A stretch of 64,000 nucleotides of DNA, taken from assembly GCA_964611095.1 (NCBI GenBank), contig CAZSWJ010000003.1, positions 17,796 through 81,795 of the forward strand, in the 5' to 3' direction. How positions within the stretch are numbered: position 1 is the stretch's first letter; every line of letters starts with the position of its first letter. Shown here piece by piece: positions 1-64,000 of the stretch. The notes under the pieces are model-generated. The model worked only from the letters and a program-made list of their open reading frames with translations. It had not been told where the DNA came from and ran no database searches. Origin of the DNA: an uncultured Candidatus Peribacteria bacterium. GTDB lineage: Bacteria; Patescibacteriota; Gracilibacteria; Peribacterales; Peribacteraceae. A program made the position numbers and the translations under genes.

Positions 1-990
1 CAGCTTATCATCTGCGATGACATCGAAGACCTGCAGTCGGTGAAAACCAAAGACGGTCGTGACAAGACCTACAGCTGGCTGATGGGCGAGGTCATCCCCT
101 CCGGCGGACCCAAGACCCGTACGTTCATCGTCGGCAACTTGCTGCATGAAGACTGTCTCCTCAAGAAATTCGAGCGGCACATCGAAGACGGATCGATGGG
201 CGGCATCTATCGCGAGTACCCACTGCTTGATGCTGAGGGCAAAACGCTCTGGCCGGGGAAGTACCCGACCCCCGAGGCAATCATCGAAGAGCGATCGCGC
301 ATCGGCAGCGAGGCGGCGTGGCACCGTGAATTTCTGCTCAGAATCCTCTCCGATGCCGAGCGCGTCATTCACCCGCAGTGGATTCAGTACTACGACGAGT
401 TTCCAGTGGAACAAAAGGGGTGCCATCTCCACCATACGGGAACAGGTATCGATCTCGCCATCTCTCTCAGTGACAGTGCGGACTTCACCGCAATGGTCTC
501 GGCCAGACTCTACTTCATCGATGGGAAAATCCGCATCTACATCCTCCCGAATCCGGTCAATGAGCGATTGACCGCGCTCGATACGTTGGAACGTGCGAAG
601 CAGGTGGCCGATCTCACGAAAGACGGTGGCACATCGAAACTCTACATTGAGGACGTCGGTTACCAATCATCACTCGTCGAACATCTGGAACGAGAGAGCT
701 ACGAAGCAGAGGCAGTGAAAGTGAAGGGACAAGACAAAAGAGCGCGTTTGGCACTCACATCATACGCAGTTCAATCTGGACAGGTTATATTTCCGAAGCA
801 GGGTGCCGAGGATCTCATCAATCAACTCGTGAACTTCGGGATCGAACGTCATGATGATTTGGCCGATGCGTTCTCACTGCTTGTACTCAAAGCGCTTGAA
901 GAGCGGCAGACGAGTATTGGAATTTGCATGATCGGATATGACGGCTCTGTTCATGGATGGGATAGCATTCGCGGCGAGTATTGGGAGTAA
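1..990 (+). CDS. terL: phage terminase large subunit, C-terminal part (5' end lies outside the window)
   Basis: Frame 1 is open from base 1 (QLIICDDIEDL, Walker-B-like). It continues into an RNaseH-like nuclease half (GTGIDLAISLSDSADFTAM ... ERHDDLADAFSLLV). Same frame as track ORF 40..990. Confidence 0.7.
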   Translation, partial: QLIICDDIEDLQSVKTKDGRDKTYSWLMGEVIPSGGPKTRTFIVGNLLHEDCLLKKFERHIEDGSMGGIYREYPLLDAEGKTLWPGKYPTPEAIIEERSRIGSEAAWHREFLLRILSDAERVIHPQWIQYYDEFPVEQKGCHLHHTGTGIDLAISLSDSADFTAMVSARLYFIDGKIRIYILPNPVNERLTALDTLERAKQVADLTKDGGTSKLYIEDVGYQSSLVEHLERESYEAEAVKVKGQDKRARLALTSYAVQSGQVIFPKQGAEDLINQLVNFGIERHDDLADAFSLLVLKALEERQTSIGICMIGYDGSVHGWDSIRGEYWE

Positions 991-1099
991 TTAGCGCTTT
1001 CAGGCGATTCTAGGCGGAGGCAAGCGGGTCTTTCGCCTGGATACCGATCGGGTGTTGCGGCATTGCTGTGGGTAGCTTATTCCCTACCCCAAATTCCTT

Positions 1100-2476
1100 A
1101 TGGCAACCGCCACATTGAGCCGAAAAGCGGCTCTCCCCGAACCCTCCTATATCGATCTCACACCGAAACCGCAGCGAGCAGAGGGAGCCGCCGTCTATTG
1201 TTTGTATGCCAGAAAATCCTCGGAAGAGGATGAAAGGCAAGCGCTCAGTATCGACTCGCAGATCAAAGAAATGCTCGCTGTTGCGAAGCGGGAGAATCTG
1301 GAAATTGCTGAGATCAGACGTGAGAGCCACTCGGCAAAAGCATCCGGTGCCCGTCCCGTCTTCAAACAATTGCTTACTGATATTGCGACAGGAAAATTTA
1401 CAGGAATTCTGACATGGGCACCTGACCGATTAAGCAGGAATGCCGGCGATCTTGGAACGGTCGTCGACCTTATGGATCAGGGTTTCCTCATCGACATCCG
1501 GACACATGGACAGCGATTCACAAACAATCCCAACGAAAAGTTCTTGCTCATGATCCTTTGTTCACAGGCAAAGCTAGAGAATGACAATCGAGGACTCAAT
1601 GTGAAGCGTGGACAGAAGACGAGAGTTGAGATGGGCTACCGGCCATGTTTAACGCCGCTTGGATATCTACAGGAAAAGCAGACAGGCAATGCCAGAAGTA
1701 GAGTCGTGATCGATCCGATCCGTGGACCGATCGTTCGGCAGATGTTCGAGCATGTTTCACAGGGGGCAAGCGGGAGAGTATTGCAGCAATGGCTGAACAA
1801 AGAGGTTCACTTCACCACACGGAAGGGCAAGAAGATCACGCTCAGCATGATCTACCGGATGCTCCGTAACACGTACTACACCGGTCGCTTTGAATACCCT
1901 GAGGGTAGCGGTAATTTTTACGACGGCGATTACGAGCCGCTTTTCTCAAAGAAACTTTTCGATGATGTGCAGAAAGTTCTCGATCTCGCACCGAAGAAAG
2001 AGTGGGGCACGAATGATTTTCACTTCGTCCGTATGTTTACCTGCGGCGGGTGCGAGTCGGGTGTCACGGCGGAGGAGAAGCACAAGTCGCTCAAGGACGG
2101 CAGCATCAAGCGATATATCTACTATCGTTGCACACACAGCCGCAACCTCATGTGCAAGGAACCGTCGATCCGTGAAGATCATCTGATCGAACAACTCACC
2201 GAACTTGTCGACATGATCGACCTCGACGAACTGGGGATGAGGGGAAAACTTGAAGAGGAGGTGTCGCGGTTCAAGAAATTCTCCTCCGGCGTCCTTCGGC
2301 AAACCACCGAGCGAAGTGCGGAGGTGAACAGGGTCGACGTGAGACAGTATGCAAAATACATCCTGCGAGAAGGGACGAAGGACGAGAAGCATGAACTGCT
2401 CGGATGCCTCAAGAGCAAGCTGCTCTTGAAGGATGGATCACTTACGCTTGAGAAGAAAATCAAAGGCAGAAAATAG
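1100..2476 (+). CDS. large serine recombinase (phage-type integrase)
   Basis: N-terminal resolvase domain (YARKSSEEDERQALSIDSQ with catalytic Ser, APDRLSRN), then a recombinase domain and a Cys4 zinc ribbon (CGGCESG ... YYRCTHS). 458 aa. Confidence 0.85.
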   Translation: MATATLSRKAALPEPSYIDLTPKPQRAEGAAVYCLYARKSSEEDERQALSIDSQIKEMLAVAKRENLEIAEIRRESHSAKASGARPVFKQLLTDIATGKFTGILTWAPDRLSRNAGDLGTVVDLMDQGFLIDIRTHGQRFTNNPNEKFLLMILCSQAKLENDNRGLNVKRGQKTRVEMGYRPCLTPLGYLQEKQTGNARSRVVIDPIRGPIVRQMFEHVSQGASGRVLQQWLNKEVHFTTRKGKKITLSMIYRMLRNTYYTGRFEYPEGSGNFYDGDYEPLFSKKLFDDVQKVLDLAPKKEWGTNDFHFVRMFTCGGCESGVTAEEKHKSLKDGSIKRYIYYRCTHSRNLMCKEPSIREDHLIEQLTELVDMIDLDELGMRGKLEEEVSRFKKFSSGVLRQTTERSAEVNRVDVRQYAKYILREGTKDEKHELLGCLKSKLLLKDGSLTLEKKIKGRK

Positions 2477-2483
2477 CCACGGC

Positions 2484-2514
2484 GAACGTCCTCTCCGTTA
2501 AGAGGAGGACGTTC
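2484..2514. terminator. 10-bp perfect hairpin between convergent genes
   Basis: GAACGTCCTC-n11-GAGGACGTTC lies between the recombinase stop (2476) and the stop of the minus-strand gene (2523). There is no clear U-run. Confidence 0.4.
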
Positions 2515-2522
2515 TGCCAGTC

Positions 2523-3434
2523 TTATTTCTTAGCCTTCGACTCGGCTTCGCGAGTCGGGATCGTGCCACCAAAGATGTACTTGAAGGACACGCTTGCCGT
2601 TTTGATTGCAGGATTATCTGTGCCAATTGTCTCGAAAGGGGAGATTTGTCCGGGGAGAATGGGGTTGTACTTGATCATCGCATCATCGCTCTTGATAAAG
2701 TTGTCATCTTTATCATAGAAGCTCGCGACCACCTGTACTCCTTCCATTTTCTGGCCGCTGATGTTCTTCACGGCTCCCTGAACTTTGTCGAAATCGTATG
2801 ACTTCGTGAAATTAAAAGTCTGGAGTTCGAGAAGGGGTGCATCCGCCTGCGTGGGTGCGTTAGCTGTAGTTGCAGGGGTATTCGAAGCTGAAGAAGAGGA
2901 CGACGAATGAGTCGGAGCACTTGCGAAAGCGCCAGAAACGATGGCGAGGAAGAAGACACCGACGATCGAAAGGGCGATGCCATTCTTGTTGGAGAAAGTT
3001 TCAGGTTGCTTCATGCCGGAAGATTCCGCTTTCTTGTCGTAGCTGCTTGTGATGAGATGCATGATAATGCCTCCGATCAAGCCAATCACAAACATCAATC
3101 CGACGACGAATGTACCGCCAATAGCGGTGCCAATAGCGGCTCCTGCTTGCTCCGCATTAGAGCCGGCATTGCTAACGACCCGAGCACCAAGGACAAATGT
3201 ATAGACGACTGCAGAGATGGGGAGCAGAAAGAAACCAAGTTCTGTGAGGCGGAGTAGCCGCTCACTGATGTGATTCTTCTCGGTAAATTGCCATGCGCTC
3301 CAGATCATGACGAGCCAGATGGCAAGGAATCCGAGACCGAGAGCTTTGTTTCCGGTCATCAGACCGTAGTTTTGGGTGAAGACGAGTGCCGGTAGCAGCG
3401 CCAGCAGCACTTTGCGAAGAACGTGGTTCTTCAT
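2523..3434 (-). CDS. hypothetical multi-pass membrane protein with Ser/Thr-rich linker and beta-rich extracytoplasmic C-terminal domain
   Basis: Track ORF 2523..3476 trimmed to the ATG at 3434 (MKNHVLRKVLL). About 5 hydrophobic helices, then SSSSSSASNTPATTA and a domain ending FKYIFGG. Confidence 0.6.
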   Translation of the reverse strand: MKNHVLRKVLLALLPALVFTQNYGLMTGNKALGLGFLAIWLVMIWSAWQFTEKNHISERLLRLTELGFFLLPISAVVYTFVLGARVVSNAGSNAEQAGAAIGTAIGGTFVVGLMFVIGLIGGIIMHLITSSYDKKAESSGMKQPETFSNKNGIALSIVGVFFLAIVSGAFASAPTHSSSSSSASNTPATTANAPTQADAPLLELQTFNFTKSYDFDKVQGAVKNISGQKMEGVQVVASFYDKDDNFIKSDDAMIKYNPILPGQISPFETIGTDNPAIKTASVSFKYIFGGTIPTREAESKAKK

Positions 3435-3680
3435 AAGGAAGTGGGGGAAGGAAGGTAAGACCGTCCCCAGGTACATCCCAAAAGGGACAACCCCGGAGGC
3501 AGGTCGCCCACATTCCCATGCCTGTCGGCACGTTCAGTGGCTGCGCAGGGTTGCCCCTTACGACACTGAAGTGCCAAATATGACAGGAGTATAAAAATAC
3601 TGGGAACTGGGCGACAGACCCAATTTAGCTCACTTAGAAGCCGTTGTGTAGCGGAGTTTGCAAGAGCGGAAAGGACTATT

Positions 3681-4091
3681 TCACTCTCCCTTCTTTTGTT
3701 TCGCCTGGATAAGCCACGTTGAGTGCTCACGGGAAATCTGGCTTTCGCACCGTTCCGTGAGCAACTGATCGCCGCTGGTTCCGGCATAGACGCCCGCTTT
3801 TGACTTGAACATCTCCCTCTCATGCCTGAGCGATTCCGTAGTCGCGCGGTAATTGATCCACTTCTCTTGAGGCTTGAGAACCCCATCGAGAGCTTCAATC
3901 GAGATTATCAGAATGCCAATCAATCCGACAAGCCAACCGGACAGAGCCGAAAAATAACCCATAAAAATAAGGCACGCGGAAATGACAATGGTGGCGATGC
4001 GGAATATATAGAACAAGCGTTTGCTGGCTATACTCTTTCGGTCATACCACTGAATTTCTGGTTCCAGCCGTTGTTCAAGATAATCGCTCAT
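3681..4091 (-). CDS. SLATT / DUF4231-like two-transmembrane protein
   Basis: EIQWYDRKSIASKRLFYIFRIATIVISACLIFMGYF + WLVGLIGILIISIEAL form a 2TM hairpin. This is followed by W.NYRATTESLRHEREMF, the DUF4231 pattern. The gene lies 12 nt downstream of the TIR-like gene. Confidence 0.65.
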   Translation of the reverse strand: MSDYLEQRLEPEIQWYDRKSIASKRLFYIFRIATIVISACLIFMGYFSALSGWLVGLIGILIISIEALDGVLKPQEKWINYRATTESLRHEREMFKSKAGVYAGTSGDQLLTERCESQISREHSTWLIQAKQKKGE

Positions 4092-4103
4092 CGTGTTGAA
4101 GAA

Positions 4104-4571
4104 TTATAATCCAAGCTGCGTATATGTCTCGGATTTATAGTGGTAATCGTCATCTTTGTTCATGGTGTAGTTTTCTAGAGCATGCTTGATAATGGCTGCA
4201 TTGAAAGGAACGAAGATGGCTCCGATGTTATGGATCCAAGAAGGACAACGATCATCACTCTGCCGCGAGCCATTCAAGTTCACGCCAATGATCGTGCATC
4301 CTTTTTCGATGGCCACCTCGGCCTCCCACGGCACATACTTTCTCTTATATTTGGTATTTTCGCCGATGAGCTGGATGAACTTTCCTGCCATGTTGATGCG
4401 CTCACGACATTTACTTTTCACGTAGGCTTCATTATCAGAGTTAATGACATCCGGAAGTTGGCAGTCAGTAAAGTTAAAGTCGATATGCTCATGATTTTTC
4501 CAAGCCTGCATCAGGCGGTAATAATTGATGTCATCACTGCTGAAACCGACGAATGTGCGAGGTAAACTCAT
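4104..4571 (-). CDS. TIR-like protein (MTH538/DUF1863, ThsB-like)
   Basis: RTFVGFSSDDINYYRLMQAW ... FIQLIGENTKYKRKYVPWEAEVAIEKGCTIIGVNLN parallels ThsB (FFSFHYQD ... VLIGSQTFNRRWVRYEIMKSIEKGNKIIGIHIN, recalled from memory). Confidence 0.7.
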   Translation of the reverse strand: MSLPRTFVGFSSDDINYYRLMQAWKNHEHIDFNFTDCQLPDVINSDNEAYVKSKCRERINMAGKFIQLIGENTKYKRKYVPWEAEVAIEKGCTIIGVNLNGSRQSDDRCPSWIHNIGAIFVPFNAAIIKHALENYTMNKDDDYHYKSETYTQLGL

Positions 4572-4728
4572 AGGAGAAGCGATCTTATCCTAATTTTGCT
4601 TATAGCTCAATTTGCGTTCTTGTTGTTCAATTTCTTCCAGAAGAAAGTGGGTCTAGAACAAAATTTGAGATCGAATATTTTGGCTATTCCAAGCCAAAGC
4701 AAGCGGGTCTATATACACGCGCACGTAG

Positions 4729-4803
4729 TGGCTGGGGAGGAGGGATTCGAACCCCCGAATGACGGGTTCAGAGCCCGTTGCCTTACCGCTTGGCGACTCC
4801 CCA
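4729..4803 (-). tRNA. tRNA-Gln (anticodon CUG)
   Basis: The reverse complement folds as a cloverleaf: UGGGGAG/CUCCCCA acceptor, ACGGG-CUCUGAA-CCCGU anticodon arm, GGGGG-UUCGAAU-CCCUC T arm, encoded GCCA end. Close to E. coli tRNA-Gln. Confidence 0.95.
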
Positions 4804-4858
4804 ACGGTTTCGCGTCGGGAGGTTACCCATTTCCTGCGGTTTTGGCCAGGGGACCTGC

Positions 4859-5398
4859 TCAAATCCTCTCACAGCCATGGATACAGATCATGATGCAGAT
4901 CTGGTTCGGGTCGCTGCACGGGCTGCGGCAGACGCTCTTGTAGCCCTCGGGGCAGATTCCCGGGTTCGTGGGAGCGGGCGGCGGAGGCGGTGGCGACGGA
5001 GGTGTTGGCGGCGTCTTGGGATTCTTGAGCGGCCCGCACGGTTTTCGGTCGTTGCTGTAGTCGTTGTTCGCAACGCGGTCGGCGTCGCTCTTCTGCTTGC
5101 GTGCATCGGTGTACTCGCGGCTCCACTGCTTGTCGGCCTCGCGGACGGCGGTCTGCTGCGCGGACTCGTCTTCGTTATTCCACGCATTCACGTAGCCGTC
5201 TTTCTTGTGCTCCATCGCCGCAATGAGCGCGTCATTGTACGTGCGCTGGTTACTGATGATCGCCGACTGGTATTTGGAAACCGCCTGCTGCATGCAGGTG
5301 CGATACTCGGGATTGAGCGTACGAGCCAGCGCTTCGGGCAGCACGAGCGCGCTTCCGACGAGAATGATTGCCGCAAGAAAGAAGGAGAGACGCTTCAT
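4859..5398 (-). CDS. hypothetical secreted protein (signal peptide, Pro-rich linker, Cys-rich C-terminus)
   Basis: MKRLSFFLAAIILVGSALVLPEALA signal, PKTPPTPPSPPPPPPAPTNP linker, and 8 Cys in the last 40 aa. Confidence 0.6.
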   Translation of the reverse strand: MKRLSFFLAAIILVGSALVLPEALARTLNPEYRTCMQQAVSKYQSAIISNQRTYNDALIAAMEHKKDGYVNAWNNEDESAQQTAVREADKQWSREYTDARKQKSDADRVANNDYSNDRKPCGPLKNPKTPPTPPSPPPPPPAPTNPGICPEGYKSVCRSPCSDPNQICIMICIHGCERI

Positions 5399-5463
5399 GG
5401 TCTTATGAGAAGGAGACGGATGATACTCCGAATTCTTTCAATCCGTCATGGTACGCTGCATGC

Positions 5464-6036
5464 ATGGCTGAACTGCCCATCGTCGCACCGACGTCGGCCC
5501 AAGGCTGGGAAGACTGGCTGGACGCGAACCACACGACGTCCAAAGGCGTGTGGCTGCGGCTCTTCAAGAAAGATTCGGGCAAGCAAAACCTCACGTATCC
5601 CGAATCCATCGTCATCGCGCTGTGTTTCGGATGGATCGACGGCGTGCGACACAAAGGTGACGATCTGTCGTACCTGCAACGCTTCACGCCGCGCAGAAAA
5701 GGCGGCAACTGGTCCAAGATCAACGTGGCATCGGTGGAACGACTCACAAAGGAAGGAAAGATGCGCCGGGCCGGCATGAAAGAGGTGGAGGACGCCAAAA
5801 AAGACGGCCGCTGGGATCGCGCGTACCACGGCCAAGGAAAAGCCGACGGGCCGCCGGATTTCCTCGAGGCTCTGAAGAAAAACAAGAAAGCGCTCGCCTT
5901 CTACGAGTCGCTCAACAAGACGAACACGTACGCCATCTATCATCGGCTGCAAACGGCCAAGAAACCGGAGACGCGGAAAAAAAGATTCGACACGTTCCTC
6001 GAGATGATGAAGAACGGCAAAAAGTTGTACCCATGA
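5464..6036 (+). CDS. YdeI/OmpD-associated family protein
   Basis: WEDWLDANH...GVWLRLFKK...ALCFGWIDGVR...RFTPRRKGGNWSKIN...PDFLEAL...NTYAIYHRLQTAKKPETRKKR. Start moved to the ATG at 5464. Confidence 0.7.
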   Translation: MAELPIVAPTSAQGWEDWLDANHTTSKGVWLRLFKKDSGKQNLTYPESIVIALCFGWIDGVRHKGDDLSYLQRFTPRRKGGNWSKINVASVERLTKEGKMRRAGMKEVEDAKKDGRWDRAYHGQGKADGPPDFLEALKKNKKALAFYESLNKTNTYAIYHRLQTAKKPETRKKRFDTFLEMMKNGKKLYP

Positions 6037-7160
6037 AGAAGATCCCCGCCATCAACGGCCTGCGCGGCATCGCGATACTGACGGTGATGGGGTACCACAT
6101 GTGGTACCCCATGGTCGGAGCACGGATCTCCACACCCTTCCTGTCGATCGGTGACACGACGCTGCTCCATTACGGCTTTTTGCAGAGCGGCCAGATGGCC
6201 GTGTATTTGTTCTTCATCATTTCGGGGTTCGTGCTGGCGCTGCCGTATGCCATGGGAACCCGAACGATGGCGAGTAAAAAAGACGCATGGCAGTTCTATA
6301 CGAAGCGTGCGTCGCGCATCCTGCCGCTGTACTACGTTCATCTTGCGATCATCCTGACCATGTACAACCGTTTGCCGAAAGAGATACCGATGATGCTTCG
6401 CGACATCGTGCTCATGGGAACGGCCACGTTTCACTTCGTTCCATCGATGTGGTTCCCGACGTACAACGGCGTCCTGTGGTCCATCGGTTCGGAAATTTGG
6501 TTCTGCGTGCTCATGCCCGGAATCCTCTGGGCCATCCGACGGTACGGACTTGTGCGAACCGTGGTAACCGTCGGGTTTTGCAGCATCCTCATGCAGTGGT
6601 GGGGAACGGTCACCGTGGGAGGAGGCGTGAATTACATCACCGACAACGTCATCGGCGATGCCATCTATTTCTGCCTGGGCATTGCGGCCGCATACGCGCA
6701 CATTCGTCATCGCTTCCGACGACCGTTCCTTCTCGCAGCGACGGGCGCCGTGCTTCTTGCGACAGCGTTCCTGCTGCAAGACAGGGTGATGGTGGGCGCA
6801 TGGCACTTGAAACCGACGATAACGCCGATCATCACCGCCGTATTTGCCGTCGGTTGCACCGCCCTGATGCTCGGACTCATCCATTCCCGCAGCAGAGTAC
6901 TGAGCGCAATCTTCTCGAATCGTCCTCTGCAACTCGTCGGGATGATGAGTTATTCGCTCTACCTCTGGCATCCGTATGCATTGCCCATATTCACTGCCGA
7001 AGTGACATCCTTCAATTTCGTTCGCATGTGCCTGGCGCTCTCATTGCTGGGTTGGCTGAGCTACCGCTACGTCGAATTCGGATGGGTGAAGAACGTCCAT
7101 GAGTTGCTGCCGAAGTCGAGGCAGTCTACACATGACACGAGCCCAATCCCCGTTTCATGA
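6033..7160 (+). CDS. acyltransferase family 3 membrane protein
   Basis: INGLRGIAILTVMGYHMW N-terminus, about 10 TM helices, MSYSLYLWH motif. ATGA overlap with the upstream stop. Confidence 0.8.
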   Translation: MKKIPAINGLRGIAILTVMGYHMWYPMVGARISTPFLSIGDTTLLHYGFLQSGQMAVYLFFIISGFVLALPYAMGTRTMASKKDAWQFYTKRASRILPLYYVHLAIILTMYNRLPKEIPMMLRDIVLMGTATFHFVPSMWFPTYNGVLWSIGSEIWFCVLMPGILWAIRRYGLVRTVVTVGFCSILMQWWGTVTVGGGVNYITDNVIGDAIYFCLGIAAAYAHIRHRFRRPFLLAATGAVLLATAFLLQDRVMVGAWHLKPTITPIITAVFAVGCTALMLGLIHSRSRVLSAIFSNRPLQLVGMMSYSLYLWHPYALPIFTAEVTSFNFVRMCLALSLLGWLSYRYVEFGWVKNVHELLPKSRQSTHDTSPIPVS

Positions 7161-7641
7161 GGTACTTCTGATGGTAGTCCTCGGCCGCGTAAAACGGCGC
7201 GGCGGGTACGATCTGCGTGACGACGGGACGTCCGCCCCATTTGCCGCTCCTGCGCTCGCGCTCCACCGTCTCTTCCGCGATGGCCTTGTGGACGGGTGAG
7301 TCGTAGAAAATCGCCGAACGATACTGTGAGCCAAAGTCGGGCCCTTGGTAGTTGAGACACGTGGGGTTGTGATTGGCGAAGAACACGTCGAGGAGTTTTC
7401 CGTACGTGATGACCGCGGGATCGAACGTGATCTTCACCGCTTCGGCGTGACCGGTTTGATCGGTGCAGACCTGCTCGTACGTGGGACTCTCCACGTGTCC
7501 TCCGGTGTAACCGACTTCGGTGCCGAGAACGCCCGGCAACTGACGGAACGTCTCCTCCACGCCCCAGAAACAACCCGCGGCGAACGTGGCCGTCTCGGTA
7601 TGAATCTTCGGGGCCGATGATGCCTTGGCCTGTTTCTTCAT
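7126..7641 (-). CDS. msrA: peptide-methionine (S)-S-oxide reductase
   Basis: ATFAAGCFWGVEETF active-site motif, GHAEAV, YHQKYL. Confidence 0.92.
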   Translation of the reverse strand: MKKQAKASSAPKIHTETATFAAGCFWGVEETFRQLPGVLGTEVGYTGGHVESPTYEQVCTDQTGHAEAVKITFDPAVITYGKLLDVFFANHNPTCLNYQGPDFGSQYRSAIFYDSPVHKAIAEETVERERRSGKWGGRPVVTQIVPAAPFYAAEDYHQKYLMKRGLGSCHV

Positions 7642-7656
7642 GCTTTCATTCTACAG

Positions 7657-9339
7657 GTGACGTCACATGGGCGTACACTCGTCTCCGTGCATCTCATACG
7701 ACGATATCCATGGCGATGTCTTTTGCTTGCCGGCACGGCGGCCGTCTACGCGTCATCGCTGTGGAACGGATTCGTGAACGTCGACGATCAGTTCCTCGTG
7801 ACCGAGAACGTGCACGTGCTCGTGCCGGCGTTCTCCAACGTATGGTACGTGCTCACGCACTTCGACCCGGAACTCTACATTCCCGTCACGTTCTTCTCGT
7901 ACCAAATCGAAACGTGGATCTTCGGTCCGCACGCGTGGCACTTTCATCTGATCAATCTGCTGCTGCACTTGGGATCGACGCTCCTTGCGTGGTCCATCGT
8001 GACGAAGCTGACGAAAAGTGACGTTGTCGGCGGCATCACAGCGGCGCTCTTCGCGTTGCATCCGCTCAACGCCGAGGCGGTTCTGTGGGTGAGCGCGCGC
8101 AAAGACATCCTGAGCGCGTTGTTCTTCTTGGCGTCCCTGCATCAGTATCTGCGCCACGACGAGACGAACGACAAACGATCCTACGCGAGGAGCATCATCT
8201 TCTTCGTCTTGGCACTCGGCAGCAAAGTGACGGCGTTCACGTTGCCCGTCGTTCTTCTGCTCATCGAGTTCGCGAAACGTTCCGGGCGAACGACATCGGC
8301 GAAAAAACTTTGGCCGTTCTTCGCTTGCTCGATCGTCTTCGGATGCATCGCGCTCGTCGGCAAGTCGGCGGTCACACAGACGATCGAGGCCGGACCGATG
8401 ATCATCATGGCATTGCGCTCGACTCTCTTCTACCTGCAACTCGTCATCGCTCCCGCGGGACAGGCGGTGATGCACGCGGTGCCGAAGACGATGCTGTTCT
8501 CCCCGCTCGTTTTACTCGCGATTCTCACGCTTCTAGGACTGACGCTTTGGCTTTGGAAAGCCAAGAAGGTGGTTCCGGCTGCATGGTGGGGATGGCTCTT
8601 TTTCTGCGTCACGTTGACGCCGACATTCCTGCACTACACGCGTGGCAACGAGTTCTATCTTCTGGCGTCCGAGCGCTACGCGTATCTTCCGTCGATCGGA
8701 ATTTTTCTGATCGTTGCCACAACTTGGACAAAACTTTTTTCACACCCGCAGGTTCGTGCATCGACGCGAACGATTCTCGTCATCGGTTCCTCGTGCGTCC
8801 TCGCGGTTCTCGGATTCCTCACCATTCTTCGCACGTTCGTGTTCCGTGACAGCGTGATGCTGCACATGGATACGCTCCAAAAGCACCCCGATGACAGCCG
8901 CGCGGCGTACGGACTCGCCATGGCACTCCAAGCCGATAAACGGCCCATGCAAGCCGAAATCGCGTATGAGGCTGCACTGAAGATGAAACCCGATTACGTC
9001 GACGTCGCCATCGACCTCGGCATCCTGCTCCTCGGAGAAGGACGACAAGAAGAAGGACTCGCGATGTTGGAGCGCGCGTCGATGATGAGGGATGATTCGT
9101 TCAAGGCGCACTACAACGTGGGCGTCGCGTATCAAAACATTTCACGATGGAGCGATGCGGCGGCGGCGTACGAAAAATCCATCGCGCTGTTTCCCGACTT
9201 CGCCGACGCGCACAAAAACCTTGCGACGGTCTACGGCAAGATGGGGAAGATGAAGGAAGCCGTACGGGAGCTGGAGATCCTCGGGACACTGGATCCGGAG
9301 ATTGCCAAAGCGCTCTCCGAAGCCAAAAAGAAGCTCTAA
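7657..9339 (+). CDS. TPR-repeat membrane protein, TMTC/PMT-like (GT-C) N-terminal domain
   Basis: N-terminal multi-TM region with the NGFVNVDD motif and a C-terminal run of TPR repeats (AYGLAMAL..., AHYNVGVAY..., AHKNLATVY...). GTG start; the start is uncertain. Confidence 0.7.
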   Translation: MTSHGRTLVSVHLIRRYPWRCLLLAGTAAVYASSLWNGFVNVDDQFLVTENVHVLVPAFSNVWYVLTHFDPELYIPVTFFSYQIETWIFGPHAWHFHLINLLLHLGSTLLAWSIVTKLTKSDVVGGITAALFALHPLNAEAVLWVSARKDILSALFFLASLHQYLRHDETNDKRSYARSIIFFVLALGSKVTAFTLPVVLLLIEFAKRSGRTTSAKKLWPFFACSIVFGCIALVGKSAVTQTIEAGPMIIMALRSTLFYLQLVIAPAGQAVMHAVPKTMLFSPLVLLAILTLLGLTLWLWKAKKVVPAAWWGWLFFCVTLTPTFLHYTRGNEFYLLASERYAYLPSIGIFLIVATTWTKLFSHPQVRASTRTILVIGSSCVLAVLGFLTILRTFVFRDSVMLHMDTLQKHPDDSRAAYGLAMALQADKRPMQAEIAYEAALKMKPDYVDVAIDLGILLLGEGRQEEGLAMLERASMMRDDSFKAHYNVGVAYQNISRWSDAAAAYEKSIALFPDFADAHKNLATVYGKMGKMKEAVRELEILGTLDPEIAKALSEAKKKL

Positions 9340-9397
9340 TCGCCGTACCAGAAAAACGCCCCGCAAGCAGGACGTCTTTCCTCAAAAAGGATGGCGA

Positions 9398-9475
9398 CTA
9401 TTTCCTTTTCTTTTTCGTCGCCTTCTTCTTCTTGGTCTTCGCCTTCGACTTCTTTGCTTTCTTGGCCTTAGCCAT
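9398..9475 (-). CDS. possible 25-aa lysine-rich peptide (MAKAKKAKKSKAKTKKKKATKKKRK)
   Basis: ATG..TAG ORF found by hand. It is preceded by the CU-rich leader style seen before other genes here and by a TACAAT box. No homology is recognised. Confidence 0.3.
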   Translation of the reverse strand: MAKAKKAKKSKAKTKKKKATKKKRK

Positions 9476-9512
9476 GAAGGGAATTGGAAGAAAATAAAAC
9501 TCCTTCTATTGT

Positions 9513-9549
9513 ATGCGGAGATCTCCGAATGAAAAGAAGATCTCCGCAT
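9513..9549. repeat. 12-bp perfect inverted repeat (ATGCGGAGATCT-n13-AGATCTCCGCAT)
   Basis: Read directly from the sequence. It lies 20 nt beyond the trpE-G stop, between convergent transcription units. Confidence 0.8.
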
Positions 9550-9568
9550 GTTCAAGCGCATGTGCACG

Positions 9569-11497
9569 TCACGAAATTTTTTCTGAATGCGGAATTTCGG
9601 CTTCGGCTAAACGAATAAGAGCATCGCGAAGAATTTTCAATCCGTCTTGCGACAGAACTGATTCTGGGTGGAATTGCACACTCGCAAATTTCTCTCCTCG
9701 CATCGCGAACACGTCGCGCGTGTTTTCGTCGGAAGAAATTTCCACTCCGTCGACATGGTGCGACTCCGCGGCGAACGTGTTGTAGAACCCGGCGTTCGTC
9801 TTCGTTCCGAAGTAGTCGATCGGCTTCTGAATGCCTTGGAGAGGAGCGTCCATTTTCCGCACCCGTAAGCCAAGATCTCGTGCCATGATCTGATGCCCGA
9901 GACACACGCCGAACATCGGTTTTTTCTTCGTGCGAAGATCTCTGACAATGTCCGAAAGCGCGCGCATTTTCGGATTTTTTTCGTCGTTCGGATCTCCGGG
10001 ACCCGGACCAATGATGACGATGTCCGAATCATCCGATGCGGAATCGAATTCGGAAAACGGAACGACATTCGCGTTCGCACCCATGCGAACGATCATGTGT
10101 TGAAGTGTCCGGCAAAAATCATCACCGTTGTCGATGACGGTGATTTTTTTATTCATCAGCTCCGGGACGGCGAGCATTTCGGCGTGCTGATCATGGAGTG
10201 CGAACGACGAGAGCGTATCGTTGCGTCGCTCCAGCGCTTCGTTGATTTCCGCATCGAACTGCGGCATTGCGGGTACGGACACGGAAGATCGTTTATTCGT
10301 CTCCGTGAAGGCTCCCAAAATACCGCGTTTTTTGGCTTGCTCTTCACGTGCTTCCGAGTCCGGATCGGATTCGGAAACGATGGTGGATCCTGAGCGCACC
10401 GTCACGGCACCGTCACTTGTGACTTCGGCCATGCGGATGGCGATTGCGCTATCGAGCTTCTCGCGCCCGGCGTAATCGCGACCCAGCATCATGAGCGCTC
10501 CACCGTAATAACCGCGTGATTCCGGTTCGTACTTTCGAATAACGCGACACGCGTTCCCGAGCGGTCCGCCGACGACCGTGGGTGCGAACATCGACATGCG
10601 GAACAAATCGATGGCGCGACTGCGCGAATGTCCGATGAGTTCGTACTCCGTGTGAATGAGCCGGAGCATTTCTTTGAGAAGCGGTCCGACGACGACTCCG
10701 CCTTCGTCGCACATGTCGGACATCATCTTCAGTTCTTCATCGAGCACGCGACACAGCTCCATCGTTTCTTTTTTGTCGCCGAGGAACTTCATGAGGTCGG
10801 TCCGGAACTGCTTCAGGAGCGTGCGTCCTTCCTTGCGGAACGTGCCGCTGATGGGGTTCATGGTCACGTGGCCGTTGCTGACGGTCAGGTGCCGCTCGGG
10901 CGAAGCGCCGACCAAGTAGCGCTCTCCGTCGTAATACAGGAAATGCATGTACGAACCGAATTCCGTTTCCAGCAGTTTTCGGAAAACGGAGAGAGCTTTG
11001 GCGCGTGACATGTCGTCGATGGCGAACCGTGCCGCATTGGCGACAACGAAGTTCGATCCTTCGCCGCGTCCGATTTCGTCACGCTGCACGCGCCGTACGA
11101 TGTCGGCATATTCCGCCGGTGAAAACGTGTGAGCCATCGGCGACGTTCGGATTTCTTCGGCAGGGAAAAGATCGAGTGCGACTTGCCTGGAAATCATGGA
11201 GCGTGTGTCCACCGAAAGGGTGGAGATACGCTCGCCTGCGGAGCGCGCAGAGAAGCCACGTTCGCGGATTTGATTGAAAGGAATGGCGCTGACGGTATCG
11301 ATGATTTCACCATCGGCTTTGCTCTGTGTTTCCGGAATGTCGGCGAGTAAATCATGAAATGACGATTGCCCGTGAAAAATATGAACGCGTCGACCGAGTT
11401 CGGAATGTTTTTGCCCGCGCGCTATGGCAAACGGTTCGGTGCCGTCGAACAAATGTTCGAGGCTGTCTTTTTGCTGTGATGAAAGTTGGGGAGTCAT
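9569..11497 (-). CDS. trpE: anthranilate synthase, fused component I / glutamine amidotransferase (TrpE-G; PhzE-like architecture)
   Basis: Chorismate-binding domain (RGYYGGALMMLG, AIAIRMAEV, RSGSTIVSESDPDSEAREEQAKK), then a class-I GATase (FGVCLGHQ, VQFHPES). ATG at 11497 chosen; the track start at 11518 is TTG. Confidence 0.85.
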   Translation of the reverse strand: MTPQLSSQQKDSLEHLFDGTEPFAIARGQKHSELGRRVHIFHGQSSFHDLLADIPETQSKADGEIIDTVSAIPFNQIRERGFSARSAGERISTLSVDTRSMISRQVALDLFPAEEIRTSPMAHTFSPAEYADIVRRVQRDEIGRGEGSNFVVANAARFAIDDMSRAKALSVFRKLLETEFGSYMHFLYYDGERYLVGASPERHLTVSNGHVTMNPISGTFRKEGRTLLKQFRTDLMKFLGDKKETMELCRVLDEELKMMSDMCDEGGVVVGPLLKEMLRLIHTEYELIGHSRSRAIDLFRMSMFAPTVVGGPLGNACRVIRKYEPESRGYYGGALMMLGRDYAGREKLDSAIAIRMAEVTSDGAVTVRSGSTIVSESDPDSEAREEQAKKRGILGAFTETNKRSSVSVPAMPQFDAEINEALERRNDTLSSFALHDQHAEMLAVPELMNKKITVIDNGDDFCRTLQHMIVRMGANANVVPFSEFDSASDDSDIVIIGPGPGDPNDEKNPKMRALSDIVRDLRTKKKPMFGVCLGHQIMARDLGLRVRKMDAPLQGIQKPIDYFGTKTNAGFYNTFAAESHHVDGVEISSDENTRDVFAMRGEKFASVQFHPESVLSQDGLKILRDALIRLAEAEIPHSEKIS

Positions 11498-11520
11498 GAT
11501 GGAAAAAAGGAAATACAAAT

Positions 11521-11551
11521 AAAAACGCCTCCGCTGATCTGCTGAGGACGT
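11521..11551 (-). terminator. attenuator terminator of the trp leader
   Basis: On the minus strand: ACGUCCUCAGC-AGAUCA-GCGGAGGCGU followed by UUUUUAUUU. It ends 23 nt before the trpE-G ATG. Confidence 0.6.
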
Positions 11552-11579
11552 AAGGGTTGGTTGAGTGAGATGTGTAGGC

Positions 11580-11642
11580 TTAACGCCAGCAGGACAGCGA
11601 TGAAGAGCGCTGCTGCCACCAGGTCTGCCTGCGGAGAGTCAT
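11580..11642 (-). CDS. trpL: trp leader peptide MTLRRQTWWQQRSSSLSCWR (tandem Trp codons)
   Basis: Hand-translated: atg act ctc cgc agg cag acc TGG TGG cag cag cgc tct tca tcg ctg tcc tgc TGG cgt taa. It lies between a promoter-like site and a terminator, upstream of anthranilate synthase. Confidence 0.75.
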   Translation of the reverse strand: MTLRRQTWWQQRSSSLSCWR

Positions 11643-11657
11643 GGATGACACGAGGCC

Positions 11658-11686
11658 AGGATACGAGGCTCAAAGAGCAAGATCAA
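11658..11686 (-). promoter_or_regulatory. sigma70-like promoter of the trp leader (TTGATC-17-TATCCT)
   Basis: Minus strand: TTGATCttgctctttgagcctcgTATCCT, 15 nt upstream of the leader ATG. Confidence 0.45.
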
Positions 11687-11749
11687 GCGAATGACGGACG
11701 TTTTTTGATGACCCGAACGAATGTCGCCCATGCTCCGTCTTTTTTTGTT

Positions 11750-12445
11750 ATGGTGACGGCGTTTATGCACGCCGACTCCGACATGCTGCAAGACCAGGTT
11801 CCGGGAAAGGCCGGCGGCTGGGACGACGTATGGAAAAAGCAACGTCGCAACAATGCCTACGTCCGCCTCGGGAGACGATTGTACAATGCCCTGTTTTTCC
11901 GCACTCTGAAGCCGTTCTTGGGATCCGATGTTCGCTTCGTGGAACTGGGATGCGGCACGGCGAGTCTGGGCAGAGAAATCGCGAAGAGGACAAAGCATTA
12001 CGTCGGCATCGATGCTTCCGCAGGCGCGATCACGGAAGCGCGACTCAGGGCGGCCGGAACAAACATGACGTTCATCGAAGCCGACATTTACGATGCCGAC
12101 GAGCGGCTCCCGCTCGAGCAAGCCGATGTCGTGTGGTCGCAGGGACTCGTGGAACATTTTCGCGATCCGGCACACGTCATCCGCAGACACCTGCAATTTT
12201 GCGCGCCCGGTGGAACGGTGATCTTTTCGGTGCCGTCCCGCATCTCATACTTCCACGCATGGTATCTGCTCACCAGGCTCCCGGGCATGAAACGGTTCTG
12301 GCCGTGGACCGAGCAAGGTTTCTACGGACCGAAAGAACTGCTCGCGTTCGTGGAATCGATCCATGATATTCCGATGAAATCGTACGAGGCTCGGATGCTC
12401 AGTCCTTGGTTCGCCGGCATTTCGCTTGTGACCATTCGACGCTGA
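11750..12445 (+). CDS. class I SAM-dependent methyltransferase
   Basis: Motif I VELGCGTASLG, DVVWSQGLVEHF, GGTVIFSV. The start is uncertain (ATG 11708 or 11750). The track start 11561 would overlap the trp leader region. Confidence 0.7.
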   Translation: MVTAFMHADSDMLQDQVPGKAGGWDDVWKKQRRNNAYVRLGRRLYNALFFRTLKPFLGSDVRFVELGCGTASLGREIAKRTKHYVGIDASAGAITEARLRAAGTNMTFIEADIYDADERLPLEQADVVWSQGLVEHFRDPAHVIRRHLQFCAPGGTVIFSVPSRISYFHAWYLLTRLPGMKRFWPWTEQGFYGPKELLAFVESIHDIPMKSYEARMLSPWFAGISLVTIRR

Positions 12446-12462
12446 AGCGGTACCATAAAGGC

Positions 12463-13113
12463 ATGGCCGTCTCCCACAACCCCGACGAACGCACCGCTCT
12501 CACTCCCAAGCGCATCGAAGCGCTCCACGACGGCGTCTTCGCCATCGTCATGACGCTCTTGGTGCTCGAGATGCACATTCCCGACGTGACGACGCACGCC
12601 GACTTGAATGCGGCACTGTGGCACCAAGTTCCTCTTTTCCTGACGTACGTCGTGACATTCATCAACCTGGGCATTTACTGGGTGGGACAACAGATTCAGT
12701 TTCACTACATCGACCGAAGCGACCGCGTCTTTTCGTGGATTCACATTTTCTTCCTGATGATGGTGTCCCTGCTCCCCTTCACGAGTGCGCTGCTCGGCCG
12801 TTATCCGAACGATCAGATGGCGGCGATCATCTACGGCATCAACCTCATCGTCATCGGCGTGATTTCCTGCTGGAGCTGGACGTACGCCACGTTCCACCAT
12901 CGCTTGAGCGTGCACACCGTCACGGACAAACTGCGTCACAAAGTGCAGCTGCGAATCCTCGTGGCACCCGTCGCGGCGCTCGTCGCCATCGGACTCTCCT
13001 TCTATTCGATGAACCTGAGCCTGCTCTGCTACCTCATCATTCTCCCGTACTACATCATCCCCGGTCGCATCGACAGCGTGTGGCGACAGGCCGCCGTACC
13101 GCACGAACATTAA
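12463..13113 (+). CDS. TMEM175-family (DUF1211) potassium channel
   Basis: RIEALHDGVFAIVMTLLVLE first-helix signature, 6 TM helices. ATG at 12463 follows the upstream stop. Confidence 0.75.
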   Translation: MAVSHNPDERTALTPKRIEALHDGVFAIVMTLLVLEMHIPDVTTHADLNAALWHQVPLFLTYVVTFINLGIYWVGQQIQFHYIDRSDRVFSWIHIFFLMMVSLLPFTSALLGRYPNDQMAAIIYGINLIVIGVISCWSWTYATFHHRLSVHTVTDKLRHKVQLRILVAPVAALVAIGLSFYSMNLSLLCYLIILPYYIIPGRIDSVWRQAAVPHEH

Positions 13114-14174
13114 GCGGCATCCGCCGGAGGAAGGACGAGGAAGCTCACGAGCGTTCCCACGATGCCCGTCATCACGATGAGTCCGGCCCACAGGTGCACC
13201 GTCCACCACATGCCGCTTTGAACGTGAATCGTGAGGAAGTATCCCGTGAAGAGCACCGCCGGAATGAGGAAGCTCGCGATGCGGACTTCTTTGCGATGAC
13301 GCTCAAGCGGATGCATGCGCTGCGCCAAGGCATCGGCGACGATGCCCGCGACGAACGCGGCGGGAAGCAGGGACAGACCGTCACGCATCACCCCCATGGC
13401 GTACATCGTCGTAAGGAAGACGAACGTGAGTCCGCCCGTAGCGAGCCTTCCGCGACGAAGTACGAGGAGGACAGCACCCATGAGAATGGCAGTGGAGAGG
13501 AGCGCTCCGCTGATGCTGATATTTTGCGACATGTCGGCGATGACGGGATCATCCCAACCGGCTCCACCCGCGCGCATACTGACGAAGTGCGAGAACTGCG
13601 TCATGAACCAGATGAGCGCGATGGTGAAGGACAGCGACAGAAGCATCGACAGCTGTTTGCGAAAACTCGGCACTCCGAGCGGCGGGATCGCAAGGAACCA
13701 CACGCGAAGTCCGCTCGTGACCATAAGGAAGAGCGCCGTTGCGAGGACCAAATGCGTGGGGCTGAGAAGCGCTTCGATATCGGCCTCCACGCCGAAGATC
13801 TGGTGCCAGGTCATATCGCCGATGCCTCCGAGTGCAAAGAGTGCGACGCCGAGCAGTGCCGGGGCGTATCCGTGCGGAATGGCGGACGAGAACGAGGAAC
13901 CCATGATTTTTTTGCGACGAAGCACGATGCCGAGCAACGTGAGCGCCGTGAGCGCATAACCGGAATAAAACACGGCGTGCCACGGTGTGAAAAACGTCTC
14001 GAGTTCCGGGATGTGATTGTGTGCCCAACCGTCCATGAAAAGCCCCGTCATAAAGACAAGAAGCGCCGCAGACAGAAGCCATTCTTCGCGTTCCGTCGGA
14101 AGCCGCGCCGCGGCATCATCGGCTTTCTCCCGATGTTGATGATGAAGCGAGCGAAGTTTGAGTGAAAACGACAT
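13110..14174 (-). CDS. hypothetical polytopic membrane protein
   Basis: 354 aa with about 9 hydrophobic helices (FMDGWAHNH, GDMTWHQIFG). No family recognised. Confidence 0.6.
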   Translation of the reverse strand: MSFSLKLRSLHHQHREKADDAAARLPTEREEWLLSAALLVFMTGLFMDGWAHNHIPELETFFTPWHAVFYSGYALTALTLLGIVLRRKKIMGSSFSSAIPHGYAPALLGVALFALGGIGDMTWHQIFGVEADIEALLSPTHLVLATALFLMVTSGLRVWFLAIPPLGVPSFRKQLSMLLSLSFTIALIWFMTQFSHFVSMRAGGAGWDDPVIADMSQNISISGALLSTAILMGAVLLVLRRGRLATGGLTFVFLTTMYAMGVMRDGLSLLPAAFVAGIVADALAQRMHPLERHRKEVRIASFLIPAVLFTGYFLTIHVQSGMWWTVHLWAGLIVMTGIVGTLVSFLVLPPADAA

Positions 14175-14373
14175 GTGAAAGAATCATACTCAGCACACTT
14201 CGATTGAACAGAAAGAATTGTGTACAAGTCGAGGTTTTGCCTGGTGAGTGATCAAATTTTTTAGAATACAAAAAACCTATTTTGCAAGAGCTGAGCCCGA
14301 CCCCTGGCTTGCCTGTGCTCTGAGTGAGCGTCCATGATAGCTCGCGATTTTCAGCCTCCTTTCCCCTTTCCGT

Positions 14374-16443
<2,070 letters not shown>

Positions 16444-16446
16444 AAA

Positions 16447-16513
16447 GCGGCTGGCGGGTAGCGAGTAGAGAGCATGTGCTTTTCTATCCGCTACCCGCTA
16501 CTCGCTCACCGCC
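16447..16513. repeat. heptamer-array palindromic element, copy 1 (GGGTAGC-type)
   Basis: Left arm ...GGCGGGTAGCGAGTAGAG, right arm CCGCTACCCGCTACTCGCTCACCGCC. Starts 4 nt after the hppA stop. Confidence 0.75.
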
Positions 16514-16568
16514 ATCAAGAACACAACGGATTCTGTGCCTGAACGGTTTCTTTCGTTATAATCCCATC

Positions 16569-17966
16569 ATGCGACGCACCGTTTCCGTCGGCCTTTTTCT
16601 GTCTTTGGCACTCGCCTTGTATCCGAGCGCGCTGCTGGCACAGCAAGCTCCAAACTACGACGAAGCCACGCTCACATCGCTCTACACCGCGTTCTTGAAG
16701 AAGAATTCCTCCGACACGTACCTGGAAAAACGCATCGCCGACGAGCGCGCCCGCATCCGCACCATCGCCGACAAAGAAGTGAAAGCACTCGTGGACCAGA
16801 GCGACAAAGACGATCAGGCGCTCGACGCCGTTGCGCTGCCCAAAGCGCTGGATCGTCAGCGCGCCATCGTCCAGCAACTGGAAGAGCAGCGCCGCAACCG
16901 CGCCGTGGACGTGGACCTGCTGTCCGAAGAGGAAAAGAAGTTTTACCTCTCTGATGCCGCCGACACCGAAGCGGACGTCTTGCGCCTCACCAAGACGCAC
17001 GGCGAACTCCTGGCCAAGAAAGCGATCTTGGAGGAGCGCATCGCCGCACTCGATGCGGGACTCGCGCTCCAAAACGACCGCCTCAGCAAACTGAATCGCG
17101 AACAGTGGATCGATCAGTTCTCGTCGCTCTTCGGCTTCGGCAGCTACGTGCTCATCATTCTCGGCGCCATCCTGCTGGATCGCTTGATCCGAAGGCGTAT
17201 CGCCAAACGACTCCAGGCCAAAGGCGGTCGTTACATCATTTCCAAAATCGTCACCGCGATCATTTACGTGACGACCGCGCTGTGGATTTTCAGCAAACTG
17301 ATCTCCGATCATCCGGGTGCGCTGGCTTCCCTCGCCATCGTGGGTGCCGGTATCGCCGTCGCGCTCCAGGACGTGGTGAAGGACATCATGGGCTGGATCA
17401 TCATCTGGCAGCGCAGGCTCTTCACGCTCGGCGACCGCGCATCCATCGGCAAGTACACGGGCGACATCATCGATATCGGCCCCTTACGGACCACGATGCT
17501 CGAAGTGAGCACCGACGGTGCGTTCAACGCGCACGAGCGCACGGGCAAGACGCTCTACGTTCCGAACTCGATGGTGCTCCGCGAATCGATCTTGAACTAC
17601 AACACGACATCGGACTTCATGAGCGTGGAAATGCAGGTCACCGTGACGTACGGCAGCGACTGGAAGAAGGCCGAAGCCATCATCCATGAAGCGCTCGTCA
17701 CGGAAACGGGATCCTTCGTGGAGCAAGCGCAGGCACAGCAACGCAGGCGCACGGCGCTCTTCTACACCATGTGGGAAGTGGGCGAACCCGAAGTGCACAC
17801 GGATATCGCCAGCAGCGGCGTGCTCTTCACGCTCAAGTTCACGGTTCCCATCGGCAGGCGCCGCATCGTCATCACCAAACTCTCCAAAATGATCCTCGAC
17901 CAGTTCAAAGCAGCGGGCATCGAGCTCGCGTACAACACGGTGCAGGTGGTGGGTGGACTTCGGTAG
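16569..17966 (+). CDS. mechanosensitive (MscS-family) channel with N-terminal signal peptide and coiled coil
   Basis: LFTLGDRASIGKYTGDIIDIGPLRTTMLEV...LYVPNSMVL core, three TM helices before it. ATG at 16569 (MRRTVSVGLFL). Confidence 0.8.
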   Translation: MRRTVSVGLFLSLALALYPSALLAQQAPNYDEATLTSLYTAFLKKNSSDTYLEKRIADERARIRTIADKEVKALVDQSDKDDQALDAVALPKALDRQRAIVQQLEEQRRNRAVDVDLLSEEEKKFYLSDAADTEADVLRLTKTHGELLAKKAILEERIAALDAGLALQNDRLSKLNREQWIDQFSSLFGFGSYVLIILGAILLDRLIRRRIAKRLQAKGGRYIISKIVTAIIYVTTALWIFSKLISDHPGALASLAIVGAGIAVALQDVVKDIMGWIIIWQRRLFTLGDRASIGKYTGDIIDIGPLRTTMLEVSTDGAFNAHERTGKTLYVPNSMVLRESILNYNTTSDFMSVEMQVTVTYGSDWKKAEAIIHEALVTETGSFVEQAQAQQRRRTALFYTMWEVGEPEVHTDIASSGVLFTLKFTVPIGRRRIVITKLSKMILDQFKAAGIELAYNTVQVVGGLR

Positions 17967-18161
17967 GGAACCAAGGATATTCAGTACTCCGTGCCACGCG
18001 TAAAAAGAACGGCTTTTTTGGCTTTCGGCGGAGGAAAAGATGGTCCGATCAAAAATCGCGGCGAGCGACCGCATACCAAAAAAAATCGGCGAATTTACGA
18101 TGCCTGCAGTGCGCATCGTCGTGATGCGTACGCTCATTGTCTTCACAGCAGGAGAACGATC

Positions 18162-18635
18162 ATGTTTGGTTTCCTCCGTCGGAAGAAGCCCGAAGAGAAG
18201 ATTCGCGAACTGGACCTGGGCTTTGCCCTGTCCAAGCTCACGGATCCGAATGGCACGCTGTGCTGGTCCCGGGAACGCGCGGAAATGGCGATCGAGGAGT
18301 ACAGGGCTTTCCTGACTCGCAACGTCCCATCGAATCGCGGTCCTCAGCGGCTCACCCGCGATGCGGATGAGGTGTGGCACATCCACATTCTCAATACCGC
18401 TCGGTACCGGCACGACTGCTACGACATCTTCGGCTACTTCCTGGACCACGTTCCCGGTTCGTCCGATCGCAAGCTCGCTACATGCGAGTCACCCGCCTCA
18501 CGCGATCTCGCCACATGCGGCGAGTCGCCGGCAGCGATCACGGCGACGTGCGAATCTCCGGTCCCCGTTCTGTCGACGTGTGAATCACCCTACCCTCCGT
18601 TGCCGCTCGACCTCATGGCCGCGCGGGGCTGGTAG
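18162..18635 (+). CDS. hypothetical protein, DUF1399-like N-terminus (EVWHIHILNTARYRHDC) and C-terminal (A/S)TCESP repeats
   Basis: ATG at 18162 preceded by AGGAG. Four repeats: ATCESP, ATCGESP, ATCESP, STCESP. Confidence 0.6.
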   Translation: MFGFLRRKKPEEKIRELDLGFALSKLTDPNGTLCWSRERAEMAIEEYRAFLTRNVPSNRGPQRLTRDADEVWHIHILNTARYRHDCYDIFGYFLDHVPGSSDRKLATCESPASRDLATCGESPAAITATCESPVPVLSTCESPYPPLPLDLMAARGW

Positions 18636-18669
18636 GCCACTTCCCGTCACTGAACGTCTGTGTCGATTC

Positions 18670-18701
18670 GGCCCCCCTCGTCTATCATGGCGAGGGGGGC
18701 C
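18670..18701 (+). terminator. 11-bp perfect GC hairpin
   Basis: GGCCCCCCTCG-n10-CGAGGGGGGCC, 35 nt after the stop at 18635. Weak T tract. Confidence 0.5.
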
Positions 18702-18718
18702 ACACTTTCTCACGTTCC

Positions 18719-19237
18719 ATGCGCATACGAACTGCCCGTTGCATCCTGCGGCCCGTCCGACTCGCTGATGCAGATATTCTGCATTCTGCGATGCTCCATT
18801 CGAATTTTTCGAAAGGCCTGCGACGGAAAAGGGCTTTGACGACGGTCGATGCGATTCGCAGGCATACGAAGAAACATGCACGAAAAGATTCCTACTTTTG
18901 CAGCATTGTTCTGGCAAAAAGCAAAAGATGCATCGGGCGCATCGGCATAAGCAAGCGACGCGGCGACTCATGGCACCTCGCATATTGGTTGCACCCCGAT
19001 GAGCAACAACGCGGATATATGCGCGAATGCATCGATGGGTATCTGCGACGAATTTTCAGAACGACGGACATCGAAGCCATTTTTGCCGACTGTCATGTCT
19101 GGAATGCAGCCAGTCGACGCTTGCTCGAAAGGCACATGAAGAAAATACGCACCACAAAGACTCACCTCTATTTTAAGTCCGAAAGAACGACGACTCTCAG
19201 GTCGGCAGCTCGGCTGTCCGTTGACTCGGCTCAATGA
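18719..19237 (+). CDS. GNAT family N-acetyltransferase (RimJ/RimL-like)
   Basis: MRIRTARCILRPVRLADADIL N-terminus typical of the family, RGYMRECIDGYL. The 3' end overlaps convergent polX by 41 nt. Confidence 0.65.
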   Translation: MRIRTARCILRPVRLADADILHSAMLHSNFSKGLRRKRALTTVDAIRRHTKKHARKDSYFCSIVLAKSKRCIGRIGISKRRGDSWHLAYWLHPDEQQRGYMRECIDGYLRRIFRTTDIEAIFADCHVWNAASRRLLERHMKKIRTTKTHLYFKSERTTTLRSAARLSVDSAQ

Positions 19238-20162
19238 ACGGCAACGCAAGTGCCTTGTAGATGTCCTGCTCCGTTTTTGACGCCACCACCTTGTCATTCT
19301 TGAAGAGCGCGTACTCGGAGAGCTTCATGCCGCGGTCGATGGCGCGGCGCCGAAGCGAAATGTTGTGCTCCTTGCTGCCCGTGAAGTAGAGGAGCGCGCT
19401 GCCCCACTGCTTCTCTTCCACGATGCGGATGTCGGTGCGCAGACCGGACTTCAGGTCGAACGCGATGCGCGTGGGGCCCGATGCCACGATGCGCTCCACG
19501 ATGGGAAGTTTGGCGATGGCCTTGTGGATGGACTCGGCGAGTTCGGCGGACGCTTTTTTGACCGCAATGAGGACATCGACGTCGCCGACGGTTTCTTTCC
19601 TGCGACGGAACGAACCCGCGGCTTCCACGTGAATGGCTCCTTTGATTTTCCCGAGAGTCGTAACCAGAACGTTCACGTCGGGCTCCACGTCCTTGAGATT
19701 GAAACGCTTCGATCTCTCCCCCGAACGCTTGGCACTCTCCAAGATTTTCTTTTCCAGGGTTTCCGAAAACCGCGGCAGATCCCTGAGCTTTCCTTTCTCC
19801 GCGGCTTCGATGAGCTGCGGCACGGTGAGGATGCCGAGTTTCTCAAGCTCCCGCACGCGCTTGGGGCCGAGGTCGTCGACGGCGAGCAGTCCCGCGGCGC
19901 CCATCTGCGTTTCGGCTTTGAGCGCATCGAGGAAACTCATGCGGCCCGTCTTGAAGTACTCCAAAATTTTCTCGGCGATGGCATCGCCGACGCCGGGAAG
20001 TTCCTTGAGCGCCTTCTTGTCTTTGAACGAGGCAATGTCGGTACTCAAATCTTCGATCGTCTGCGCGGCACGACGATATGCGGCGGGCTTGAACTGGACT
20101 CCCTGGTAATCGAGAATGTCTGCGATCTGCCGGAGAAGCGCCGCAACGGCCGCATTTTCCAT
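19197..20162 (-). CDS. polX: DNA polymerase family X (Pol beta-like core, no PHP domain)
   Basis: HhH LKELPGVGDAIAEKI, catalytic GSFRRRKETVGDVDVLI, ALLYFTGSKEHN. ATG at 20162 (MENAAVAALLRQIADIL); the track ORF extends further upstream without support. Confidence 0.85.
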   Translation of the reverse strand: MENAAVAALLRQIADILDYQGVQFKPAAYRRAAQTIEDLSTDIASFKDKKALKELPGVGDAIAEKILEYFKTGRMSFLDALKAETQMGAAGLLAVDDLGPKRVRELEKLGILTVPQLIEAAEKGKLRDLPRFSETLEKKILESAKRSGERSKRFNLKDVEPDVNVLVTTLGKIKGAIHVEAAGSFRRRKETVGDVDVLIAVKKASAELAESIHKAIAKLPIVERIVASGPTRIAFDLKSGLRTDIRIVEEKQWGSALLYFTGSKEHNISLRRRAIDRGMKLSEYALFKNDKVVASKTEQDIYKALALPFIEPSQRTAELPT

Positions 20163-20182
20163 ATCGCTGATGATATCACGCC

Positions 20183-20605
20183 TCAGGCGTCCCGATGCCG
20201 ATCGATATACTTCTGGAGCAGCGACGCAAGCGTCTTTTTTTCGGAAGCGGTGAAGACGTCCATGCAATCGCTGGCGCAGTCGCAGAGAACGCCTTTCAGT
20301 TTCTGAGCGGCTTGCTTGCCGACGGGCGTGAGCTTGAGATGCGTGACGCGCTTGTCCTCGGTGCTCGTAATGCGTTCGATCATCTTCTTTTTGGAGAGGC
20401 CGGCCACGACCTGCGTGATGTTGCTCTTGTGGCAACACATGGCTTTGCTGAGGGACGACATGGATGCCGGTCCTTCGCTGATGCGCATGAGGATGGTGGC
20501 CTGACAGTGGCTGACGCCGACGTCGGAGAGCGACTCGTTCAACCTGCGTTCCGAGCACGCGGCGGCGGCTTTCAGGAGGTCACAGACGGAAAGGCAATCG
20601 TTCAT
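20183..20605 (-). CDS. MarR family transcriptional regulator
   Basis: Winged HTH SMSSLSKAMCCHKSNITQVVAGLSKKKMIERITSTEDKRVTHLKLTPVG. ATG at 20605; lies 20 nt upstream of polX. Confidence 0.75.
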   Translation of the reverse strand: MNDCLSVCDLLKAAAACSERRLNESLSDVGVSHCQATILMRISEGPASMSSLSKAMCCHKSNITQVVAGLSKKKMIERITSTEDKRVTHLKLTPVGKQAAQKLKGVLCDCASDCMDVFTASEKKTLASLLQKYIDRHRDA

Positions 20606-20683
20606 ACATGGACGATTGTACCAAGAAGAAGCCGTGCAAGCCATGCGGTGGCGGGCTCGGGTTTGACCTGATACTCTCTCGCC

Positions 20684-21724
20684 ATGCCGAAGAAGATCTC
20701 GTACCAATCCGCCGGTGTCGACATCTCCACCGCGGACGCGACGAAAAAAGACATGGCGAAGACCATCGCGACCGACAATCCCCTCGTACTCAACTCCATC
20801 GGGGCGTTCGCATCGCTCTGCGACGGCTCATTCCCGGGCTACAAGCACCCCGTTCTGGTGTGCAAGACCGAGGAGCCGGGCAGCAAGCAGCTTTTGGCAT
20901 TCAAGTACGACCGCATCGAAGGAATTTGTCACGATCTCATCAACCACCTCGTGAACGACGTCATCGTGATGGGCGCGACGCCGCTCTTCATCCAGGATCT
21001 CATCGTCTGCGGCAAATTGGAGAAAGACGTGGTGAGCGCACTCGTGAAGCACATGGCCAAAGCCTGCAAGGCCCAGGGCTGCGCACTCACGGGTGGCGAG
21101 ACCTCGGAGCAACCCAGCGTGCTTCCCGCGGGAACCTACGTCCTCGGAGCCAGCTGCATCGGCGTGGTGGACAAGGCGAATATCATCGACGGCTCGGCCA
21201 TCAAACCGGGTGATGCCGTCATCGCGCTCCGGAGCAGCGGCGTCCACACGAACGGCTACACGCTCCTTCGCGCCCTCATCGACCGCGAACCCGGCATCAT
21301 CGATGAAACGGTGGATGGAAGAACGTTCCTCGACGCCATCATGGAACCGCACCGTTGCTACTACCAAGCGCTCAAGGGGCTGTTCGGAAACCCGGGGCTC
21401 CACGGACTGGCGCACATCACCGGCGGCGGCATTCCGGGAAATCTGAACCGCATCTTGCCCGCGGGGACGGACGCCGTCATCGATGCACCGTCCATCAATG
21501 TCCTGCCGCTCTTCGGATTCATCAAAGAAAAATCGGGCAACGACGACGCCGACATGATCCGCACGTTCAACCTGGGCGTCGGCGCCATCGCCGTCGTCGA
21601 TCAAGCGGCGAAAAAGCAGATCATCGCACACCTGGAAAAGAACGGCGTCCCCTGCACGGAAATTGGAACGATCGTCACGGGCGGCACGCAGAAGGTGCGA
21701 ATGGAGGGCAGCCTGAAGTGGTAG
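20684..21724 (+). CDS. purM: phosphoribosylformylglycinamidine cyclo-ligase (AIR synthetase)
   Basis: YQSAGVDI, LVNDVIVMGATPLF, ALTGGETSEQP, HITGGGIPGNL. Confidence 0.93.
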   Translation: MPKKISYQSAGVDISTADATKKDMAKTIATDNPLVLNSIGAFASLCDGSFPGYKHPVLVCKTEEPGSKQLLAFKYDRIEGICHDLINHLVNDVIVMGATPLFIQDLIVCGKLEKDVVSALVKHMAKACKAQGCALTGGETSEQPSVLPAGTYVLGASCIGVVDKANIIDGSAIKPGDAVIALRSSGVHTNGYTLLRALIDREPGIIDETVDGRTFLDAIMEPHRCYYQALKGLFGNPGLHGLAHITGGGIPGNLNRILPAGTDAVIDAPSINVLPLFGFIKEKSGNDDADMIRTFNLGVGAIAVVDQAAKKQIIAHLEKNGVPCTEIGTIVTGGTQKVRMEGSLKW

Positions 21725-21802
21725 AACATCAAAAGAATGGCAGCCCGAACGTTGAAAACGGGGTTTGTTGACATAATCGTCGTATAAATCGATGATATAC
21801 AT

Positions 21803-22936
21803 ATGTTGAAACCCGGCGAGTCCACCGACGGATCAGTTGCCGAGCAAGCGACCGCTACCGGCAGCAAAACATCGAGCGGCAACATCGCGGGATATCGAAG
21901 TCTGCTGAGCCGTATCATTGCGGGCAACTCGATACCTCGAGGGATTGAGATACCGACCGACGACAAATGGAATGCGCTCGTGAGCGAAAGGCTGTCGGAA
22001 GAACAACGACTGTCGAGCGCACTTGATGACAACGGAACCGCCGCACAACAACTGGTGGTTGCGAATAAAATTCGATTGCTGATGACTCTTCGAAAAGAGA
22101 AAAAGGATGAGAAGTCAAAACCGTCTTCGCACAGAAAGGGACCGAGACGAACCGCGATGCTCGCACAAGAAAGCAACGTGTGGTGTGCCGAATTTTCTCC
22201 GCAAATATTGGCTGACCTGGCACGCAACCTGGGGGTGTCCCCCGACGAGCTGGAAAGAATGGATCTGGGCGACCTCGATGGAAAAATATTCACGGTGAAC
22301 GGGCCGTACAAGAAAAACGGTTTTGCCGCTCGCGGGTACTTGTTCGATACGAAGCGCAAAGGCGACCCGCTCATCCATTCCATGCATTTCCTCGTGAACC
22401 AAACGCAGTCTCCCGGCTGGTTGTTCGATAAAATCAAGCACGAAGACGATGATCGTCGCTTGTCGGACTACATTTGGCTCGGAGCCCGCATCATCAACGC
22501 CGGATATCGATCGGATTCGTTCGAATGCTCATTCCGCCAAGGGACGTCCTACGACATTGCGCTCGAAGGCATGGAACCGACCGTACGTCCGGGACAAAAT
22601 CCGGATCGAGGACCCATCGTCATGAGTCATCATCCCGAAAAACTCGGCGCCGCGGCCGTGGGAGTGGACCGCAATTTCCCGAATCCTCGTGATCATGGCA
22701 TTCCTTGGTCACTCAACTGGATCGCACGCATGAGGAAGTCGCCCGATGTGATGGATGTACTGAAACACATTCCCTTCGATGACGATCTGCACTTGCTGCA
22801 ACAAAAAATGGCGCGATTCCCTTCGCTCTCCGATTTGCAGGAAAATACGATCGGTATCAACGGCTTCGACAGATCGAATAGCTCCGTCCACACGCTCTAC
22901 AGCGGCTTCAGTGGCTCATCACGCAAGAAGCACTAA
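21803..22936 (+). CDS. hypothetical protein (orphan, 377 aa)
   Basis: Long ORF with normal amino-acid composition and no recognisable motif. The competing minus-strand ORF 21601..22437 looks like a shadow ORF. Confidence 0.55.
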   Translation: MLKPGESTDGSVAEQATATGSKTSSGNIAGYRSLLSRIIAGNSIPRGIEIPTDDKWNALVSERLSEEQRLSSALDDNGTAAQQLVVANKIRLLMTLRKEKKDEKSKPSSHRKGPRRTAMLAQESNVWCAEFSPQILADLARNLGVSPDELERMDLGDLDGKIFTVNGPYKKNGFAARGYLFDTKRKGDPLIHSMHFLVNQTQSPGWLFDKIKHEDDDRRLSDYIWLGARIINAGYRSDSFECSFRQGTSYDIALEGMEPTVRPGQNPDRGPIVMSHHPEKLGAAAVGVDRNFPNPRDHGIPWSLNWIARMRKSPDVMDVLKHIPFDDDLHLLQQKMARFPSLSDLQENTIGINGFDRSNSSVHTLYSGFSGSSRKKH

Positions 22937-23769
22937 ATCGCAATGGGCTTCACGCGGTTCGTACCGGGAGCGGGAGGAGGCGTGTTGCTTTTCGGAGGTG
23001 ATTCTTTCTGCGGCGCGGGAACGACCTTTTTCGGAGCCTGAGCGACGCTCACGGCTGCCACAGGCTCGGGCTTCTGCGCCGGAACACCGGCGTAGCTTCC
23101 CACCATGTCACGAACGAGCTTGCCATTCTCGAGCCGTAGCACACGGACTCCGAGCGCATCGACGACGTTCTTGTCGTGCGTGGCCAAGATGACGGTGGTA
23201 CCCGACGCGTTCACTTCGCGGAGAAACTGCAAAATTTGGAGTGATTGTTCCGGGTCGATGTTGCCCGTGGGTTCATCGGCAATGAGGATGCTGGGTTTGT
23301 GCACGAGGGCGCGCGCCAGAGCGACGCGCGTTTTCTCGCCTCCCGAGAGCGTGCGCGGAAACGCCTGCGCCAAATTCGCGATGCGGAGTCTCCCGAGAAT
23401 GTCGCGCGTCTTTTGTTCCACCACGTCGTTCGGTTCGTCGCAGACTTCGAGCGCGAAGGCCACGTTCTCGTACACCGTGCGGTCCGGAAGCAATTTGTAA
23501 TCCTGGAAGACGACGCCCGTGCGGCGGCGGTACAGCTGCAAAATCGTGGGAGGAAGCTTGGCCAAATCGGCACCGTCCACTTCGATGGTGCCTTGGGTCG
23601 GAACCTCGGCGCGAATGAGCATGTGCACGACGGTGGACTTGCCCGCACCGCTGGGGCCCGTCAGGCACACGAATTCGCCCGGAGCGATCTGAAATGTCAG
23701 ATTGCTGAGAACTTCGCGACCGTCGAATTGCTTGAACACACCCGAAAAACTGATCATGGAAGCCATCAT
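22933..23769 (-). CDS. ftsE: cell-division ABC ATPase FtsE with Pro-rich C-terminal extension
   Basis: GPSGAGKST, LSGGEKTRVALARAL, ILIADEPTGNID, plus a PAPQKESPPKSNTPPPAPG tail. No ftsX is adjacent. Confidence 0.85.
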   Translation of the reverse strand: MMASMISFSGVFKQFDGREVLSNLTFQIAPGEFVCLTGPSGAGKSTVVHMLIRAEVPTQGTIEVDGADLAKLPPTILQLYRRRTGVVFQDYKLLPDRTVYENVAFALEVCDEPNDVVEQKTRDILGRLRIANLAQAFPRTLSGGEKTRVALARALVHKPSILIADEPTGNIDPEQSLQILQFLREVNASGTTVILATHDKNVVDALGVRVLRLENGKLVRDMVGSYAGVPAQKPEPVAAVSVAQAPKKVVPAPQKESPPKSNTPPPAPGTNRVKPIAI

Positions 23770-23809
23770 ACGTCACGACGCCGTGCGGGCACCACTGGAC
23801 AGAACGCCG

Positions 23810-24403
23810 CTATCTTTTTCTGCACACGACGTACACTTCCATGCTCCGGTCGCGGCTCGCTTCCACGCTCAGCGGCTTCACGTCGTTGAATTCTTCTTTC
23901 ACTTCCTGGAGGAACGTATCGAAGTCGCGTCCGCGGAATATTTTCATGACGATCCAACCGCGACCGCGGAGCCACGTGCGGGAGATGTCGAGAACGCGGC
24001 GACTGAGTTCGATGGATTTCCATTGATCGACGTCTTTGATGCCGCTCGTATTCGGCGCGATGTCGGAGATGACGATGTCGACCTTGTCCCAACCCATGGA
24101 TGAAATCGCTGCGGCGAGCGCGGCATCGTCCAGAATGTCGCAGACTTGCGTCACGACGTTGTCCGCGACGGGTGCGATTTCCTTGAGATCGAGTCCCAGA
24201 ATTTTCCCGGACGGACCCACGTGCTCGGACGCGTACTGCAACCAGCTGCCGGGTGCGGCACCGATATCGAGCACCTTCATTCCCGTCTTAAAAAAGTGGA
24301 ATCGCTCGTCGAGTTGCTGGAGCTTGAAAACGGACCTGGCACGGTAGCCCGCCTCGGCGGCGCGCTGACTCCACTTGTCGTTCGGTGTGTACGGCTTCGG
24401 CAT
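23810..24403 (-). CDS. rlmE: 23S rRNA (uridine-2'-O)-methyltransferase RlmE/FtsJ
   Basis: YRARSVFKLQQLDERF, VLDIGAAPGSWLQY, VISDIAPNTSG. Confidence 0.9.
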   Translation of the reverse strand: MPKPYTPNDKWSQRAAEAGYRARSVFKLQQLDERFHFFKTGMKVLDIGAAPGSWLQYASEHVGPSGKILGLDLKEIAPVADNVVTQVCDILDDAALAAAISSMGWDKVDIVISDIAPNTSGIKDVDQWKSIELSRRVLDISRTWLRGRGWIVMKIFRGRDFDTFLQEVKEEFNDVKPLSVEASRDRSMEVYVVCRKR

Positions 24404-24534
24404 GGATGAACTTGCGTAAACGAGGCAATTTGTCGCTATGACATGCTATCGTATTCTTGGCTTACTGTAGCATCTTTTTTCGAATCATGCCGAAGAAATG
24501 ACTATCACCGCATACTACTTTACTCTCCGCACAA

Positions 24535-24562
24535 TTGCCCGCAAACCCGCGCTCCATATACT
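24535..24562 (+). promoter_or_regulatory. sigma70-like promoter (TTGCCC-16-TATACT)
   Basis: Read directly from the sequence, 31 nt upstream of the small ORF at 24593. Confidence 0.35.
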
Positions 24563-24592
24563 CACGTTGTTCATCTTTTTCCCCTCGACCCT

Positions 24593-24685
24593 ATGCGCGA
24601 ACGCACTCTGGGAATTTCGCCGCTGCTCGTCGTTTTTGCAGCCTGTCTGGTCGTGGTGGTTACATCGCTCTCGCAGCACCTCTAA
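24593..24685 (+). CDS. possible 30-aa single-TM peptide (MRERTLGISPLLVVFAACLVVVVTSLSQHL)
   Basis: ATG ORF with a promoter-like site upstream and a palindromic element downstream. Its orientation is opposite to both neighbours. Confidence 0.3.
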   Translation: MRERTLGISPLLVVFAACLVVVVTSLSQHL

Positions 24686-24697
24686 GAGAGCGGACAG

Positions 24698-24770
24698 CGT
24701 GTAGCGATTTGCGGGTAGACCGCCTGCTTTTCGTGCAACAAATTCCTCCGCTACTCGCTAACCGCAATCA
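24698..24770. repeat. heptamer-array palindromic element, copy 3
   Basis: GTGTAGCGATTTGCGGGTAGA - ccgcctgcttttcgtgcaacaaattcct - CCGCTACTCGCTAACCGCAATC. The centre is homologous to the copy at 36124. Confidence 0.7.
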
Positions 24771-24773
24771 CTC

Positions 24774-25457
24774 TTACAGCGGCTTCTGCTTCGGTAGTCC
24801 GACTTTTCGAGGATAGTCACTCGGAGTCGGTCCGGCCTTTTTGAAGAACACGAGCGTGCGCTTGCCCCACTCGGCGGGAAGGTCGTACTCGAACGTTCCG
24901 GCGAACGGACACTTGAGCGATTTCTGCGCGACGGCCGAGGACTTCAGCTCATCGGCGACTTTCGTGCTCTTCCAGAAAACGCAGAGACCGCCGACTTTGA
25001 GCAGCGGCACGGCGTATTCCATGATGACGGCGATGGGTGCGACTGCTCTGGCCGTGACGATATCGAACGTTTCTCGATACTTCTCATCGTGGCCCAATTC
25101 TTCCAGGCGTCCGCAAATGAGTTCCGTGTTCTTTATCTCCATGGTTTCGGCGATGCGACGCACGGCATCGACTTTCTTGGCGATGGAATCCATGCCGACG
25201 CAGCGGGCAGCAGGCAAACACAGAGCAAGCGGCAAAAGCGGAAAACCGCCACCCGTTCCGATGTCGCAGAGTGACGAAACGGTCTTGAGCTGCGGATAGG
25301 CGTCCGCGGCCTGCAGGAGTGCGAGAGAATCGAGGACGTTGCCCGTCCAACAGTGTTCTTCGCTGCGGAATGCCGAAAGATTGAGCTTTTGGTTCTCGGC
25401 CAGGAACACCTGGACCAGTTGCCGGAGGCGGGTTTCGTCGACGGTCATCCCGCCCAT
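24774..25457 (-). CDS. rsmG: 16S rRNA (guanine527-N7)-methyltransferase
   Basis: LNLSAFRSEEHCWTGNVLDSL, CDIGTGGGFPLLPLAL, VTARAVAP. Confidence 0.9.
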   Translation of the reverse strand: MGGMTVDETRLRQLVQVFLAENQKLNLSAFRSEEHCWTGNVLDSLALLQAADAYPQLKTVSSLCDIGTGGGFPLLPLALCLPAARCVGMDSIAKKVDAVRRIAETMEIKNTELICGRLEELGHDEKYRETFDIVTARAVAPIAVIMEYAVPLLKVGGLCVFWKSTKVADELKSSAVAQKSLKCPFAGTFEYDLPAEWGKRTLVFFKKAGPTPSDYPRKVGLPKQKPL

Positions 25458-25504
25458 TCTCCATTTTCATTTCTGAATTGTCGATTCTCATTTAGGATGA
25501 GGCC

Positions 25505-26149
25505 ATGCCACACGGAAATCGCATCGCCGAGTACCTTCTGACCATCGGAGCCGTGAAACTGTCGGTGAATCCCCCGTTCACGTGGACGAGCGGGCTGAAG
25601 TCCCCCATCTACTGCGACAACCGCATGATCTACAGCCACCCGGTGGCGCGTGACTTCGTCGTGGAGGCGCTCGTGAGCCGCGTGAAGAATTTGCACATCG
25701 AACCCGACGTCATCGCCGGTACCGCCACCGCCGCCATCGGCTGGGGTGCGCTCGTCGCCGACAGACTCAAGCTCCCGTTCGTTTACGTGCGCTCGGCCGC
25801 CAAAGAGCACGGCGCCAAGAAGCGCATCGAAGGCGATCTGCCCAAGGGTAAAGACGTCGTCGTCATCGAAGATCTTATTTCGACGGCCAAGAGCTCGGCG
25901 TCCACCGTGGAAGTACTGCGCTCCGAAGGCGGCTGCAACGTGACGGACATCGTCTCCATCTTCAGTTACGAACTCACGGGTGCGCTGGAAAAAGCACGCG
26001 AAGTGAAAGTACGCCTGCACCCGCTCACGACGATCACGAAACTTGTTGATATCGCTCTGGAGCATGATCGGATTACCGAGGACGAAGCCAAGCTGATCGG
26101 CTCGTTCTCGCAGGATCCGGACAATTGGGCACGGAAGAATAATATCTAA
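25505..26149 (+). CDS. pyrE: orotate phosphoribosyltransferase
   Basis: FTWTSGLKSPIYCDNR, and the PRPP loop VVVIEDLISTAKSS. Confidence 0.92.
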   Translation: MPHGNRIAEYLLTIGAVKLSVNPPFTWTSGLKSPIYCDNRMIYSHPVARDFVVEALVSRVKNLHIEPDVIAGTATAAIGWGALVADRLKLPFVYVRSAAKEHGAKKRIEGDLPKGKDVVVIEDLISTAKSSASTVEVLRSEGGCNVTDIVSIFSYELTGALEKAREVKVRLHPLTTITKLVDIALEHDRITEDEAKLIGSFSQDPDNWARKNNI

Positions 26150-26219
26150 AAAGCCGAGCATAAGGGGGTAAGCCCCTACACTCGGCAGCATGATGGAGAC
26201 CAAAACGGTCTCCGATGAA

Positions 26220-26387
26220 TTATTTTCCACCGCTCGTGATGGTGTAGGTCACGTGGACCTCCACATGCGACGCGCGGATGTCTTCCGCTCGCGGTTCGGC
26301 TTTCGCCGAGACCGAGAAGCTGGACTGCGGAGCGGTGCAACCGGCGCAGGACAGGGAAAACAAAACGAGAAGAAAGATCGACCTCAT
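26220..26387 (-). CDS. small lipoprotein (55 aa)
   Basis: MRSIFLLVLFSLSCAGC lipobox-like signal. GAGGAG lies 8 nt before the ATG. Below the ORF-track cut-off; translated by hand. Confidence 0.5.
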   Translation of the reverse strand: MRSIFLLVLFSLSCAGCTAPQSSFSVSAKAEPRAEDIRASHVEVHVTYTITSGGK

Positions 26388-26453
26388 GTCAGTATCTCCT
26401 CAGCTGGAAACAGCATCCTTCACGGTTCCACCATGACAGTGGATGCTTTTAGC

Positions 26454-26481
26454 ATTTTATACTAAATTTGTATTTCGTCAA
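26454..26481 (-). promoter_or_regulatory. sigma70-like promoter (TTGACG-16-TAAAAT) for the small lipoprotein gene
   Basis: Minus strand: TTGACGaaatacaaatttagtaTAAAAT. Confidence 0.4.
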
Positions 26482-26484
26482 TGC

Positions 26485-27504
26485 CTAGAACTGACGGGCG
26501 AAATCGACGTTACCCTGGAAGAACAGACGCAGGTCGGGGATTTGGTGACGGATCATGATCATGCGCTCCACGCCGAAGCCGAAAGCGAAACCTTGGTACT
26601 CGTTCGGGTCGATGCCGCAGTTCTTGAGCACGTTCGGGTGCACCATGCCGCAGCCGACGATCTCGAGCCACTTGCCTTCGCGGCTCTTGGATTCGTCACC
26701 GCGCCAACGCATGTCCATTTCGAGCCCGGGTTCCACGAACGGGAAGTACCCCGTGCGCCAGCGGAACTCGGCGTCCTCGGAGATGAGTTCGCGAACGGCC
26801 TGCTCCATGACGGCCTTCATGTTGGCGAGCGACACGTCTTTGCCGATCATGAGCCCCTCGATCTGGTGGAACATCGGCGAGTGCGTGGCGTCGCTGTCCT
26901 TGCGGTACACCTTGCCCGAACAAATCATCCGGAGCGGCGGCTTGTGGCTCTTCATGTACCGAATCTGCACCGTGGACGTGTGGCCGCGGAGCAGCGAACG
27001 GTTCTCCGGGTCTTTGCTGCCGTGGAGGTAGAAGATGTCCTGCGAATCGCGGGCGGCGTGATGCTTGGGGAAGTTGAGAAGATCGAACTGGAACGCCTCG
27101 GTCTCGGCCTCGGGACCCGTGGCGCTGTCGAAGCCCATGCGTCCGAAGACTTCCTCGGCCTTGCGGATGAATTCGTGAATGAGGTGGTGGTGTCCGCGCT
27201 CTTTGCCGGGAAGGTCGATGGTGAGGTCGAGCGGATCTTTGTGCGCCAGAGCGTCGCTGTCGGCCTGCGTGAGCGCGCGTTCCTTGGCGGCGTACGCTTC
27301 ATCGAGTTCTTTTCTGATGGCATTGAGCTCCTGACCGCGCGTGCGCTTCTCCTCGGGACCGAGTGCGCCGAGGTCCTTCATCGCGAGCGTGAGTGCTCCC
27401 GCTTTGCGCCCGAAAATTTCCTGACCCACGGCCTGGAGTTCGGCTGCCGACGAAGAGGCATCGATCTTGGTAAGAAGGCCGTCCCAGGGAGCGGAGAGAG
27501 ACAT
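26485..27504 (-). CDS. pheS: phenylalanine--tRNA ligase alpha subunit
   Basis: HHLIHEF, RGHTSTVQIRYM, YFPFVEPGLEMD, GCGMVHPNVL. pheT is not adjacent. Confidence 0.95.
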   Translation of the reverse strand: MSLSAPWDGLLTKIDASSSAAELQAVGQEIFGRKAGALTLAMKDLGALGPEEKRTRGQELNAIRKELDEAYAAKERALTQADSDALAHKDPLDLTIDLPGKERGHHHLIHEFIRKAEEVFGRMGFDSATGPEAETEAFQFDLLNFPKHHAARDSQDIFYLHGSKDPENRSLLRGHTSTVQIRYMKSHKPPLRMICSGKVYRKDSDATHSPMFHQIEGLMIGKDVSLANMKAVMEQAVRELISEDAEFRWRTGYFPFVEPGLEMDMRWRGDESKSREGKWLEIVGCGMVHPNVLKNCGIDPNEYQGFAFGFGVERMIMIRHQIPDLRLFFQGNVDFARQF

Positions 27505-27569
27505 AGAGTAAGCGCATGGTACATGGACGATACGGGTGACTGCCAGTGCAGGAACTCTCTGCTATTCTG

Positions 27570-28133
27570 ATGACCATGCCGCAACTGACGCTCGACGTGC
27601 TCCGCGAAAAACTCACGGTGTGGAAAGGCTGCGATTTGGCGAAAAAGGCCAACGCGGTGCTCGGCGAGGGCAACCCGCGCGCCACGGTGATGTTCGTGGG
27701 CGAAGCCCCGGGACAGAAAGAGGATGAGCTCAAGCGACCGTTCGTGGGTGCATCGGGAAATTTCCTCAACGAACTTCTGGCGTCCATCGGCCTCAAGCGC
27801 GAGGACGTGTACATCAGCAACGTCGTGAAGTTCCGTCCGCCGGAAAACCGCGACCCCGAGCCCATCGAAAAAGAGCAGTGCATGCCGTGGCTCATGCTCG
27901 AGATCGCTCTCGTGAAGCCGCGTGTCATCGTGACCCTCGGCCGCCACTCCCTCGGACACTTCTTCCCCAGCCAAACCATCACGAATTCGCACGGCAAACC
28001 GTTCAAGCTGACCGACGAGATGACGCTGTTCCCCATCTACCACCCCGCCGCGGCACTCCACAACGGAGGGCTCCGGAGCAGTTTGGTCGCGGACTTCCGC
28101 GCGCTCGGAGAATTCCTCGCGACACTGTCATGA
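27570..28133 (+). CDS. udg: uracil-DNA glycosylase, family 4
   Basis: GEGNPRATVMFVGEAPGQKEDELKRPFVGASG, NVVKFRPP, YHPAAAL. ATG at 27570 chosen; the track start is GTG at 27546. Confidence 0.85.
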   Translation: MTMPQLTLDVLREKLTVWKGCDLAKKANAVLGEGNPRATVMFVGEAPGQKEDELKRPFVGASGNFLNELLASIGLKREDVYISNVVKFRPPENRDPEPIEKEQCMPWLMLEIALVKPRVIVTLGRHSLGHFFPSQTITNSHGKPFKLTDEMTLFPIYHPAAALHNGGLRSSLVADFRALGEFLATLS

Positions 28134-28492
28134 CATCCATTCTGGTGCGCATCGCAGCGGCGGCACTCCTGTCACTCGCGTCACTCGGAGTGATCATTTT
28201 CCGCGTGAGCCCGCTCTCGGCGACGGCGATGGCCGTACCCTTCTTCTTCCTGACGTTGTTCCTGTCGGTGGCCAGCATCGCCACCCTCGTGTGCTACGCC
28301 ATCTGGAGCCGACTCTCGGTGGAAGGCATGGATGCGGGACGAAAGATCGGCGTTTCGCTGCGCGAAGGAGTGTTTCTCGGTTTCGCCACGGTGCTGCTGT
28401 TTTTGTTTTTGATTCTGGAAATCCTCACGTGGTGGATCGGCCTTTTGATCTACCTCGTGTTCTTCCTCATCGAGATGGCGCTGCTGTCCTAG
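28130..28492 (+). CDS. hypothetical membrane protein (4 TM, 120 aa)
   Basis: ATGA overlap with the udg stop. MTSILVRIAAAALLSLASLGVIIF... Confidence 0.55.
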   Translation: MTSILVRIAAAALLSLASLGVIIFRVSPLSATAMAVPFFFLTLFLSVASIATLVCYAIWSRLSVEGMDAGRKIGVSLREGVFLGFATVLLFLFLILEILTWWIGLLIYLVFFLIEMALLS

Positions 28493-28941
28493 TACTCGGC
28501 CTTGAGCTTGGCGATGCGCTCGAGGAGTTTTTTCTGCAACTTCTTGTCGCTCTCGGCCAAGATGCGCAGCGTTGCCAGTGCGGCGTTCTTGTAACCGCAG
28601 ATCGTCATCACCGGAACGTCGGACGGCATGCGCAGGCTGCTGTGAATGTCCACCATGTATTCCTCGAGCGACGCGTGCGGCGGGCAGTTCACCACGGGGT
28701 GCACGCAGCTTCCGGCGACGACTCCGCCGAGACCGTTGCTCATGCCGACGCAGGTCACGACGACCGTGGGCTCGGTTTGCTTGTTGAGTCTCTCGATGAC
28801 GGCGACGACTTTCTCCGGAACTTTGTGTGCGGAAGCGACGACAATCTCCGAGGTGACTTGGTATTCATCGAGGAGAGCGGCGATTTTCTTGGCGAAATCG
28901 ACATCGAGTTTGGATCCGAGGAGAAAAGTGACGGTAGGCAT
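28489..28941 (-). CDS. purE: PurE-family AIR carboxylase / N5-CAIR mutase (class II-like motifs)
   Basis: SAHKVPEKV, VGMSNGLGGVVAGSCVHPVVNCPP resembles the AIRC domain of eukaryotic PAICS ([21 protein letters not shown], recalled from memory). ATG at 28941; the longer track ORF runs into a repeat element. Confidence 0.8.
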   Translation of the reverse strand: MPTVTFLLGSKLDVDFAKKIAALLDEYQVTSEIVVASAHKVPEKVVAVIERLNKQTEPTVVVTCVGMSNGLGGVVAGSCVHPVVNCPPHASLEEYMVDIHSSLRMPSDVPVMTICGYKNAALATLRILAESDKKLQKKLLERIAKLKAEY

Positions 28942-28960
28942 GGGGGGATTATACAAAAAA

Positions 28961-29036
28961 ATCCAAGAAACCAAAGTAACCAAGGAAACCAACGATATCC
29001 TTGGTTTCCTTGGATTCCTGGGTTTCTTTGGTTTCC
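28961..29036. repeat. nonamer-array palindromic element, copy A (CCAAGGAAA-type)
   Basis: ATCCAAGAAA CCAAAGTAA CCAAGGAAA CCAA - cgatatcc - TTGG TTTCCTTGG ATTCCTGGG TTTCTTTGG TTTCC. The inner 13 bp are perfect. Confidence 0.85.
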
Positions 29037-29086
29037 CGCAAGTAGAGTTGAAGCTCAGGCCAAAGGCACGTAGAGTATTCCGGCGT

Positions 29087-29105
29087 TGGGGCTCTAGCTC
29101 ATCTG
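29087..29105 (+). pseudogene. orphan 5' fragment of tRNA-Ala (19-nt exact copy)
   Basis: TGGGGCTCTAGCTCATCTG is identical to 29188-29206. The copy ends in the D-loop. Confidence 0.85.
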
Positions 29106-29188
29106 CCCCGCTCCGCGCAGCGAAGCGAAGAAATAGAAAAGGCGCCGCGCTCGCCCCTGATCCTTGGTTTTTCTACACTGACCCGCGT

Positions 29189-29264
29189 GGGGCTCTAGCT
29201 CATCTGGTAGAGCGCTTCCATGGCATGGAAGAGGTAAGGGGTTCGAGTCCCCTGAGCTCCACCA
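29189..29264 (+). tRNA. tRNA-Ala (anticodon GGC)
   Basis: GGGGCUC/GAGCUCC acceptor with G3:U70, CUUCC-AUGGCAU-GGAAG anticodon arm, AGGGG-UUCGAGU-CCCCU T arm, encoded ACCA end. Confidence 0.93.
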
Positions 29265-29318
29265 TTCGTCTCCCGCTTCGCGGCAGATTCACGGGAAACC
29301 CAAGACATACTGACACTC

Positions 29319-29981
29319 ATGTTCCAATCATTCATTGCACATCTCGGCCCCATGTTGGATCAGTACGGTGTATTCGGTCTTTTCTTCGCGTCCGTGATCG
29401 AAGAAATCATCGCTCCGATTCCATCGACCTTGGTGGTCTTCACGGGAAGCCTCCTGCTTACGAAAGGCCTGCAAGGATGGGATGCCATTTCCGTGATCGT
29501 ATTCCACATAATGTTGCCGGCATCGCTCGGCATGACGCTCGGATCGCTCTTTCCGTATTACCTGGCTCGTATCGGCGAAAAAGTAGCCATCGATAAATTC
29601 GGAAAATATCTCGGCATCAATTGGAAAACCATCGAAAAGGTGCAGGCTTGGACGAAGAAGTCGCACTCGGACGAATTTCTGATCTTTGCAAGCCGCGCGA
29701 TTCCCGGCATGCCCTCGCTCGCGGTATCGCTCATCGCGGGACTCGCACGCATCCCCGTCAGGGAATTCTTATTGTTCAGCTTCCTTGGCGCACTCCCCAG
29801 AACGTTCATCTTGGGACTCGCCGGATGGTGGGGCGGACGTCAGGCATCGGGCGTCATGGAATTGCTCAGCATGACCGAAAGCCACATGCTCATCATCATT
29901 TTGGCGGTGCTGGCGAGCGGCCTTTTGTATCTGTATTTGAATCATCGAAAAAAGTCCCGTAGTGCGTCTCCCAAAGCCTAA
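29319..29981 (+). CDS. DedA/VTT-domain membrane protein
   Basis: GVFGLFFASVIEEIIAPIPSTLVVFTGS and RAIPGMPSLAVSLIAGLARIP. Confidence 0.75.
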   Translation: MFQSFIAHLGPMLDQYGVFGLFFASVIEEIIAPIPSTLVVFTGSLLLTKGLQGWDAISVIVFHIMLPASLGMTLGSLFPYYLARIGEKVAIDKFGKYLGINWKTIEKVQAWTKKSHSDEFLIFASRAIPGMPSLAVSLIAGLARIPVREFLLFSFLGALPRTFILGLAGWWGGRQASGVMELLSMTESHMLIIILAVLASGLLYLYLNHRKKSRSASPKA

Positions 29982-30042
29982 AAGGAGCTTCTTTCGCGTT
30001 GCCCCGACCACGCGAAGCTGGTAGCCTTGGCGGGCTGCAAAT

Positions 30043-30065
30043 ACGTGCGCCCGTAGCTCAGCTGG
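30043..30065 (+). pseudogene. orphan 5' fragment of tRNA-Arg(GCG) (23-nt exact copy)
   Basis: ACGTGCGCCCGTAGCTCAGCTGG is identical to 30134-30156. The copy ends in the D-loop. Confidence 0.85.
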
Positions 30066-30137
30066 CCCAGGCGCGCGAAGCAAGCCGTCCAAATAGAAAG
30101 AATGCGGACGTTGCGAGATTCTTTACATCACAGACGT

Positions 30138-30214
30138 GCGCCCGTAGCTCAGCTGGATAGAGCATCAGCTTGCGGAGCTGGGGGTCGTAGGTTCAAATCC
30201 TGCCGGGCGCACCA
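30138..30214 (+). tRNA. tRNA-Arg (anticodon GCG)
   Basis: GCGCCCG/CGGGCGC acceptor, GCUC..GAGC D stem, UCAGC-UUGCGGA-GCUGG anticodon arm, GUAGG-UUCAAAU-CCUGC T arm, ACCA end. Confidence 0.88.
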
Positions 30215-30223
30215 ATTCTTCAT

Positions 30224-30289
30224 AAGCTGGATAGAGCATCAGCTTGTGAGCTTAAGGGTCGTTTGGTTCAAATCCTGCCGGGCGCACCA
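30224..30289 (+). pseudogene. 5'-truncated tRNA-like copy 1 (starts in D-loop, degenerate anticodon arm)
   Basis: AAGCTGGATAGAGCATCAGCTTGTGAGCTTAAGGGTCGTTTGGTTCAAATCCTGCCGGGCGCACCA. It has no 5' acceptor strand. Confidence 0.8.
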
Positions 30290-30298
30290 ATTCTTCAT

Positions 30299-30406
30299 AA
30301 GCTGGATAGAGCATCAGCTTGTGAGCTTAAGGGTCGTTTGGTTCAAATCCTGCCTGCCCACCGTAGTCCTTTGCGGAGCAAAGGCGAAGGAGGGCCGGGC
30401 GCACCA
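30299..30406 (+). pseudogene. 5'-truncated tRNA-like copy 2 with a 42-nt hairpin insertion (30355-30396)
   Basis: Identical to copy 1 up to CCTGCC. Then tgcccaccgtagtCCTTTGCggaGCAAAGGcgaaggagggcc, then GGGCGCACCA. Confidence 0.8.
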
Positions 30407-30411
30407 CCACA

Positions 30412-30441
30412 TTGTTAAAAAGACGTTTTTTGTGGTATAAT
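30412..30441 (+). promoter_or_regulatory. extended -10 promoter (TTGTTA-18-TGgTATAAT)
   Basis: Read directly from the sequence, 32 nt upstream of the ATG at 30474. Confidence 0.5.
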
Positions 30442-30473
30442 AATAAGGAAAACAAACTCCAAACCAACCTCAA

Positions 30474-31796
30474 ATGGCATTCGACGCTTTCTCAGCGGTG
30501 CAATCATTGGCGGACGGCAATCGTTCGTTCGGTGACGTGGTGAAGGACCTCAGTACGGCCGAACTCGCCGATCTTCGCGAGCAAGTGCAGATTCAGCTCA
30601 AAGACATGCCGAAAAACGGCGACCCCGCTCGTGCCGAACGTTTGCAGCAGTTGAGAACGCTTCTGAAAGGATCCGTGCGCAGCATGATCGGCACGCTCGC
30701 CGCTTCCTTGGCTTTTTCAAAGGCGACGGGAATCAGCTTGGAAACGACGGAGGGCGCATCCGTTGAAGAGATCGGCAAACAGATCACCGCTCCGGAAACG
30801 AGAACCGTGGCGCAAGAAGCACACACCAAATCGACCGTCAGTGCGTTCGATAAGCCTGCGGAGGAAGTCGCGGCTCCCGCAACCGCCCCGTCCCTCGCGA
30901 CGGCAGGCGAAAAACCGGCGCTCTCGTTCGAGGATTTCAAAAAAATGTCCGACCCCAAGAACGAGAAAAACGTCGTACGAAACTTCTTCGGATACATGTC
31001 GTACCGCATGGCACGATTCATCGCGAAATCCAGCGCCAAAGACGGCATGCTTGGAAAAATGTTCAAGAAATTCGGTTGGGACAAAGGCGCCGAAGCTCTG
31101 ACGACCGTCATCGAACTCGGACCGAGTACGCCGCCCGAGGCCAAGAAGCCGCCCGTCTCCGTTCCACCCTCAACGGAGCCTCCTTCGGAAAAAATCCCGC
31201 CGTCCTCTCCGCCACCTTCTACGGAACCCGTTCCCCCACCGAGCGCTCCGGACATCAAGCCACCGCCTGCCAGTGTTCCACCGGCTGCCGCACCGGCACC
31301 GACATTGCCCGTACCGCCCACGGTACCCGCTCCCACTCCCCCTCCGCCGACATCTCCTCGCGTACCAGATCCGGCTCCGAGTGTCCCGACTCCGTCCCCG
31401 AGCTTGTTCGACGGATCGATGGAAGGGAAAAACCTGTTCGACGGCACGACGTTCAATGTCGACGGTCACACGATGTCGATGCCCAACGATAAGGACACGT
31501 TCGTCATCTTCGATGGCAAGAAGTACATGGCACGCGGTCTCTTCGACGTGCCGGTCGGCGGTATCGCGGCACGCGCACTCATCAAAAGTGCCGTCATGAA
31601 AGGCGGTGAACTCCACATGGAACTGGTGACCGGAACCATCTACCGAATCAATCGCAGCGTGCTCGAAGGCCTGACGAAAGAAATGGCGCTCCTGACGGCG
31701 AAAACGATCACGACCAAGGTTCCCGTCACGATGATTCAACCCGGGAAGCCCGCCAAACCTCACGAGGAAACTTTGGCGTTGGAACGCATCGATTAA
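30474..31796 (+). CDS. hypothetical protein with a central 110-aa proline-rich low-complexity region
   Basis: 440-aa ORF. PPEAKKPPVSVPPSTEPPSEKIPPSSPPPSTEPVPPPSAP... No family recognised. Confidence 0.6.
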   Translation: MAFDAFSAVQSLADGNRSFGDVVKDLSTAELADLREQVQIQLKDMPKNGDPARAERLQQLRTLLKGSVRSMIGTLAASLAFSKATGISLETTEGASVEEIGKQITAPETRTVAQEAHTKSTVSAFDKPAEEVAAPATAPSLATAGEKPALSFEDFKKMSDPKNEKNVVRNFFGYMSYRMARFIAKSSAKDGMLGKMFKKFGWDKGAEALTTVIELGPSTPPEAKKPPVSVPPSTEPPSEKIPPSSPPPSTEPVPPPSAPDIKPPPASVPPAAAPAPTLPVPPTVPAPTPPPPTSPRVPDPAPSVPTPSPSLFDGSMEGKNLFDGTTFNVDGHTMSMPNDKDTFVIFDGKKYMARGLFDVPVGGIAARALIKSAVMKGGELHMELVTGTIYRINRSVLEGLTKEMALLTAKTITTKVPVTMIQPGKPAKPHEETLALERID

Positions 31797-32398
31797 ACGT
31801 CGACGTTCTTGAGGAAGCTCCTGCGATGCAACGGGCACACGCCCGATTTTTTGATGGCGGCGAAATGCTCGGACGTGCCGTAGCCCTTGTGCACGTCGAA
31901 ACCGTAGGACGAATCCACCGCGTGCAGTTCCGTCATGAACATGTCGCGCGTCACTTTGGCGATGATGGACGCCGCGGCGATGGCGGGCTCGGATTCGTCG
32001 CCGCGCACGATGGAACTGTGCGGATGATCGAACCAAAACGCATCGCGTCCGTCGACGAGCAAGTACAAATCGGAGTGAATGTTGGAGACGACGCGCACCG
32101 CTTCCTGCATGGCGCGCTCGGTGGCGGCCAAGATGCCGATCTTGTCGATGGTTTTCGCATCGGCCATGCCGACGCCGTACGTGCAGTTCTTGATGAGCCA
32201 CGCATACGACTCCTCGCGTTCTTTGGCCGTCATCTTCTTGCTGTCGGCGATGCGCACGGGAAAGCGCGTCTTCTTCGGAAGGATGCATGCCGCGGCCACC
32301 ACGGGCCCGGCGAGGGCTCCCCTGCCCGCTTCGTCGATACCCACCGTCATCATGCGGTGTTCGGTCGACGTGCGCGGCGTGCGAGTGGTGGCGGGCAT
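31793..32398 (-). CDS. rnhB: ribonuclease HII
   Basis: VGIDEAGRGALAGPVVAAA, DSKKMTAKERE, IAAASIIAKVTRD. ATG at 32398 lies directly after the upstream stop; MMTVGID (32353) is an alternative start. Confidence 0.88.
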   Translation of the reverse strand: MPATTRTPRTSTEHRMMTVGIDEAGRGALAGPVVAAACILPKKTRFPVRIADSKKMTAKEREESYAWLIKNCTYGVGMADAKTIDKIGILAATERAMQEAVRVVSNIHSDLYLLVDGRDAFWFDHPHSSIVRGDESEPAIAAASIIAKVTRDMFMTELHAVDSSYGFDVHKGYGTSEHFAAIKKSGVCPLHRRSFLKNVDV

Positions 32399-32400
32399 GG

Positions 32401-32766
32401 CTACTCTTGAACGAGAACGGAGCCCGTGAGTTCCGGCAGCAGATGGTCGTGGAACGCCCACGAACCGACATTGTCGAACGTGAAGCACCAGGTCTCACCC
32501 GGGCGCACCGGGCCCTTGGGATCGAACGCCGAGTACGCCTCATGCGTGGGATGCACGTTCGATGCCGGCCACCTGCCGTCCACGTCGTTATTCACCCAAC
32601 ACACCTTCTGCCCCTGCTTCACCGTCACGTGCTCGGGCTCGAACGCATCGGGCACCATGTCGATGCGCGCGGAGGCATCGCCCGGAACGACGGGTTCGGC
32701 GGGCATCGTGGTGCCGCCGCAGGCCGTGAGGAGCAACAGCGGAACGAGGAGGAGCGAGAGTTTCAT
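32401..32766 (-). CDS. cupredoxin-fold lipoprotein
   Basis: MKLSLLLVPLLLLTACGG lipobox. FEPEHVTVKQGQKVCWVNND...HPTHEAYSAFD...GSWAFHDHL. Confidence 0.6.
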   Translation of the reverse strand: MKLSLLLVPLLLLTACGGTTMPAEPVVPGDASARIDMVPDAFEPEHVTVKQGQKVCWVNNDVDGRWPASNVHPTHEAYSAFDPKGPVRPGETWCFTFDNVGSWAFHDHLLPELTGSVLVQE

Positions 32767-32792
32767 GGAAAAAAGAAAATGATGATCGGTGA

Positions 32793-34028
32793 TCAGCGGC
32801 GAATGGCGGCGACGCACGCGGCTCGGTATTCATCGGGGACGCCGTGGCACAGCTGATCGTCCGTGGCGCCGGCGGGCATTTCGTTTTGGACGTCCGGACC
32901 GATGCGCGCGAAGCACCACTCTTTGTACTTCTCATCGACGGCGCTGCAGAAGGCCACCATGCGCGTGGTGTCCGACACGTCGAAATTCGCCAAGTTGTCC
33001 ACCGCGGCGAGCACGCAGTGCCGCTCATACCCGGGCTGGAAATGATCGCAAATGGAGACGGCGTTGGCGATGAAGTCATCGGTGTGCTCGGGCGCGAGCG
33101 ACCATTGCCAGTCGGGATTCGTGGCGAGCAGTCCGATGCTCTGCATGCAGATTTCGACGTGCGCCTTGTCGGCGTTCAGACACGCCTTCGTGGCTCGCTC
33201 CACGGCTCCTTTGCCGCTGCCGGCTTTTCCGGCCAAGTAGCCGCCCATGTTCATGTAGCACTGATACCGATATTTCATGTCGACCTTGTTGCACGGCACG
33301 AGCCAGTCGGTCTCGGAATAGTTTTCGGAGCGCGCGGCGCTGTTGTTCACGCCGACGACGTTCTCCATGAACACTCCCTGGTAACACCCCTCCACTTCCG
33401 ACGAACCGGCGAACGAGTCGCACAAATCCAACGATTCCTGCAACTTGTACGCTCTCGCCATCATGATGCCGTGGCCCACGCCGTGGTAGCAGTAGAACAG
33501 GAATTTCATCGGCTTGTCCGCCATGCGGGACACGTCGCACACCGTCTCGGCGGCTTTCTTGGCATTGGGTTCCACGACGAGCGCCTGCTCGAAGAATCCG
33601 TGTTGGCATCCGTAGTTGTAGTCGCTGGGACACAGGAAGAACGCATCGGGATTCAGCCCCTCTTTCTTGGCGGTGGCGCGTCCGATTTTGTGGACGAAAT
33701 CGTGGTAGTCGACACGGCCCTGCATGACCTTGTCTTTCACGAGAACGTTCATCGCCGAGATGGATTCCACGGGTCCGTAATCGGCGACGATGTCGAGAAC
33801 GCCTTTCTCCACACACTTCTGCACCTCCTCCTGACCCGTGCACTCGTCGGCGACCGACGACGCCAGCGACGCTCCTTCGGCGCGCTGCTCGGCGGGCTGA
33901 CCGCCCTCGAAACGGGGCGACCGATCTTCGATGGGCTCGGGCCACACGCTGTCGTAGACACGCTCGCCCACCGCCAAAGCGCCGATGAGCAGCATGACGC
34001 CGATGACGAGGGTGTTCTGGAATTTCAT
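32793..34028 (-). CDS. hypothetical membrane-anchored protein with about 8 Cys-containing helical repeats
   Basis: N-terminal TM helix (MKFQNTLVIGVMLLIGALAV). Recurrent C-x-x-G units: GCQHGFF, YCYHGVGHG, GCYQGVF, QCYMNMGGY, EICMQSIG... Confidence 0.6.
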   Translation of the reverse strand: MKFQNTLVIGVMLLIGALAVGERVYDSVWPEPIEDRSPRFEGGQPAEQRAEGASLASSVADECTGQEEVQKCVEKGVLDIVADYGPVESISAMNVLVKDKVMQGRVDYHDFVHKIGRATAKKEGLNPDAFFLCPSDYNYGCQHGFFEQALVVEPNAKKAAETVCDVSRMADKPMKFLFYCYHGVGHGIMMARAYKLQESLDLCDSFAGSSEVEGCYQGVFMENVVGVNNSAARSENYSETDWLVPCNKVDMKYRYQCYMNMGGYLAGKAGSGKGAVERATKACLNADKAHVEICMQSIGLLATNPDWQWSLAPEHTDDFIANAVSICDHFQPGYERHCVLAAVDNLANFDVSDTTRMVAFCSAVDEKYKEWCFARIGPDVQNEMPAGATDDQLCHGVPDEYRAACVAAIRR

Positions 34029-34080
34029 GCGAAGAGCGGTTGCAGTATACTCATGACCACCTCCTTCCCTCCAATCCCGT

Positions 34081-34722
34081 ATGAAGCTCTTCCTCGACAC
34101 CGCGAATACGGCTCAGGTAGCCGAGATAGCCGCTTGGGGAGTGCTCGACGGAGTGACGACGAACCCGTCCCTTGTCGCCAAGGAAGGAAAGGAATTCAAG
34201 CCGACGATCGTGGAAATGTGCAAACACGTTCCGTGCGTCAGTGCGCAGGTCACCGCCACGGATGCGCCCGGCATGATCAAGCAGGGCGAGGAATACGCCT
34301 CGTGGCACAAGAACGTGTACGTGAAGGTGCCGATGACGACCGAGGGACTCAAGGCCCTCTCGCATTTCAAGAAGAAAGGAATCAGGACGAACACGACCCT
34401 GATCTTCTCCGCCGCACAGGCGATTCTCGCCGCCAAGGCCGGCGCCACGATCATCAGCCCGTTCATCGGACGCTTGGATGACCAAGGCGAAGACGGCATG
34501 AAGCTCATCGCCGAAATCATGCAGATTTGGGAATACTCCAAGTTCGATACCGAAGTGCTCGTGGCCTCCACGCGTCACCCGCGTCACATCGTGGACTCGG
34601 CCGCACTGGGTGCGCACATCTGCACGCTCCCGTACGACGTCTTCAAGAAACTCCCCCATCACGCGCTCACGGACATCGGTCTCAAGAAATTCCAGGACGA
34701 CTGGGCGAAAGTGCAACAATAA
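34081..34722 (+). CDS. tal: transaldolase / fructose-6-phosphate aldolase (short type 3B)
   Basis: MKLFLDTANTAQV, GVTTNPSL, VYVKVPMT, SPFIGRLDD. Confidence 0.92.
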   Translation: MKLFLDTANTAQVAEIAAWGVLDGVTTNPSLVAKEGKEFKPTIVEMCKHVPCVSAQVTATDAPGMIKQGEEYASWHKNVYVKVPMTTEGLKALSHFKKKGIRTNTTLIFSAAQAILAAKAGATIISPFIGRLDDQGEDGMKLIAEIMQIWEYSKFDTEVLVASTRHPRHIVDSAALGAHICTLPYDVFKKLPHHALTDIGLKKFQDDWAKVQQ

Positions 34723-34727
34723 CCCGT

Positions 34728-36131
34728 ATGCAGCATCTCGGACTCATCGGCCTGGGCGTCATGGGAGCCAACGTGGCCCGCAACGCCGCTCGTAACGGGG
34801 CGACCGTCGCCGTGTATAACCGCACGACCGAAAAAACCGACGAATTCATGCGCGCGCACGGAACGGAGGGAACGTTTATTGCCTGCCACACACTGGCTGA
34901 ACTCGTGTCCACGCTCCCCGCTCCGCGGTCGATTCTTCTGATGGTGAATGCGGGCGCCGCAGTGGACGCCGTCATCGATGAACTTCTGCCGCTGCTTTCC
35001 CAAAATGACGCGATCATCGACGGCGGCAACAGCTTGTTCGCCGATACCGAGCGCCGTGAGAAAGCGCTCGCCCCCAAAGGAATCCTGTACCTCGGCATGG
35101 GAGTCTCCGGCGGCGAAGAAGGTGCGCTCCTCGGCCCCAGCATGATGCCGGGCGGCAGCCCCGAAGCGTACGCACGACTTGAACCACTCCTGAAAAAGAT
35201 GGCCGCCAAAGACGGAAGCGGCGGCAAGTGCGTGTCGCTCCTCGGCCAAGGCGGCAGCGGACACTTCGTGAAGATGGTTCACAACGGCATCGAGTATGGC
35301 GACATGCAGCTCATCGCCGAGACGTACCACTTGATGAAGTCGGTGCTCAAGCTGGGCAACGCCGACATCGCCGAAACGTTCCAACGCTGGAACCGCGGCA
35401 AAGAACTCAAATCATTCTTGATCGAAATCACGGCGTCGATTTTTTTGAAGAAAGATGATCAAGGAACGCCCGGCGACCTCATCGACATGGTGAAAGACGA
35501 GGCAAAGCAAAAAGGCACGGGCAAGTGGACGACGCAAACCGCGATGGATTTGGGCGTGAGTATCCCCACCATCACCGCCGCCGTGGACGGACGCCTGATG
35601 TCCTCGCTCAAAACGCTCCGCACGTCGGCCGAAGCCGCCGTGGGTCCGCTGGAACTGAAGAACGTGAAGTTGACGGTTCGCGCACTCAAAGACGCGCTGT
35701 TCCTCAGCAAGATCTGTTCGTACGCCCAAGGCATGGCGATGATCACGGAGGCCGCGAAGACGCACGGTTGGACCGTGGATTTGGCCGAAGTCTGCCGCAT
35801 TTGGAAAGGCGGCTGCATCATCCGCTCCACGCTCCTCAAGGAATTCGAGACCGCGTTCCGCACCGACCCGAACCTGCCCAACCTGATTCTGGCCCCGAAC
35901 ATTCTGCCGCTCTTCCAGGCGCGTCACGCCAAGTGGCGCAAAGTGGTGAGTGCCGCCGTCCTCGCCGGCATCCCGCTGCCGTCGATGACAGCTTCGCTCT
36001 CGTACTTCGACGGACTTCGCACAGCGCGACTTCCGCAGAACCTCACGCAAGCGCAGCGCGACTTCTTCGGAGCACACACGTACGCAAGGACGGATCGAGA
36101 TGGAGTATTTCATTCGGTTTGGGGCGGGTAG
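34728..36131 (+). CDS. gnd: 6-phosphogluconate dehydrogenase (decarboxylating)
   Basis: LGLIGLGVMGANVARN, IIDGGNS, GVSGGEEGA, KQKGTGKWTTQ. ATG at 34728. Confidence 0.93.
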   Translation: MQHLGLIGLGVMGANVARNAARNGATVAVYNRTTEKTDEFMRAHGTEGTFIACHTLAELVSTLPAPRSILLMVNAGAAVDAVIDELLPLLSQNDAIIDGGNSLFADTERREKALAPKGILYLGMGVSGGEEGALLGPSMMPGGSPEAYARLEPLLKKMAAKDGSGGKCVSLLGQGGSGHFVKMVHNGIEYGDMQLIAETYHLMKSVLKLGNADIAETFQRWNRGKELKSFLIEITASIFLKKDDQGTPGDLIDMVKDEAKQKGTGKWTTQTAMDLGVSIPTITAAVDGRLMSSLKTLRTSAEAAVGPLELKNVKLTVRALKDALFLSKICSYAQGMAMITEAAKTHGWTVDLAEVCRIWKGGCIIRSTLLKEFETAFRTDPNLPNLILAPNILPLFQARHAKWRKVVSAAVLAGIPLPSMTASLSYFDGLRTARLPQNLTQAQRDFFGAHTYARTDRDGVFHSVWGG

Positions 36132-36209
36132 CGGTTGGCGAGTAGCGAGTAGAACGCCGGTTTTTCGCGCAGCAAAAAAACCCACCCGCTACACGCTATT
36201 CGCTACTGG
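36124..36209. repeat. heptamer-array palindromic element, copy 2 (its first unit provides the gnd stop codon)
   Basis: GCGGGTAGCGGTTGGCGAGTAGCGAGTAGA - acgccggtttttcgcgcagcaaaaaaaccca - CCCGCTACACGCTATTCGCTACTGG. Confidence 0.8.
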
Positions 36210-36212
36210 CCC

Positions 36213-36608
36213 TTACGCGTCTTCTCCCTGCACCTCGTCTTTCTTCAGCTGCTCATCGGCTTTTTGCTGCGCCTGAGCCTGCTTCGTCATCTGCGTCACG
36301 TCGGGCTTGGCGTCGGCCTTCATGGTCTGTGATTTGATTTCCTGTTCACGCGTCTTGGTGCCGCCTTTCACGGGAGCGGCATCTTTCTGGGCTTGCTGAT
36401 CCTTGAGCTGCTTTTGATCTTTGTCGCTCACTTGTGACTTGAGGAGCGCGAGCTGCAGCGACTTGAGATCGGCGCCCGGCTTGTTGGCCTCGTCTTTCTT
36501 GCCCTGCTTTTCCAGCTTGGCCTTGAGCGCCTTGCGCTTGGCTTCGTGCGGGGACTCCAGGTAGTCCGCGGAGGAAGGGCTGACGTCGGCTTCGTCGTTG
36601 AAGGGCAT
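36213..36608 (-). CDS. hypothetical Lys/Gln/Asp-rich low-complexity protein
   Basis: ATG at 36608 (MPFNDEADVSPSS...KQLKDQQAQKD...). The upstream part of the track ORF is not supported. Confidence 0.45.
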   Translation of the reverse strand: MPFNDEADVSPSSADYLESPHEAKRKALKAKLEKQGKKDEANKPGADLKSLQLALLKSQVSDKDQKQLKDQQAQKDAAPVKGGTKTREQEIKSQTMKADAKPDVTQMTKQAQAQQKADEQLKKDEVQGEDA

Positions 36609-36647
36609 GTGAAACAGTATACAAGATGAGGGACGGAAAGTGTTACC

Positions 36648-37097
36648 ATGGTGGCCGTGCATCAGACTTTTCAGTTTCTGCTTCGACCGTGGTCCGTTTT
36701 TTTCTTGGTCGTGTGCACGGCGATCGTCACGACGATGATGCTGCCGGCCGTCTTCGGCATGGAACTCTTCACGCAGTGGGGTGCCATGTACACCGACAGC
36801 TGGTGCTCGATACGCGTGTACGACGGCGATCCGCTCAAGCCCGAAACGCACACGATGAACGTGACGGCAGGCATCACCGATACGAGTCCGGTCTGGAGCG
36901 CCCCCATGCATAACGAGGAAACCTGCACGATGTACGCCCGCAACATCCTGTGCGGGCAAAAATCCACCGAAGGCTGGACCATCGTCTGGGCCAGGCCGTT
37001 CTTCAAAGGAAAGTATTTCCTCGATCCGCAGAACGTCTGCGATCTGACCCTCGGATCCTACGAGTGGTTTTCCCCCGTTCCCGCCGTTGTCCGCTGA
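36648..37097 (+). CDS. hypothetical protein with N-terminal TM anchor
   Basis: 149-aa ORF. WSVFFLVVCTAIVTTMMLPAVF helix and 4 Cys. Confidence 0.5.
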   Translation: MVAVHQTFQFLLRPWSVFFLVVCTAIVTTMMLPAVFGMELFTQWGAMYTDSWCSIRVYDGDPLKPETHTMNVTAGITDTSPVWSAPMHNEETCTMYARNILCGQKSTEGWTIVWARPFFKGKYFLDPQNVCDLTLGSYEWFSPVPAVVR

Positions 37098-37929
37098 ACC
37101 CCGCTATCCGTCGGCTCTGTGGTGCCGCGTGGCACAGCTGTTCGTGGGTTACTTCTTCGCGTCGGCGGCGTACTTCAAACTCACGGACAGCTTCTTCGGC
37201 CTTAAGACCGCTACACTCGGCAGCATTTTCCAGGGCTGGATCGAATTGAAGTACCCCGTGAGTTGGTACGTGCCGTTCATGGAATTCGCACTTCCGCACA
37301 TCGCGGTCCTCGCGATACTCACGATCGCGATTCAGTTCGCTGCGGGCATTGCGCTGCTCTACGACGCCAAAGTGAAATGGTTCATGATTCCGCTCTTTTT
37401 GGTGCAGCTCAACATTCTGCTCGCCGTCTGGCACGGCCACGGTTTCATCGTCTTCGTCGGCATTTCGCTGTGGCTGTGCGGATACTATTTTTTCCGAGAC
37501 ACGATGACGAACCGTACGTGGACCATACTCACGTTGTGGCTGGCGTTCTACATGCTCTTTCTGATGTGGGATCGATATCTGATCGGTGACGCGTCCCCCG
37601 CATCGTTTGCATGGCAGTTCCAACATTTTCAACATGATGTGATGAGCACCACACCGGCGCTCAAGCACTGGATCGTCGCATTCACCAAGACATCGGCCGG
37701 GCAATTCCTGTGGACCGCAAGTTGGTGGATCACCTTGGTACTGGGGCTCGGCATGCTCATTCCCCGTATTCGGCTGTACGCCGGGGCGGGAATGCTGGTG
37801 TACGTCATCTGCAGGACCCTCATGTGGACGACGGCCGTCACGAGCGAAGGAACGCTGTGGGTGCTCGTGCTCTTCGTGTGGGTCGCCGAAGAAGAAAGGC
37901 GAAAGAGGGAGCTGTCATCCAAAGTTTGA
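37087..37929 (+). CDS. hypothetical polytopic membrane protein
   Basis: About 7 hydrophobic helices. TTG start; the start is uncertain. Overlaps the upstream stop by 11 nt. Confidence 0.5.
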   Translation: MSAEPRYPSALWCRVAQLFVGYFFASAAYFKLTDSFFGLKTATLGSIFQGWIELKYPVSWYVPFMEFALPHIAVLAILTIAIQFAAGIALLYDAKVKWFMIPLFLVQLNILLAVWHGHGFIVFVGISLWLCGYYFFRDTMTNRTWTILTLWLAFYMLFLMWDRYLIGDASPASFAWQFQHFQHDVMSTTPALKHWIVAFTKTSAGQFLWTASWWITLVLGLGMLIPRIRLYAGAGMLVYVICRTLMWTTAVTSEGTLWVLVLFVWVAEEERRKRELSSKV

Positions 37930-37944
37930 TGCTGATCGACTACA

Positions 37945-37974
37945 TGCACATCAGTGCCCTTGTAGCTCAGCTGG
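37945..37974 (+). pseudogene. orphan 5' fragment of tRNA-Arg(UCG) with 8 nt of leader (30-nt exact copy)
   Basis: TGCACATCAGTGCCCTTGTAGCTCAGCTGG is identical to 38042-38071. Confidence 0.85.
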
Positions 37975-37978
37975 CCCA

Positions 37979-38002
37979 GCTTTGCGGCAGCAAAGCGTTT
38001 TT
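37979..38002 (+). terminator. rho-independent terminator
   Basis: GCTTTGC-ggca-GCAAAGC followed by GTTTTT. Confidence 0.65.
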
Positions 38003-38052
38003 AAAAAAGCGCCTGCGCGTTCTTCGAAGAATCCACTACAATGCACATCAGT

Positions 38053-38129
38053 GCCCTTGTAGCTCAGCTGGATAGAGCGCCTGGCTTCGGACCAGGAGGT
38101 CGTGGGTTCGAATCCTGCCGGGGGCACCA
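38053..38129 (+). tRNA. tRNA-Arg (anticodon UCG)
   Basis: GCCCUUG/CGGGGGC acceptor (two G:U pairs), CCUGG-CUUCGGA-CCAGG anticodon arm, GUGGG-UUCGAAU-CCUGC T arm, ACCA end. A TACAAT box lies 10 nt upstream. Confidence 0.88.
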
Positions 38130-38161
38130 AGCACTTCTCAGTCTGTATAAGTAGCGGGGAA

Positions 38162-39370
38162 CTACACGCTCTTCAATTTATGATTCATTTTGGTTTTCTT
38201 GGTTTTAAGATATTTTCGCTGCCGTTCGCTCTTCGGTGCCACTTCGATGGGCATCTGCTTCACAATCTCGAGTCCGTAGCCCTCCAGTCCCACGACTTTT
38301 TTGGGATTGTTCGTGAGGAGCTTCATTTTGCCCACACCCACGTCCTTGAGGATTTGGGCACCGACACCGTATTCGCGAAGATCGTCGGGGAGCCCGAGCG
38401 CACGGTTGGCATCCACGGTATCCATGCCGAGGTGCTGGAGCGCGTAGGCGCGGATTTTGTTGGCAAGTCCGATGCTGCGGCCTTCTTGGCGCAGGTACAC
38501 GACGACACCCTTCTTTTCTTTGGAAATCATTTGGAGCGCCAAATTGAGTTGCTCGCCGCAATCGCAGTGGCGCGAGTGGAACACATCGCCCGTGATGCAC
38601 TCGGAGTGCACGCGCACGAGCACCGGAGTTTTTTCATCGAAGTCGCCCATCTTCATGGCGACGTGCTCGCGGCGATTCATATCGGTATAGACCGAGATCT
38701 CGAACATGCCGTACTCGGTCTCCAGCTGGCTGCGAGCGGAGAGCAAAATGAGCGACTCGCGACAACGGCGGTACGCGATGAGGTCCTTCACGGCGATGAG
38801 CGGAATCTTGTGTTTCTTGGCGAAGGCCTTGAGCTCGGGCAAACGCATCATCGTGCCATCTTGCTTCATGAGCTCGCTGATGACGGCGCCTTCGCGCAGT
38901 CCCCCAAGGCGACACAAATCGACCGACGCTTCGGTGTGACCCGAACGCCAGAGTACGCCGCCGTCTTGGGCGCGAAGCGGAAAGACGTGTCCGGGCCTGC
39001 TGAGGTCGTCGGCCGTTGCTTTGCGATCGATGGCGGTACGAATGGTGTGGGCACGATCGGCGGCAGAGATTCCCGTATCGATGCCGTCCTTGGCCTCGAT
39101 GCTCACGGTGAACGGCGTGGCACGCTTGCTTGTGTTGTGGAGCACCATTGCGGGCAGGTCCAACCGATCGGCGATTTCGTTGCTGAGTGCAAGGCACACG
39201 ACTCCGCCGGTATTGCGGATGATGAACGCCAACTTTTCGGCGGTCGCATGTTCTGCGGCAAGAACCAAGTCACCTTCGTTCTCGCGCCCTTCATCATCGA
39301 CAACGATGACGAATTCTCCTTTTTTCAGCGCCTGAATCGCCTGCTCGATGAGAGAATCATTTTTCTTCAT
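38162..39370 (-). CDS. ribBA: bifunctional 3,4-dihydroxy-2-butanone-4-phosphate synthase / GTP cyclohydrolase II
   Basis: VVDDEGRENEGDLV, RPGHVFPL, then RVHSECITGDVFHSRHCDCG. Confidence 0.95.
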   Translation of the reverse strand: MKKNDSLIEQAIQALKKGEFVIVVDDEGRENEGDLVLAAEHATAEKLAFIIRNTGGVVCLALSNEIADRLDLPAMVLHNTSKRATPFTVSIEAKDGIDTGISAADRAHTIRTAIDRKATADDLSRPGHVFPLRAQDGGVLWRSGHTEASVDLCRLGGLREGAVISELMKQDGTMMRLPELKAFAKKHKIPLIAVKDLIAYRRCRESLILLSARSQLETEYGMFEISVYTDMNRREHVAMKMGDFDEKTPVLVRVHSECITGDVFHSRHCDCGEQLNLALQMISKEKKGVVVYLRQEGRSIGLANKIRAYALQHLGMDTVDANRALGLPDDLREYGVGAQILKDVGVGKMKLLTNNPKKVVGLEGYGLEIVKQMPIEVAPKSERQRKYLKTKKTKMNHKLKSV

Positions 39371-39447
39371 GAGGACTGATGATACCACGATGCAAGGCCT
39401 TGTGCAGGCCTGCATCGATAAAATAACGAAGGGAAATCTTTACGAAC

Positions 39448-40815
39448 CTATTGCCACTTAATGGTGTAAGTGAGCTTCGCGGCGACGTTGGAGCCCGTGC
39501 CTTTGCGTCCCACGCCCACGATGTACGAGTCCCCGGGAACGAACGTGTACGGCGATCCGCACTGCGGTCCGCTGAAACCATACTGGTCCACGGATGCCGG
39601 CGTGTAGATGATGCAGTTCATGTCTTCGGGAGAGGAGAGCATCACGGTCGCGATTTGTTCCTTGGTGACGCTGAACTTGTACCAGTCGTAGTAATCGTTG
39701 GCCTCGAGTGTGGCGACGTACGGTCTGTTGAAGAGCATCTTCACGGCATCGAGGAATCCGTCGTTACCGTCCGACGTGCCGCCTTTGGCGCTGAGCTTGT
39801 ACGGAACGCTGGCCACGGTGGGCTGAATCTGGAGCTGGTATTTGCCCGGACCCACGGCGACGTTCATGTCACAGCTGTTCGTGGATTGCACGCCGAGGTA
39901 ATACTCGGAGGTGAATCCATCGTCACCGATGAGGTACAAGCGGCACGAGACGTCGGACGGGTAGTAACCGTAGATCGTGGTGTTGAGCGAGAAGACGGTG
40001 CGTGCAGCGGTGAGCGTGAAGAGGTAGCTCACGGACTTGCGACCCGAGAAACTGTCCGAATCGGCGAACGGGAAGCTGACGCTCTTGAGTACCTCCGTCG
40101 GTGCCGAGGAACTGCTGGAGGACATCGCGGAGCTGCTCACGGACGAGGAGGAGGATGAAGACGACGAGGAAGACTGGGCCTGAGCTTTGCCGTTCATCGC
40201 ATTGAAGATGTAGGCGGCGGCTTCACCGCGACTGAGCTCTTTGTCCGGGTAGAAGCGAGCTCCGGCCTGTCCGTTGACGGGCAGTACGCCCACTTTGTAT
40301 GCGGCGCTGATGTACTTGCTGTACCAGGCGGATACGGAGATATCGACGAATTTGATGATGTCCTGGTCCTGGGCGGAGATGTCGCCGACGGGGAGACCGA
40401 AGACGGTGAAGATCATCTTGAGAGCTTCGGTGCGGCTCACGGGGCTTCCGGGACGGAACTTGCCGTCGCTGTAGCCTTGGACGAATCCGTTTTCCTTGGA
40501 TGCCGCGTCGCAGACGAACGCCTCGTACCAACTGCCGCGCTCCACGTCGGCGAAGCAACCCACGTAGATGGCTTTGGGCTGGCGGTTCGTTGCGGTGTAG
40601 AGGAGCTTGAGGAACTCGGCGCGGTTCACGCTCTTGTCCGGGTAGAAGTTGCCGTCGGGGTTTCCTTTGACGATGCCGCCGCGTGCGAGTGACTCGATTT
40701 CACCTTTGAACGGGTGAGAATCGGTGACATCGGGGAAAATTCCCGCCGCACTCACGAGCATCGGGAGGGAAATGAGAGCGGAGACCAGGAGTCCCGCGAG
40801 ACGTCGGTGAGACAT
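39448..40815 (-). CDS. SLH-domain cell-surface protein with poly-Ser linker and C-terminal PPC-like domain
   Basis: Signal peptide, three SLH repeats (FPDVTDSHPFKGEIESLARGGIVKGNPDGNFYPDKSVNRAEFLK...), [22 protein letters not shown], and YDWYKF... Confidence 0.8.
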   Translation of the reverse strand: MSHRRLAGLLVSALISLPMLVSAAGIFPDVTDSHPFKGEIESLARGGIVKGNPDGNFYPDKSVNRAEFLKLLYTATNRQPKAIYVGCFADVERGSWYEAFVCDAASKENGFVQGYSDGKFRPGSPVSRTEALKMIFTVFGLPVGDISAQDQDIIKFVDISVSAWYSKYISAAYKVGVLPVNGQAGARFYPDKELSRGEAAAYIFNAMNGKAQAQSSSSSSSSSSSVSSSAMSSSSSSAPTEVLKSVSFPFADSDSFSGRKSVSYLFTLTAARTVFSLNTTIYGYYPSDVSCRLYLIGDDGFTSEYYLGVQSTNSCDMNVAVGPGKYQLQIQPTVASVPYKLSAKGGTSDGNDGFLDAVKMLFNRPYVATLEANDYYDWYKFSVTKEQIATVMLSSPEDMNCIIYTPASVDQYGFSGPQCGSPYTFVPGDSYIVGVGRKGTGSNVAAKLTYTIKWQ

Positions 40816-40879
40816 GTGAGGAGCGAGAAATGTTATTGGCTCGCACGTTATCTTGAACACTTCTGTTGTACAAGATTCC

Positions 40880-41353
40880 TCAACTCAATTCCTTGAGATG
40901 CGCAAGTGAACTGAGAAACGTGGTGGCGGCCAACCGTCCTTTGGCTCCCGGACCGATGGAACGGGCGCGCGCATCCTCCTCGTTGTTCACGAAAAGCACC
41001 TCGTACGTGATTGGTTTTTTGAGTCGAAGTTGAATATCCATGATGCCGCGAGCCGACTCTTCGGCGATGAGACGGGCGTGGTGCGTGGCACCCTGGACGA
41101 TGATGCCAAACGCGATGGCACCGTCCGCACCGGCTTCCAGAGCGGCTTGGCAGAGAAGCGGGATTTCGTACGAACCGGGCGCATCGATGACGCCGATGTT
41201 CTCATTCTTGATCCCCGCTTCCACCAAGCCCGCGACGGCATCTTTCACGAGCGACGACGTCATCTCGCCGTGCCACACGGAACGGACGATGGCGATCTTC
41301 CACGAGGGATCCACCGTGATCTTGCCGAATTCGGGAACGCTACTTTGTGACAT
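40880..41353 (-). CDS. ribH: 6,7-dimethyl-8-ribityllumazine synthase
   Basis: IAIVRSVWHGEMT, VIDAPGSYEIPL, FGIIVQGATHHARLI. Confidence 0.9.
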   Translation of the reverse strand: MSQSSVPEFGKITVDPSWKIAIVRSVWHGEMTSSLVKDAVAGLVEAGIKNENIGVIDAPGSYEIPLLCQAALEAGADGAIAFGIIVQGATHHARLIAEESARGIMDIQLRLKKPITYEVLFVNNEEDARARSIGPGAKGRLAATTFLSSLAHLKELS

Positions 41354-41906
41354 GTGCACGGAGAATGTACTTCCCAACGACGTCCGTCTCAAGGTTCACG
41401 GTGTCCCCGGCTTTGAGCGAGCCGAGCGTGGTGTTCTCGAGCGTATGTGGAATGAGTGCAACGGTGACCTTGTCGGCATCGAGTGATGCGACCGTGAGCG
41501 CCACGCCATCGATGGTGATGGAACCGTGGTGCACGATGTAGCCCAGAAGATGCTGCGGAACCGAGACGCTGAGCATCGTGTCTTTGAGCGACAAAACTTT
41601 TCCCGTTCCTTCGATGTGCCCGAGAACGATGTGACCCTCCAGCCTGCCATCGGCTCGGAGTGCGCGTTCCACGTTCACGGAATCCCCCGTCTTGAGTGTT
41701 CCGAGTTTCGTTTTTTGGAGTGTGGTCGGAACGACATCGAATGACATCGAGGCGTCATCGAATTCGGTGACGGACAAGCACGTCCCGAGCACGGCGATGC
41801 TGCTGCCCACTTTGATGTCATCGAACGACTCGGGGCGGGAAAGAACGAGAACGTTCTTTTTGGCTTCCAGGACGGGCACGACGGCTTCGATGATTCCGGT
41901 AAACAT
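41340..41906 (-). CDS. ribE: riboflavin synthase alpha chain
   Basis: MFTGIIE, two lumazine-binding repeats (GSSIAVLGTCLSV / GSITIDGVALTV). Confidence 0.92.
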   Translation of the reverse strand: MFTGIIEAVVPVLEAKKNVLVLSRPESFDDIKVGSSIAVLGTCLSVTEFDDASMSFDVVPTTLQKTKLGTLKTGDSVNVERALRADGRLEGHIVLGHIEGTGKVLSLKDTMLSVSVPQHLLGYIVHHGSITIDGVALTVASLDADKVTVALIPHTLENTTLGSLKAGDTVNLETDVVGKYILRAHVTK

Positions 41907-41934
41907 AGAGGTGCATGGTAGCAGATTCCGGCTC

Positions 41935-43089
41935 CTAGAGCACCGCTTTTACCTTCTCGCAGAGCTCCGCGATGCGCTTGAGCGGAATGCCCGCGATATT
42001 CACGCGGCCGTCCAAAGGTACGAACGCGTTGTGCTCGGTCTTGAGGCGCGTCACTTGCTCGGGGCTGAGCGGGAGAATGGCGAACATGCCGTAGCCGCTG
42101 AGTGCGGGCGTGCACGATGCAGGGAGTCCTTCGATGAGGAGTTTCCTCTTTTTACTCATCATGGCGCGCGCTTCGGCCAAATCTTTCAGCCACTCGGTGC
42201 GATACTTTTCCTGCGTGAGTGCGACGACGGCTTGGCCGAAGGTCGGAGCGGCGGAATGGAGTCCGCGCGAGATGACGGAGTAGGTTCCCTCCACCGTTTT
42301 CTTTTCGTCCTCTGAACTGACGAACGCGGCGGCAAGCCCCGTGCGAAGTCCGTAGATGGAATGGTTCTTGGACGCCGACCACGTGACGAGCGTCGTGAGT
42401 CCGGCGTCGCGACAAAGACGAATGGCCACGGCATCGGCTTCGGGCTCACCTTTGAATCCTTGGTACGCGAAGTCGAGAAGCACGACGCATTCTTTCGTTT
42501 GCAGAACATTGATGAGCGCGGGCCAATCGGCATCGGTGAGATCGAGACCCGTGGGATTGTGGCACCCGACCTGGAGCATGATGCCGAACTTTCCGCTCTG
42601 TTTTTTGATCGTGTCGACGATGGCATCGATGCTCGCTTTTTTATTCACCAAGTACGGCGTTTCGATGACGGCGAATCCCGCCCATGTGCAGACGGGCATG
42701 TGGTTGGCCCAGGCCGGCATGGGGAGGATGATATTTGGCTTGTCTTGGCCAAGAAGCATGCTCATGAGCCGCAGGTTGATGGCAAGTGCTCCGGTACCGC
42801 CCGTGGAAGCGATGGACGCGACGATATCGGAATCTTTGGCAATGAGTTTATGAACAGCGGTTCGATAACTCGACAATCCGGTGAGAGGCGGATACGCGCA
42901 GTTGAAATCCTTGAGCGACTTCCCGAGTTCTGCCATGGCCTTGCCGACGCTCGGAAGCATGAGCGGTTTTCCGTCTTCATCCATGTAGACGCCGAGCGTC
43001 CCGTCGATGCATGTCGGTCCCGCCGCCCGCGCCTCGGCCGCGATCGCGAAGAGCGGATCGGGTTTTGCCGGAGGTAAGGAGGAGAACAT
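41935..43089 (-). CDS. aromatic/aspartate aminotransferase (class I, TyrB/AspC-like)
   Basis: MFSSLPPAKPDPLFAI...GTLGVYMDEDGKP parallels the TyrB N-terminus. PLP lysine in SASKNHSIYGLRTG. Confidence 0.85.
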   Translation of the reverse strand: MFSSLPPAKPDPLFAIAAEARAAGPTCIDGTLGVYMDEDGKPLMLPSVGKAMAELGKSLKDFNCAYPPLTGLSSYRTAVHKLIAKDSDIVASIASTGGTGALAINLRLMSMLLGQDKPNIILPMPAWANHMPVCTWAGFAVIETPYLVNKKASIDAIVDTIKKQSGKFGIMLQVGCHNPTGLDLTDADWPALINVLQTKECVVLLDFAYQGFKGEPEADAVAIRLCRDAGLTTLVTWSASKNHSIYGLRTGLAAAFVSSEDEKKTVEGTYSVISRGLHSAAPTFGQAVVALTQEKYRTEWLKDLAEARAMMSKKRKLLIEGLPASCTPALSGYGMFAILPLSPEQVTRLKTEHNAFVPLDGRVNIAGIPLKRIAELCEKVKAVL

Positions 43090-43121
43090 GGACCTGGACA
43101 TAAAAAGAGGGAAAGAAATAA

Positions 43122-43907
43122 TTACCACTGGCCGAGAACATCGACCGTGGCGATGGAACGCAAATCTTTGAGCGTCTGGACCGCTTTGGGCTCATCGGGG
43201 CTGCCTTGGAAATCGATGAAGAACACGTAGTCGCCGAACTTGGTTCCCGCAGGGCGGCTTTCGATGCGCGTCATGTTGAGGTCGTACACTTTGAACGGCA
43301 CGAGCAAGTCGTGGAGTAAACCCGGGCGATCCACCTTGGGCTGAATGACGATCATCATGTGCGTGCGCTTTTTTCCGGGCATGGGATCCTCTGCCGAAAC
43401 GACGGCGAAGCGGGTCGTATTGCCGTCACCTTCGATGTCTTCCGAGATGACGGTGAGCCCATGCTTTTTCAAAACCGCTGCCGATGCGATGGCACCGACC
43501 GACGGATCTTTGGCGGCAAGTTCTGCAGCCGATGCGGTGCTGCTCACGGACAAGTGTTCGGCCTGCGGATACTTTTCTTTGAGCCACTTGCGGCATTGCC
43601 TCAGCGCCTGGGAGTGAGAGGCGATTTTCCTCACCGACTGGGGCTCCTTGGCCCCAAAAGCATGCTTGATAGACAGGTCCTGCGTGCTCCAGATACGCAC
43701 CTTGGATTCGCGGAGTAAATCCAGAATCTCATCGATGGAACCGTGCAAACTGTTCTCGATCGGAACGATGCCGATGTCTTTGGGATGTGCGGACAAAAAC
43801 TCGAACAGCGCATCGAAATTCGGCTCGAATGTCACGGGTTTGCCCGGAAAGATTTTCTCGCACGCTTCGTGCGAGAACGTGCCGGCGGGACCGAGTGTGC
43901 GAATCAT
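43122..43907 (-). CDS. pheA: prephenate dehydratase (PDT + ACT domains)
   Basis: LGPAGTFSHEA, TRFAVV, TRIESRPAG...YVFFIDFQG. Confidence 0.92.
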   Translation of the reverse strand: MIRTLGPAGTFSHEACEKIFPGKPVTFEPNFDALFEFLSAHPKDIGIVPIENSLHGSIDEILDLLRESKVRIWSTQDLSIKHAFGAKEPQSVRKIASHSQALRQCRKWLKEKYPQAEHLSVSSTASAAELAAKDPSVGAIASAAVLKKHGLTVISEDIEGDGNTTRFAVVSAEDPMPGKKRTHMMIVIQPKVDRPGLLHDLLVPFKVYDLNMTRIESRPAGTKFGDYVFFIDFQGSPDEPKAVQTLKDLRSIATVDVLGQW

Positions 43908-44752
43908 CGTGAGAGAGAAAGAAGGGTACGAATGCAGGCCTCGCTGTGCTCGCGAGCGGTCTTGAGATGCGGTGCGAAAAATTTCTTGGATCGTGCGTAG
44001 TGTTTTTCGGCACCCGAGATGTCCCTGCGCTCGGCGAGACGGATGTACTCCGTGATGCGCTTCTGAAGAGACTTGAGAATTTTGATGGTCTCGGGATTCC
44101 TGAAGATGATCGGCATGTAGAGCCCCGCGTGATCATCGAGAAAACGACCGATGACGTTGAATTCAAGCTCGTACGTCGGCGTGCAGGTTTTGAGGACTTT
44201 CGTGAGATCGACGCCGAGGTCGCGCATGGTGTCGGCCATGAGGAAACTCTTGAGATGCGGAATGACCTGCACGACGGACATGAGCCGGTCATGTTCCTTC
44301 GGCGTCATGACGACGGTCTTCAGTCCTGCTTTCTTGAGGAGCGATGTGAGTGACGCGACGGTTTCCTTGGAAGCACGTGCCGGACACAGGACGATGGTCT
44401 CGCCCTTGGGCTCGGTACCGGGCCCGAAGAGCGGATGCATACCGATGACCTCTCCCTTTGCCTTGAGCATGGACTTCACTTCGTTCGATTTGAGAGAACT
44501 GACGTCCACGATCAACTGATCCTTACGCTTGGCTTTGATGACTTCGGTACGAATGATGTCGGCTGCATCGGAAAGAGGAACGGCGAAGAGGACGATGTCG
44601 ACGGTCTCCAGAAGATCGGCGGTTTTAAGCTTCGTACCGATATCCGAGACAAGCACGCGGTGCCCGAGAGCCCTGAAGAGAGCCCCGAACTGTCTGCCCG
44701 TGCGGCCCTTGCCGCCGATGATGCCGACGATGTGGCGGGACGTGATCTTCAT
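43904..44752 (-). CDS. tyrA: prephenate dehydrogenase
   Basis: IVGIIGGKGRTGRQFG NAD fold, GMHPLFGP. ATGA overlaps at both ends. Confidence 0.85.
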   Translation of the reverse strand: MKITSRHIVGIIGGKGRTGRQFGALFRALGHRVLVSDIGTKLKTADLLETVDIVLFAVPLSDAADIIRTEVIKAKRKDQLIVDVSSLKSNEVKSMLKAKGEVIGMHPLFGPGTEPKGETIVLCPARASKETVASLTSLLKKAGLKTVVMTPKEHDRLMSVVQVIPHLKSFLMADTMRDLGVDLTKVLKTCTPTYELEFNVIGRFLDDHAGLYMPIIFRNPETIKILKSLQKRITEYIRLAERRDISGAEKHYARSKKFFAPHLKTAREHSEACIRTLLSLSR

Positions 44753-45018
44753 GATCCTTGGACCCGTTTGCTCTCGGATAAAATGAAATCGAGGATGAGG
44801 AGTGCGAGTTCTTCGGACACGCCGAGCGTCTTGGCGCGCTTTTTCCAGATCTCTTTCAGTTCGGCTTCGCGCGATGCGCTTTCGATCTGCATGTCGGCAC
44901 TGCGCTTGAGCTCTTTCATGTGCGCGACGGCACGGAAACGCGTGGCGAGTGCGCGGAGCAAAATCTCGTCGGCATCGTCGATGGCCTTTCGAATTTCCTG
45001 CATGGTGAGTGAGGTCAT
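44749..45018 (-). CDS. chorismate mutase (AroQ type, 89 aa)
   Basis: MQEIRKAIDDADEILLRALATRFRAVAHMKELK helical AroQ pattern. Confidence 0.75.
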   Translation of the reverse strand: MTSLTMQEIRKAIDDADEILLRALATRFRAVAHMKELKRSADMQIESASREAELKEIWKKRAKTLGVSEELALLILDFILSESKRVQGS

Positions 45019-45032
45019 AAAAGAAAAAGGAA

Positions 45033-46025
45033 TCAGCGAGCGTAGGCGCGCTGGAGAAGCAAAGAGTCGGCCAGGACGAGTGCGACCATGGCCTCGAGAA
45101 CGGGAATGACACGCGGAACGATGCACGGATCGTGGCGGCCTTCTTTGGCGACTTGTCCCACGGACGACGACGGCTTGATGCTCACGGTGAGGATGATGTC
45201 CTCGCCCGTGGAAATGCCGCCGAGCAGTCCGCCGAAGTTTTCCGGATTCGCGGCGTATTCGCTGCCGCGCATTTCGGCGGTCTTGAATCCGGCTCCGTAC
45301 GAAAATCCGGTGACGGCACCGATGGTCATGACGGCGTTTGCGAGACGCGACTTCAGTTTTTCGAACACCGGATCACCGAGATCTTTCGGAGGTTTGACGA
45401 TGCGAATTTGGATGAGTCCACCCGTGGAGTCTGCGGCGGCTTTGCACTCCAAAATGTAGGCTTCCATTTGCTTGGCAACGGCGGGATCGGCGCAGCGAAC
45501 GGGGTTCTTTTCGATCGTCTCGGGCTTGAAGACTTTGGCTTCCAGATGACCGATTTTCACGGTATGACCGATGATCTTGGTGGTCTTCGGCAAGATCTTG
45601 CGAGCGATGACGCCGGCGATGACGCGGGACACCGTCTCTCGTCCGGACTGACGTCCGCCGCCGCGATGATCGCGGTGACCGTACTTGCTTTGGAACGTGG
45701 CATCGGCATGACCGACACGCATGACGTCCTTGAGCTTGTCGTAGTCGGCGCTCCTCTGATCCTTGTTCCGTACCGTCACGGTGATGGGCATGCCCGTGGT
45801 CTTGCCCTCGAAGATGCCGGAGAGAATCTCGGGCGCATCGGCTTCGTTGCGCGGGGTCGTGACGGCGCTCTGGCCGGGACGGCGGCGCTCCAGTTCCGGG
45901 AGCAAGTCCTCGATCGTGAGCGGAATTCCGGCGGGACAGCCGTCGATGACGACGCCGAGTGCGGGACCGTGCGACTCACCGAAGGTGGTGATGCGGAGCA
46001 GTGAACCGAAAGAATTGGATGCCAT
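45033..46025 (-). CDS. aroC: chorismate synthase
   Basis: LRITTFGESHGPALG, GRQSGRETVSRV, GGISTGEDI. Confidence 0.95.
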   Translation of the reverse strand: MASNSFGSLLRITTFGESHGPALGVVIDGCPAGIPLTIEDLLPELERRRPGQSAVTTPRNEADAPEILSGIFEGKTTGMPITVTVRNKDQRSADYDKLKDVMRVGHADATFQSKYGHRDHRGGGRQSGRETVSRVIAGVIARKILPKTTKIIGHTVKIGHLEAKVFKPETIEKNPVRCADPAVAKQMEAYILECKAAADSTGGLIQIRIVKPPKDLGDPVFEKLKSRLANAVMTIGAVTGFSYGAGFKTAEMRGSEYAANPENFGGLLGGISTGEDIILTVSIKPSSSVGQVAKEGRHDPCIVPRVIPVLEAMVALVLADSLLLQRAYAR

Positions 46026-46029
46026 AAAA

Positions 46030-47424
46030 CTAGAGGTGAAAAGGTGAACGGGGTTTGGGAGTGAGCGAAGCGATGACTTTTGCCAGGTGCGCGGCATCGT
46101 CGGGAGCGGATTTCTTGCCGGTGAAATGCTCGAACTGCTTGAGTGCCTGGTGGATGAGCATCGCCGTTCCGTCGTGGACGTGGAAGCCTTGGCTCCGCGC
46201 GTCTTTGATGAAGTTCGTCGGCTTGCCGTAGCGCAAATCGATGGCGGCGGCCGAAACACCGAGAGGTTTCGGCAGCGGCAGCCGAACGTCCTCGGACACG
46301 GCGCAGATCACGAGATCGGCGGACACTTTCTTGATGGTCTCAAGCGGTTGAACGGCAACCTTCCATGAACCGAGCGACAGCGCGGCTTTCTTGGTATCAC
46401 GCACGAAAACGGTGATCTCGGCTTTGGCGTTCACGTTGCGAATGGCGGAGATGACGGAGGGCACCGCACCACCCGCGCCGAGCACGGCGATCCGCGCCGC
46501 TTTCGCAATGAGCGGGTACCCCTTTTCGATGCCGACGATGTCGGTGTTGAACCCGTTCCAGTCTTTGCCGGACTTCACGAGCGTGTTCGTGACTCCGAGT
46601 GATGTCGCGACCGCATCGTTCTCGGTTGCGAATTCAAATGCATCACGTTTGAACGGAGCGGTGACGGAAAGTCCTGCGAGGCCCAGTTCTTCCAGAGCCT
46701 TGATGGCGGACGCGAAATCCGTGGAGGGGAAACACGAGTACAGCGCGTCGATGCCGTGTTTCAGAAAGAGCGCGTTGTGGATGACGGGACTGAGCGACAC
46801 GGCGATCTGCGGACCCCCGAGAATGCCGTAGAACTTGGGCTTCGTGCGATTCTTGAGCAGCTTGTGGAACGCGAGGGTGAGTTGCCCGGGGGCCGATGCC
46901 TCGGTACCAAGCACTGCGTACGTGAGGTGATTTCGGAGCGGCGAAAGGACGCGTGTGAGATGCGCCAAAGGCCCCATGCCGAGGATGGTCGTGCGCGGAT
47001 GCGAGGCGGATGCACGGAGTGCGTCCAGTGTGAGCAGGTCGTCGCACGAATTCACGGTGACCGCGATTTTGACGGCCCACGGGCGAACGGCACACAGCTT
47101 GGTGAGCACGGCCTTGAGCTTCTTCAGATCCGGCGTTGCTTTGTGATCGTGGAAGCTGGCAATGAGCTTGGCGCCATCGGGCAGATCTTTGCGGAGCGCA
47201 AGCTCCGACACGTCGAGATCGACGAACTCGGGCGAGATGCGCGAAGCGAGTTTCAGCCCTTTGCCACGCGGAGAAAACAGAACGGGCAGCGGCGACTCGA
47301 ATGCGGGTACGCCGGGCGTGAGGTCGCCGCGGATTTCGAGCACATCGACCTCGGCTTTGCGCGCATCGCGGGCGAAGGTTCGCGGATCTTTCTCTGCCGA
47401 TTTGGGGAGCGTGACGATGATCAT
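46030..47424 (-). CDS. aroDE: fused type I 3-dehydroquinate dehydratase / shikimate dehydrogenase
   Basis: N-terminal DVLEIRGDL...SFHD (AroD), then FYGILGGPQIAVSLSPVIHN, NTD, VLGAGGAVPS (AroE). Confidence 0.88.
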   Translation of the reverse strand: MIIVTLPKSAEKDPRTFARDARKAEVDVLEIRGDLTPGVPAFESPLPVLFSPRGKGLKLASRISPEFVDLDVSELALRKDLPDGAKLIASFHDHKATPDLKKLKAVLTKLCAVRPWAVKIAVTVNSCDDLLTLDALRASASHPRTTILGMGPLAHLTRVLSPLRNHLTYAVLGTEASAPGQLTLAFHKLLKNRTKPKFYGILGGPQIAVSLSPVIHNALFLKHGIDALYSCFPSTDFASAIKALEELGLAGLSVTAPFKRDAFEFATENDAVATSLGVTNTLVKSGKDWNGFNTDIVGIEKGYPLIAKAARIAVLGAGGAVPSVISAIRNVNAKAEITVFVRDTKKAALSLGSWKVAVQPLETIKKVSADLVICAVSEDVRLPLPKPLGVSAAAIDLRYGKPTNFIKDARSQGFHVHDGTAMLIHQALKQFEHFTGKKSAPDDAAHLAKVIASLTPKPRSPFHL

Positions 47425-49181
47425 GAACGTGGAGAACGGGTGATGCGCGTGAGTTCGCGGATGATGTACGGAATGTGCTCGGAGAAACGCAACGTTTCCC
47501 CGACCTCGATGTGCGCAGCCTCCTTGTAGTGCGGCGTACGCTCAGCGACGAGCTTCTTCACCTCCTCCTCCAGCGGCAAATCCGTGAGCGACGGACGCTT
47601 TTCATTGCCGAGCCTCTTCACGAGCTCCTTCTCCGACGCTTTGAGCCACACGACGATGGAGCGATCCCGCACGAGCTTGCGCGACTTTTCGGAAATCAGC
47701 GCTCCTCCGCCGAGTGAGACGATGCAGCCCGGTACCAGCGCCTCGGCCAACACATCTTCTTCGGCCGATCGGAATGCGGGCCACCCTTTTTCGGCGACGA
47801 ATGGCCGAATGGGCCCGTGCTTTTTTTCAAACATCTTGTCGGTATCGACGAACTTCAGCTTGAGCTTGGCCGCGAGTCTCTTGCCCAGGTTCGATTTGCC
47901 GACGCCGCGCATACCGATGACGGTGACGGGACGCGTGGACGCAAGAAGTTCTTCGAGATCCTCAAAAAACGCCGGGTAACTTTTTGCGACGCAATCGGGA
48001 TTCGAGATGCCGATGCCTCCTCGGAGCAGCCCGAGAACGGCGAAGCACATCGCCATGCGGTGATCGTCGTGCGGATCGAGCGTGACGGCCTTCGCTTGCC
48101 CGTCTGCTTTGGAACCATGCACCACGATGCCGTCCGGAGTTTCTGCGATGCGCACACCTGCCTTGGAAAGCTCGGACGTGATGACGGCGAGACGATCGCA
48201 TTCTTTGCGACGCAAATTCGCGGCGTTCGTCACGGTCATGGATCCGCTGCGACGCGAGGCGAGCACGGCGAGATTCATGACTTGGTCCGGAATTTCCGTG
48301 GCATCGACGACGATGTCGCCCGACTTACGCAGCGTTCCGAGGACGGACGGCAGCGCGCGATCGGATTGCATCGAATCGGGACGAAGATTCGGGAACGTGA
48401 TCATGCTGCCCGTGAGTTCACGGAGCACGAGCCAGGCGCCGGCGGCACTCCAGTCGCCCTCGATGTCGTAGATCGCTTTTGCGACGTAGTCTCCGGATCG
48501 TACAACAAATGTGTTCGACTCTTGTGACACGCTGATGCCGAAATCATTCATGGTCTTCTTCGTGAGATCGACGTAGCCCGACGATGCGAGCGTACGTGCG
48601 ACGGTGACGGACAAACCGTCTTTCAGAATCGGAGCGATCAAGAGAAGCGACGAGAGAAACTGGCTGCTGATGCTTGCGTCCAACGTGACCTCGCCTCCCT
48701 TGAGCGTTCCGCCGCGAATGTGAATCGGCGGACAATTATTCGTATCATTGATCTCGGCTCCGAGACTCTTGAGTGCCTTCGTCAAATCACCGATGGGTCG
48801 CTTTCGCATGTGCTCATCACCGGTGATCGTCCATTCGCCGGGCACGACGCACGCGAGCGAAACCAGAAACCTGAGCGTGGTCCCCGCATTGTGACAATCG
48901 AGGCTACCCGCTACCCGCGCACCGCTACCCGCCGGTATGCCACCGTTGATACGAAGCTCGCCTTTGCTCTTGTCGATCCACGAAATATCAAACCCGAGCT
49001 TCTTTAAATTCTCCACCATGACCGCGACGTCATCGCACGGTGTGGCGCCACGGATGACGGTGGTGCCCTTCGCGAGCGCTGCGCACACGATGGCGCGGTT
49101 GGCATGCGACTTGGACCCCGGGAGCGTGAGTGACGCCTCGAGAGGAATGCGGAGCACGGGAATGGAGACGGATGCCTTCAT
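47421..49181 (-). CDS. aroAK: fused EPSP synthase / shikimate kinase
   Basis: LPGSKSHANRA, RMRKRPIGDL, SSQFLSSLL (AroA), then VIGMRGVGKSNLGKRLA...FVDTD (AroK). Confidence 0.9.
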   Translation of the reverse strand: MKASVSIPVLRIPLEASLTLPGSKSHANRAIVCAALAKGTTVIRGATPCDDVAVMVENLKKLGFDISWIDKSKGELRINGGIPAGSGARVAGSLDCHNAGTTLRFLVSLACVVPGEWTITGDEHMRKRPIGDLTKALKSLGAEINDTNNCPPIHIRGGTLKGGEVTLDASISSQFLSSLLLIAPILKDGLSVTVARTLASSGYVDLTKKTMNDFGISVSQESNTFVVRSGDYVAKAIYDIEGDWSAAGAWLVLRELTGSMITFPNLRPDSMQSDRALPSVLGTLRKSGDIVVDATEIPDQVMNLAVLASRRSGSMTVTNAANLRRKECDRLAVITSELSKAGVRIAETPDGIVVHGSKADGQAKAVTLDPHDDHRMAMCFAVLGLLRGGIGISNPDCVAKSYPAFFEDLEELLASTRPVTVIGMRGVGKSNLGKRLAAKLKLKFVDTDKMFEKKHGPIRPFVAEKGWPAFRSAEEDVLAEALVPGCIVSLGGGALISEKSRKLVRDRSIVVWLKASEKELVKRLGNEKRPSLTDLPLEEEVKKLVAERTPHYKEAAHIEVGETLRFSEHIPYIIRELTRITRSPRS

Positions 49182-50224
49182 GAAAAGAGTTTCAGGAAAT
49201 CTTTCTCGTTGACAGCATGAACAGAGCCTTCGCCGATGTGCGTGGGTACCGCGACGCGGACCTCGCCGCCTTCGTTCTTCTTATCCGACTGCATGGCTTG
49301 CCACAGGGCTCCGGGCTTCATCGTCTGCGGAATATCGGACGGGAGTGCGAGCATATCGAGCAGTGCTGCGACACGTTTTGCTTCTTTGAATTTGGTAAGC
49401 ATCATCTCGGCGCGCATGCCGATGTTCACGGCGGTGCCGTGTGCCATGTCGTAGTTGGAAAGCGCTTCCACGGCATGGCCGACGGTGTGTCCGAAATTGA
49501 GGAGCAAGCGCTCCTCGCGGTCATGCTCATCGGCCTGCACGATATTCACTTTGGCTTGTACGGCACGCAAGACACACTCGAACAACGCTTCGTCATCGCG
49601 CTTGAGCACGGCCATCACGTTGTCTTCGAGCCATTCAAAGAACGGAGCATCGATGATCGCGGCGATCTTGATGACTTCCACGAGACCTTCTTTGAGCTGG
49701 GCCTCAGGGAGGCCAAGCAGTAGTTTCATGTCGATAACGACGGCATGCGGCTGCGCGATGGTGCCGATCATGTTCTTACGGCCGCCGGAGTTCACTGCGG
49801 TCTTGCCCCCGATGGCGGCATCCACAGCACCCAACATGGTTGTCGGGACGAGTACGCACGGTACGCCGCGCATGAAGATGCTTGCGGCAAAGCCGCCGAG
49901 ATCGGTGAGCATGCCTCCCCCGATGCAGACGAAGACCGTTGTGCGACTTGCTCCCGCATCGAGCAATGTTTTCGTGATCTTTTCCACTTGGGCAAGCGAC
50001 TTGGACGCGTCACCCGAAGCAACGGCAACGGGAATGACATTCGCGCCGATATTTTTGATGATGCCGTCGGCGATCGTCTTGATGCCCGCATCGAAGAGCA
50101 CGGCGACACGGTCGACCTTCAGATTCTTGAGAATCTTGGGGAGTTCCGTGAGCGCATCCTTGCCGATGGCAATGGACGTGACGCTCGGTGCGCGAGCCGG
50201 AGTTGTGAGTGAGAGAGTCTGCAT
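49178..50224 (-). CDS. aroB: 3-dehydroquinate synthase
   Basis: GGGMLTDLGGFAASIFMRGVPCVLVPTTMLGAVDAAIGGKTAVN, NFGHTVGHAVE. Confidence 0.93.
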   Translation of the reverse strand: MQTLSLTTPARAPSVTSIAIGKDALTELPKILKNLKVDRVAVLFDAGIKTIADGIIKNIGANVIPVAVASGDASKSLAQVEKITKTLLDAGASRTTVFVCIGGGMLTDLGGFAASIFMRGVPCVLVPTTMLGAVDAAIGGKTAVNSGGRKNMIGTIAQPHAVVIDMKLLLGLPEAQLKEGLVEVIKIAAIIDAPFFEWLEDNVMAVLKRDDEALFECVLRAVQAKVNIVQADEHDREERLLLNFGHTVGHAVEALSNYDMAHGTAVNIGMRAEMMLTKFKEAKRVAALLDMLALPSDIPQTMKPGALWQAMQSDKKNEGGEVRVAVPTHIGEGSVHAVNEKDFLKLFS

Positions 50225-50251
50225 AACCTGATTGTAGGCTTGTGGAGAGGA

Positions 50252-51271
50252 TTAAACGACCTTCTTGCCGAGCGCCGCGGCGACTTTCACGATGCCGTCC
50301 ATGCAATCGCCCCAGTGCTCGCGGTCCAGGAGCTGCGCGCTGTCGCAAGCACTTTCGGACGGACGCGGGTGAATCTCGATGATGAGTCCGTCGGCGCCGA
50401 CGGCGACTCCGCCCAAGGCGGCGTCTTTTACCCAACGCGTTTTGCCCATCGCATGACTGGGATCCACGATGATGGGAAGGTGCGTGAGCTCACGGAGTGC
50501 GGGCACCGAGCCGAGACAGAGCGTGAATCGCACTTCTTCCTCGAACGTACGAATGCCGCGCTCACAGAGCATGACGTTCTGGTTGCCGCCCGCGAGCAGG
50601 TACTCGGCGGCAAGGAGCCACTCTTCGAGCGTCGCGGCGAGACCGCGTTTGAGGAGTACGGGCAACTTCGATTTGGAGACGGCCTTGAGGAGCTCGTAGT
50701 TCTGCATGTTGCGGGCACCGATCTGGAGCATGTCGACGGTGTCCTCGAAGGCGGGGAGATCCTCGGCCTTCATGATTTCGGAAATGGTCTTCATGCCGTA
50801 CTTCTCGCCGGCTTTCTTGAGGAGAGCCAAGCCCTCGTTCCCTTTGCCTTGGAATGAGTACGGGCCCGTACGCGGCTTGTACGCACCGCCGCGGAGAATC
50901 TTCACGCCCTTCTCCCTGGCCATGGCGGCCGTTTCATCGAGCTGGCCTTCGGAGTCGATGGAGCACGGACCGGCGATGATGACGACCGACGTCGGATCGC
51001 CGATGACGCAGTCCTTGGAGACCGTGATGAGCGTGCGGTTCTTCTTCTCGCGTGAGGCGAGCTTGTACGGCCTGTCCACGCGATCGACGGACTTCACGCC
51101 CTCGATGCTTTTGATTTGGGCGACGTCCACGACGGACGTGTCACCGGTGACGGCGAGCACGCGCTTGTTCTCGCCGATGACGTGCGAGGGGCAACCGAAC
51201 TTGGTTTGGAGGAGACCCTGCACTTCGTCGAGAAGCGCCTTGTTGTTCTTTTCACGGAGAACGATGAGCAT
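50252..51271 (-). CDS. aroF: DAHP synthase, type I-beta with N-terminal regulatory (ACT/FL-like) domain
   Basis: MLIVLREK... regulatory domain as in Thermotoga DAHPS. IAGPCSIDS, LRGGAYKPRTGPYSFQG, DPSHA. Confidence 0.9.
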   Translation of the reverse strand: MLIVLREKNNKALLDEVQGLLQTKFGCPSHVIGENKRVLAVTGDTSVVDVAQIKSIEGVKSVDRVDRPYKLASREKKNRTLITVSKDCVIGDPTSVVIIAGPCSIDSEGQLDETAAMAREKGVKILRGGAYKPRTGPYSFQGKGNEGLALLKKAGEKYGMKTISEIMKAEDLPAFEDTVDMLQIGARNMQNYELLKAVSKSKLPVLLKRGLAATLEEWLLAAEYLLAGGNQNVMLCERGIRTFEEEVRFTLCLGSVPALRELTHLPIIVDPSHAMGKTRWVKDAALGGVAVGADGLIIEIHPRPSESACDSAQLLDREHWGDCMDGIVKVAAALGKKVV

Positions 51272-51328
51272 AAGAGGAGTGGAAAGTGGAAAGATAAAAG
51301 TGGAAAGTGCGAAAGTGAGAAGGTGATG
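51272..51328 (-). repeat. tandem heptad array (consensus UUUCCAC on the mRNA) filling the 5' UTR up to the aroF AUG
   Basis: Plus strand: aagagga gtggaaa gtggaaa gataaaa gtggaaa gtgcgaaa gtgagaa ggtgatg. Confidence 0.8.
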
Positions 51329-51408
51329 ACTGATTGATGCGGTCTACGCGGAAATTCCGCCTCCCTGTCTCTCATAGGGATGCGTGCGTGTCCTAGGAGA
51401 GATGGAAT

Positions 51409-51513
51409 TTAGGCGAAGAAAAAGTAGGCGAAGGCAAACGCGGCGAAGGCAGCGGCAGTCATCGTCGGGATGACGATGGACGGGAGCCGGCGAGTTGCGA
51501 CGCGGGACTTCAT
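51409..51513 (-). CDS. candidate Phe/Tyr-rich leader peptide MKSRVATRRLPSIVIPTMTAAAFAAFAFAYFFFA
   Basis: Hand-translated 34-codon ORF with 6 Phe + 1 Tyr in the last 12 codons. A promoter-like site lies directly upstream, and the ORF is 137 nt upstream of the aro operon. Confidence 0.45.
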   Translation of the reverse strand: MKSRVATRRLPSIVIPTMTAAAFAAFAFAYFFFA

Positions 51514-51524
51514 AAAACGTTCAC

Positions 51525-51552
51525 AGGATAGAACTCACGTTTTCGAAGTCAA
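51525..51552 (-). promoter_or_regulatory. sigma70-like promoter (TTGACT-16-TATCCT)
   Basis: Minus strand: TTGACTtcgaaaacgtgagttcTATCCT, 11 nt before the leader ATG. Same -10 hexamer as the trp leader promoter. Confidence 0.45.
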
Positions 51553-51558
51553 GCAAAG

Positions 51559-52839
51559 TCACGCCGAAACGGTCTTGCCGCGTACGGGACGGAGTGACGT
51601 GTGCCATAAGATCCACGCCATTTGGATGAACAAGATGAACGTGGCGGAAGCCACGAGCACATCGAATGCCGGAAAAATCTTGAAGAAGTAGAGCACGAAC
51701 TTGCTGATGGGGAACGATGCGAGCAAGTTGAAGAGGAGCGCCAGAAGCAGAAACCCGACGGTGACTCTCCCCTTTTTCATGAAGAACAGGAGCGGCACGG
51801 CGCACGCGACGAACGGAAAGAAGTATCGATCGTGCATCTGGGTACTGAAGACGAAGAAGCCGAGTGTCGTCACCGATGCGGCGGCAAGCACCGCCTCGGT
51901 GCGGATGCGAAGATCCGTATTCTTCCGAAGCACGGTCCAGAGTCGCCATGAGAACGCGGCGTAGATGACGGCAACGATGGCAAGTCCGACGGTGCGATGC
52001 GTGGCGATCATGGCGAACATTTTGAGGTCCGACGTGTTGCGTGCGGCGTCTCCGAAGAGTGCCCACCAGAAGTTGTAAGCGTACACGCTGAGGGAGGGGT
52101 AATAACCCACGAGAGACTTGTACGTATCGAAGACATCACCGAGCGTTCCATTTTGGAAGAACGGAGCGATGATGAGCAACGTGACGGCAAGGGCGCCGAT
52201 CAAAAAATATTCGATGTCCTTTCGCTGCGTGAAGAGAATCACGGCGGCGACGGGAAAGAAAAAGATCGCCTGCAATTTCATGAAGAACGCGAGCGCCATG
52301 CAAATGCCCGCAATGACGGGATGCCGCCACAGGAGCGCCACGATGGCGCCGAATGCCAAGCCCGTGTAAATGGAATCGGTCTGGCCCCAACTGGCCGAAA
52401 TGACCCACGTGGCCGGGTACAGCAAGTACACGGCGGCGGCGGCAATACCGGCACGATCGGAAATGCATGCGCGCACCATGGCGAACAGCAGCAGCCCCAG
52501 AACGATATCGGCGAAAATGCTCGGCAGTTTCATGAGTCCGAGCAGAAGCGGTGAATTTTCCATGATGTCGCCGTGCACGATGCCGTACGTCTTCACCATG
52601 GTTCCGAAAATGGCGAGCCCCACCGGAGGATAGTTGGGCCGCATGACGTTGTTCACGCGCACGCGATAACTTTGGGTCCAGCCCGATTTTACGACGGAAC
52701 GTCCCCAATTTTGCACGATGCCGACGTCGCCGAACCCTCCCGGATATGAGAGTTGCGTTGCGCGAAGAACGATGCCCGCGACAACGACGAGCGCGAGGAG
52801 TCCGTACGTCACACGTGGTGTCCATGTCTTCGCGACCAT
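51559..52839 (-). CDS. GT-C fold membrane glycosyltransferase (DUF2029/mannosyltransferase-like)
   Basis: About 11 TM helices. The N-terminal loop YPGGFGDVGIVQNWG...NYPPVGLAIFG is typical of lipid-linked-sugar transferases. ATG at 52839; the track start is TTG. Confidence 0.6.
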   Translation of the reverse strand: MVAKTWTPRVTYGLLALVVVAGIVLRATQLSYPGGFGDVGIVQNWGRSVVKSGWTQSYRVRVNNVMRPNYPPVGLAIFGTMVKTYGIVHGDIMENSPLLLGLMKLPSIFADIVLGLLLFAMVRACISDRAGIAAAAVYLLYPATWVISASWGQTDSIYTGLAFGAIVALLWRHPVIAGICMALAFFMKLQAIFFFPVAAVILFTQRKDIEYFLIGALAVTLLIIAPFFQNGTLGDVFDTYKSLVGYYPSLSVYAYNFWWALFGDAARNTSDLKMFAMIATHRTVGLAIVAVIYAAFSWRLWTVLRKNTDLRIRTEAVLAAASVTTLGFFVFSTQMHDRYFFPFVACAVPLLFFMKKGRVTVGFLLLALLFNLLASFPISKFVLYFFKIFPAFDVLVASATFILFIQMAWILWHTSLRPVRGKTVSA

Positions 52840-52942
52840 GGGGATCAGTGTACCGCGTACCGCGAGCGAAGAACTCACCTCATCCGTTCGTGTCAATTCG
52901 CTCTTTCACTTTTAAGCGGAGATTCGATACGCTGTTTCCAAC

Positions 52943-54547
52943 ATGAAAGAACAGCTGAGAAGCCTTTCTCGAAGCGTCGTCCGTTTCTTCGAACGGTACG
53001 GCATTCTTCTGCTCTTCGTCGTTGGAATCGTCGTGCGGTTCGTCGCACTGTCATCGTTTCCGGGAGGGATGAACCAAGACGAAGTCTCTGCGGGATACGA
53101 CTCGTTCGCGCTCCTCAGCGGCGGCACGGACAGACACGGCATCCCGTGGCCGGTGGTTCTGCCCGCGTGGGGCCCAGGCATGAACAGCTTGGCGTCGTAC
53201 ATTCAGATGCCGTTCATCGCGATCTTCGGACTCACGACGTTCGCCATTCGCCTCCCTTTTGCGATCACGGGATGCATCACGCTGTTTCTGTTTCATCGCT
53301 TCTTGCAATGCATCGCCGATAAGAAAACCGCGGTCCTCGGACTGCTGCTCCTGGTGATAAGTCCGTGGCACATCGCACTGAGCAGGTGGGGTTTGGAGGC
53401 GAACCTTTTGCCACTCTTCTTTCTGATCGGCGCGTACGGCACTGCCGTAGCACTCATTGAAGGAAGAAAGAGCGGACTCTACGGTGCGGCGGCCGGCTTC
53501 GGTCTGTCCCTCTATACCTACGGGACGGCGTACGTGGCACTGCCCGTGTTCTTGGTGACGTTTCTGCTCTTCATGATGCTCCGACCGCGGAGCAATGCCA
53601 CGACCATCCCCCGCCACGTCTGGTACGAGTCTGCGACGATTCTCCTGGCACTCGCCGCACCGATCATCTTCTTCATTCAGATCAATTCGTCGCACCTGGG
53701 CAATTTGTCGTTGGGACCGATCACCGTTCCGGAACTACCGACGAACGCACAGTTTCTGCGGGCAAGCCTTCTTGCATCGGCACATCCCATCCGCGATGGC
53801 TGGAACAACCTGTACGGACTCCTCCACATGCTCGTGCATCAGAACGACGGAACGTTCTACAACGTGCTCCCGGGTTACGGGATTTTGTACGCCGCCAGTG
53901 CTCCGCTCGCCGCTCTCGGATTCGTCAGTGCGATCATCGCCATGATCCGCCGCAAACGGCATGTCGGCATGTCGATTCTCTTTTCGTGGTTCATCGCGGG
54001 CCTCGCCGTCGGCACTCTTGTGGCCGTGAACATCAACCGCGCCAACATCATCATGCTTCCGTTCGTCGCATTCACGACACTGGGTCTGCGCGTTCTTGCG
54101 CGATGGAGACCGGTGCTTGCAGTGGCCTGCGCGTACTTCGCGGTTTCGTTCGTCATGTTTTTGTACGCGTACTTCGTGACGTACGTGCCGCATTTGCATT
54201 GGCGATTCCAATCCGGCCTGACGGAAGCGCTCACGGCGGCCTCGATGACGGAAGGAAAGATCTGCGTGACGGACCAAGCCGTGATGCCGTACATCTACGC
54301 GCTGTTCGCCGCAAAAATTCCGCCCGAGCGCTACTACGCCACCGTGCAGTTCATCGATCCGAAACGCTCGTTCCAGGAAGTGCGTTCGTTCGACAGGTAC
54401 ACGTTCGGACTCCCGCACTGTCCCGATGACATATCGACCTACGTCCTCACGACAAGAGAGGGTGCGCAGGCACGATTCGCCGACGACACGACGTTCTCCA
54501 AACAAACATTCGAGTCGTACGTGACGATCACGAAGCACGGATTCTGA
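52943..54547 (+). CDS. glycosyltransferase family 39 (ArnT/PMT-like)
   Basis: FPGGMNQDEVSAGYDSFALL first-loop motif, 11-12 TM helices, soluble C-terminal domain. Confidence 0.7.
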   Translation: MKEQLRSLSRSVVRFFERYGILLLFVVGIVVRFVALSSFPGGMNQDEVSAGYDSFALLSGGTDRHGIPWPVVLPAWGPGMNSLASYIQMPFIAIFGLTTFAIRLPFAITGCITLFLFHRFLQCIADKKTAVLGLLLLVISPWHIALSRWGLEANLLPLFFLIGAYGTAVALIEGRKSGLYGAAAGFGLSLYTYGTAYVALPVFLVTFLLFMMLRPRSNATTIPRHVWYESATILLALAAPIIFFIQINSSHLGNLSLGPITVPELPTNAQFLRASLLASAHPIRDGWNNLYGLLHMLVHQNDGTFYNVLPGYGILYAASAPLAALGFVSAIIAMIRRKRHVGMSILFSWFIAGLAVGTLVAVNINRANIIMLPFVAFTTLGLRVLARWRPVLAVACAYFAVSFVMFLYAYFVTYVPHLHWRFQSGLTEALTAASMTEGKICVTDQAVMPYIYALFAAKIPPERYYATVQFIDPKRSFQEVRSFDRYTFGLPHCPDDISTYVLTTREGAQARFADDTTFSKQTFESYVTITKHGF

Positions 54548-54617
54548 ATATCGTTGACAACCGTTTCCTATCACTCTACAATGCCGAGTGATAATTATGT
54601 GAACTTTTTGGCCTACC

Positions 54618-57217
<2,600 letters not shown>

Positions 57218-57221
<4 letters not shown>

Positions 57222-58435
57222 CCGGGATCCACCACGACCACCGCCTGGTGATTCGGCTGCAGATGATTGTGGTAACCCCATGTTCCCACTTTGTTGAACA
57301 GGAACGTGAACGTGGCACCCGAGCTGCTGGCCGCGCGCGCGTTGAACTCCGGATAATCGGTGTGATACGGATGCGGGTTGCTGGCGACCCAGAGGCCGAG
57401 GCCCGATTGGTTCTTGAAGTTCACGCGGTCGCCCTGGCGGATGTAGATGACCGTGGGCTGGAAACCCGTGTTCGTGTACGTCGCGTTGAAGGTGAGACCG
57501 GCACGCGCCGAGCTGCTGGACCTGCTGGAACTGCTCGATGACGAACGCCTGGATGATGAACTGCTCGACGAGGATGACGACGCGGGACACTGACGGATGA
57601 GCCAGCCGCAACGACCGTCGGGGAGCTTTTCGCACGACGGTCCGCCGATGGATCCGTCGGGGCACTGCCAGTTGGGGTAACCCGGAGGCGGATTGCCGCA
57701 CTGACCGAGGTTGCACTGACCGCCGCTCGAGGACGACGAGGACGTGGAAGACGAGCTGCTCGTGGAACGGTACGACGATGACGTGGACGAGGTTCCGCGA
57801 CCGCCCGGCGTGCCGTAGAAATTTCGCGCGGCGATCATCATCTTCACGACTTCGGCGCGGTTGACCATGGCGTTCGGACGGAAGCGACCCGTGGCGCGAC
57901 CCGACGCGTCTTTGTCACCCGTCACGATGCCGTCGTACTCGAGCGACTCGATGGCCGAAGCGTAGAGCGAACTCGCCGCGACGTCGGTGAAGATGCGGCC
58001 CGTGGCGGTGACGCGCGGAACGTGGAACGCATCGGCGATGATGGACGCCACCTCGGCGCGGCTGGCCGGCCAATCGAAGTTGATGTTGCTCTGATGACTG
58101 AATTCAAAATTCTCACCGAGCGCGATGCTCAGATATTTCGCCGCCCAGTGTCCGTAGCCTTGGCCCAGGTTCTCATCGAATCCGGCGCCCTTGATGCCGA
58201 TCTTGAGCGCCTCGCCGATGGTCACTTCGTTCTGCGGACCGAAGAGTCCCGTCGGTCGGCCTTGAGCGTCGTTGTATCCGGACACGACGCCGAGCCTCAC
58301 GGCCTCCTCCACGGAATCGTAGTACCACGCGCCGGGCTGCACGTCTCTGAACGTTGCGAGCACGGTCATGGACTGTGCCGCGAGCGGCACGAGCATGGAG
58401 AGCAGTACGAAGGGAGCGGAGCGGCGGAGTTGCAT
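57218..58435 (-). CDS. SLH-domain surface protein with Ser-rich linkers, a Cys-containing module and a C-terminal cupredoxin-like domain
   Basis: Signal peptide, three SLH repeats, [23 protein letters not shown], and a C-terminus ([13 protein letters not shown]...GTWGYHNHL) paralogous to 32401..32766. Confidence 0.8.
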
Positions 58436-58505
58436 GGCCGAATCCTACAGCACAACGCTTCGTCGCAGCTTCTTGCGAAAAAGAACATGTAGGATGTGAT
58501 AATAG

Positions 58506-58534
58506 TTGACGAAGACTGATCACTGAACTGATAT
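58506..58534 (+). promoter_or_regulatory. sigma70-like promoter (TTGACG-17-TGATAT), ATG 6 nt downstream (near-leaderless)
   Basis: Read directly from the sequence. Confidence 0.4.
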
Positions 58535-58540
58535 GGGGCC

Positions 58541-59053
58541 ATGGAAAGCAGATACGGAGCCTGGCAGACGAACACGCATGCGGTGCTGCGGGAAGTGCAA
58601 CGACTGACCCGCCCGGAGAACATCGCGAGCGCGTGCGAGATCCGACTGCAAGGCATCCGTGAAGTGATACGAACGGCAAAGCGAAGCGTCCTCAGTTCCT
58701 TGTTCCGATTTTTACGACAGAAGGATGCGACGATGGCGACAGCCTACGTGGACTGGATCATCGACATCGGCGCCGATTCCAAGAGCCGGCTGCCGAATGT
58801 CACCCTGGAAGATGAGCTCTATAAAGAGTGGGTCATTCGACAGGGTGGACCTTTTACGGGCGAGCAACTGGATCTGCTGGGTCGCGTCAGCATCGAGCGA
58901 CGGAAAATCCTGGAGATCGTGGAGCTTTTCAACGATTTGATGGTCAGCAGACGATGGGATGATTTTCCGGACATGCTCGATGAACATTGCATGAAGGGTG
59001 ACGTGACCGTGGAAGACAGAGAACTCCGGATCCCCCACGAAAGCGATCATTGA
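58541..59053 (+). CDS. hypothetical protein (170 aa)
   Basis: ORF with ordinary composition; no family recognised. Confidence 0.5.
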   Translation: MESRYGAWQTNTHAVLREVQRLTRPENIASACEIRLQGIREVIRTAKRSVLSSLFRFLRQKDATMATAYVDWIIDIGADSKSRLPNVTLEDELYKEWVIRQGGPFTGEQLDLLGRVSIERRKILEIVELFNDLMVSRRWDDFPDMLDEHCMKGDVTVEDRELRIPHESDH

Positions 59054-59087
59054 CAAGAAAAAACGATTCTTGGATAGTGCCGCGCCC

Positions 59088-59543
59088 ATGCGCTCTCCTT
59101 TGGTCCACACCGGCACGTTCGAAGAGCTTGTACGGAATGCGCTCGATGAATCAACGCCCGTGGTTTTGGAAGGAAGCGATGCGGAAGAAGAACTGTCTCT
59201 GCTCCGGCGCCTGGAACGGATCAACGCGTCGGTCGTTTCGAATCTCACGACATGCATCGCCACGGCATTCCGCGGAGACGTGTCGACGTTCTCGAACGAT
59301 CTCACCGCCGCAGCGACGGTGAAAGACGATGTCGCGGCCGCGGCCTACGTCCGGGGATTCGAGGAAGGTGCGGACGCGGAAAGGACGAGGTCGCTCACGA
59401 GCATCGGATACGTGCGTCATCGTCTGACGCTCGTGCTCGGAGTCATCGCGCAGTTGGAAGAAAGTGACGTTTGGCATGACATACATCCGTGGCTGCATCA
59501 GGATTTCACCATCGAATTCACGGGGTCGGCAGAAGATTATTGA
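59088..59543 (+). CDS. hypothetical acidic protein (151 aa)
   Basis: First ATG in the ORF whose track start (59070) is TTG. No family recognised. Confidence 0.5.
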   Translation: MRSPLVHTGTFEELVRNALDESTPVVLEGSDAEEELSLLRRLERINASVVSNLTTCIATAFRGDVSTFSNDLTAAATVKDDVAAAAYVRGFEEGADAERTRSLTSIGYVRHRLTLVLGVIAQLEESDVWHDIHPWLHQDFTIEFTGSAEDY

Positions 59544-59635
59544 GCCCTTCCCAGACTGGACAACACGCTTTCCGACCTGTAAACTCCTTCGGCTATGGTT
59601 GAGTATTCAACCATGTTGTTTCCGTTTCTTCCGAT

Positions 59636-62593
59636 ATGGATTTCATCAAGGTCAGAGGCGCCAGGATGCACAATCTCAAGAATATCGACGTCGATATTCC
59701 CAAGCATTCGCTGACGGTGATCACGGGCCTCTCCGGCTCGGGAAAATCGTCGCTCGCCTTCGACACGATTTTCGCCGAAGGACAGCGCCGTTACGCCGAA
59801 TCTCTCTCGGCCTACGCGAGACAATTCATTTCGCAGATGGAAAAGCCGGAGGTCGACAGCATCGAAGGGCTTTCCCCGGCCATTTCCATTGATCAAAAAA
59901 CTGCGCCAAGAAACCCCCGCTCCACCGTCGGAACGGTCACCGAAATTTACGACTACATGCGTCTTCTGTGGGCCAAGGTCGGACAGGTCCACTGCCCCAT
60001 CACGGGAAAGCCCCTCAGCAAGCAGTCGCCCAGCCAGATCACGGACATGATCACGCGCATGCCCGAGGGCCGAAAAATCATGCTCCTCTCGCCGCAGATC
60101 ATCGGACGCAAAGGTGCGCACCAGAAAGTTTTGGACACCATCAAGCGCGAAGGTTTCGTCCGCATGCGCGTCGACGGACAAATCGTGACCGCCGATGAAG
60201 ATCTGCAACTGGACCCCAAGAAGAGCCACGACATCGAAATCGTCGTGGACCGCATGGTGGTGCGCGATTTCGAACCCGTGACGGAGAAACTCAGCGACGG
60301 CACGAGCGTGGAACAGCCCAACCCGAACCGCGTGCGTCTCGCGGACAGCGTGGAACTCGCGCTCAAGAAAGGAGAAGGAATGCTCTTCGTCCTCGACGCC
60401 GACTCCGGCGAACTCACGAAGTTCAGCGACCGGTTCGTGAACCCCGACTACCCCGAGATGAGCATTCCGGAAATCGAACCGCGCAGCTTCTCGTTCAACT
60501 CGCCGCACGGCGCATGTCCGCACTGCCACGGCATCGGAAGCATTCTGCAGATCGACGCCGCAAGCATCGTCCCGAACCACGATCTCACGGTCGCCGAAGG
60601 CGCCATTCATCCGTGGGCCACGTCCGCCGGACGCATGAGCTTCATGCTCCAGACGCTCACGGCACTCGCCAAGAAACTCAAGTTCTCGCTCGATCTCCCG
60701 TGGAAGGACCTCACGCCCGAGGCGCAGAAAATCGTGCTCTACGGCCACGCCGAAAAAGTGGACGTGGACTTCCTCACCGAGAAATTCGACGGTCACTACC
60801 AGACGACGTACGAAGGAGTGATCCCCAACCTCGAACGCCGCCACAAAGAAACGGACAGCGCCTACACGCGCTCGCAGATCGAGGCCTACATGTTCGAGCT
60901 CCCCTGCCCGGAATGCCACGGCAAGCGCCTGCGCAAAGAGATTCTGGGCGTCACCGTGAGCGGCAAGAACATCGTGGACGGAACGGAAATGAGCGTGGTG
61001 ACTGCGAGGAAGTTTTTCGAGAGCTTGATTCCGGAAAAAAGCGGAGAGCGGGTAGCGGGTAGCGGGGAAAAATCAGTGACAAAGAAAAAGGAAGCGCTAC
61101 CCGCCAACCGCCAACCGCTATCCGCTTACGAATACACCATCGTCCGGAAAGTGATCTCGGAAATCATCTCGCGCCTCAACTTCTTGGAGAACGTGGGTCT
61201 CAAGTACCTCACGCTCAACCGCTCGGCCGCGACTCTCTCGGGAGGCGAAGCGCAGCGCATTCGTCTCGCCACACAGATCGGTTCGGCACTCGAAGGCGTG
61301 CTCTACGTGCTCGATGAACCGAGCATCGGTCTGCATCAGCGCGACAACACCAAGCTCATTAAAACGATGACGAACCTCCGCGACATCGGCAACACCGTCA
61401 TCGTCGTGGAGCATGATCAGGAAACCATCGAGTCCGCCGACTGGCTGCTCGAAATCGGTCCCGGCGCCGGCAAACACGGCGGCGAAGTGGTGGCCCAAGG
61501 TACGCCCAAGGAACTCATCGGCAACGCCAAGTCCGTCACGGGCCAGTACCTCTCGGGCAAGAAGAAAATCGACGTGCCGAAGAGGCGCCGCACGGGCAAC
61601 GGCAATTTCGTGGAGATCACGGGTGCCACGCACCACAACCTCAAGGACGTGCAGGCCAAGTTCCCGCTGGGATGTCTCATCGGCATCACGGGCGTCTCGG
61701 GCTCGGGCAAATCCAGCTTGATCCACGGCATTCTCGCTCCCGAACTTTTGCGTACGCTCAACAAGGCGCATGCCAAAGGCCAGGACTTCAAGGAGATCAA
61801 GGGGCTGGGTCACTTGGACAAAGCCATCGTCATCGACCAGTCCCCCATCGGACGCACGCCCCGGAGCAACCCCGCAACGTACACGGGCATCTTCACGGAA
61901 GTGCGCGACGTGTTCGCCATGACCCCCGAAGCCAAGACCCGCGGCTACAAGCCCGGCCGCTTCAGCTTCAACGTCTCGGGCGGACGCTGTGAGGACTGCG
62001 AAGGCGACGGACTCAAGCGCATCGAAATGCACTTCCTCCCCGACGTGTACGTGACGTGCGAGACGTGCCGCGGCCAGCGCTACAACCGCGAAACGCTCGA
62101 GGTGACGTACAAGGGAAAGACCATCGCCGACGCGCTCAACATGACCATCACCGAAGGACTCGATTTCTTCGCCGCCTTCCCGTCCATCAAGAACAAGTTG
62201 CAGACCTTGAGCGACGTGGGACTCGGCTACATCCACTTGGGCCAGAGCGCCACGACCCTCTCCGGAGGCGAGGCGCAGCGCATCAAGCTCGCGACGGAAC
62301 TCACGAAGCGCGCCACCGGCAAGACGTTCTACATTCTCGATGAACCTACGACGGGCCTGCACTTCGATGACATCCAGCGCCTGCTCGACGTTCTCCAGAG
62401 ACTCGTGGAAAAAGGAAACACCGTGCTCGTCATCGAGCACAACCTCGACGTCGTGAAGTCCGTGGACCACGTCATCGACATCGGTCCGGACGGCGGCGAC
62501 GAAGGCGGCCGCATCATCGCGGTGGGCACGCCCGAGGACGTGGCGGAGGTGAAAGAGAGCTACACCGGACAGTATCTGAAGAAGATGCTGTAG
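59636..62593 (+). CDS. uvrA: excinuclease ABC subunit A
   Basis: [14 protein letters not shown], Zn modules CPHCHG / CPECHG / CEDCEG..CETCRG, two LSGGEAQRI signatures, [10 protein letters not shown]. Confidence 0.97.
61040..61127. repeat. heptamer-array palindromic element inserted in frame inside uvrA
   Basis: AGCGGAGAGCGGGTAGCGGGTAGCGGGG - aaaaatcagtgacaaagaaaaaggaa - GCGCTACCCGCCAACCGCCAACCGCTATCCGCT. Translates as [30 protein letters not shown]. Confidence 0.7.
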
Positions 62594-62596
62594 AAA

Positions 62597-62675
62597 GGAA
62601 TCCAAAGAAACCCACGAAACCAAAGAAACCAAGGATTCGTTGGTTTCCTTGGTTTCTTTGGTTGCCTTGGCTTCC
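62597..62675. repeat. nonamer-array palindromic element, copy B
   Basis: GGAATCCAAAGAAACCCACGAAACCAAAGAAACCAA - ggattcg - TTGGTTTCCTTGGTTTCTTTGGTTGCCTTGGCTTCC. Starts 4 nt after the uvrA stop. Confidence 0.85.
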
Positions 62676-62766
62676 TCCCTGAAACATTCATAACATTGCA
62701 GAAATCATTTTTTATGATATCGTCACCCACAATTTCTCCATCTTCTACTACTTCTACCTCTTCTTT

Positions 62767-63831
62767 ATGAAACGTCTGACGCTTGCGGTTTCCGCCGCAC
62801 TCCTTCTTTCCCCGCTCGTCGCAGCAGCCGCTGCCATGACGCCGGGAGAGCTTTTCACGCAGCTCCAAGAGAGCGGCAGCCCCCGCAGTTTCTCCGTGAC
62901 GGTTCACGGCGAGAGCCAGGGCACCTACGTCTCCGTCTGGGCGAACGGCGTCCAGCAAGGCATGAGCCCCGATGACATGACGATATCCACCAAGGCCACC
63001 GTCGACATCGTTCAGGGTGACATGAAAGTCCGCCTCAAGGGTGAGGTGATGGTCGTGGACGGCATGGTCTACGTCAAAGTCACGAACTTCAACGCATCGG
63101 TCATGAACGCATTCGCTGCGTTCACGGCGGTCGCCAACCAGAAGCAGTGGTTCGGCATGCCTCTCGATATGGCCATGATCAAGGACATCACCGGACCCGT
63201 CGCGATGAACTTGGGTTCCGTCGATGCTTCGCAGGCCGACAGCATGTTCACGATGCAGTCCGTCGGCACCAAGTCCGGTACGAACTACACGCTCCACCTC
63301 AGCCCCGACTACGCTCCGGAACTCGCACTCATGATCCGTGAGCTCCTCCAGGACACGCAGCCCGCCAGCACGGACTTCTTCCCGTGGCGCGAACTCGCCG
63401 AGGGCATGCACTTCGAAATGAACCTCGCCACCGACACGAAAGGTGCTTTCGTCTCCAGCAACTACACGATGAGCATGGACGGACGCTTCTCCGAGTTCAC
63501 CGCCGACGGCAAGGAAACGGCCCTCAAGACGCCCCTCACGATCAAGGCTCCGACGGATGCCGTGACGATCGAGGATCTCATGAAGACCTGGAGCGAACTC
63601 AGCGGCGATCTTCCGCAGGACACGATGGAGGAAGACATGCCCGTGGTCGTTCCGGCCGAGCCGACCGATGACACGATGACGGACTGGACGACCGAGATCG
63701 AGTGGTCCGAGCCGAGTGCCGAGTGCACCGACCCCGAGACGTCACCGCTTCGTCTTTTGACGCTCCAGCGCACGGGCGAGTGCCCCGTGGACAAGGTCCC
63801 GACGCGCTACGAAAAGCCGTCACGCCGTTAA
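62767..63831 (+). CDS. hypothetical secreted protein
   Basis: MKRLTLAVSAALLLSPLVAAAAA signal peptide, acidic C-terminal third. No family recognised. Confidence 0.6.
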   Translation: MKRLTLAVSAALLLSPLVAAAAAMTPGELFTQLQESGSPRSFSVTVHGESQGTYVSVWANGVQQGMSPDDMTISTKATVDIVQGDMKVRLKGEVMVVDGMVYVKVTNFNASVMNAFAAFTAVANQKQWFGMPLDMAMIKDITGPVAMNLGSVDASQADSMFTMQSVGTKSGTNYTLHLSPDYAPELALMIRELLQDTQPASTDFFPWRELAEGMHFEMNLATDTKGAFVSSNYTMSMDGRFSEFTADGKETALKTPLTIKAPTDAVTIEDLMKTWSELSGDLPQDTMEEDMPVVVPAEPTDDTMTDWTTEIEWSEPSAECTDPETSPLRLLTLQRTGECPVDKVPTRYEKPSRR

Positions 63832-63845
63832 TCGATTCAAACAAG

Positions 63846-63877
63846 AAACCGAGGTCTCACACGGCCTCGGTTTTTTT
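63846..63877 (+). terminator. rho-independent terminator
   Basis: AAACCGAGG-tctcacacgg-CCTCGGTTT followed by TTTT. Confidence 0.8.
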
Positions 63878-63962
63878 GTGTCCACCGGAAGGGTGTCATG
63901 ACGGCTCCGAAGGTTCGTCATAGAATGGAACTGATACACTCTTTCCACTCACCCCCTTCCGC

Positions 63963-64000
63963 ATGGTTCTCATCAACGACAATTCCAAGGCGCTCAAGAT
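63963..64000 (+). CDS. possible 5' end of an unidentified CDS (MVLINDNSKALK...) running off the window
   Basis: The ATG is preceded by the CU-rich leader style (ctctttccactcacccccttccgc) seen before other genes here. Only 12 codons are visible. Confidence 0.25.
   Translation, partial: MVLINDNSKALK

What the first reader, a model, noticed from the sequence alone, without database searches (positions are those of the whole stretch)
3681..4571. ThsB-like TIR + bare SLATT (DUF4231) 2TM protein: a minimal Thoeris-like conflict module
Two minus-strand genes are separated by only 12 nt. The 155-aa product has the MTH538/DUF1863 TIR-like layout of Thoeris ThsB: RTFVGFSSDD..., and LIGENTKYKRKYVPWEAEVAIEKGCTIIGVNL with a Glu where ThsB has its catalytic Glu. 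The 136-aa product shows the DUF4231/SLATT pattern: QWYDRKS..KRLFY, a two-helix TM hairpin, then W.NYRATTESL..E. No SIR2, Macro or SLOG sensor/effector domain is present. If the TIR makes a nucleotide signal, the only candidate effector is therefore a bare 2TM SLATT protein. The pair is visibly AT-richer than the chromosome and lies between phage genes and a tRNA. TIR-SLATT linkage has been noted in comparative genomics. To my knowledge this minimal pair is not among the experimentally characterised Thoeris types.
Basis: partly seen in the sequence, partly recalled or inferred. Interest (0 to 1): 0.8.

Follow-up and report, generated by a model that had tools for sequence, protein, structure and literature searches.

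The report
Prophage-borne TIR–SLATT (type VII Thoeris) pair
Two adjacent genes at the end of a prophage in a Peregrinibacteria genome encode a TIR signalling enzyme and a small two-helix membrane protein; together they are a member of an anti-phage system described and tested in late 2025 (type VII Thoeris), so the call is correct but the system is no longer new.

Summary
The window has two minus-strand ORFs, 4104-4571 (155 aa) and 3681-4091 (136 aa), 12 nt apart. Their GC is about 0.445, against 0.55-0.60 for the chromosome.

The first ORF is a ThsB-type TIR (Pfam PF08937 E=2.5e-14; PADLOC ThsB 1e-43). Its AF2 model matches EcThsB2 (8v6t) with TM 0.82. Its invariant Glu83 aligns with the catalytic Glu85 of B. 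cereus ThsB.

The second ORF is a single-domain SLATT_1/DUF4231 protein with a two-helix membrane hairpin.

The novelty claim is out of date. A December 2025 preprint (Yirmiya et al., doi 10.64898/2025.12.03.692087) defines TIR+SLATT as type VII Thoeris (ThsB/ThsH). It shows phage defence and canonical cADPR as the signal.

This window's TIR clade is listed in that paper's Table S1. In most genomes this clade is followed by a ~290-aa SLATT_3+SLATT_1 ThsH or by a ThsI-like protein. Here and in five related lineages it is followed by the short (~135-aa) form. The short form belongs to a large family that lies next to TIR genes in every context inspected.

Both genes are under strong purifying selection. 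They lie between the serine integrase and tRNA-Gln of a prophage.

Verdict: new member of a known kind. The signal is untested; cADPR is inferred.

The parts
4104..4571 (-). thsB-like gene: 155-aa stand-alone TIR protein, the predicted signal synthase. Its catalytic Glu is Glu83. Phe7 sits at the beta-A active-site position. It has an EcThsB2-like C-terminal tail (YHYKSETYTQLGL).
   Evidence: Pfam ThsB_TIR E=2.5e-14. PADLOC ThsB1 E=1e-43. PDB profile search hits 8v6t with E=9e-28, and the alignment to B. cereus ThsB places Glu83 on Glu85. AF2 model pLDDT is 80.6. Foldseek to 8v6t gives TM 0.82. W82 and E83 are invariant in 26 homologues. dN/dS is 0.055 against L123.
4092..4103 (-). 12-nt spacer between the TIR stop codon and the SLATT start codon, implying co-transcription.
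   Evidence: Sequence read. The spacing is the same in L081/L082 and L123-L126.
3681..4091 (-). thsH-like gene: 136-aa single-domain SLATT_1/DUF4231 protein with a two-helix membrane hairpin. It is the predicted signal-activated membrane effector.
   Evidence: Pfam DUF4231 E=3e-18 and SLATT_1 E=6e-10. NCBIfam SLATT_1 E=1e-28. It scores 124 bits against an HMM of the short family built without its own clade, and 23.5 bits against the C-terminal half of long ThsH. The AF2 model is all-helical, pLDDT 82.8. Viral SLATT proteins match the model with TM up to 0.81. Hydropathy shows two membrane segments. dN/dS is 0.028.
4729..4803 (-). tRNA-Gln(CTG). It is the border of the mobile element and the probable integration site. 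This is context, not part of the system.
   Evidence: ARAGORN. The 88% nt homology to L123 runs over 1..4804 and stops at the 5' end of the tRNA. L081 homology also reaches into the tRNA 3' part.
1100..2476 (+). Large serine recombinase, the prophage integrase (context).
   Evidence: Pfam Resolvase, Recombinase and Zn_ribbon_recom. PHROG 95 integrase E=1e-54. It is 92-95% identical to the recombinases next to the same pair in L081 and L123.
40..990 (+). C-terminal part of the terminase large subunit; a prophage structural/packaging gene cut by the window edge (context).
   Evidence: Pfam Terminase_6C. PHROG 38 E=3e-33. The full 499-aa gene, followed by further genes including two DNA methyltransferases, is present in L123.
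2523..3476 (-). FxLYD-domain multi-pass membrane protein; variable cargo between the integrase and the pair. There is no evidence that it belongs to the system.
   Evidence: NCBIfam FxLYD_dom E=2.4e-8. It is present in L123 (89.6% aa) but replaced by a helicase plus DNA methyltransferase in L081.

Best explanation
This is a two-gene, prophage-carried type VII Thoeris system with a short effector.

Proposed mechanism, all steps inferred from the family:
1. The TIR protein (ThsB) senses infection by another phage.
2. Using Glu83, it converts NAD+ into a small ADP-ribose-derived signal, most likely canonical cADPR.
3. The signal binds the cytoplasmic helices of the 136-aa SLATT_1 protein (a short ThsH). 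The conserved residues there are R8, W15, Y16, S20, W78, R82, E86, H90, Y102, E116, S120, E122 and W126.
4. The effector then oligomerises through its two-helix membrane hairpin and breaches the membrane.
5. This stops growth of the infected lysogen before the invader completes its cycle.

Shown here: the domain identities, the TIR fold, conservation of the catalytic Glu, conserved synteny, purifying selection, the prophage location, and the sharing of effector families with validated cADPR systems.

Inferred: the trigger, the identity of the signal, ligand binding, oligomerisation and membrane damage.
For: Domains and fold.

The system type is defined and validated in doi 10.64898/2025.12.03.692087. 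Three TIR+SLATT systems defend against phage, their TIRs make cADPR only on infection, and added cADPR (but not 2'cADPR or 3'cADPR) is toxic to cells carrying the system.

The window's TIR clade (PRTFVGFSS...) is in that paper's Table S1, in cluster 2598792572.

Partners of this clade in 80 species-representative genomes:
- Mostly a ~290-aa SLATT_3+SLATT_1 protein directly downstream.
- Otherwise TPR-S (ThsI-like) proteins.
- The long partners are 39-44% identical, end to end, to the ThsH next to a 95% relative of the validated Alteromonadales TIR.
- The ThsI-like partners are 56-59% identical between the two TIR clades.
So this clade feeds the same effector families that were shown to respond to cADPR.

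Short SLATT_1 relatives of the window protein lie next to:
- TIRs 45-58% identical to the validated B. licheniformis TIR (L028, L120).
- A TIR 71% identical to the validated Alteromonadales TIR (L104).

Active site: the window TIR has Phe at the beta-A position, as do all five cADPR-producing TIRs. His-ADPR-type TIRs have Tyr there (PMC11204291).

Selection and synteny: dN/dS is 0.03-0.06 for both genes. The pair is syntenic in six lineages with TIR identity from 98% down to 72%.
Against: No member of this TIR clade has been tested.

The closest tested TIR is from Bacillus sp. PvP124 (45.5% identity). It is a TIR+SLATT system that gave no defence in B. subtilis.

The closest solved structure is EcThsB2, from a type II (TM-Macro) system. 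That subfamily is linked to His-ADPR, and EcThsB2 showed no NADase activity in vitro.

I could not retrieve the B. licheniformis effector itself, so 'validated short ThsH' rests on TIR homologues.

The window effector lacks the SLATT_3 domain of the validated Alteromonadales ThsH, so its ligand pocket could differ.

No promoter-like site was found upstream of the TIR gene. The scan is sigma-70-specific and the host is a CPR bacterium.
Confidence: 0.75

Rival explanations
1. Same architecture but a different signal. The TIR makes His-ADPR or another ADPR conjugate or isomer rather than canonical cADPR, and the short SLATT protein is tuned to that molecule.
For: The nearest structure and sequence relative is EcThsB2, of the type II TM-Macro subfamily 9, including the conserved C-terminal tail. 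The preprint places this clade in the same cluster (2598792572) as type II and type X TIRs. The type X signal is unknown. The only tested TIR+SLATT system from that cluster did not defend.
Against: The window clade has Phe, not the subfamily-specific Tyr, at the active-site position. The clade is coupled to ThsH-long and ThsI-like effectors, both shown to respond to cADPR. No Macro domain is nearby.
Confidence: 0.17
2. The TIR is itself the effector, an NAD+-depleting NADase. The SLATT protein has another role, for example as a sensor, membrane anchor or regulator, so no diffusible signal is involved.
For: Many bacterial TIRs act as NAD+ depleters in other systems (stated in the preprint). Nothing here measures a product.
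Against: The same highly conserved TIR (65-72% identity across phyla) swaps between unrelated downstream proteins: SLATT long, SLATT short, TPR-S and PfkB-like. This is the pattern of a signal generator with exchangeable effectors. SLATT proteins are effectors in CBASS and in type VII Thoeris.
Confidence: 0.05
3. The pair is a decaying or inactive remnant. For example, the 136-aa ORF could be a truncated ThsH that lost its SLATT_3 half.
For: Most members of the TIR clade have a ~290-aa two-domain partner.
Against: dN/dS is 0.028-0.055. Intact ORFs of 133-136 aa persist in six diverged lineages with saturated synonymous sites. The protein scores 124 bits against the independent short-family HMM and 23.5 bits against the long-ThsH C-terminal half.
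Confidence: 0.03

Closest known systems
Type VII Thoeris (ThsB + ThsH, SLATT effector); Yirmiya et al., bioRxiv 2025, doi 10.64898/2025.12.03.692087
   Same: Both are a two-gene TIR + SLATT operon. The TIR has the catalytic Glu and the beta-A Phe. The effector is a membrane-spanning SLATT protein. The window's TIR clade is catalogued in that study's Table S1. The effector's SLATT_1 domain is homologous to the C-terminal domain of the Alteromonadales-type ThsH.
   Different: The validated Alteromonadales-type ThsH is ~290 aa (SLATT_3+SLATT_1, four predicted membrane helices), whereas this effector is 136 aa (SLATT_1 only). The TIR is only 24-32% identical to the three cADPR-proven type VII TIRs. 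The host is a CPR bacterium and the carrier is a prophage. The signal and defence are untested.
Type VIII Thoeris (ThsB + ThsI, CMP-hydrolase/TPR effector), same preprint
   Same: Close relatives of the window TIR (same clade, 55-70% identity) are paired with ThsI-like TPR-S proteins. [quoted passage not shown]
   Different: No ThsI-like gene is present in the window.
EcThsB2 (PDB 8V6T) of the E. coli type II TM-Macro Thoeris; Shi et al., Sci Adv 2024 (PMC11204291)
   Same: It is the best structural and sequence match (E=9e-28; TM 0.82). It has the same compact TIR with a ~20-residue C-terminal tail carrying conserved Tyr residues.
   Different: EcThsB2 has an active-site Tyr (aligned to Phe7 here) and works with a Macro-domain effector. 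No Macro domain is present here.
SLATT / 2TM effectors of CBASS (Burroughs et al. 2015 comparative genomics; cited in the preprint)
   Same: Same SLATT superfamily and a two-helix membrane hairpin. Both are presumed to damage the membrane after nucleotide-triggered oligomerisation.
   Different: No CD-NTase/SMODS gene is nearby; the partner is a TIR. The PADLOC CBASS 2TM effector model matches only at E=0.027.
DUF4231-TIR gene pairs of temperate Staphylococcus phages (X2, 187, SN8, SP197, etc.)
   Same: They carry a short SLATT_1/DUF4231 protein (145 aa, 35.6% identical to the window's) next to a small TIR. The pair lies in the lysogeny region next to the integrase of a temperate phage.
   Different: The gene order is reversed (SLATT then TIR, overlapping). 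The TIR is of the Bacillus type VII clade (57% identical to B. nitratireducens) and only 32% identical to the window TIR.

Membership tests
Thoeris type VII (ThsB/ThsH) | Stand-alone TIR-domain protein with the catalytic glutamate | tested here: met
   PF08937 E=2.5e-14. The fold matches 8v6t with TM 0.82. Glu83 aligns with BcThsB Glu85 and with the Glu of all reference ThsBs and is invariant in 26 homologues.
Thoeris type VII (ThsB/ThsH) | Adjacent, co-oriented gene for a SLATT-domain membrane protein | tested here: met
   SLATT_1/DUF4231 hits. 12-nt spacer. Two membrane helices.
Thoeris type VII (ThsB/ThsH) | TIR-SLATT linkage conserved across genomes | tested here: met
   The same pair is found in six lineages with TIR identity of 72-98%. 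Distant short SLATT_1 homologues lie next to TIR genes in L028, L083, L086, L104, L120, L121 and phage X2; in L006 the short SLATT_1 ORF lies ~1.6 kb from the TIR, beyond a ThsI-like gene.
Thoeris type VII (ThsB/ThsH) | Effector homologous to an experimentally validated ThsH | tested here: inconclusive
   The protein matches the SLATT_1 half of the Alteromonadales-type ThsH family end to end, but weakly (E=3e-9, 23.5 bits). Short-family members pair with TIRs 45-58% identical to the validated B. licheniformis TIR. The B. licheniformis effector sequence itself could not be retrieved.
Thoeris type VII (ThsB/ThsH) | Two-domain SLATT_3+SLATT_1 architecture of the Alteromonadales-type ThsH | tested here: not met
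   There is no match to the N-terminal (SLATT_3) HMM. The protein is 136 aa against 288-290 aa. This is an architecture of one validated representative; the preprint's definition is by the SLATT domain only.
Thoeris type VII (ThsB/ThsH) | Phage-dependent production of canonical cADPR by the TIR | not testable with these tools
   Indirect support only: Phe at the beta-A position, as in all five cADPR producers, and effector families shared with cADPR systems.
Thoeris type VII (ThsB/ThsH) | cADPR-triggered toxicity of the effector and protection against phage | not testable with these tools
   Needs expression and phage challenge. The nearest tested system (PvP124, 45.5% TIR identity) showed no defence in B. 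subtilis.
Thoeris type II (TM-Macro ThsA/ThsC + ThsB subfamily 9) | Macro-domain membrane effector next to the TIR | tested here: not met
   No Macro domain in the pair or its neighbours.
Thoeris type II (TM-Macro ThsA/ThsC + ThsB subfamily 9) | Active-site tyrosine hydrogen-bonded to the catalytic Glu | tested here: not met
   Window Phe7 (invariant in the clade) aligns with the Tyr of EcThsB2 and of B. amyloliquefaciens ThsB. Identifying that Tyr as the active-site Tyr is my inference from its position; the paper's text gives no residue number.
Thoeris type II (TM-Macro ThsA/ThsC + ThsB subfamily 9) | EcThsB2-like TIR fold with a C-terminal tail folding back on the domain | tested here: met
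   The Foldseek alignment to 8v6t covers 169 columns at TM 0.82. The tail motif Y-x-Y...Y-T-x-L-G-L is conserved.
Thoeris type I | SIR2-SLOG ThsA effector | tested here: not met
   No SIR2 or SLOG hit in the neighbourhood.
CBASS with SLATT/2TM effector | CD-NTase (SMODS) nucleotide cyclase in the operon | tested here: not met
   None among the six Pfam-scanned ORFs of window 1-5400 or in the called genes of L123. The PADLOC CBASS 2TM model matches only at E=0.027.

The most novel reading that the evidence does not exclude
The Phe-type, EcThsB2-like TIR clade paired with the short single-domain ThsH might use a signal that is neither canonical cADPR nor His-ADPR. That would make the Peregrinibacteria prophage pair a distinct Thoeris subtype. 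Separately, it would be an early documented case of a temperate phage of a CPR (candidate phyla radiation) bacterium carrying a nucleotide-signalling abortive-infection system.
Probability: 0.15. Interest if true: 0.5.

Novelty: new member of a known kind. Interest (0 to 1): 0.25.

Why it matters
The finding mainly extends a freshly described defence family.

- It shows that type VII Thoeris reaches CPR bacteria. There it travels as cargo next to the integrase of temperate phages.
- It shows that one very conserved TIR clade is wired both to the long (SLATT_3+SLATT_1) effector and to a half-size (SLATT_1-only) effector.
- The short effector is a compact test case for how a SLATT domain recognises a cyclic ADPR signal, since no SLATT structure is solved.
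- The Phe/Tyr difference at the TIR active site gives a simple sequence marker to test for cADPR-type versus His-ADPR-type chemistry within one cluster.

Tried and rejected
- PADLOC (2023 models) recognises only ThsB and gives no significant effector call for the SLATT protein, so that database would not name the system.
- A PDB fold search with the SLATT model found nothing significant (best E=0.41). There is no solved relative.
- The sigma-70 promoter and terminator scan found no site upstream of the TIR gene and no convincing terminator after the SLATT gene.
- The look-up of P0221 (Bacillus methanolicus short SLATT) found no record.
- tblastn of the B. licheniformis TIR against plasmids found TIR genes. 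The one region I opened (Planococcus plasmid) listed no SLATT neighbour, but that gene table is incomplete, so it was uninformative.
- I considered that the 136-aa ORF is a truncated long ThsH and rejected this on HMM scores and selection.
- I considered the FxLYD membrane protein (2523-3476) as a third component and rejected it, because L081 has other genes there and L127, L131 and L132 lack it.
- I considered a CBASS remnant and rejected it, because no cyclase is present.
- The other end of the prophage lies outside the window, so att repeats could not be checked.
Full report
**1. Observation**

The two minus-strand ORFs are exactly as described. The first is 4104-4571 (155 aa) and the second is 3681-4091 (136 aa), with a 12-nt spacer. 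All quoted motifs are present.

Profile searches give strong matches.
- The 155-aa protein hits Pfam ThsB_TIR (PF08937, E=2.5e-14) and PADLOC ThsB1 (E=1e-43).
- The 136-aa protein hits DUF4231 (E=3e-18), Pfam SLATT_1 (E=6e-10) and NCBIfam SLATT_1 (E=1e-28).

GC is about 0.445 across the pair and 0.55-0.63 in the chromosome to the right. tRNA-Gln(CTG) lies at 4729-4803 on the same strand. To the left are an FxLYD membrane protein, a large serine recombinase and a terminase large-subunit fragment.

**2. The TIR protein**

More than 950 homologues share 65-72% identity across very different phyla: Nitrospira, Paenibacillus, Legionella, Stenotrophomonas, cyanobacteria and Peregrinibacteria. A 26-sequence alignment has 44 invariant columns, including W82 and E83.

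A profile search of the PDB puts EcThsB2 (8v6t) first (E=9e-28). It aligns the WE motif with R-Y-E85 of B. cereus ThsB, the catalytic Glu (the role of E85 is from established knowledge of type I Thoeris). The AF2 model (pLDDT 80.6) superposes on 8v6t with TM 0.82.

EcThsB2 belongs to a ThsB subfamily tied to TM-Macro (type II) Thoeris. That subfamily has an unusual active-site Tyr and a C-terminal tail (PMC11204291). The window protein keeps the tail.

At the beta-A position, however, the window protein has Phe7. The same column holds:
- Phe in all five TIRs shown to make cADPR (types VII and VIII), and also in the type I and type IV references;
- Tyr in EcThsB2, the B. amyloliquefaciens type II ThsB, the type X TIRs and the Bacillus sp. 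PvP124 TIR.

That this column is the active-site Tyr is my inference from its position. The paper's text does not number the residue.

**3. What is already known**

Yirmiya et al. (bioRxiv, 3 Dec 2025) scanned defence islands for TIR operons and named TIR+SLATT 'type VII Thoeris' (ThsB + ThsH).

Three such systems protected E. coli or B. subtilis against phage: an Alteromonadales scaffold, Pseudohongiella nitratireducens and B. licheniformis. Their TIRs made canonical cADPR only after infection. Added cADPR, but not 2'cADPR or 3'cADPR, stopped growth of cells carrying the system. The sponges Tad1 and MoTad2 did not block defence. Type VIII (ThsI, CMP hydrolase + TPR) uses the same signal. A 2026 preprint already uses type VII as a cADPR reporter.

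The window's TIR clade (PRTFVGFSSTD...) appears in the preprint's Table S1 under cluster 2598792572. Among the TIRs that were tested, the closest is Bacillus sp. PvP124 (45.5% identity, TIR+SLATT, no defence seen). The three cADPR-proven type VII TIRs are 24-32% identical where they align.

**4. Partners of the TIR clade**

I examined 80 loci from species-representative genomes, using HMMs built here and Pfam.
- Most members of the clade are followed directly by a 285-304-aa protein with SLATT_3 (N-terminal) and SLATT_1 (C-terminal) domains.
- Others are flanked by TPR-S proteins of about 412 aa (ThsI-like), PfkB-like proteins, or a 193-aa protein.
- Several Pseudomonas loci have a TPR-S - TIR - SLATT3/1 arrangement, matching the dual-effector operons noted in the preprint.

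I then fetched metagenome relatives (up to 95% identity) of the validated Alteromonadales TIR. These are followed by a 288-290-aa protein of the same SLATT_3+SLATT_1 family. It is 39-44% identical, end to end, to the partners of the window's TIR clade. ThsI-like partners are 56-59% identical between the two clades.

So unrelated TIR clades share the same effector families. This is the main argument that the window's clade also signals with cADPR.

**5. The short effector**

The window's SLATT protein aligns end to end with the C-terminal (SLATT_1) half of long ThsH (E=3e-9) and not with the N-terminal half. It is not a recent truncation.
- It scores 124 bits against an HMM of short stand-alone SLATT_1 proteins built without its own clade.
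- That family is large: 1790 clusters in the word-indexed search and 4734 representatives in the exhaustive search. Nearly all of the best 150 are 135-165 aa.

Every member whose context I inspected lies in a ThsB_TIR neighbourhood; nearly all are directly beside the TIR gene (in L104 about 0.5 kb away, in L006 about 1.6 kb).
- L083-L086.
- L104, near a TIR 71% identical to the validated Alteromonadales one.
- L120, Lysinibacillus; the TIR is 81.5% identical to the B. nitratireducens type VII TIR and 44.5% to the validated B. licheniformis TIR.
- L028; the TIR is 57.8% identical to the B. licheniformis TIR.
- L121.
- Staphylococcus temperate phages such as X2, where DUF4231 (145 aa) and TIR (135 aa) lie between the repressor and the integrase.

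It is therefore likely, though not shown, that the Bacillus-type validated ThsH is the short form.

The AF2 model (pLDDT 82.8) is four helices: 3-46, 52-72, 74-96 and 107-135. Hydropathy gives membrane segments at about 25-47 and 53-72, joined by an uncharged 5-residue loop, so both termini are on one side. The model matches SLATT proteins of giant viruses (TM up to 0.81). It matches nothing significant in the PDB.

Seventeen columns are invariant across 57 family members. Most fall in the non-membrane helices: R8, W15, Y16, S20, W78, R82, E86, H90, Y102, E116, S120, E122 and W126. This makes those helices the natural candidate for the ligand and oligomer interface (inference).

**6. Conservation and context**

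The same TIR + short-SLATT pair occurs in six diverged lineages:

| Locus | TIR identity to window |
|---|---|
| L123 | 98% |
| L081 | 88% |
| L131 | 80% |
| L127 / L003 | 77% |
| L132 | 72% |

(The sixth lineage is the window itself.)

dN/dS between the window and L123 is 0.055 for the TIR gene and 0.028 for the SLATT gene. In the deeper comparisons synonymous sites are saturated while pN stays at 0.07-0.24.

The organism is a Peregrinibacteria (CPR) bacterium, judging from the titles of the matching species-representative genomes.

The window matches L123 at 88% nt identity from position 1 to 4804, that is through the tRNA-Gln. The flanks beyond that point are unrelated. L123 continues leftwards into a full terminase gene and further genes, two of them DNA methyltransferases, one with a ParB_N domain.

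L081 has the same integrase (92% aa) and the same pair. Between them it carries a helicase and an N6/N4 methyltransferase instead of the FxLYD protein. L131 has integrase, an S24 repressor and then the pair.

The pair is therefore cargo in the variable, integrase-proximal end of temperate phages that use tRNA-Gln as a border. Both proteins also match PHROG families of unknown function.

**7. Mechanism and rivals**

Best explanation (0.75 for the architecture and logic; about 0.55-0.6 for cADPR specifically): a prophage-borne type VII Thoeris. The TIR makes cADPR on superinfection, and a short ThsH oligomerises in the membrane and aborts the infection.

Rivals:
- The same logic with a different ADPR-derived signal (0.17). 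This is favoured by the EcThsB2-like fold and the cluster membership. It is disfavoured by Phe7 and by the shared ThsH and ThsI effectors.
- The TIR acts as an NAD+-depleting effector (0.05).
- The pair is an inactive remnant (0.03, contradicted by selection).

**8. Verdict**

The pair is a new member of a known kind.

The modest new points are the CPR-prophage setting, the pairing of this TIR clade with the short effector, and the Phe/Tyr marker. Interest 0.25.

Noticed in passing
window 2523-3476 versus L081 1102-5582: The stretch between the serine integrase and the TIR-SLATT pair is a variable cargo slot in related Peregrinibacteria prophages. The window and L123 carry an FxLYD membrane protein there. 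L081 has the same integrase (92% aa) but carries a ResIII/SWI2-SNF2 helicase plus an N6/N4 DNA methyltransferase.
   Followed up: partly
window 4729-4804: The 88% nt homology to L123 covers 1..4804 and stops exactly at the 5' end of tRNA-Gln. The flanks beyond are unrelated. This suggests the tRNA is the integration border of the element in different hosts. The other prophage end is outside the window.
   Followed up: partly
L127 7748-7981 (= L003 4748-4981): A 77-aa DUF2188 gene sits 20 nt upstream of the TIR gene in another Peregrinibacteria genome, next to tRNA-Asp. The Yirmiya preprint mentions DUF2188 as a putative Thoeris effector. No such gene is present in the window.
   Followed up: no
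L029 5418-6578, L031 5429-6631, L033 1349-2551; L017 5573-6154, L030 5579-6160: The same TIR clade is sometimes followed by a 386-400-aa PfkB-like (ribokinase-fold) protein, or by a 193-aa protein with no Pfam hit, instead of a SLATT or TPR-S protein. These may be further effector types. I did not check whether they are among the 29 types listed in the preprint.
   Followed up: no
L061-L066, L057, L068 (Pseudomonas): These loci carry three-gene TPR-S - TIR - SLATT_3/SLATT_1 operons. A second, divergent TIR gene and a PfkB-like gene lie a few kb downstream on the other strand.
   Followed up: partly
window 4104-4571 and homologues (A1): The TIR is unusually conserved for a defence gene: 65-72% identity across distant phyla and 44 invariant columns of 155. 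Its partner effectors are swapped or diverge fast; the short SLATT falls to 35-41% identity outside its own clade.
   Followed up: partly
L129 2567-3405 (Staphylococcus phage X2, NC_007065.1): Cultured temperate Staphylococcus phages (X2, 187, SN8, SN10, SP197, WIS42 and others) carry an overlapping DUF4231 (145 aa) - TIR (135 aa) pair between the repressor and the integrase. RefSeq annotates it only by domain names.
   Followed up: partly
L132 1150-5365: In one lineage the TIR + short-SLATT pair is followed by a Vpar_1526-family protein, a Bro-N protein, a MazG-like protein and a Schlafen-like helicase. This looks like a phage or defence-island context.
   Followed up: no
window 4859-5398 (-): A 179-aa ORF immediately beyond the tRNA has an N-terminal hydrophobic segment and a proline-rich stretch (PPTPPSPPPPPPAP). 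Local GC is 0.60-0.63. Only weak Pfam hits were found.
   Followed up: no

Follow-up and report, generated by a model that had tools for sequence, protein, structure and literature searches.

How does a single tRNA gene come to be flanked on both sides by pieces of itself? This question is raised by the tRNA-Arg(GCG) locus of an uncultured Candidatus Peribacteria bacterium, at positions 30043-30406 of the 64,000-nt stretch of contig CAZSWJ010000003.1 that we analysed (hereafter the window; the parts of its tRNA loci described below lie on the + strand). An earlier note on this DNA had seen in the locus the trace of repeated site-specific recombination or insertion at the D-loop. We compared the orthologous loci from about 15 related Candidatus Peribacteria assemblies, referred to below by L numbers, and scanned each tRNA in them for partial copies.

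One intact gene and a 5' orphan

At this locus, ARAGORN and Rfam call a tRNA only at 30138-30214, which is an intact tRNA-Arg(GCG) gene with an encoded CCA (Rfam RF00005, 66.5 bits). A tRNA was considered functional if it passed the threshold of the Rfam tRNA model (29 bits) or was called by ARAGORN, and by this measure neither the orphan nor the truncated copies described below are functional. In an Rfam search of 1.8 kb, the intervals 30043-30137 and 30215-30406 gave no tRNA match even at E<=5. Scoring of each copy, as had been suggested earlier, thus points to the intact gene as the sole functional tRNA of the locus, and only this gene would be expected to make tRNA.

Upstream of the gene lies a 5' orphan (30043-30065), composed of a 4-nt leader and tRNA positions 1-19 and so corresponding to positions -4 to 19 of the gene. 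Its 23 nt, ACGTGCGCCCGTAGCTCAGCTGG, recur exactly at 30134-30156, 91 nt downstream, as the start of the intact gene, just as the earlier note had described. The two copies are separated by a 68-nt spacer (30066-30133) that starts with CCCAGG, contains a GCGAAGC mini-hairpin motif and an A-rich tract, and has a weak -10-like TTTACA at its end. A palindrome, AGCTGG-C-CCAG(G/C), had been noticed at two loci, and we find it at 30060-30072 and at 37969-37981. A candidate D-loop site reads GTAGCTCAGCTGG/ATAGAGC.

Assembly support

Repeats of this kind may be suspected of being artefacts of assembly. In four independent assemblies of this population, the sequence is 100% identical to the window from the tRNA-Ala gene to the intact gene, across the membrane-protein gene, orphan and spacer in between, and one of them (L124) also spans most of the first truncated copy. 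The architecture of the locus is therefore real. All four contigs end within the repeats, at 30164, 30167, 30244 and 30279, so that the number of 75-nt units downstream of the gene comes from the present assembly alone. The position of all four contig ends, the runs of N in the arrays of L088 and L102, and a copy number of the 75-nt unit that short reads leave unfixed would all suit an artefact. However, the identity of orphan, spacer and gene in the four further assemblies, the extension of one of them through most of truncated unit 1, and the finding of this architecture, in diverged sequence, across many unrelated assemblies that come from different studies make an artefact highly improbable.

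Displacement of the original 5' end

A promoter-like block (29999-30027) is located 5' of the orphan, with TTGCCC at 29999-30004, a gap of 17 nt, and TAGCCT at 30022-30027. Its reading as the promoter of tRNA-Arg(GCG) was made by eye, and a consensus promoter scan did not flag it. In our alignment (A2), a TTGnnn, 17 nt, TAGCCT block stands 5' of the orphan in the window, L084, L088 and L101, and the orthologous block stands 5' of the intact gene in L001, L093, L098, L005 and L004, which have no orphan. L001 represents an empty site, in which the same upstream flank is joined straight to the gene and the flanks match across the insertion. The orthology of the upstream blocks shows that the Arg(GCG) orphan is what was once the 5' end of the gene, displaced together with its conserved upstream region. 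By the same comparison across relatives, which the earlier note had called for, the event was an insertion of 91 nt at G19/A20. The inserted DNA consists of the spacer, followed by a new leader and a second version of positions 1-19, and the gene thus stayed intact. The spacer is single-copy in the window and has homologs in L084, L088, L091 and L101; it is absent from L001. A fold-back (inverted) duplication at CAGCTG was considered as well and rejected, as the post-orphan sequence is not the reverse complement of the orphan.

Whether the inserted DNA supplied a promoter of its own is doubtful, since the -10-like box in the spacer is weak and not conserved. The gene may be transcribed from the old upstream block via a long leader.

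At the tRNA-Ala locus, the outgroup L003 has a short leader that is the same as that of the window orphan, and the leader of L001 is that of the gene-proximal copy in the window. These matches suggest that L001 probably lost its Ala orphan through deletion.

The 75-nt repeat downstream of the gene

The intact gene is followed by two truncated units. Unit 1 (30215-30289) consists of a 10-nt trailer and tRNA-like positions 14-76 with a damaged anticodon region; unit 2 (30290-30354) consists of the trailer and tRNA-like positions 14-67, its last letters being CCTGCC. The truncated copies begin with AGCTGG, at 30225 and 30300, and Tandem Repeats Finder reports 2.7 copies of a 75-nt period over 30151-30354. 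Two tandem copies with a 75-nt period and a start in the D-loop, as described in the earlier note, are thus present. Its further statement that their T arm is that of the gene has to be corrected, as the differences between truncated copies and gene are confined to the region from the anticodon loop through the 5' T stem (TTGTGAGCTTAA...GTTTGG versus TTGCGGAGCTGG...GTAGG), and so reach into the T stem.

The intervals 30190-30264 and 30265-30339 are 100% identical over 75 nt, and both units are bounded by the 15-mer GGTTCAAATCCTGCC. This identity and these boundaries show that the middle copy is a tandem duplication between the 15-nt repeats rather than a separate recombination event. In its older state, the locus accordingly had the gene and one truncated copy. 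The older copy has an ortholog in L004, including the odd TTGTGAGCT change, and in each genome the T loop of this copy has the variant of the gene next to it, suggesting that the two have exchanged sequence.

Two known kinds of gene rearrangement were examined and rejected for these copies. A diversity-generating retroelement is not indicated, because the differences between gene and copy are not adenine-specific. A split or permuted tRNA gene does not fit either, given that an intact copy exists, that the 3' fragments have a damaged anticodon arm, and that there are relatives without one or the other piece.

The hairpin and the terminal 3' fragment

After unit 2 comes a 42-nt rod-like hairpin (30355-30396), built of an outer stem, GTAG, an inner stem-loop, CGAA and the outer stem again, and then a terminal 3' orphan, the 13-mer GCCGGGCGCACCA (30394-30406), which corresponds to tRNA positions 65-77 and is followed by the conserved host flank. 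The predicted fold agrees with the earlier description (-21.7 kcal/mol, a value no better than that of shuffles, z -1.5). The hairpin had been regarded as an insert into the last copy, and this part of the description is not upheld by the relatives. Hairpins of like build (outer stem, GTAG or TGAG, variable inner stem-loop, CGAA, outer stem), with stems that have changed yet still pair, lie directly 5' of the terminal 3' fragment in L004, L091 (two) and L093, and degenerate versions are seen in L001 and L005. In L001, the T-stem strand CCTGCC comes 3' of the hairpin, inside the terminal fragment. From the hairpins of the relatives and this placement of CCTGCC, the 42-nt hairpin is best read not as a new insertion into a copy but as the separator of two nested fragments, covering positions 14-67 and 65-77.

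The hairpin and the final GCCGGGCGCACCA together form a module common to several relatives. GCCGGGCGCACCA is perfectly kept in L001, L004, L091 (two copies) and L093, and the terminal 12-mer CCGGGCGCACCA is perfect in six lineages in which the neighbouring sequence has diverged. Similar hairpins are found 5' of the Ala 3' fragment in L088 and 3' of the Arg(TCG) 5' orphan in L101, and hairpins adjoining orphans account for 6 of the 10 matches to the GTAG/TGAG...CGAA motif in the 433 kb scanned.

A search of the genome for the hairpin had also been proposed. In the 64 kb of the window, pattern and blastn-short searches found no other copies of the hairpin or of the spacers, and a dispersed palindromic repeat (REP/MITE) was rejected on this basis. 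Rfam, at gathering and at E-value thresholds, returned only true tRNAs plus spurious matches, with no RNA family for the fragments. Inspection by eye showed that the core nucleotides of hammerhead, K-turn and T-box structures are missing from the GTAG/TGAG...CGAA hairpin, for which a rod containing tandem G-A mismatches is the best reading.

Fragments at other tRNA genes and in related genomes

The tRNA-Arg(GCG) gene is not alone in the window in having an orphan. The 5' orphan of tRNA-Ala(GGC) (29087-29105; positions 1-18) is followed by an 82-nt spacer and the gene (29189-29264). That of tRNA-Arg(TCG) (about 37941-37974) comprises a leader with a -10-like box and positions 1-19, with the gene at 38053-38129. 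The tRNA-Gln of the window has no orphan. A VTT/DedA membrane-protein gene sits between the Ala and Arg genes, and the relatives of its product mark the organism as a member of Candidatus Peribacteria (CPR). Directly 3' of the Arg(TCG) orphan is a terminator-like hairpin, GCTTTGCGGCAGCAAAGC plus a T run (37979-38002). The combination that marks an intrinsic terminator, a G+C-rich stem-loop with a T run immediately 3' of it, is present on the + strand at 37979-38002 and absent from the 42-nt hairpin and from the Arg(GCG) and Ala spacers. The L102 version of the Arg(TCG) post-orphan hairpin is GCCCCGC/GCGGGGC, and three compensatory pairs differ between L001 and L102.

Among the relatives, the Arg(GCG) 5' orphan is shared with L084, L088/89/90, L091 and L101, and is absent from L001, L004, L005, L093, L098, L099 and L102. 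The Ala 5' orphan is shared with L084, L002, L004, L088/89 and L093, and is absent from L001, L003, L091, L098, L099 and L101; its homologous spacer accompanies it in L084, L002 and L004, and both are missing from L001 and L003. The Arg(TCG) 5' orphan is present wherever the locus was seen, in tandem arrays of 2-3 units in L001, L088/89 and L102. Fragments of the 3' part follow the Arg(GCG) gene in the window, L001, L004, L005, L091 (two) and L093, and the Ala gene in L001 (two identical long copies, from position 21), L088 and L093.

The shared D-loop breakpoint described in the earlier note is not only real but wider than was claimed, since it extends over three tRNA species and about 10 related genomes and is common to at least six unrelated junction sequences. 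In Arg(GCG), Arg(TCG) and Ala, every 5' orphan ends at tRNA position 18/19, with a single exception that ends at position 13. The outer boundary of the orphan repeat varies, as between 1 and about 47 nt of leader or promoter are included. The long 3' copies of the window have position 14 as their first, and those of L001 Ala position 21. In L088 the start of the junction is common to two tRNAs, being CCTAGGCG in Arg-GCG and Arg-TCG and GTCGnGAC in Ala and Arg-TCG. The spacers between 5' orphan and gene are uniformly 64-83 nt long, and those of different tRNAs within one genome can be aligned with z of 4-7, scores that a shared base-composition layout may inflate. As a control, we searched unrelated loci fetched with the same query, where such fragments accompany only 2 of about 21 tRNAs. 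No relatives were seen that have plain tandem tRNA genes without a shared breakpoint, the pattern that the earlier note had named as contrary to its proposal.

The number of orphan units varies between genomes, and even close relatives have different trailers. Point mutations have accumulated in orphans, which are thus decaying, as seen in L084, L088, L089 and the oldest unit of L001, which has three changes; L088 and L089, which are 99% identical, each have a different change in the same orphan. By these mutations, the orphans are not under strict selection.

Insertions, integrases and attachment sites

Larger insertions at tRNA genes, which the earlier note had proposed to look for, are found in this clade, where they abut tRNA 3' ends. 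In L093, the tRNA-Ala end and trailer recur as a 24-nt direct repeat on either side of about 1 kb with an AT-rich ORF. In L088, 973 nt with a phage tail-lysin-like NlpC/P60 gene lie directly 3' of tRNA-Ala, at a place where the 99%-identical L089 has 26 nt. Both the L093 cassette and the 973-nt insertion are on the 3' side, and neither carries an integrase.

No tyrosine integrase was found by Pfam scans among the roughly 45 ORFs of the window, nor in the Pfam listings of the relatives' loci, and none of the genomes examined has a kilobase element between 5' orphan and gene, that is, an occupied site. Four pattern scans of IMG/VR, in which CPR elements may be poorly represented, returned ordinary phage tRNAs or coding-sequence matches only and no attP-like sequence. 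The window does encode a large serine recombinase, in a prophage end about 27 kb away. Since serine integrases are not known to produce direct repeats of such length, we do not link this enzyme to the locus.

Discussion

We propose that the locus preserves the scars of site-specific recombination anchored in the D-loop, reworked afterwards by deletion and unequal crossing-over, and we assign this reading a probability of roughly 45%. The founding events would be conservative site-specific recombinations of the tyrosine-integrase type, in which the incoming DNA brought either the 5' part of the tRNA (upstream integration) or its 3' part (downstream integration), with the crossover in the D-loop or at the T-stem/acceptor junction. 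The bodies of the elements would later have been deleted to the short stretches now left. The truncated units are one older displaced 3' part (14-67), doubled by unequal crossing-over or slippage between the GGTTCAAATCCTGCC repeats 75 nt apart. Unequal crossing-over between short repeats would then have expanded, contracted and partly homogenised the arrays. A fixed inner and a variable outer boundary of the orphans is the pattern expected of an integrase att site, and the intact gene stands beside direct-repeat fragments corresponding to its positions -4 to 19, 14-76 and 65-77. Repeated recombination or insertion at the D-loop, as first suggested, thus draws support from the shared breakpoint, the 91-nt insertion and the insertions that abut tRNA 3' ends in the clade, but the searches for an integrase, an occupied site and an attP-like sequence gave it none. 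Other observations speak against scars of mobile DNA. In L101, a nearly identical promoter region is part of the duplicated block and no more than about 23 nt of filler is unique, so that the block resembles a local duplication; some post-orphan sequences are weakly like the tRNA's own 3' end or trailer; and the terminal 12-mer and the hairpin structure are kept better than neutral scars should be.

These objections lead to the alternative of local evolution with no mobile element, which we consider somewhat unlikely. Here, a tandem duplication by unequal crossing-over or slippage would be followed by internal deletions that gutted the surplus copy at places set by microhomology or by single-stranded tDNA folded into a cloverleaf, leaving a 5' stub joined to 3'-end bits or a 3' part without its 5' end. 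Perfect tandem units of variable copy number would be expected from such a process, which requires neither an integrase nor an element, and neither was seen. The promoter region lies inside the duplicated block not only in L101 but also in L001, L088 and L102, and in several units the post-orphan stretch is able to pair with the acceptor strand of the orphan. The window Ala post-orphan sequence matches its own trailer hairpin (14/15 nt, p about 0.008), and the L093 Arg(TCG) post-orphan sequence matches tRNA positions 65-82 (p about 0.01). However, when whole spacers are compared with the body or trailer of the tRNA, overall significance is lacking (z<=1.2; p<0.05 in 2-3 of 15), and despite the two suggestive local matches we rejected the idea that an orphan unit is an internally deleted full tRNA copy. 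In addition, an intact tandem duplicate occurs in no relative (about 15 assemblies, three loci), and the region 5' of the working Arg(GCG) gene is unlike the conserved upstream block, contrary to what tandem duplication predicts. Local evolution also gives no reason why independent deletion endpoints should fall within 2 nt of G18/G19 at three tRNA species.

A different question, compatible with either origin, is whether the fragments are, or became, working cis-elements under selection, which we hold to be quite improbable. Post-orphan hairpins would in that case end transcription from upstream genes or old promoters, and the hairpin with the tRNA 3'-end 12-mer would be a processing, protein-binding or decoy recombination site. 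The stem of the Arg(TCG) post-orphan hairpin has been kept through its three compensatory changes between L001 and L102, and the window version is a textbook terminator, but most of the hairpins lack a T run. The GTAG/TGAG...CGAA hairpins, with changed but pairing stems, adjoin the Arg(GCG) and Ala orphans and one 5' orphan, and the 12-mer remains perfect amid diverging neighbours; yet folding of the 42-nt hairpin and of the orphan regions is no better than that of shuffles, and Rfam offers no family match. Units persist in very small genomes, but their presence is patchy, and the close relatives L001, L003 and L098 are without units and have no visible replacement. In L101 and L102, changes in the gene are mirrored in the D-loop part of the orphans, a pattern that exchange by unequal crossing-over could explain; orphans otherwise gather mutations, even between two 99%-identical strains. 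By contrast, conservation of the stems and of the 12-mer suggests that the hairpins or the 12-mer are under some selection. One may also speculate about an integrase-independent process or module acting on tRNA genes in Peribacteria, which would place a hairpin of about 25-40 nt at the D-loop or at the T-stem/acceptor junction and duplicate the adjoining tRNA end, the units being kept by selection, for example as terminators or insulators, processing signals, or decoy recombination sites that spare the working gene. We regard such a process as unlikely.

If the fragments are integration scars, as we prefer to read them, recombination targeted to the D-loop would be common in a CPR lineage with very small genomes. 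This would extend to rare upstream integration, by which a tRNA gene receives another promoter and another 5' end, and tRNA loci would be the main sites at which such genomes gain and lose DNA. If the hairpin-plus-fragment units were made locally or kept by selection, they would represent a new kind of tRNA-linked element. The repeats also have practical consequences, as they break short-read assemblies at tRNA genes, where contigs end, and can mislead the annotation of tRNA genes and genomic islands.

Comparison with known systems

Fragments of this kind are not mentioned in the 2016 Peribacteria genome paper (PMC4736985). Elsewhere, displaced tRNA fragments are a standard mark of integrase-mediated insertion and the signal used by Islander (PMC4383910), and the tRNA-gene fragments left behind by integrative elements were treated by Williams 2002, as cited in PMC8371274. 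The Peribacteria loci resemble the att scars of tyrosine integrases in that an intact tRNA gene stands beside a direct-repeat fragment, which extends from an internal sublocation to slightly past the gene end, in the empty sites of relatives, in the nested or tandem fragments, and in the trailers swapped between relatives. They differ in having no integrase or island between fragment and gene, only 10-80 nt, and in their tandem arrays and the many fragments that are 5' rather than 3'.

Two other comparisons each cover a part of the locus. Short tandem duplication by unequal crossing-over or slippage accounts for the perfect 75-nt unit with its 15-nt repeats and for the variable number of orphan units, but leaves the founding events and the shared D-loop breakpoint unexplained. 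The 42-nt hairpin recalls REP/MITE elements with a GTAG head, being GTAG followed by a palindrome. However, it is single-copy in the window, its GTAG lies inside the outer stem, and it behaves as an orthologous, locus-bound element rather than a member of a dispersed family.

The earlier note had pointed out that a crossover in the D-loop lies outside the usual integrase sites. Such a crossover, like integration upstream of the gene, is indeed unusual and rare, but both have been described before, in two systems. In Klebsiella pneumoniae, islands integrate upstream of tRNA-Arg (arg2) at a D-loop sublocation (bioRxiv 10.1101/2020.11.02.365908). As in Peribacteria, the insertion is upstream, the repeat consists of the 5' acceptor strand, D-stem and D-loop, and the target is a tRNA-Arg with the same GTAGCTCAGCTGGATAGAGC type of D-arm. 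The Klebsiella examples are full islands with integrase genes in a proteobacterium, whereas here there are only scars, in a CPR lineage, at an Ala and two Arg genes. In archaea, the attB recognised by pTN3-like integrases consists of the 5' half of a tRNA gene, and the restored gene is expressed from a promoter of the element (PMC8371274). Those integrases are archaeal and have the att site inside the integrase gene, and here no such gene is present and the promoter in the Arg(GCG) spacer is doubtful. What the two have in common is that the 5' part of the tRNA and its promoter are replaced by incoming DNA, with the old 5' part left behind as an orphan.

Assembly breaks and extra DNA at tRNA loci

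The repeats formed by displaced tRNA fragments are, in several populations, the exact points at which short-read contigs start or stop. This is seen at the contig ends of L124-L127, where L124 is one of four independent assemblies of the window's own population, and in loci L085-L087. Masked or gap runs also occur inside the arrays, as N runs in L088 (∼19235-19335) and L102. Assemblies are systematically broken at tRNA-fragment loci, and any elements inserted at these loci may be hidden by the breaks.

Additional DNA was observed at the 3' end of tRNA-Ala. In locus L093, ∼1 kb (6218-7260) lies between 24-nt direct repeats, TCCCCTGAGCTCCACCACACTTCG, which correspond to the tRNA-Ala 3' end and its trailer. 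This segment, which encodes an AT-rich ORF of 290 aa with no match in Pfam or PHROG, is a small integrase-less cassette at a tRNA 3' end. The strains represented by L088 and L089, which are 99% identical, differ by 973 nt directly 3' of tRNA-Ala (L088 8491-9463 versus L089 8835-8860), and the extra DNA of L088 carries an NlpC/P60 gene resembling phage tail lysins. L088 also shows a 3' fragment that is degenerate and a trailer hairpin, CTCATGGCAAGCCA, that has been duplicated; this hairpin is found again after tRNA-Arg(GCG) in L001.

The window opens within a prophage-like region that adjoins tRNA-Gln(CTG) (4729-4803, minus strand). Three of its genes were identified: 40-990 encodes a large terminase subunit (PHROG, E 3e-33), 1100-2476 a large serine integrase (PHROG, E 1e-54; Pfam Resolvase, Recombinase and Zn ribbon), and 4104-4571, on the minus strand, a TIR protein of the ThsB-like kind. 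The surroundings yielded no fragments of tRNA-Gln.

Other features of the orphans and of the tRNA neighbourhoods

Three independent decaying 5' orphans (those of tRNA-Ala in L084 and L088, and L001 17201-17220) share a TAG to TGG change at tRNA position 9; the site may be a mutational hot spot, or CTAG/TAG may be avoided. In a distantly related organism (L052, reverse strand, oriented 2420-2546), a tRNA-Ser-like gene has a 16-nt 5' orphan that also ends in the D-loop, just 21 nt upstream of the gene.

Long intergenic hairpins built of 9-nt repeats, (GAAACCAAA)n opposite (TTCCTTGGT)n, occur at 28954-29036 and 62598-62676. They are placed as two-way terminators would be. Relatives carry hairpins of this type at the equivalent place with other 9-mers (GAATACAAA in L084; GTGAAAAGT in L002/L003), and Rfam returned only spurious microRNA matches.

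Three relatives have a conserved stretch of ∼110 nt 3' of tRNA-Arg(GCG) (L005 1060-1165; L091 ∼11055-11165; L101 1850-1960), in which a AAACCTnnGGTTT hairpin is followed by a CTCTC..CTCTCyTTyCCC tract and then by another hairpin. It has no Rfam match and is absent from the window.

Judging from the genes in the window, CGN arginine codons appear to be read by tRNA-Arg(GCG) (30138-30214) and tRNA-Arg(TCG) (38053-38129) rather than by the usual bacterial ACG (inosine) tRNA, an arrangement that is uncommon among bacteria.

Follow-up and report, generated by a model that had tools for sequence, protein, structure and literature searches.

The locus analysed here raises the question of how a palindrome built of heptamer repeats, whose canonical unit brings stop codons into every reading frame, can lie in frame within an intact uvrA gene, and of what kind of element it is. 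The window (the whole 64,000-nt stretch of DNA that was analysed, from an uncultured Candidatus Peribacteria bacterium) contains uvrA at positions 59636-62593 of the plus strand. The open reading frame and its translation of 985 aa are intact, with both ABC modules. It is predicted as a single gene in which the UvrA Pfam domains are present, and its product matches the solved UvrA structures with E = 0.

The palindrome is imperfect, is about 88 bases long and occupies positions 61039-61127 in frame; an inverted-repeat search divided it into two arms of 28 nt each, 82% complementary, with 33 nt between them. The left arm (61039-61066, plus strand) consists of the four heptamers AGCGGAG, AGCGGGT, AGCGGGT and AGCGGGG. 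An A-rich loop follows (61067-61099, plus strand), and the right arm (61100-61127, plus strand) is made of the units CCCGCCA, ACCGCCA, ACCGCTA and TCCGCTT and contains no stop codon in any frame. The unit of the element has 7 nt (AGCGGGT/ACCCGCT), and both arms are tandem heptamer arrays, with a period of 7 and a self-match of 81-86%. The sequence at 61040-61127 indeed reads as the initial annotation had described it. The inserted peptide is of low complexity and is set directly by the DNA repeat: SGERVAGSG, encoded by the left arm, is the translation of the AGCGGGT repeats.

As a single strand, the segment folds better than 200 of 200 dinucleotide shuffles (z = -4.8 as RNA and z = -5.5 as DNA). 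Its predicted stem is interrupted every 7 nt and is made up of 4-5 helices, each of 4-7 bp, with internal loops between them; a single arm shows no self-complementarity. In a sliding-window MFE scan of the window the elements could not be distinguished from the G+C-rich background, and an inverted-repeat aligner was used in its place for the detection of palindromes in the window. An Rfam search of the uvrA region returned zero family matches. An identical uvrA segment is carried by a second assembly, L081 (99.9% identity across 12 kb), and by contigs of the source freshwater runs (X1); the segment is therefore no assembly artefact.

The initial annotation had likened the segment to intergenic elements at 16447, 24698 and 36124, and all three are present. 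The first (16438-16516, plus strand) lies about 3 nt past the stop codon of the H+-pyrophosphatase gene (14374-16443), the second (24688-24772, plus strand) directly downstream of rsmG/gidB (24774-25457, minus strand), and the third (36122-36210, plus strand) supplies with its first TAG (36129-36131) the stop codon of gnd. An additional copy was found just beyond the end of the window, after a NUDIX gene (positions 13166-13253 of L081). Thus, 4 of 4 intergenic copies follow genes, within a few bases of the gene end. In an alignment of the five copies, with the uvrA copy reverse-complemented, the mean column identity is 69%, including the loop core, for which the sequence GTAGA..GTTTTTCGYG..AC is common to the family; the reverse complement of the A-rich uvrA loop corresponds to this T-rich core. 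With cmsearch, the covariance model R1 gave the uvrA copy 89.2 bits on the minus strand and 48 on the plus strand. The leave-one-out model R2, built from the four intergenic copies with the uvrA copy excluded, gave it 52.7 bits (E about 6e-13) on the minus strand and 37.2 bits on the plus strand, and because this match is to a copy that the model had not seen, we assign the uvrA copy to the intergenic family. The proposed identity of architecture and unit is consequently upheld by the alignment and by the R2 match, with one correction: the orientation is opposite, since the whole element (61041-61127, minus strand) obtains its highest score when it is reverse-complemented relative to the aligned intergenic copies.

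Moreover, a half copy, with one arm of four heptamers, was observed at 48903-48935 on the minus strand, in frame in an aroA-aroK fusion, where it encodes the peptide PAGSGARVAGS. It measures 33 nt, against 24 unrelated nt in the sister species L016, and the fusion remains intact through it; its match to the leave-one-out model is weak (14.4 bits). The family thus numbers five full copies and one half copy in 66 kb. In a covariance-model scan of 586 kb from 31 Peribacteria loci it was detected nowhere but in this genome and the uvrA linkers of three other species. A flanking target-site duplication shared by the five copies, as defines a MITE, was not found; the 8-nt direct repeat TCCGGAAA (at 61030 and 61143) was considered as a candidate and rejected, as it encloses conserved uvrA codons. 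No transposase was found among the 8 window proteins scanned against Pfam.

How the uvrA frame stays open through such a repeat can be followed codon by codon. A canonical heptamer array has a TAG every 7 nt, so that each of the three frames meets a stop within 21 nt. In the left arm of the uvrA copy there is a sole unit boundary at which the TAG of the canonical unit would fall in the uvrA frame, and there the sequence reads GAG (61046-61048, plus strand); in the uvrA linker of L082, the in-frame TAG position reads AAG. The actual TAGs of the arm (61053-61055 and 61060-61062) are both in unused frames, and the array stops short of the next in-frame TAG position. Additionally, since 3 x 7 = 21, the gain or loss of three units per arm leaves the frame unshifted, which matches the difference from L016 described below. 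The frame is therefore open because the arms differ by three times 7 nt and because the unit with the in-frame TAG reads GAG. It follows that a repeat with stops in three frames can be read through by means of three-unit steps of the arms and one T-to-G change.

The segment was also claimed to add about 30 residues in frame, and comparison with other UvrA proteins bears this out. In a phmmer alignment with Geobacillus UvrA (2r6f), residues 469-496 are without counterpart, which corresponds to an insert of 28 aa. The linker between the motifs FFxxL and RLxFLxxVGL comprises 53 aa in the UvrA of the window, and outside Peribacteria, in UvrA proteins of other phyla and of other CPR, it comprises 24 aa in 21 of 26 and 26 aa in the remaining 5. 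The names borne by the closest homologues assign the organism to Candidatus Peribacteraceae (Peregrinibacteria). L016, the closest species according to GTDB (UvrA 97% identical, about 85% nucleotide identity in synteny), lacks exactly 21 nt, or three heptamers, per arm, in total 42 nt or 14 codons, and the two missing blocks flank an alignable A-rich middle. The strains in X5 and X9, from two other studies and with flanks 92-95% identical in nucleotides, have 33 nt where the window has 75 nt. Over 14.2 kb aligned between the window and L016, only three coding length differences of at least 6 nt were detected, namely the two 21-nt blocks in uvrA, a 9-nt block in aroA and 7 nt ending one small ORF. 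The nearest orthologues are without an equally long, homologous peptide that would be non-palindromic at the DNA level.

An AlphaFold2 model of the protein (48-sequence alignment, mean pLDDT 74.7) places the insert between the FFESL helix (residues 454-463) and the next helix (497-519), as the initial annotation had proposed. Residues 464-496 are predicted as coil, with no secondary structure, and residues 470-491 have a pLDDT below 50. The insert is thus predicted to form a disordered surface loop away from the core fold, as is the case for the surface segments added by Rickettsia palindromic elements (RPEs). With reference to the Geobacillus structure, this position would reportedly fall in signature domain I. 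That the peptide is adaptive, for example as a flexible lysine-rich tether aiding the contact between UvrA and DNA, appears extremely improbable. Lysines abound in the central part of the linker in many orthologues (KKKE, KSKKKKD, NKKKED), but the peptide differs in sequence even between the closest species and is dictated by nucleotide palindromy, the A-rich loop accounts for the lysines, and disorder is predicted for the segment.

We consider it probable that the uvrA segment is a REP-like palindromic repeat which lies in a permissive disordered loop and is translated as a passenger. The family consists of palindromes of roughly 75-90 bp, with short tandem GTAGCGG arrays as arms and a T-rich loop core, and the transcripts of genes directly followed by a copy would end in a hairpin, as with REPs. 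The uvrA copy is a reversed one, in a loop between two helices that is predicted to be disordered and, in the Peribacteraceae, is hypervariable in length. Its transcription and translation as part of the gene would yield a low-complexity passenger of 28-30 residues that presumably has no role of its own and is neutral for UvrA. The copy would have arrived or grown by a REP-like process acting on hairpins, either with a transposase or by template switching and slippage, and it would survive because the loop takes almost any sequence, because the arms change in 21-nt steps and because the TAG position carries a G.

The length of the loop varies widely in the other Peribacteraceae. In the 120 closest orthologues of this family the UvrA linker ranges from 31 to 72 aa, with a median of 42, and is at least 45 aa long in 55 of them. 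In the orthologues compared at the DNA level, the long linkers usually correspond to hairpins whose unit differs between species. L003 has the 9-nt unit AAAGAAACA, L007 has GTGAGAC and L009 a GGATTCC-type unit, whereas units of the AGCGG type are found in L082, L083 and L084, whose UvrA proteins are 84%, 73% and 74% identical to that of the window. The AGCGG-type copies of these last three occupy the same uvrA site in the same orientation as the copy in the window, and in a neighbour-joining tree of the 120 UvrA proteins the AGCGG-type linkers are scattered. Length variation is likewise found in the AroA loop into which the half copy falls, and several species have peptides resembling repeats there. 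In GCA_013140485.1, also of the Peribacteraceae, a canonical GTAG REP (GTAGGGGCAAGGCATGCCTTGCCCCTAC) is found in frame at four places, encoding the peptide GARHALPL: the same UvrA site, the same AroA loop, aroB and aroD-aroE. Two genomes with two unrelated palindromic families in the same two loops are best explained by loop tolerance, with a targeting mechanism as the less likely alternative. The UvrA linker and the AroA loop would be natural permissive sites, tried with unrelated inserts by dozens of lineages, and such loops are of use to protein engineers and in the assessment of insertions during annotation.

In the roughly 586 kb of Peribacteraceae DNA that were scanned, the only real genes found to contain periodic palindromes were uvrA and, with its array, aroA; two further palindromes within ORFs (L010 9788-9857 and L007 14129-14188) were rejected, as the ORFs are spurious antisense ones. 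In-gene palindromes are more concentrated in uvrA than tolerance alone predicts. Against a purely passive account also speaks the scatter of the AGCGG-type copies, which at one site would require repeated hits or many losses. The enrichment in uvrA relative to other genes, the recurrence of the hairpin at one uvrA position across species, with the structure kept while the sequence changes completely, and the excess of intragenic REPs that was noted, without an explanation, for DNA-repair genes (PMC3733652) could also mean that the hairpin is selected in uvrA as a nucleic acid (as a translational pause between domains, a site for RNases or for processing, an internal attenuator or a structure in the DNA) and that the peptide is incidental. 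We judge this very unlikely, since the hairpin is absent in strains with 92-95% identity and 7 of the 14 linkers tested, that of the 97%-identical sister L016 included, fold no better than shuffles; since colonisation extends to the AroA loop and, in a different genome, to aroB and aroD-aroE; and since apparent covariation comes free with palindromic families.

Another proposal is that Peribacteraceae genomes have fixed slots (gene 3' ends and a few protein loops, such as the UvrA linker and an AroA loop) that are refilled over time by the active palindromic family of the genome through a new, site-directed mechanism. According to this proposal, the presence of AGCGGGT, GTGAGAC, AAAGAAACA or a GTAG REP at one site in different species may stem from active targeting and not from filtered random insertions, and hairpin-directed replacement or templated addition of heptamers may alter the arms in concert. 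We regard such slots as rather unlikely.

Apart from the AGCGGGT family, the window contains a second family of palindromes with a 9-nt unit (AAAGAAACC), of which one copy (28959-29034) lies between the start of purE and a tRNA-Ala gene, which are divergent, and another (62596-62676) starts 3 nt past the uvrA stop. Past the uvrA stop of L016 there is a palindrome of the same build with the unit AAAGAATAC and with conserved flanks, and past its NUDIX gene a GGTTTCYTT array takes the place of the AGCGGGT palindrome of the window strain. In general, the Peribacteria loci contain periodic palindromes whose units are genome-specific. The exchange of units between orthologous positions makes the spread and homogenisation of REP-like families accessible to study.

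It also bears on whether the uvrA copy arrived whole. An alternative to insertion is growth in place, in which the arm of a proto-palindrome was expanded by heptamer slippage and then copied across by intrastrand template switching, the likeness to the intergenic copies reflecting a genome-wide mutational or conversion bias and not transposition. This would fit the difference from L016, with its symmetric blocks of three heptamers around an alignable loop, the orthologous intergenic spots after uvrA and NUDIX, which keep architecture and flanks and swap units, and the single arm in aroA; in addition, among the long repeat units of prokaryotes, heptamers are reported to be the most prone to slippage (PMC4679880). 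However, the uvrA copy has the loop core of the intergenic copies and is recognised by the model made without it, and slippage alone fails to account for one unit at six loci of this genome and at none in 22.9 kb of the sister L016. The comparison of the loops themselves is ambiguous as to whole-element insertion or growth of the arms in place, as the A-rich loop aligns about equally well with the sister linker and with the intergenic loops. Taken as a complete account of the segment, growth in place is doubtful, and the translated passenger of a REP-like family is the explanation that we retain in what follows.

Related elements occur in metagenomes. A scan of JGI metagenomes with the pattern GTAGCGRGTAG...CTACNCGC returned at least 120 stretches, and heptamer-array palindromes of the GTAGCGA/GTAGCGG type are abundant in soil and freshwater metagenomes. 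The listed stretches are on contigs of 39-70% G+C and are mostly inverted GTAGCGA/ATAGCGA arrays. According to crude, GC3-based ORF calls, 15 of the listed elements lie between convergent and 19 between unidirectional genes, and none of the 34 between divergent ones; by equally crude calls, 14 of 58 ORFs reading inward at the listed elements stop at the TAG[C/T]G of the element. In-frame copies are rare among the listed elements, and most of the covering ORFs are spurious. No description of GTAGCGA/GTAGCGG heptamer-array palindromes was found in the searchable literature.

The known elements that come closest in placement are the GTAG- and CGTC-tagged REPs, which were found mostly just downstream of ORFs, unidirectional or convergent, and whose TAG is often the stop codon of the neighbouring gene (Di Nocera, De Gregorio and Rocco 2013, PMC3733652). 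The same authors reported that a minority of REPs lie in frame in genes, where they code for 7-30 aa and are concentrated in DNA-repair genes, and that they occur in frame in uvrA of Thioalkalivibrio and in both uvrA genes of Opitutus terrae; in Opitutus terrae UvrA Oter_3168, the REP covers residues 440-462. Like GTAG REPs, the elements of the window are palindromic and bear GTAG, and the intergenic ones follow ORFs, with the TAG serving as a stop codon in gnd. In contrast, a REP is a single hairpin of 20-40 bp with a 6-13-bp stem, a short loop and one unpaired terminal GTAG, whereas the element of the window is a hairpin of 75-90 bp, with arms of 3-4 tandem heptamers, a loop of 20-33 nt and a GTAG in each heptamer, inside the arms. 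It is not a REP dimer either, because its single arm is not self-complementary. As both structural definitions, that of REPs and that of MITEs, fail, we regard the element not as a member of these classes but as a variant.

Cyanobacterial STRRs are tandem heptanucleotide repeats, and in the unit the elements of the window resemble this class. Like the heptanucleotide repeats described in PMC4679880, they are short, genome-typical 7-nt arrays, mostly intergenic and with forward stops in three frames; those arrays, too, may extend into the end of a gene or be readable in the reverse orientation alone. The TAACTGA repeats of Beggiatoaceae form direct arrays that typically precede start codons, with one inverted pair only among 170 sets (PMC4679880), unlike the arrays of the window, which are always inverted pairs and usually follow stop codons. 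As regards intrinsic terminators, the likeness is that of a G+C-rich hairpin that lies a few nt from a stop codon and has unidirectional or convergent genes on its two sides. However, no T-rich stretch (no U-tract) follows the right arm in any copy, the T-run is inside the loop and the stem is broken every 7 nt. A terminator reading for every periodic palindrome is further weakened by the element at 28959-29034, with its divergent neighbours.

RPEs are about 100-150 bp long and are not built of tandem heptamers, and the elements RPE-1 to RPE-8 were reportedly described by Ogata and co-workers in 2000. The RPE-like behaviour that had been attributed to the uvrA segment is supported: like an RPE, it lies in frame in a conserved gene without disrupting it, adds a predicted surface segment, is present or absent between close relatives, being absent in the nearest ones, and has copies in non-coding DNA as well. 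The differences are the host, which belongs to the CPR (Peregrinibacteria) and not to the Alphaproteobacteria, the mostly intergenic position of the copies, and the tandem heptamers; homology in sequence would not be expected. The additional statement that in-frame palindromes are rare outside Rickettsia goes too far, given the published REPs in uvrA of Thioalkalivibrio and Opitutus terrae, and some RPEs are themselves CGTC REPs (PMC3733652). The locus extends the in-frame colonisation of essential genes by palindromes to the candidate phyla radiation, with its small genomes and scarce intergenic space. In-frame behaviour of repeats is already known; what is different here is the architecture of paired arrays, the CPR lineage and the reuse of the same loop by different families.

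Heptamer units of the type found in the palindromic element within uvrA (AGCGGGT/ACCCGCT) were also identified at other genes of the window. In the aroA-aroK fusion (47421-49181, - strand), four AGCGGGT-type heptamers form a one-armed, in-frame array at 48903-48935, which encodes the peptide PAGSGARVAGS in the loop preceding the LDCHNAGT motif. The length of this loop is variable across Peribacteria AroA, and repeat-like peptides can be observed there in other species. At gnd, which encodes 6-phosphogluconate dehydrogenase, the stop codon (36129-36131) is the TAG contained in the adjoining element's first heptamer. UvrA itself has another extra segment, of about 18 aa compared with Geobacillus, at residues ~207-235 (60254-60340); in contrast to the variable linker that holds the heptamer element, this segment is conserved among Peribacteraceae orthologues.

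The window also contains long palindromes of a second family, with arms built of tandem 9-nt units (AAAGAAACC). One copy (62596-62676) starts 3 nt past the uvrA stop codon, and another (28959-29034) lies between the start of purE (28941, - strand) and tRNA-Ala (29189, + strand). Because these two neighbours are divergent, the position of the latter palindrome is at odds with a terminator role. Additionally, a 26-nt perfect palindrome, ATGGGGTACCACATGTGGTACCCCAT, is located at 6087-6112, within the predicted gene 6033-7160.

Comparison with the sister species (locus L016) revealed a region of ~4.4 kb in the window (52755-57221), encoding a PMT_2 glycosyltransferase and ClpB, that separates two blocks contiguous in L016, indicating that the genomes differ here by an insertion or a rearrangement. 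Separately, L016 carries a 54-nt intergenic insert at ~5980-6033, which includes the palindrome GAGTGAAAGA...TCTCTTTTCACTC; it lies opposite window position 51348 and the window is without it.

In another Peribacteraceae MAG, GCA_013140485.1, a 28-nt canonical GTAG REP, GTAGGGGCAAGGCATGCCTTGCCCCTAC, was found in frame in uvrA, aroB, aroA and aroD-aroE (L205, 4383-4412; L206, 2569-2605, 3258-3294 and 4859-4895). All four copies in the 15.5 kb examined are intragenic, and each is translated as GARHALPL. The strings of the inverted GTAGCGA/ATAGCGA heptamer arrays were not found in the searchable literature. Among the matches listed from JGI metagenomes (L085-L164), such arrays are common in high-G+C contigs from soil, peat and freshwater, where they nearly always adjoin gene ends on the 3' side.
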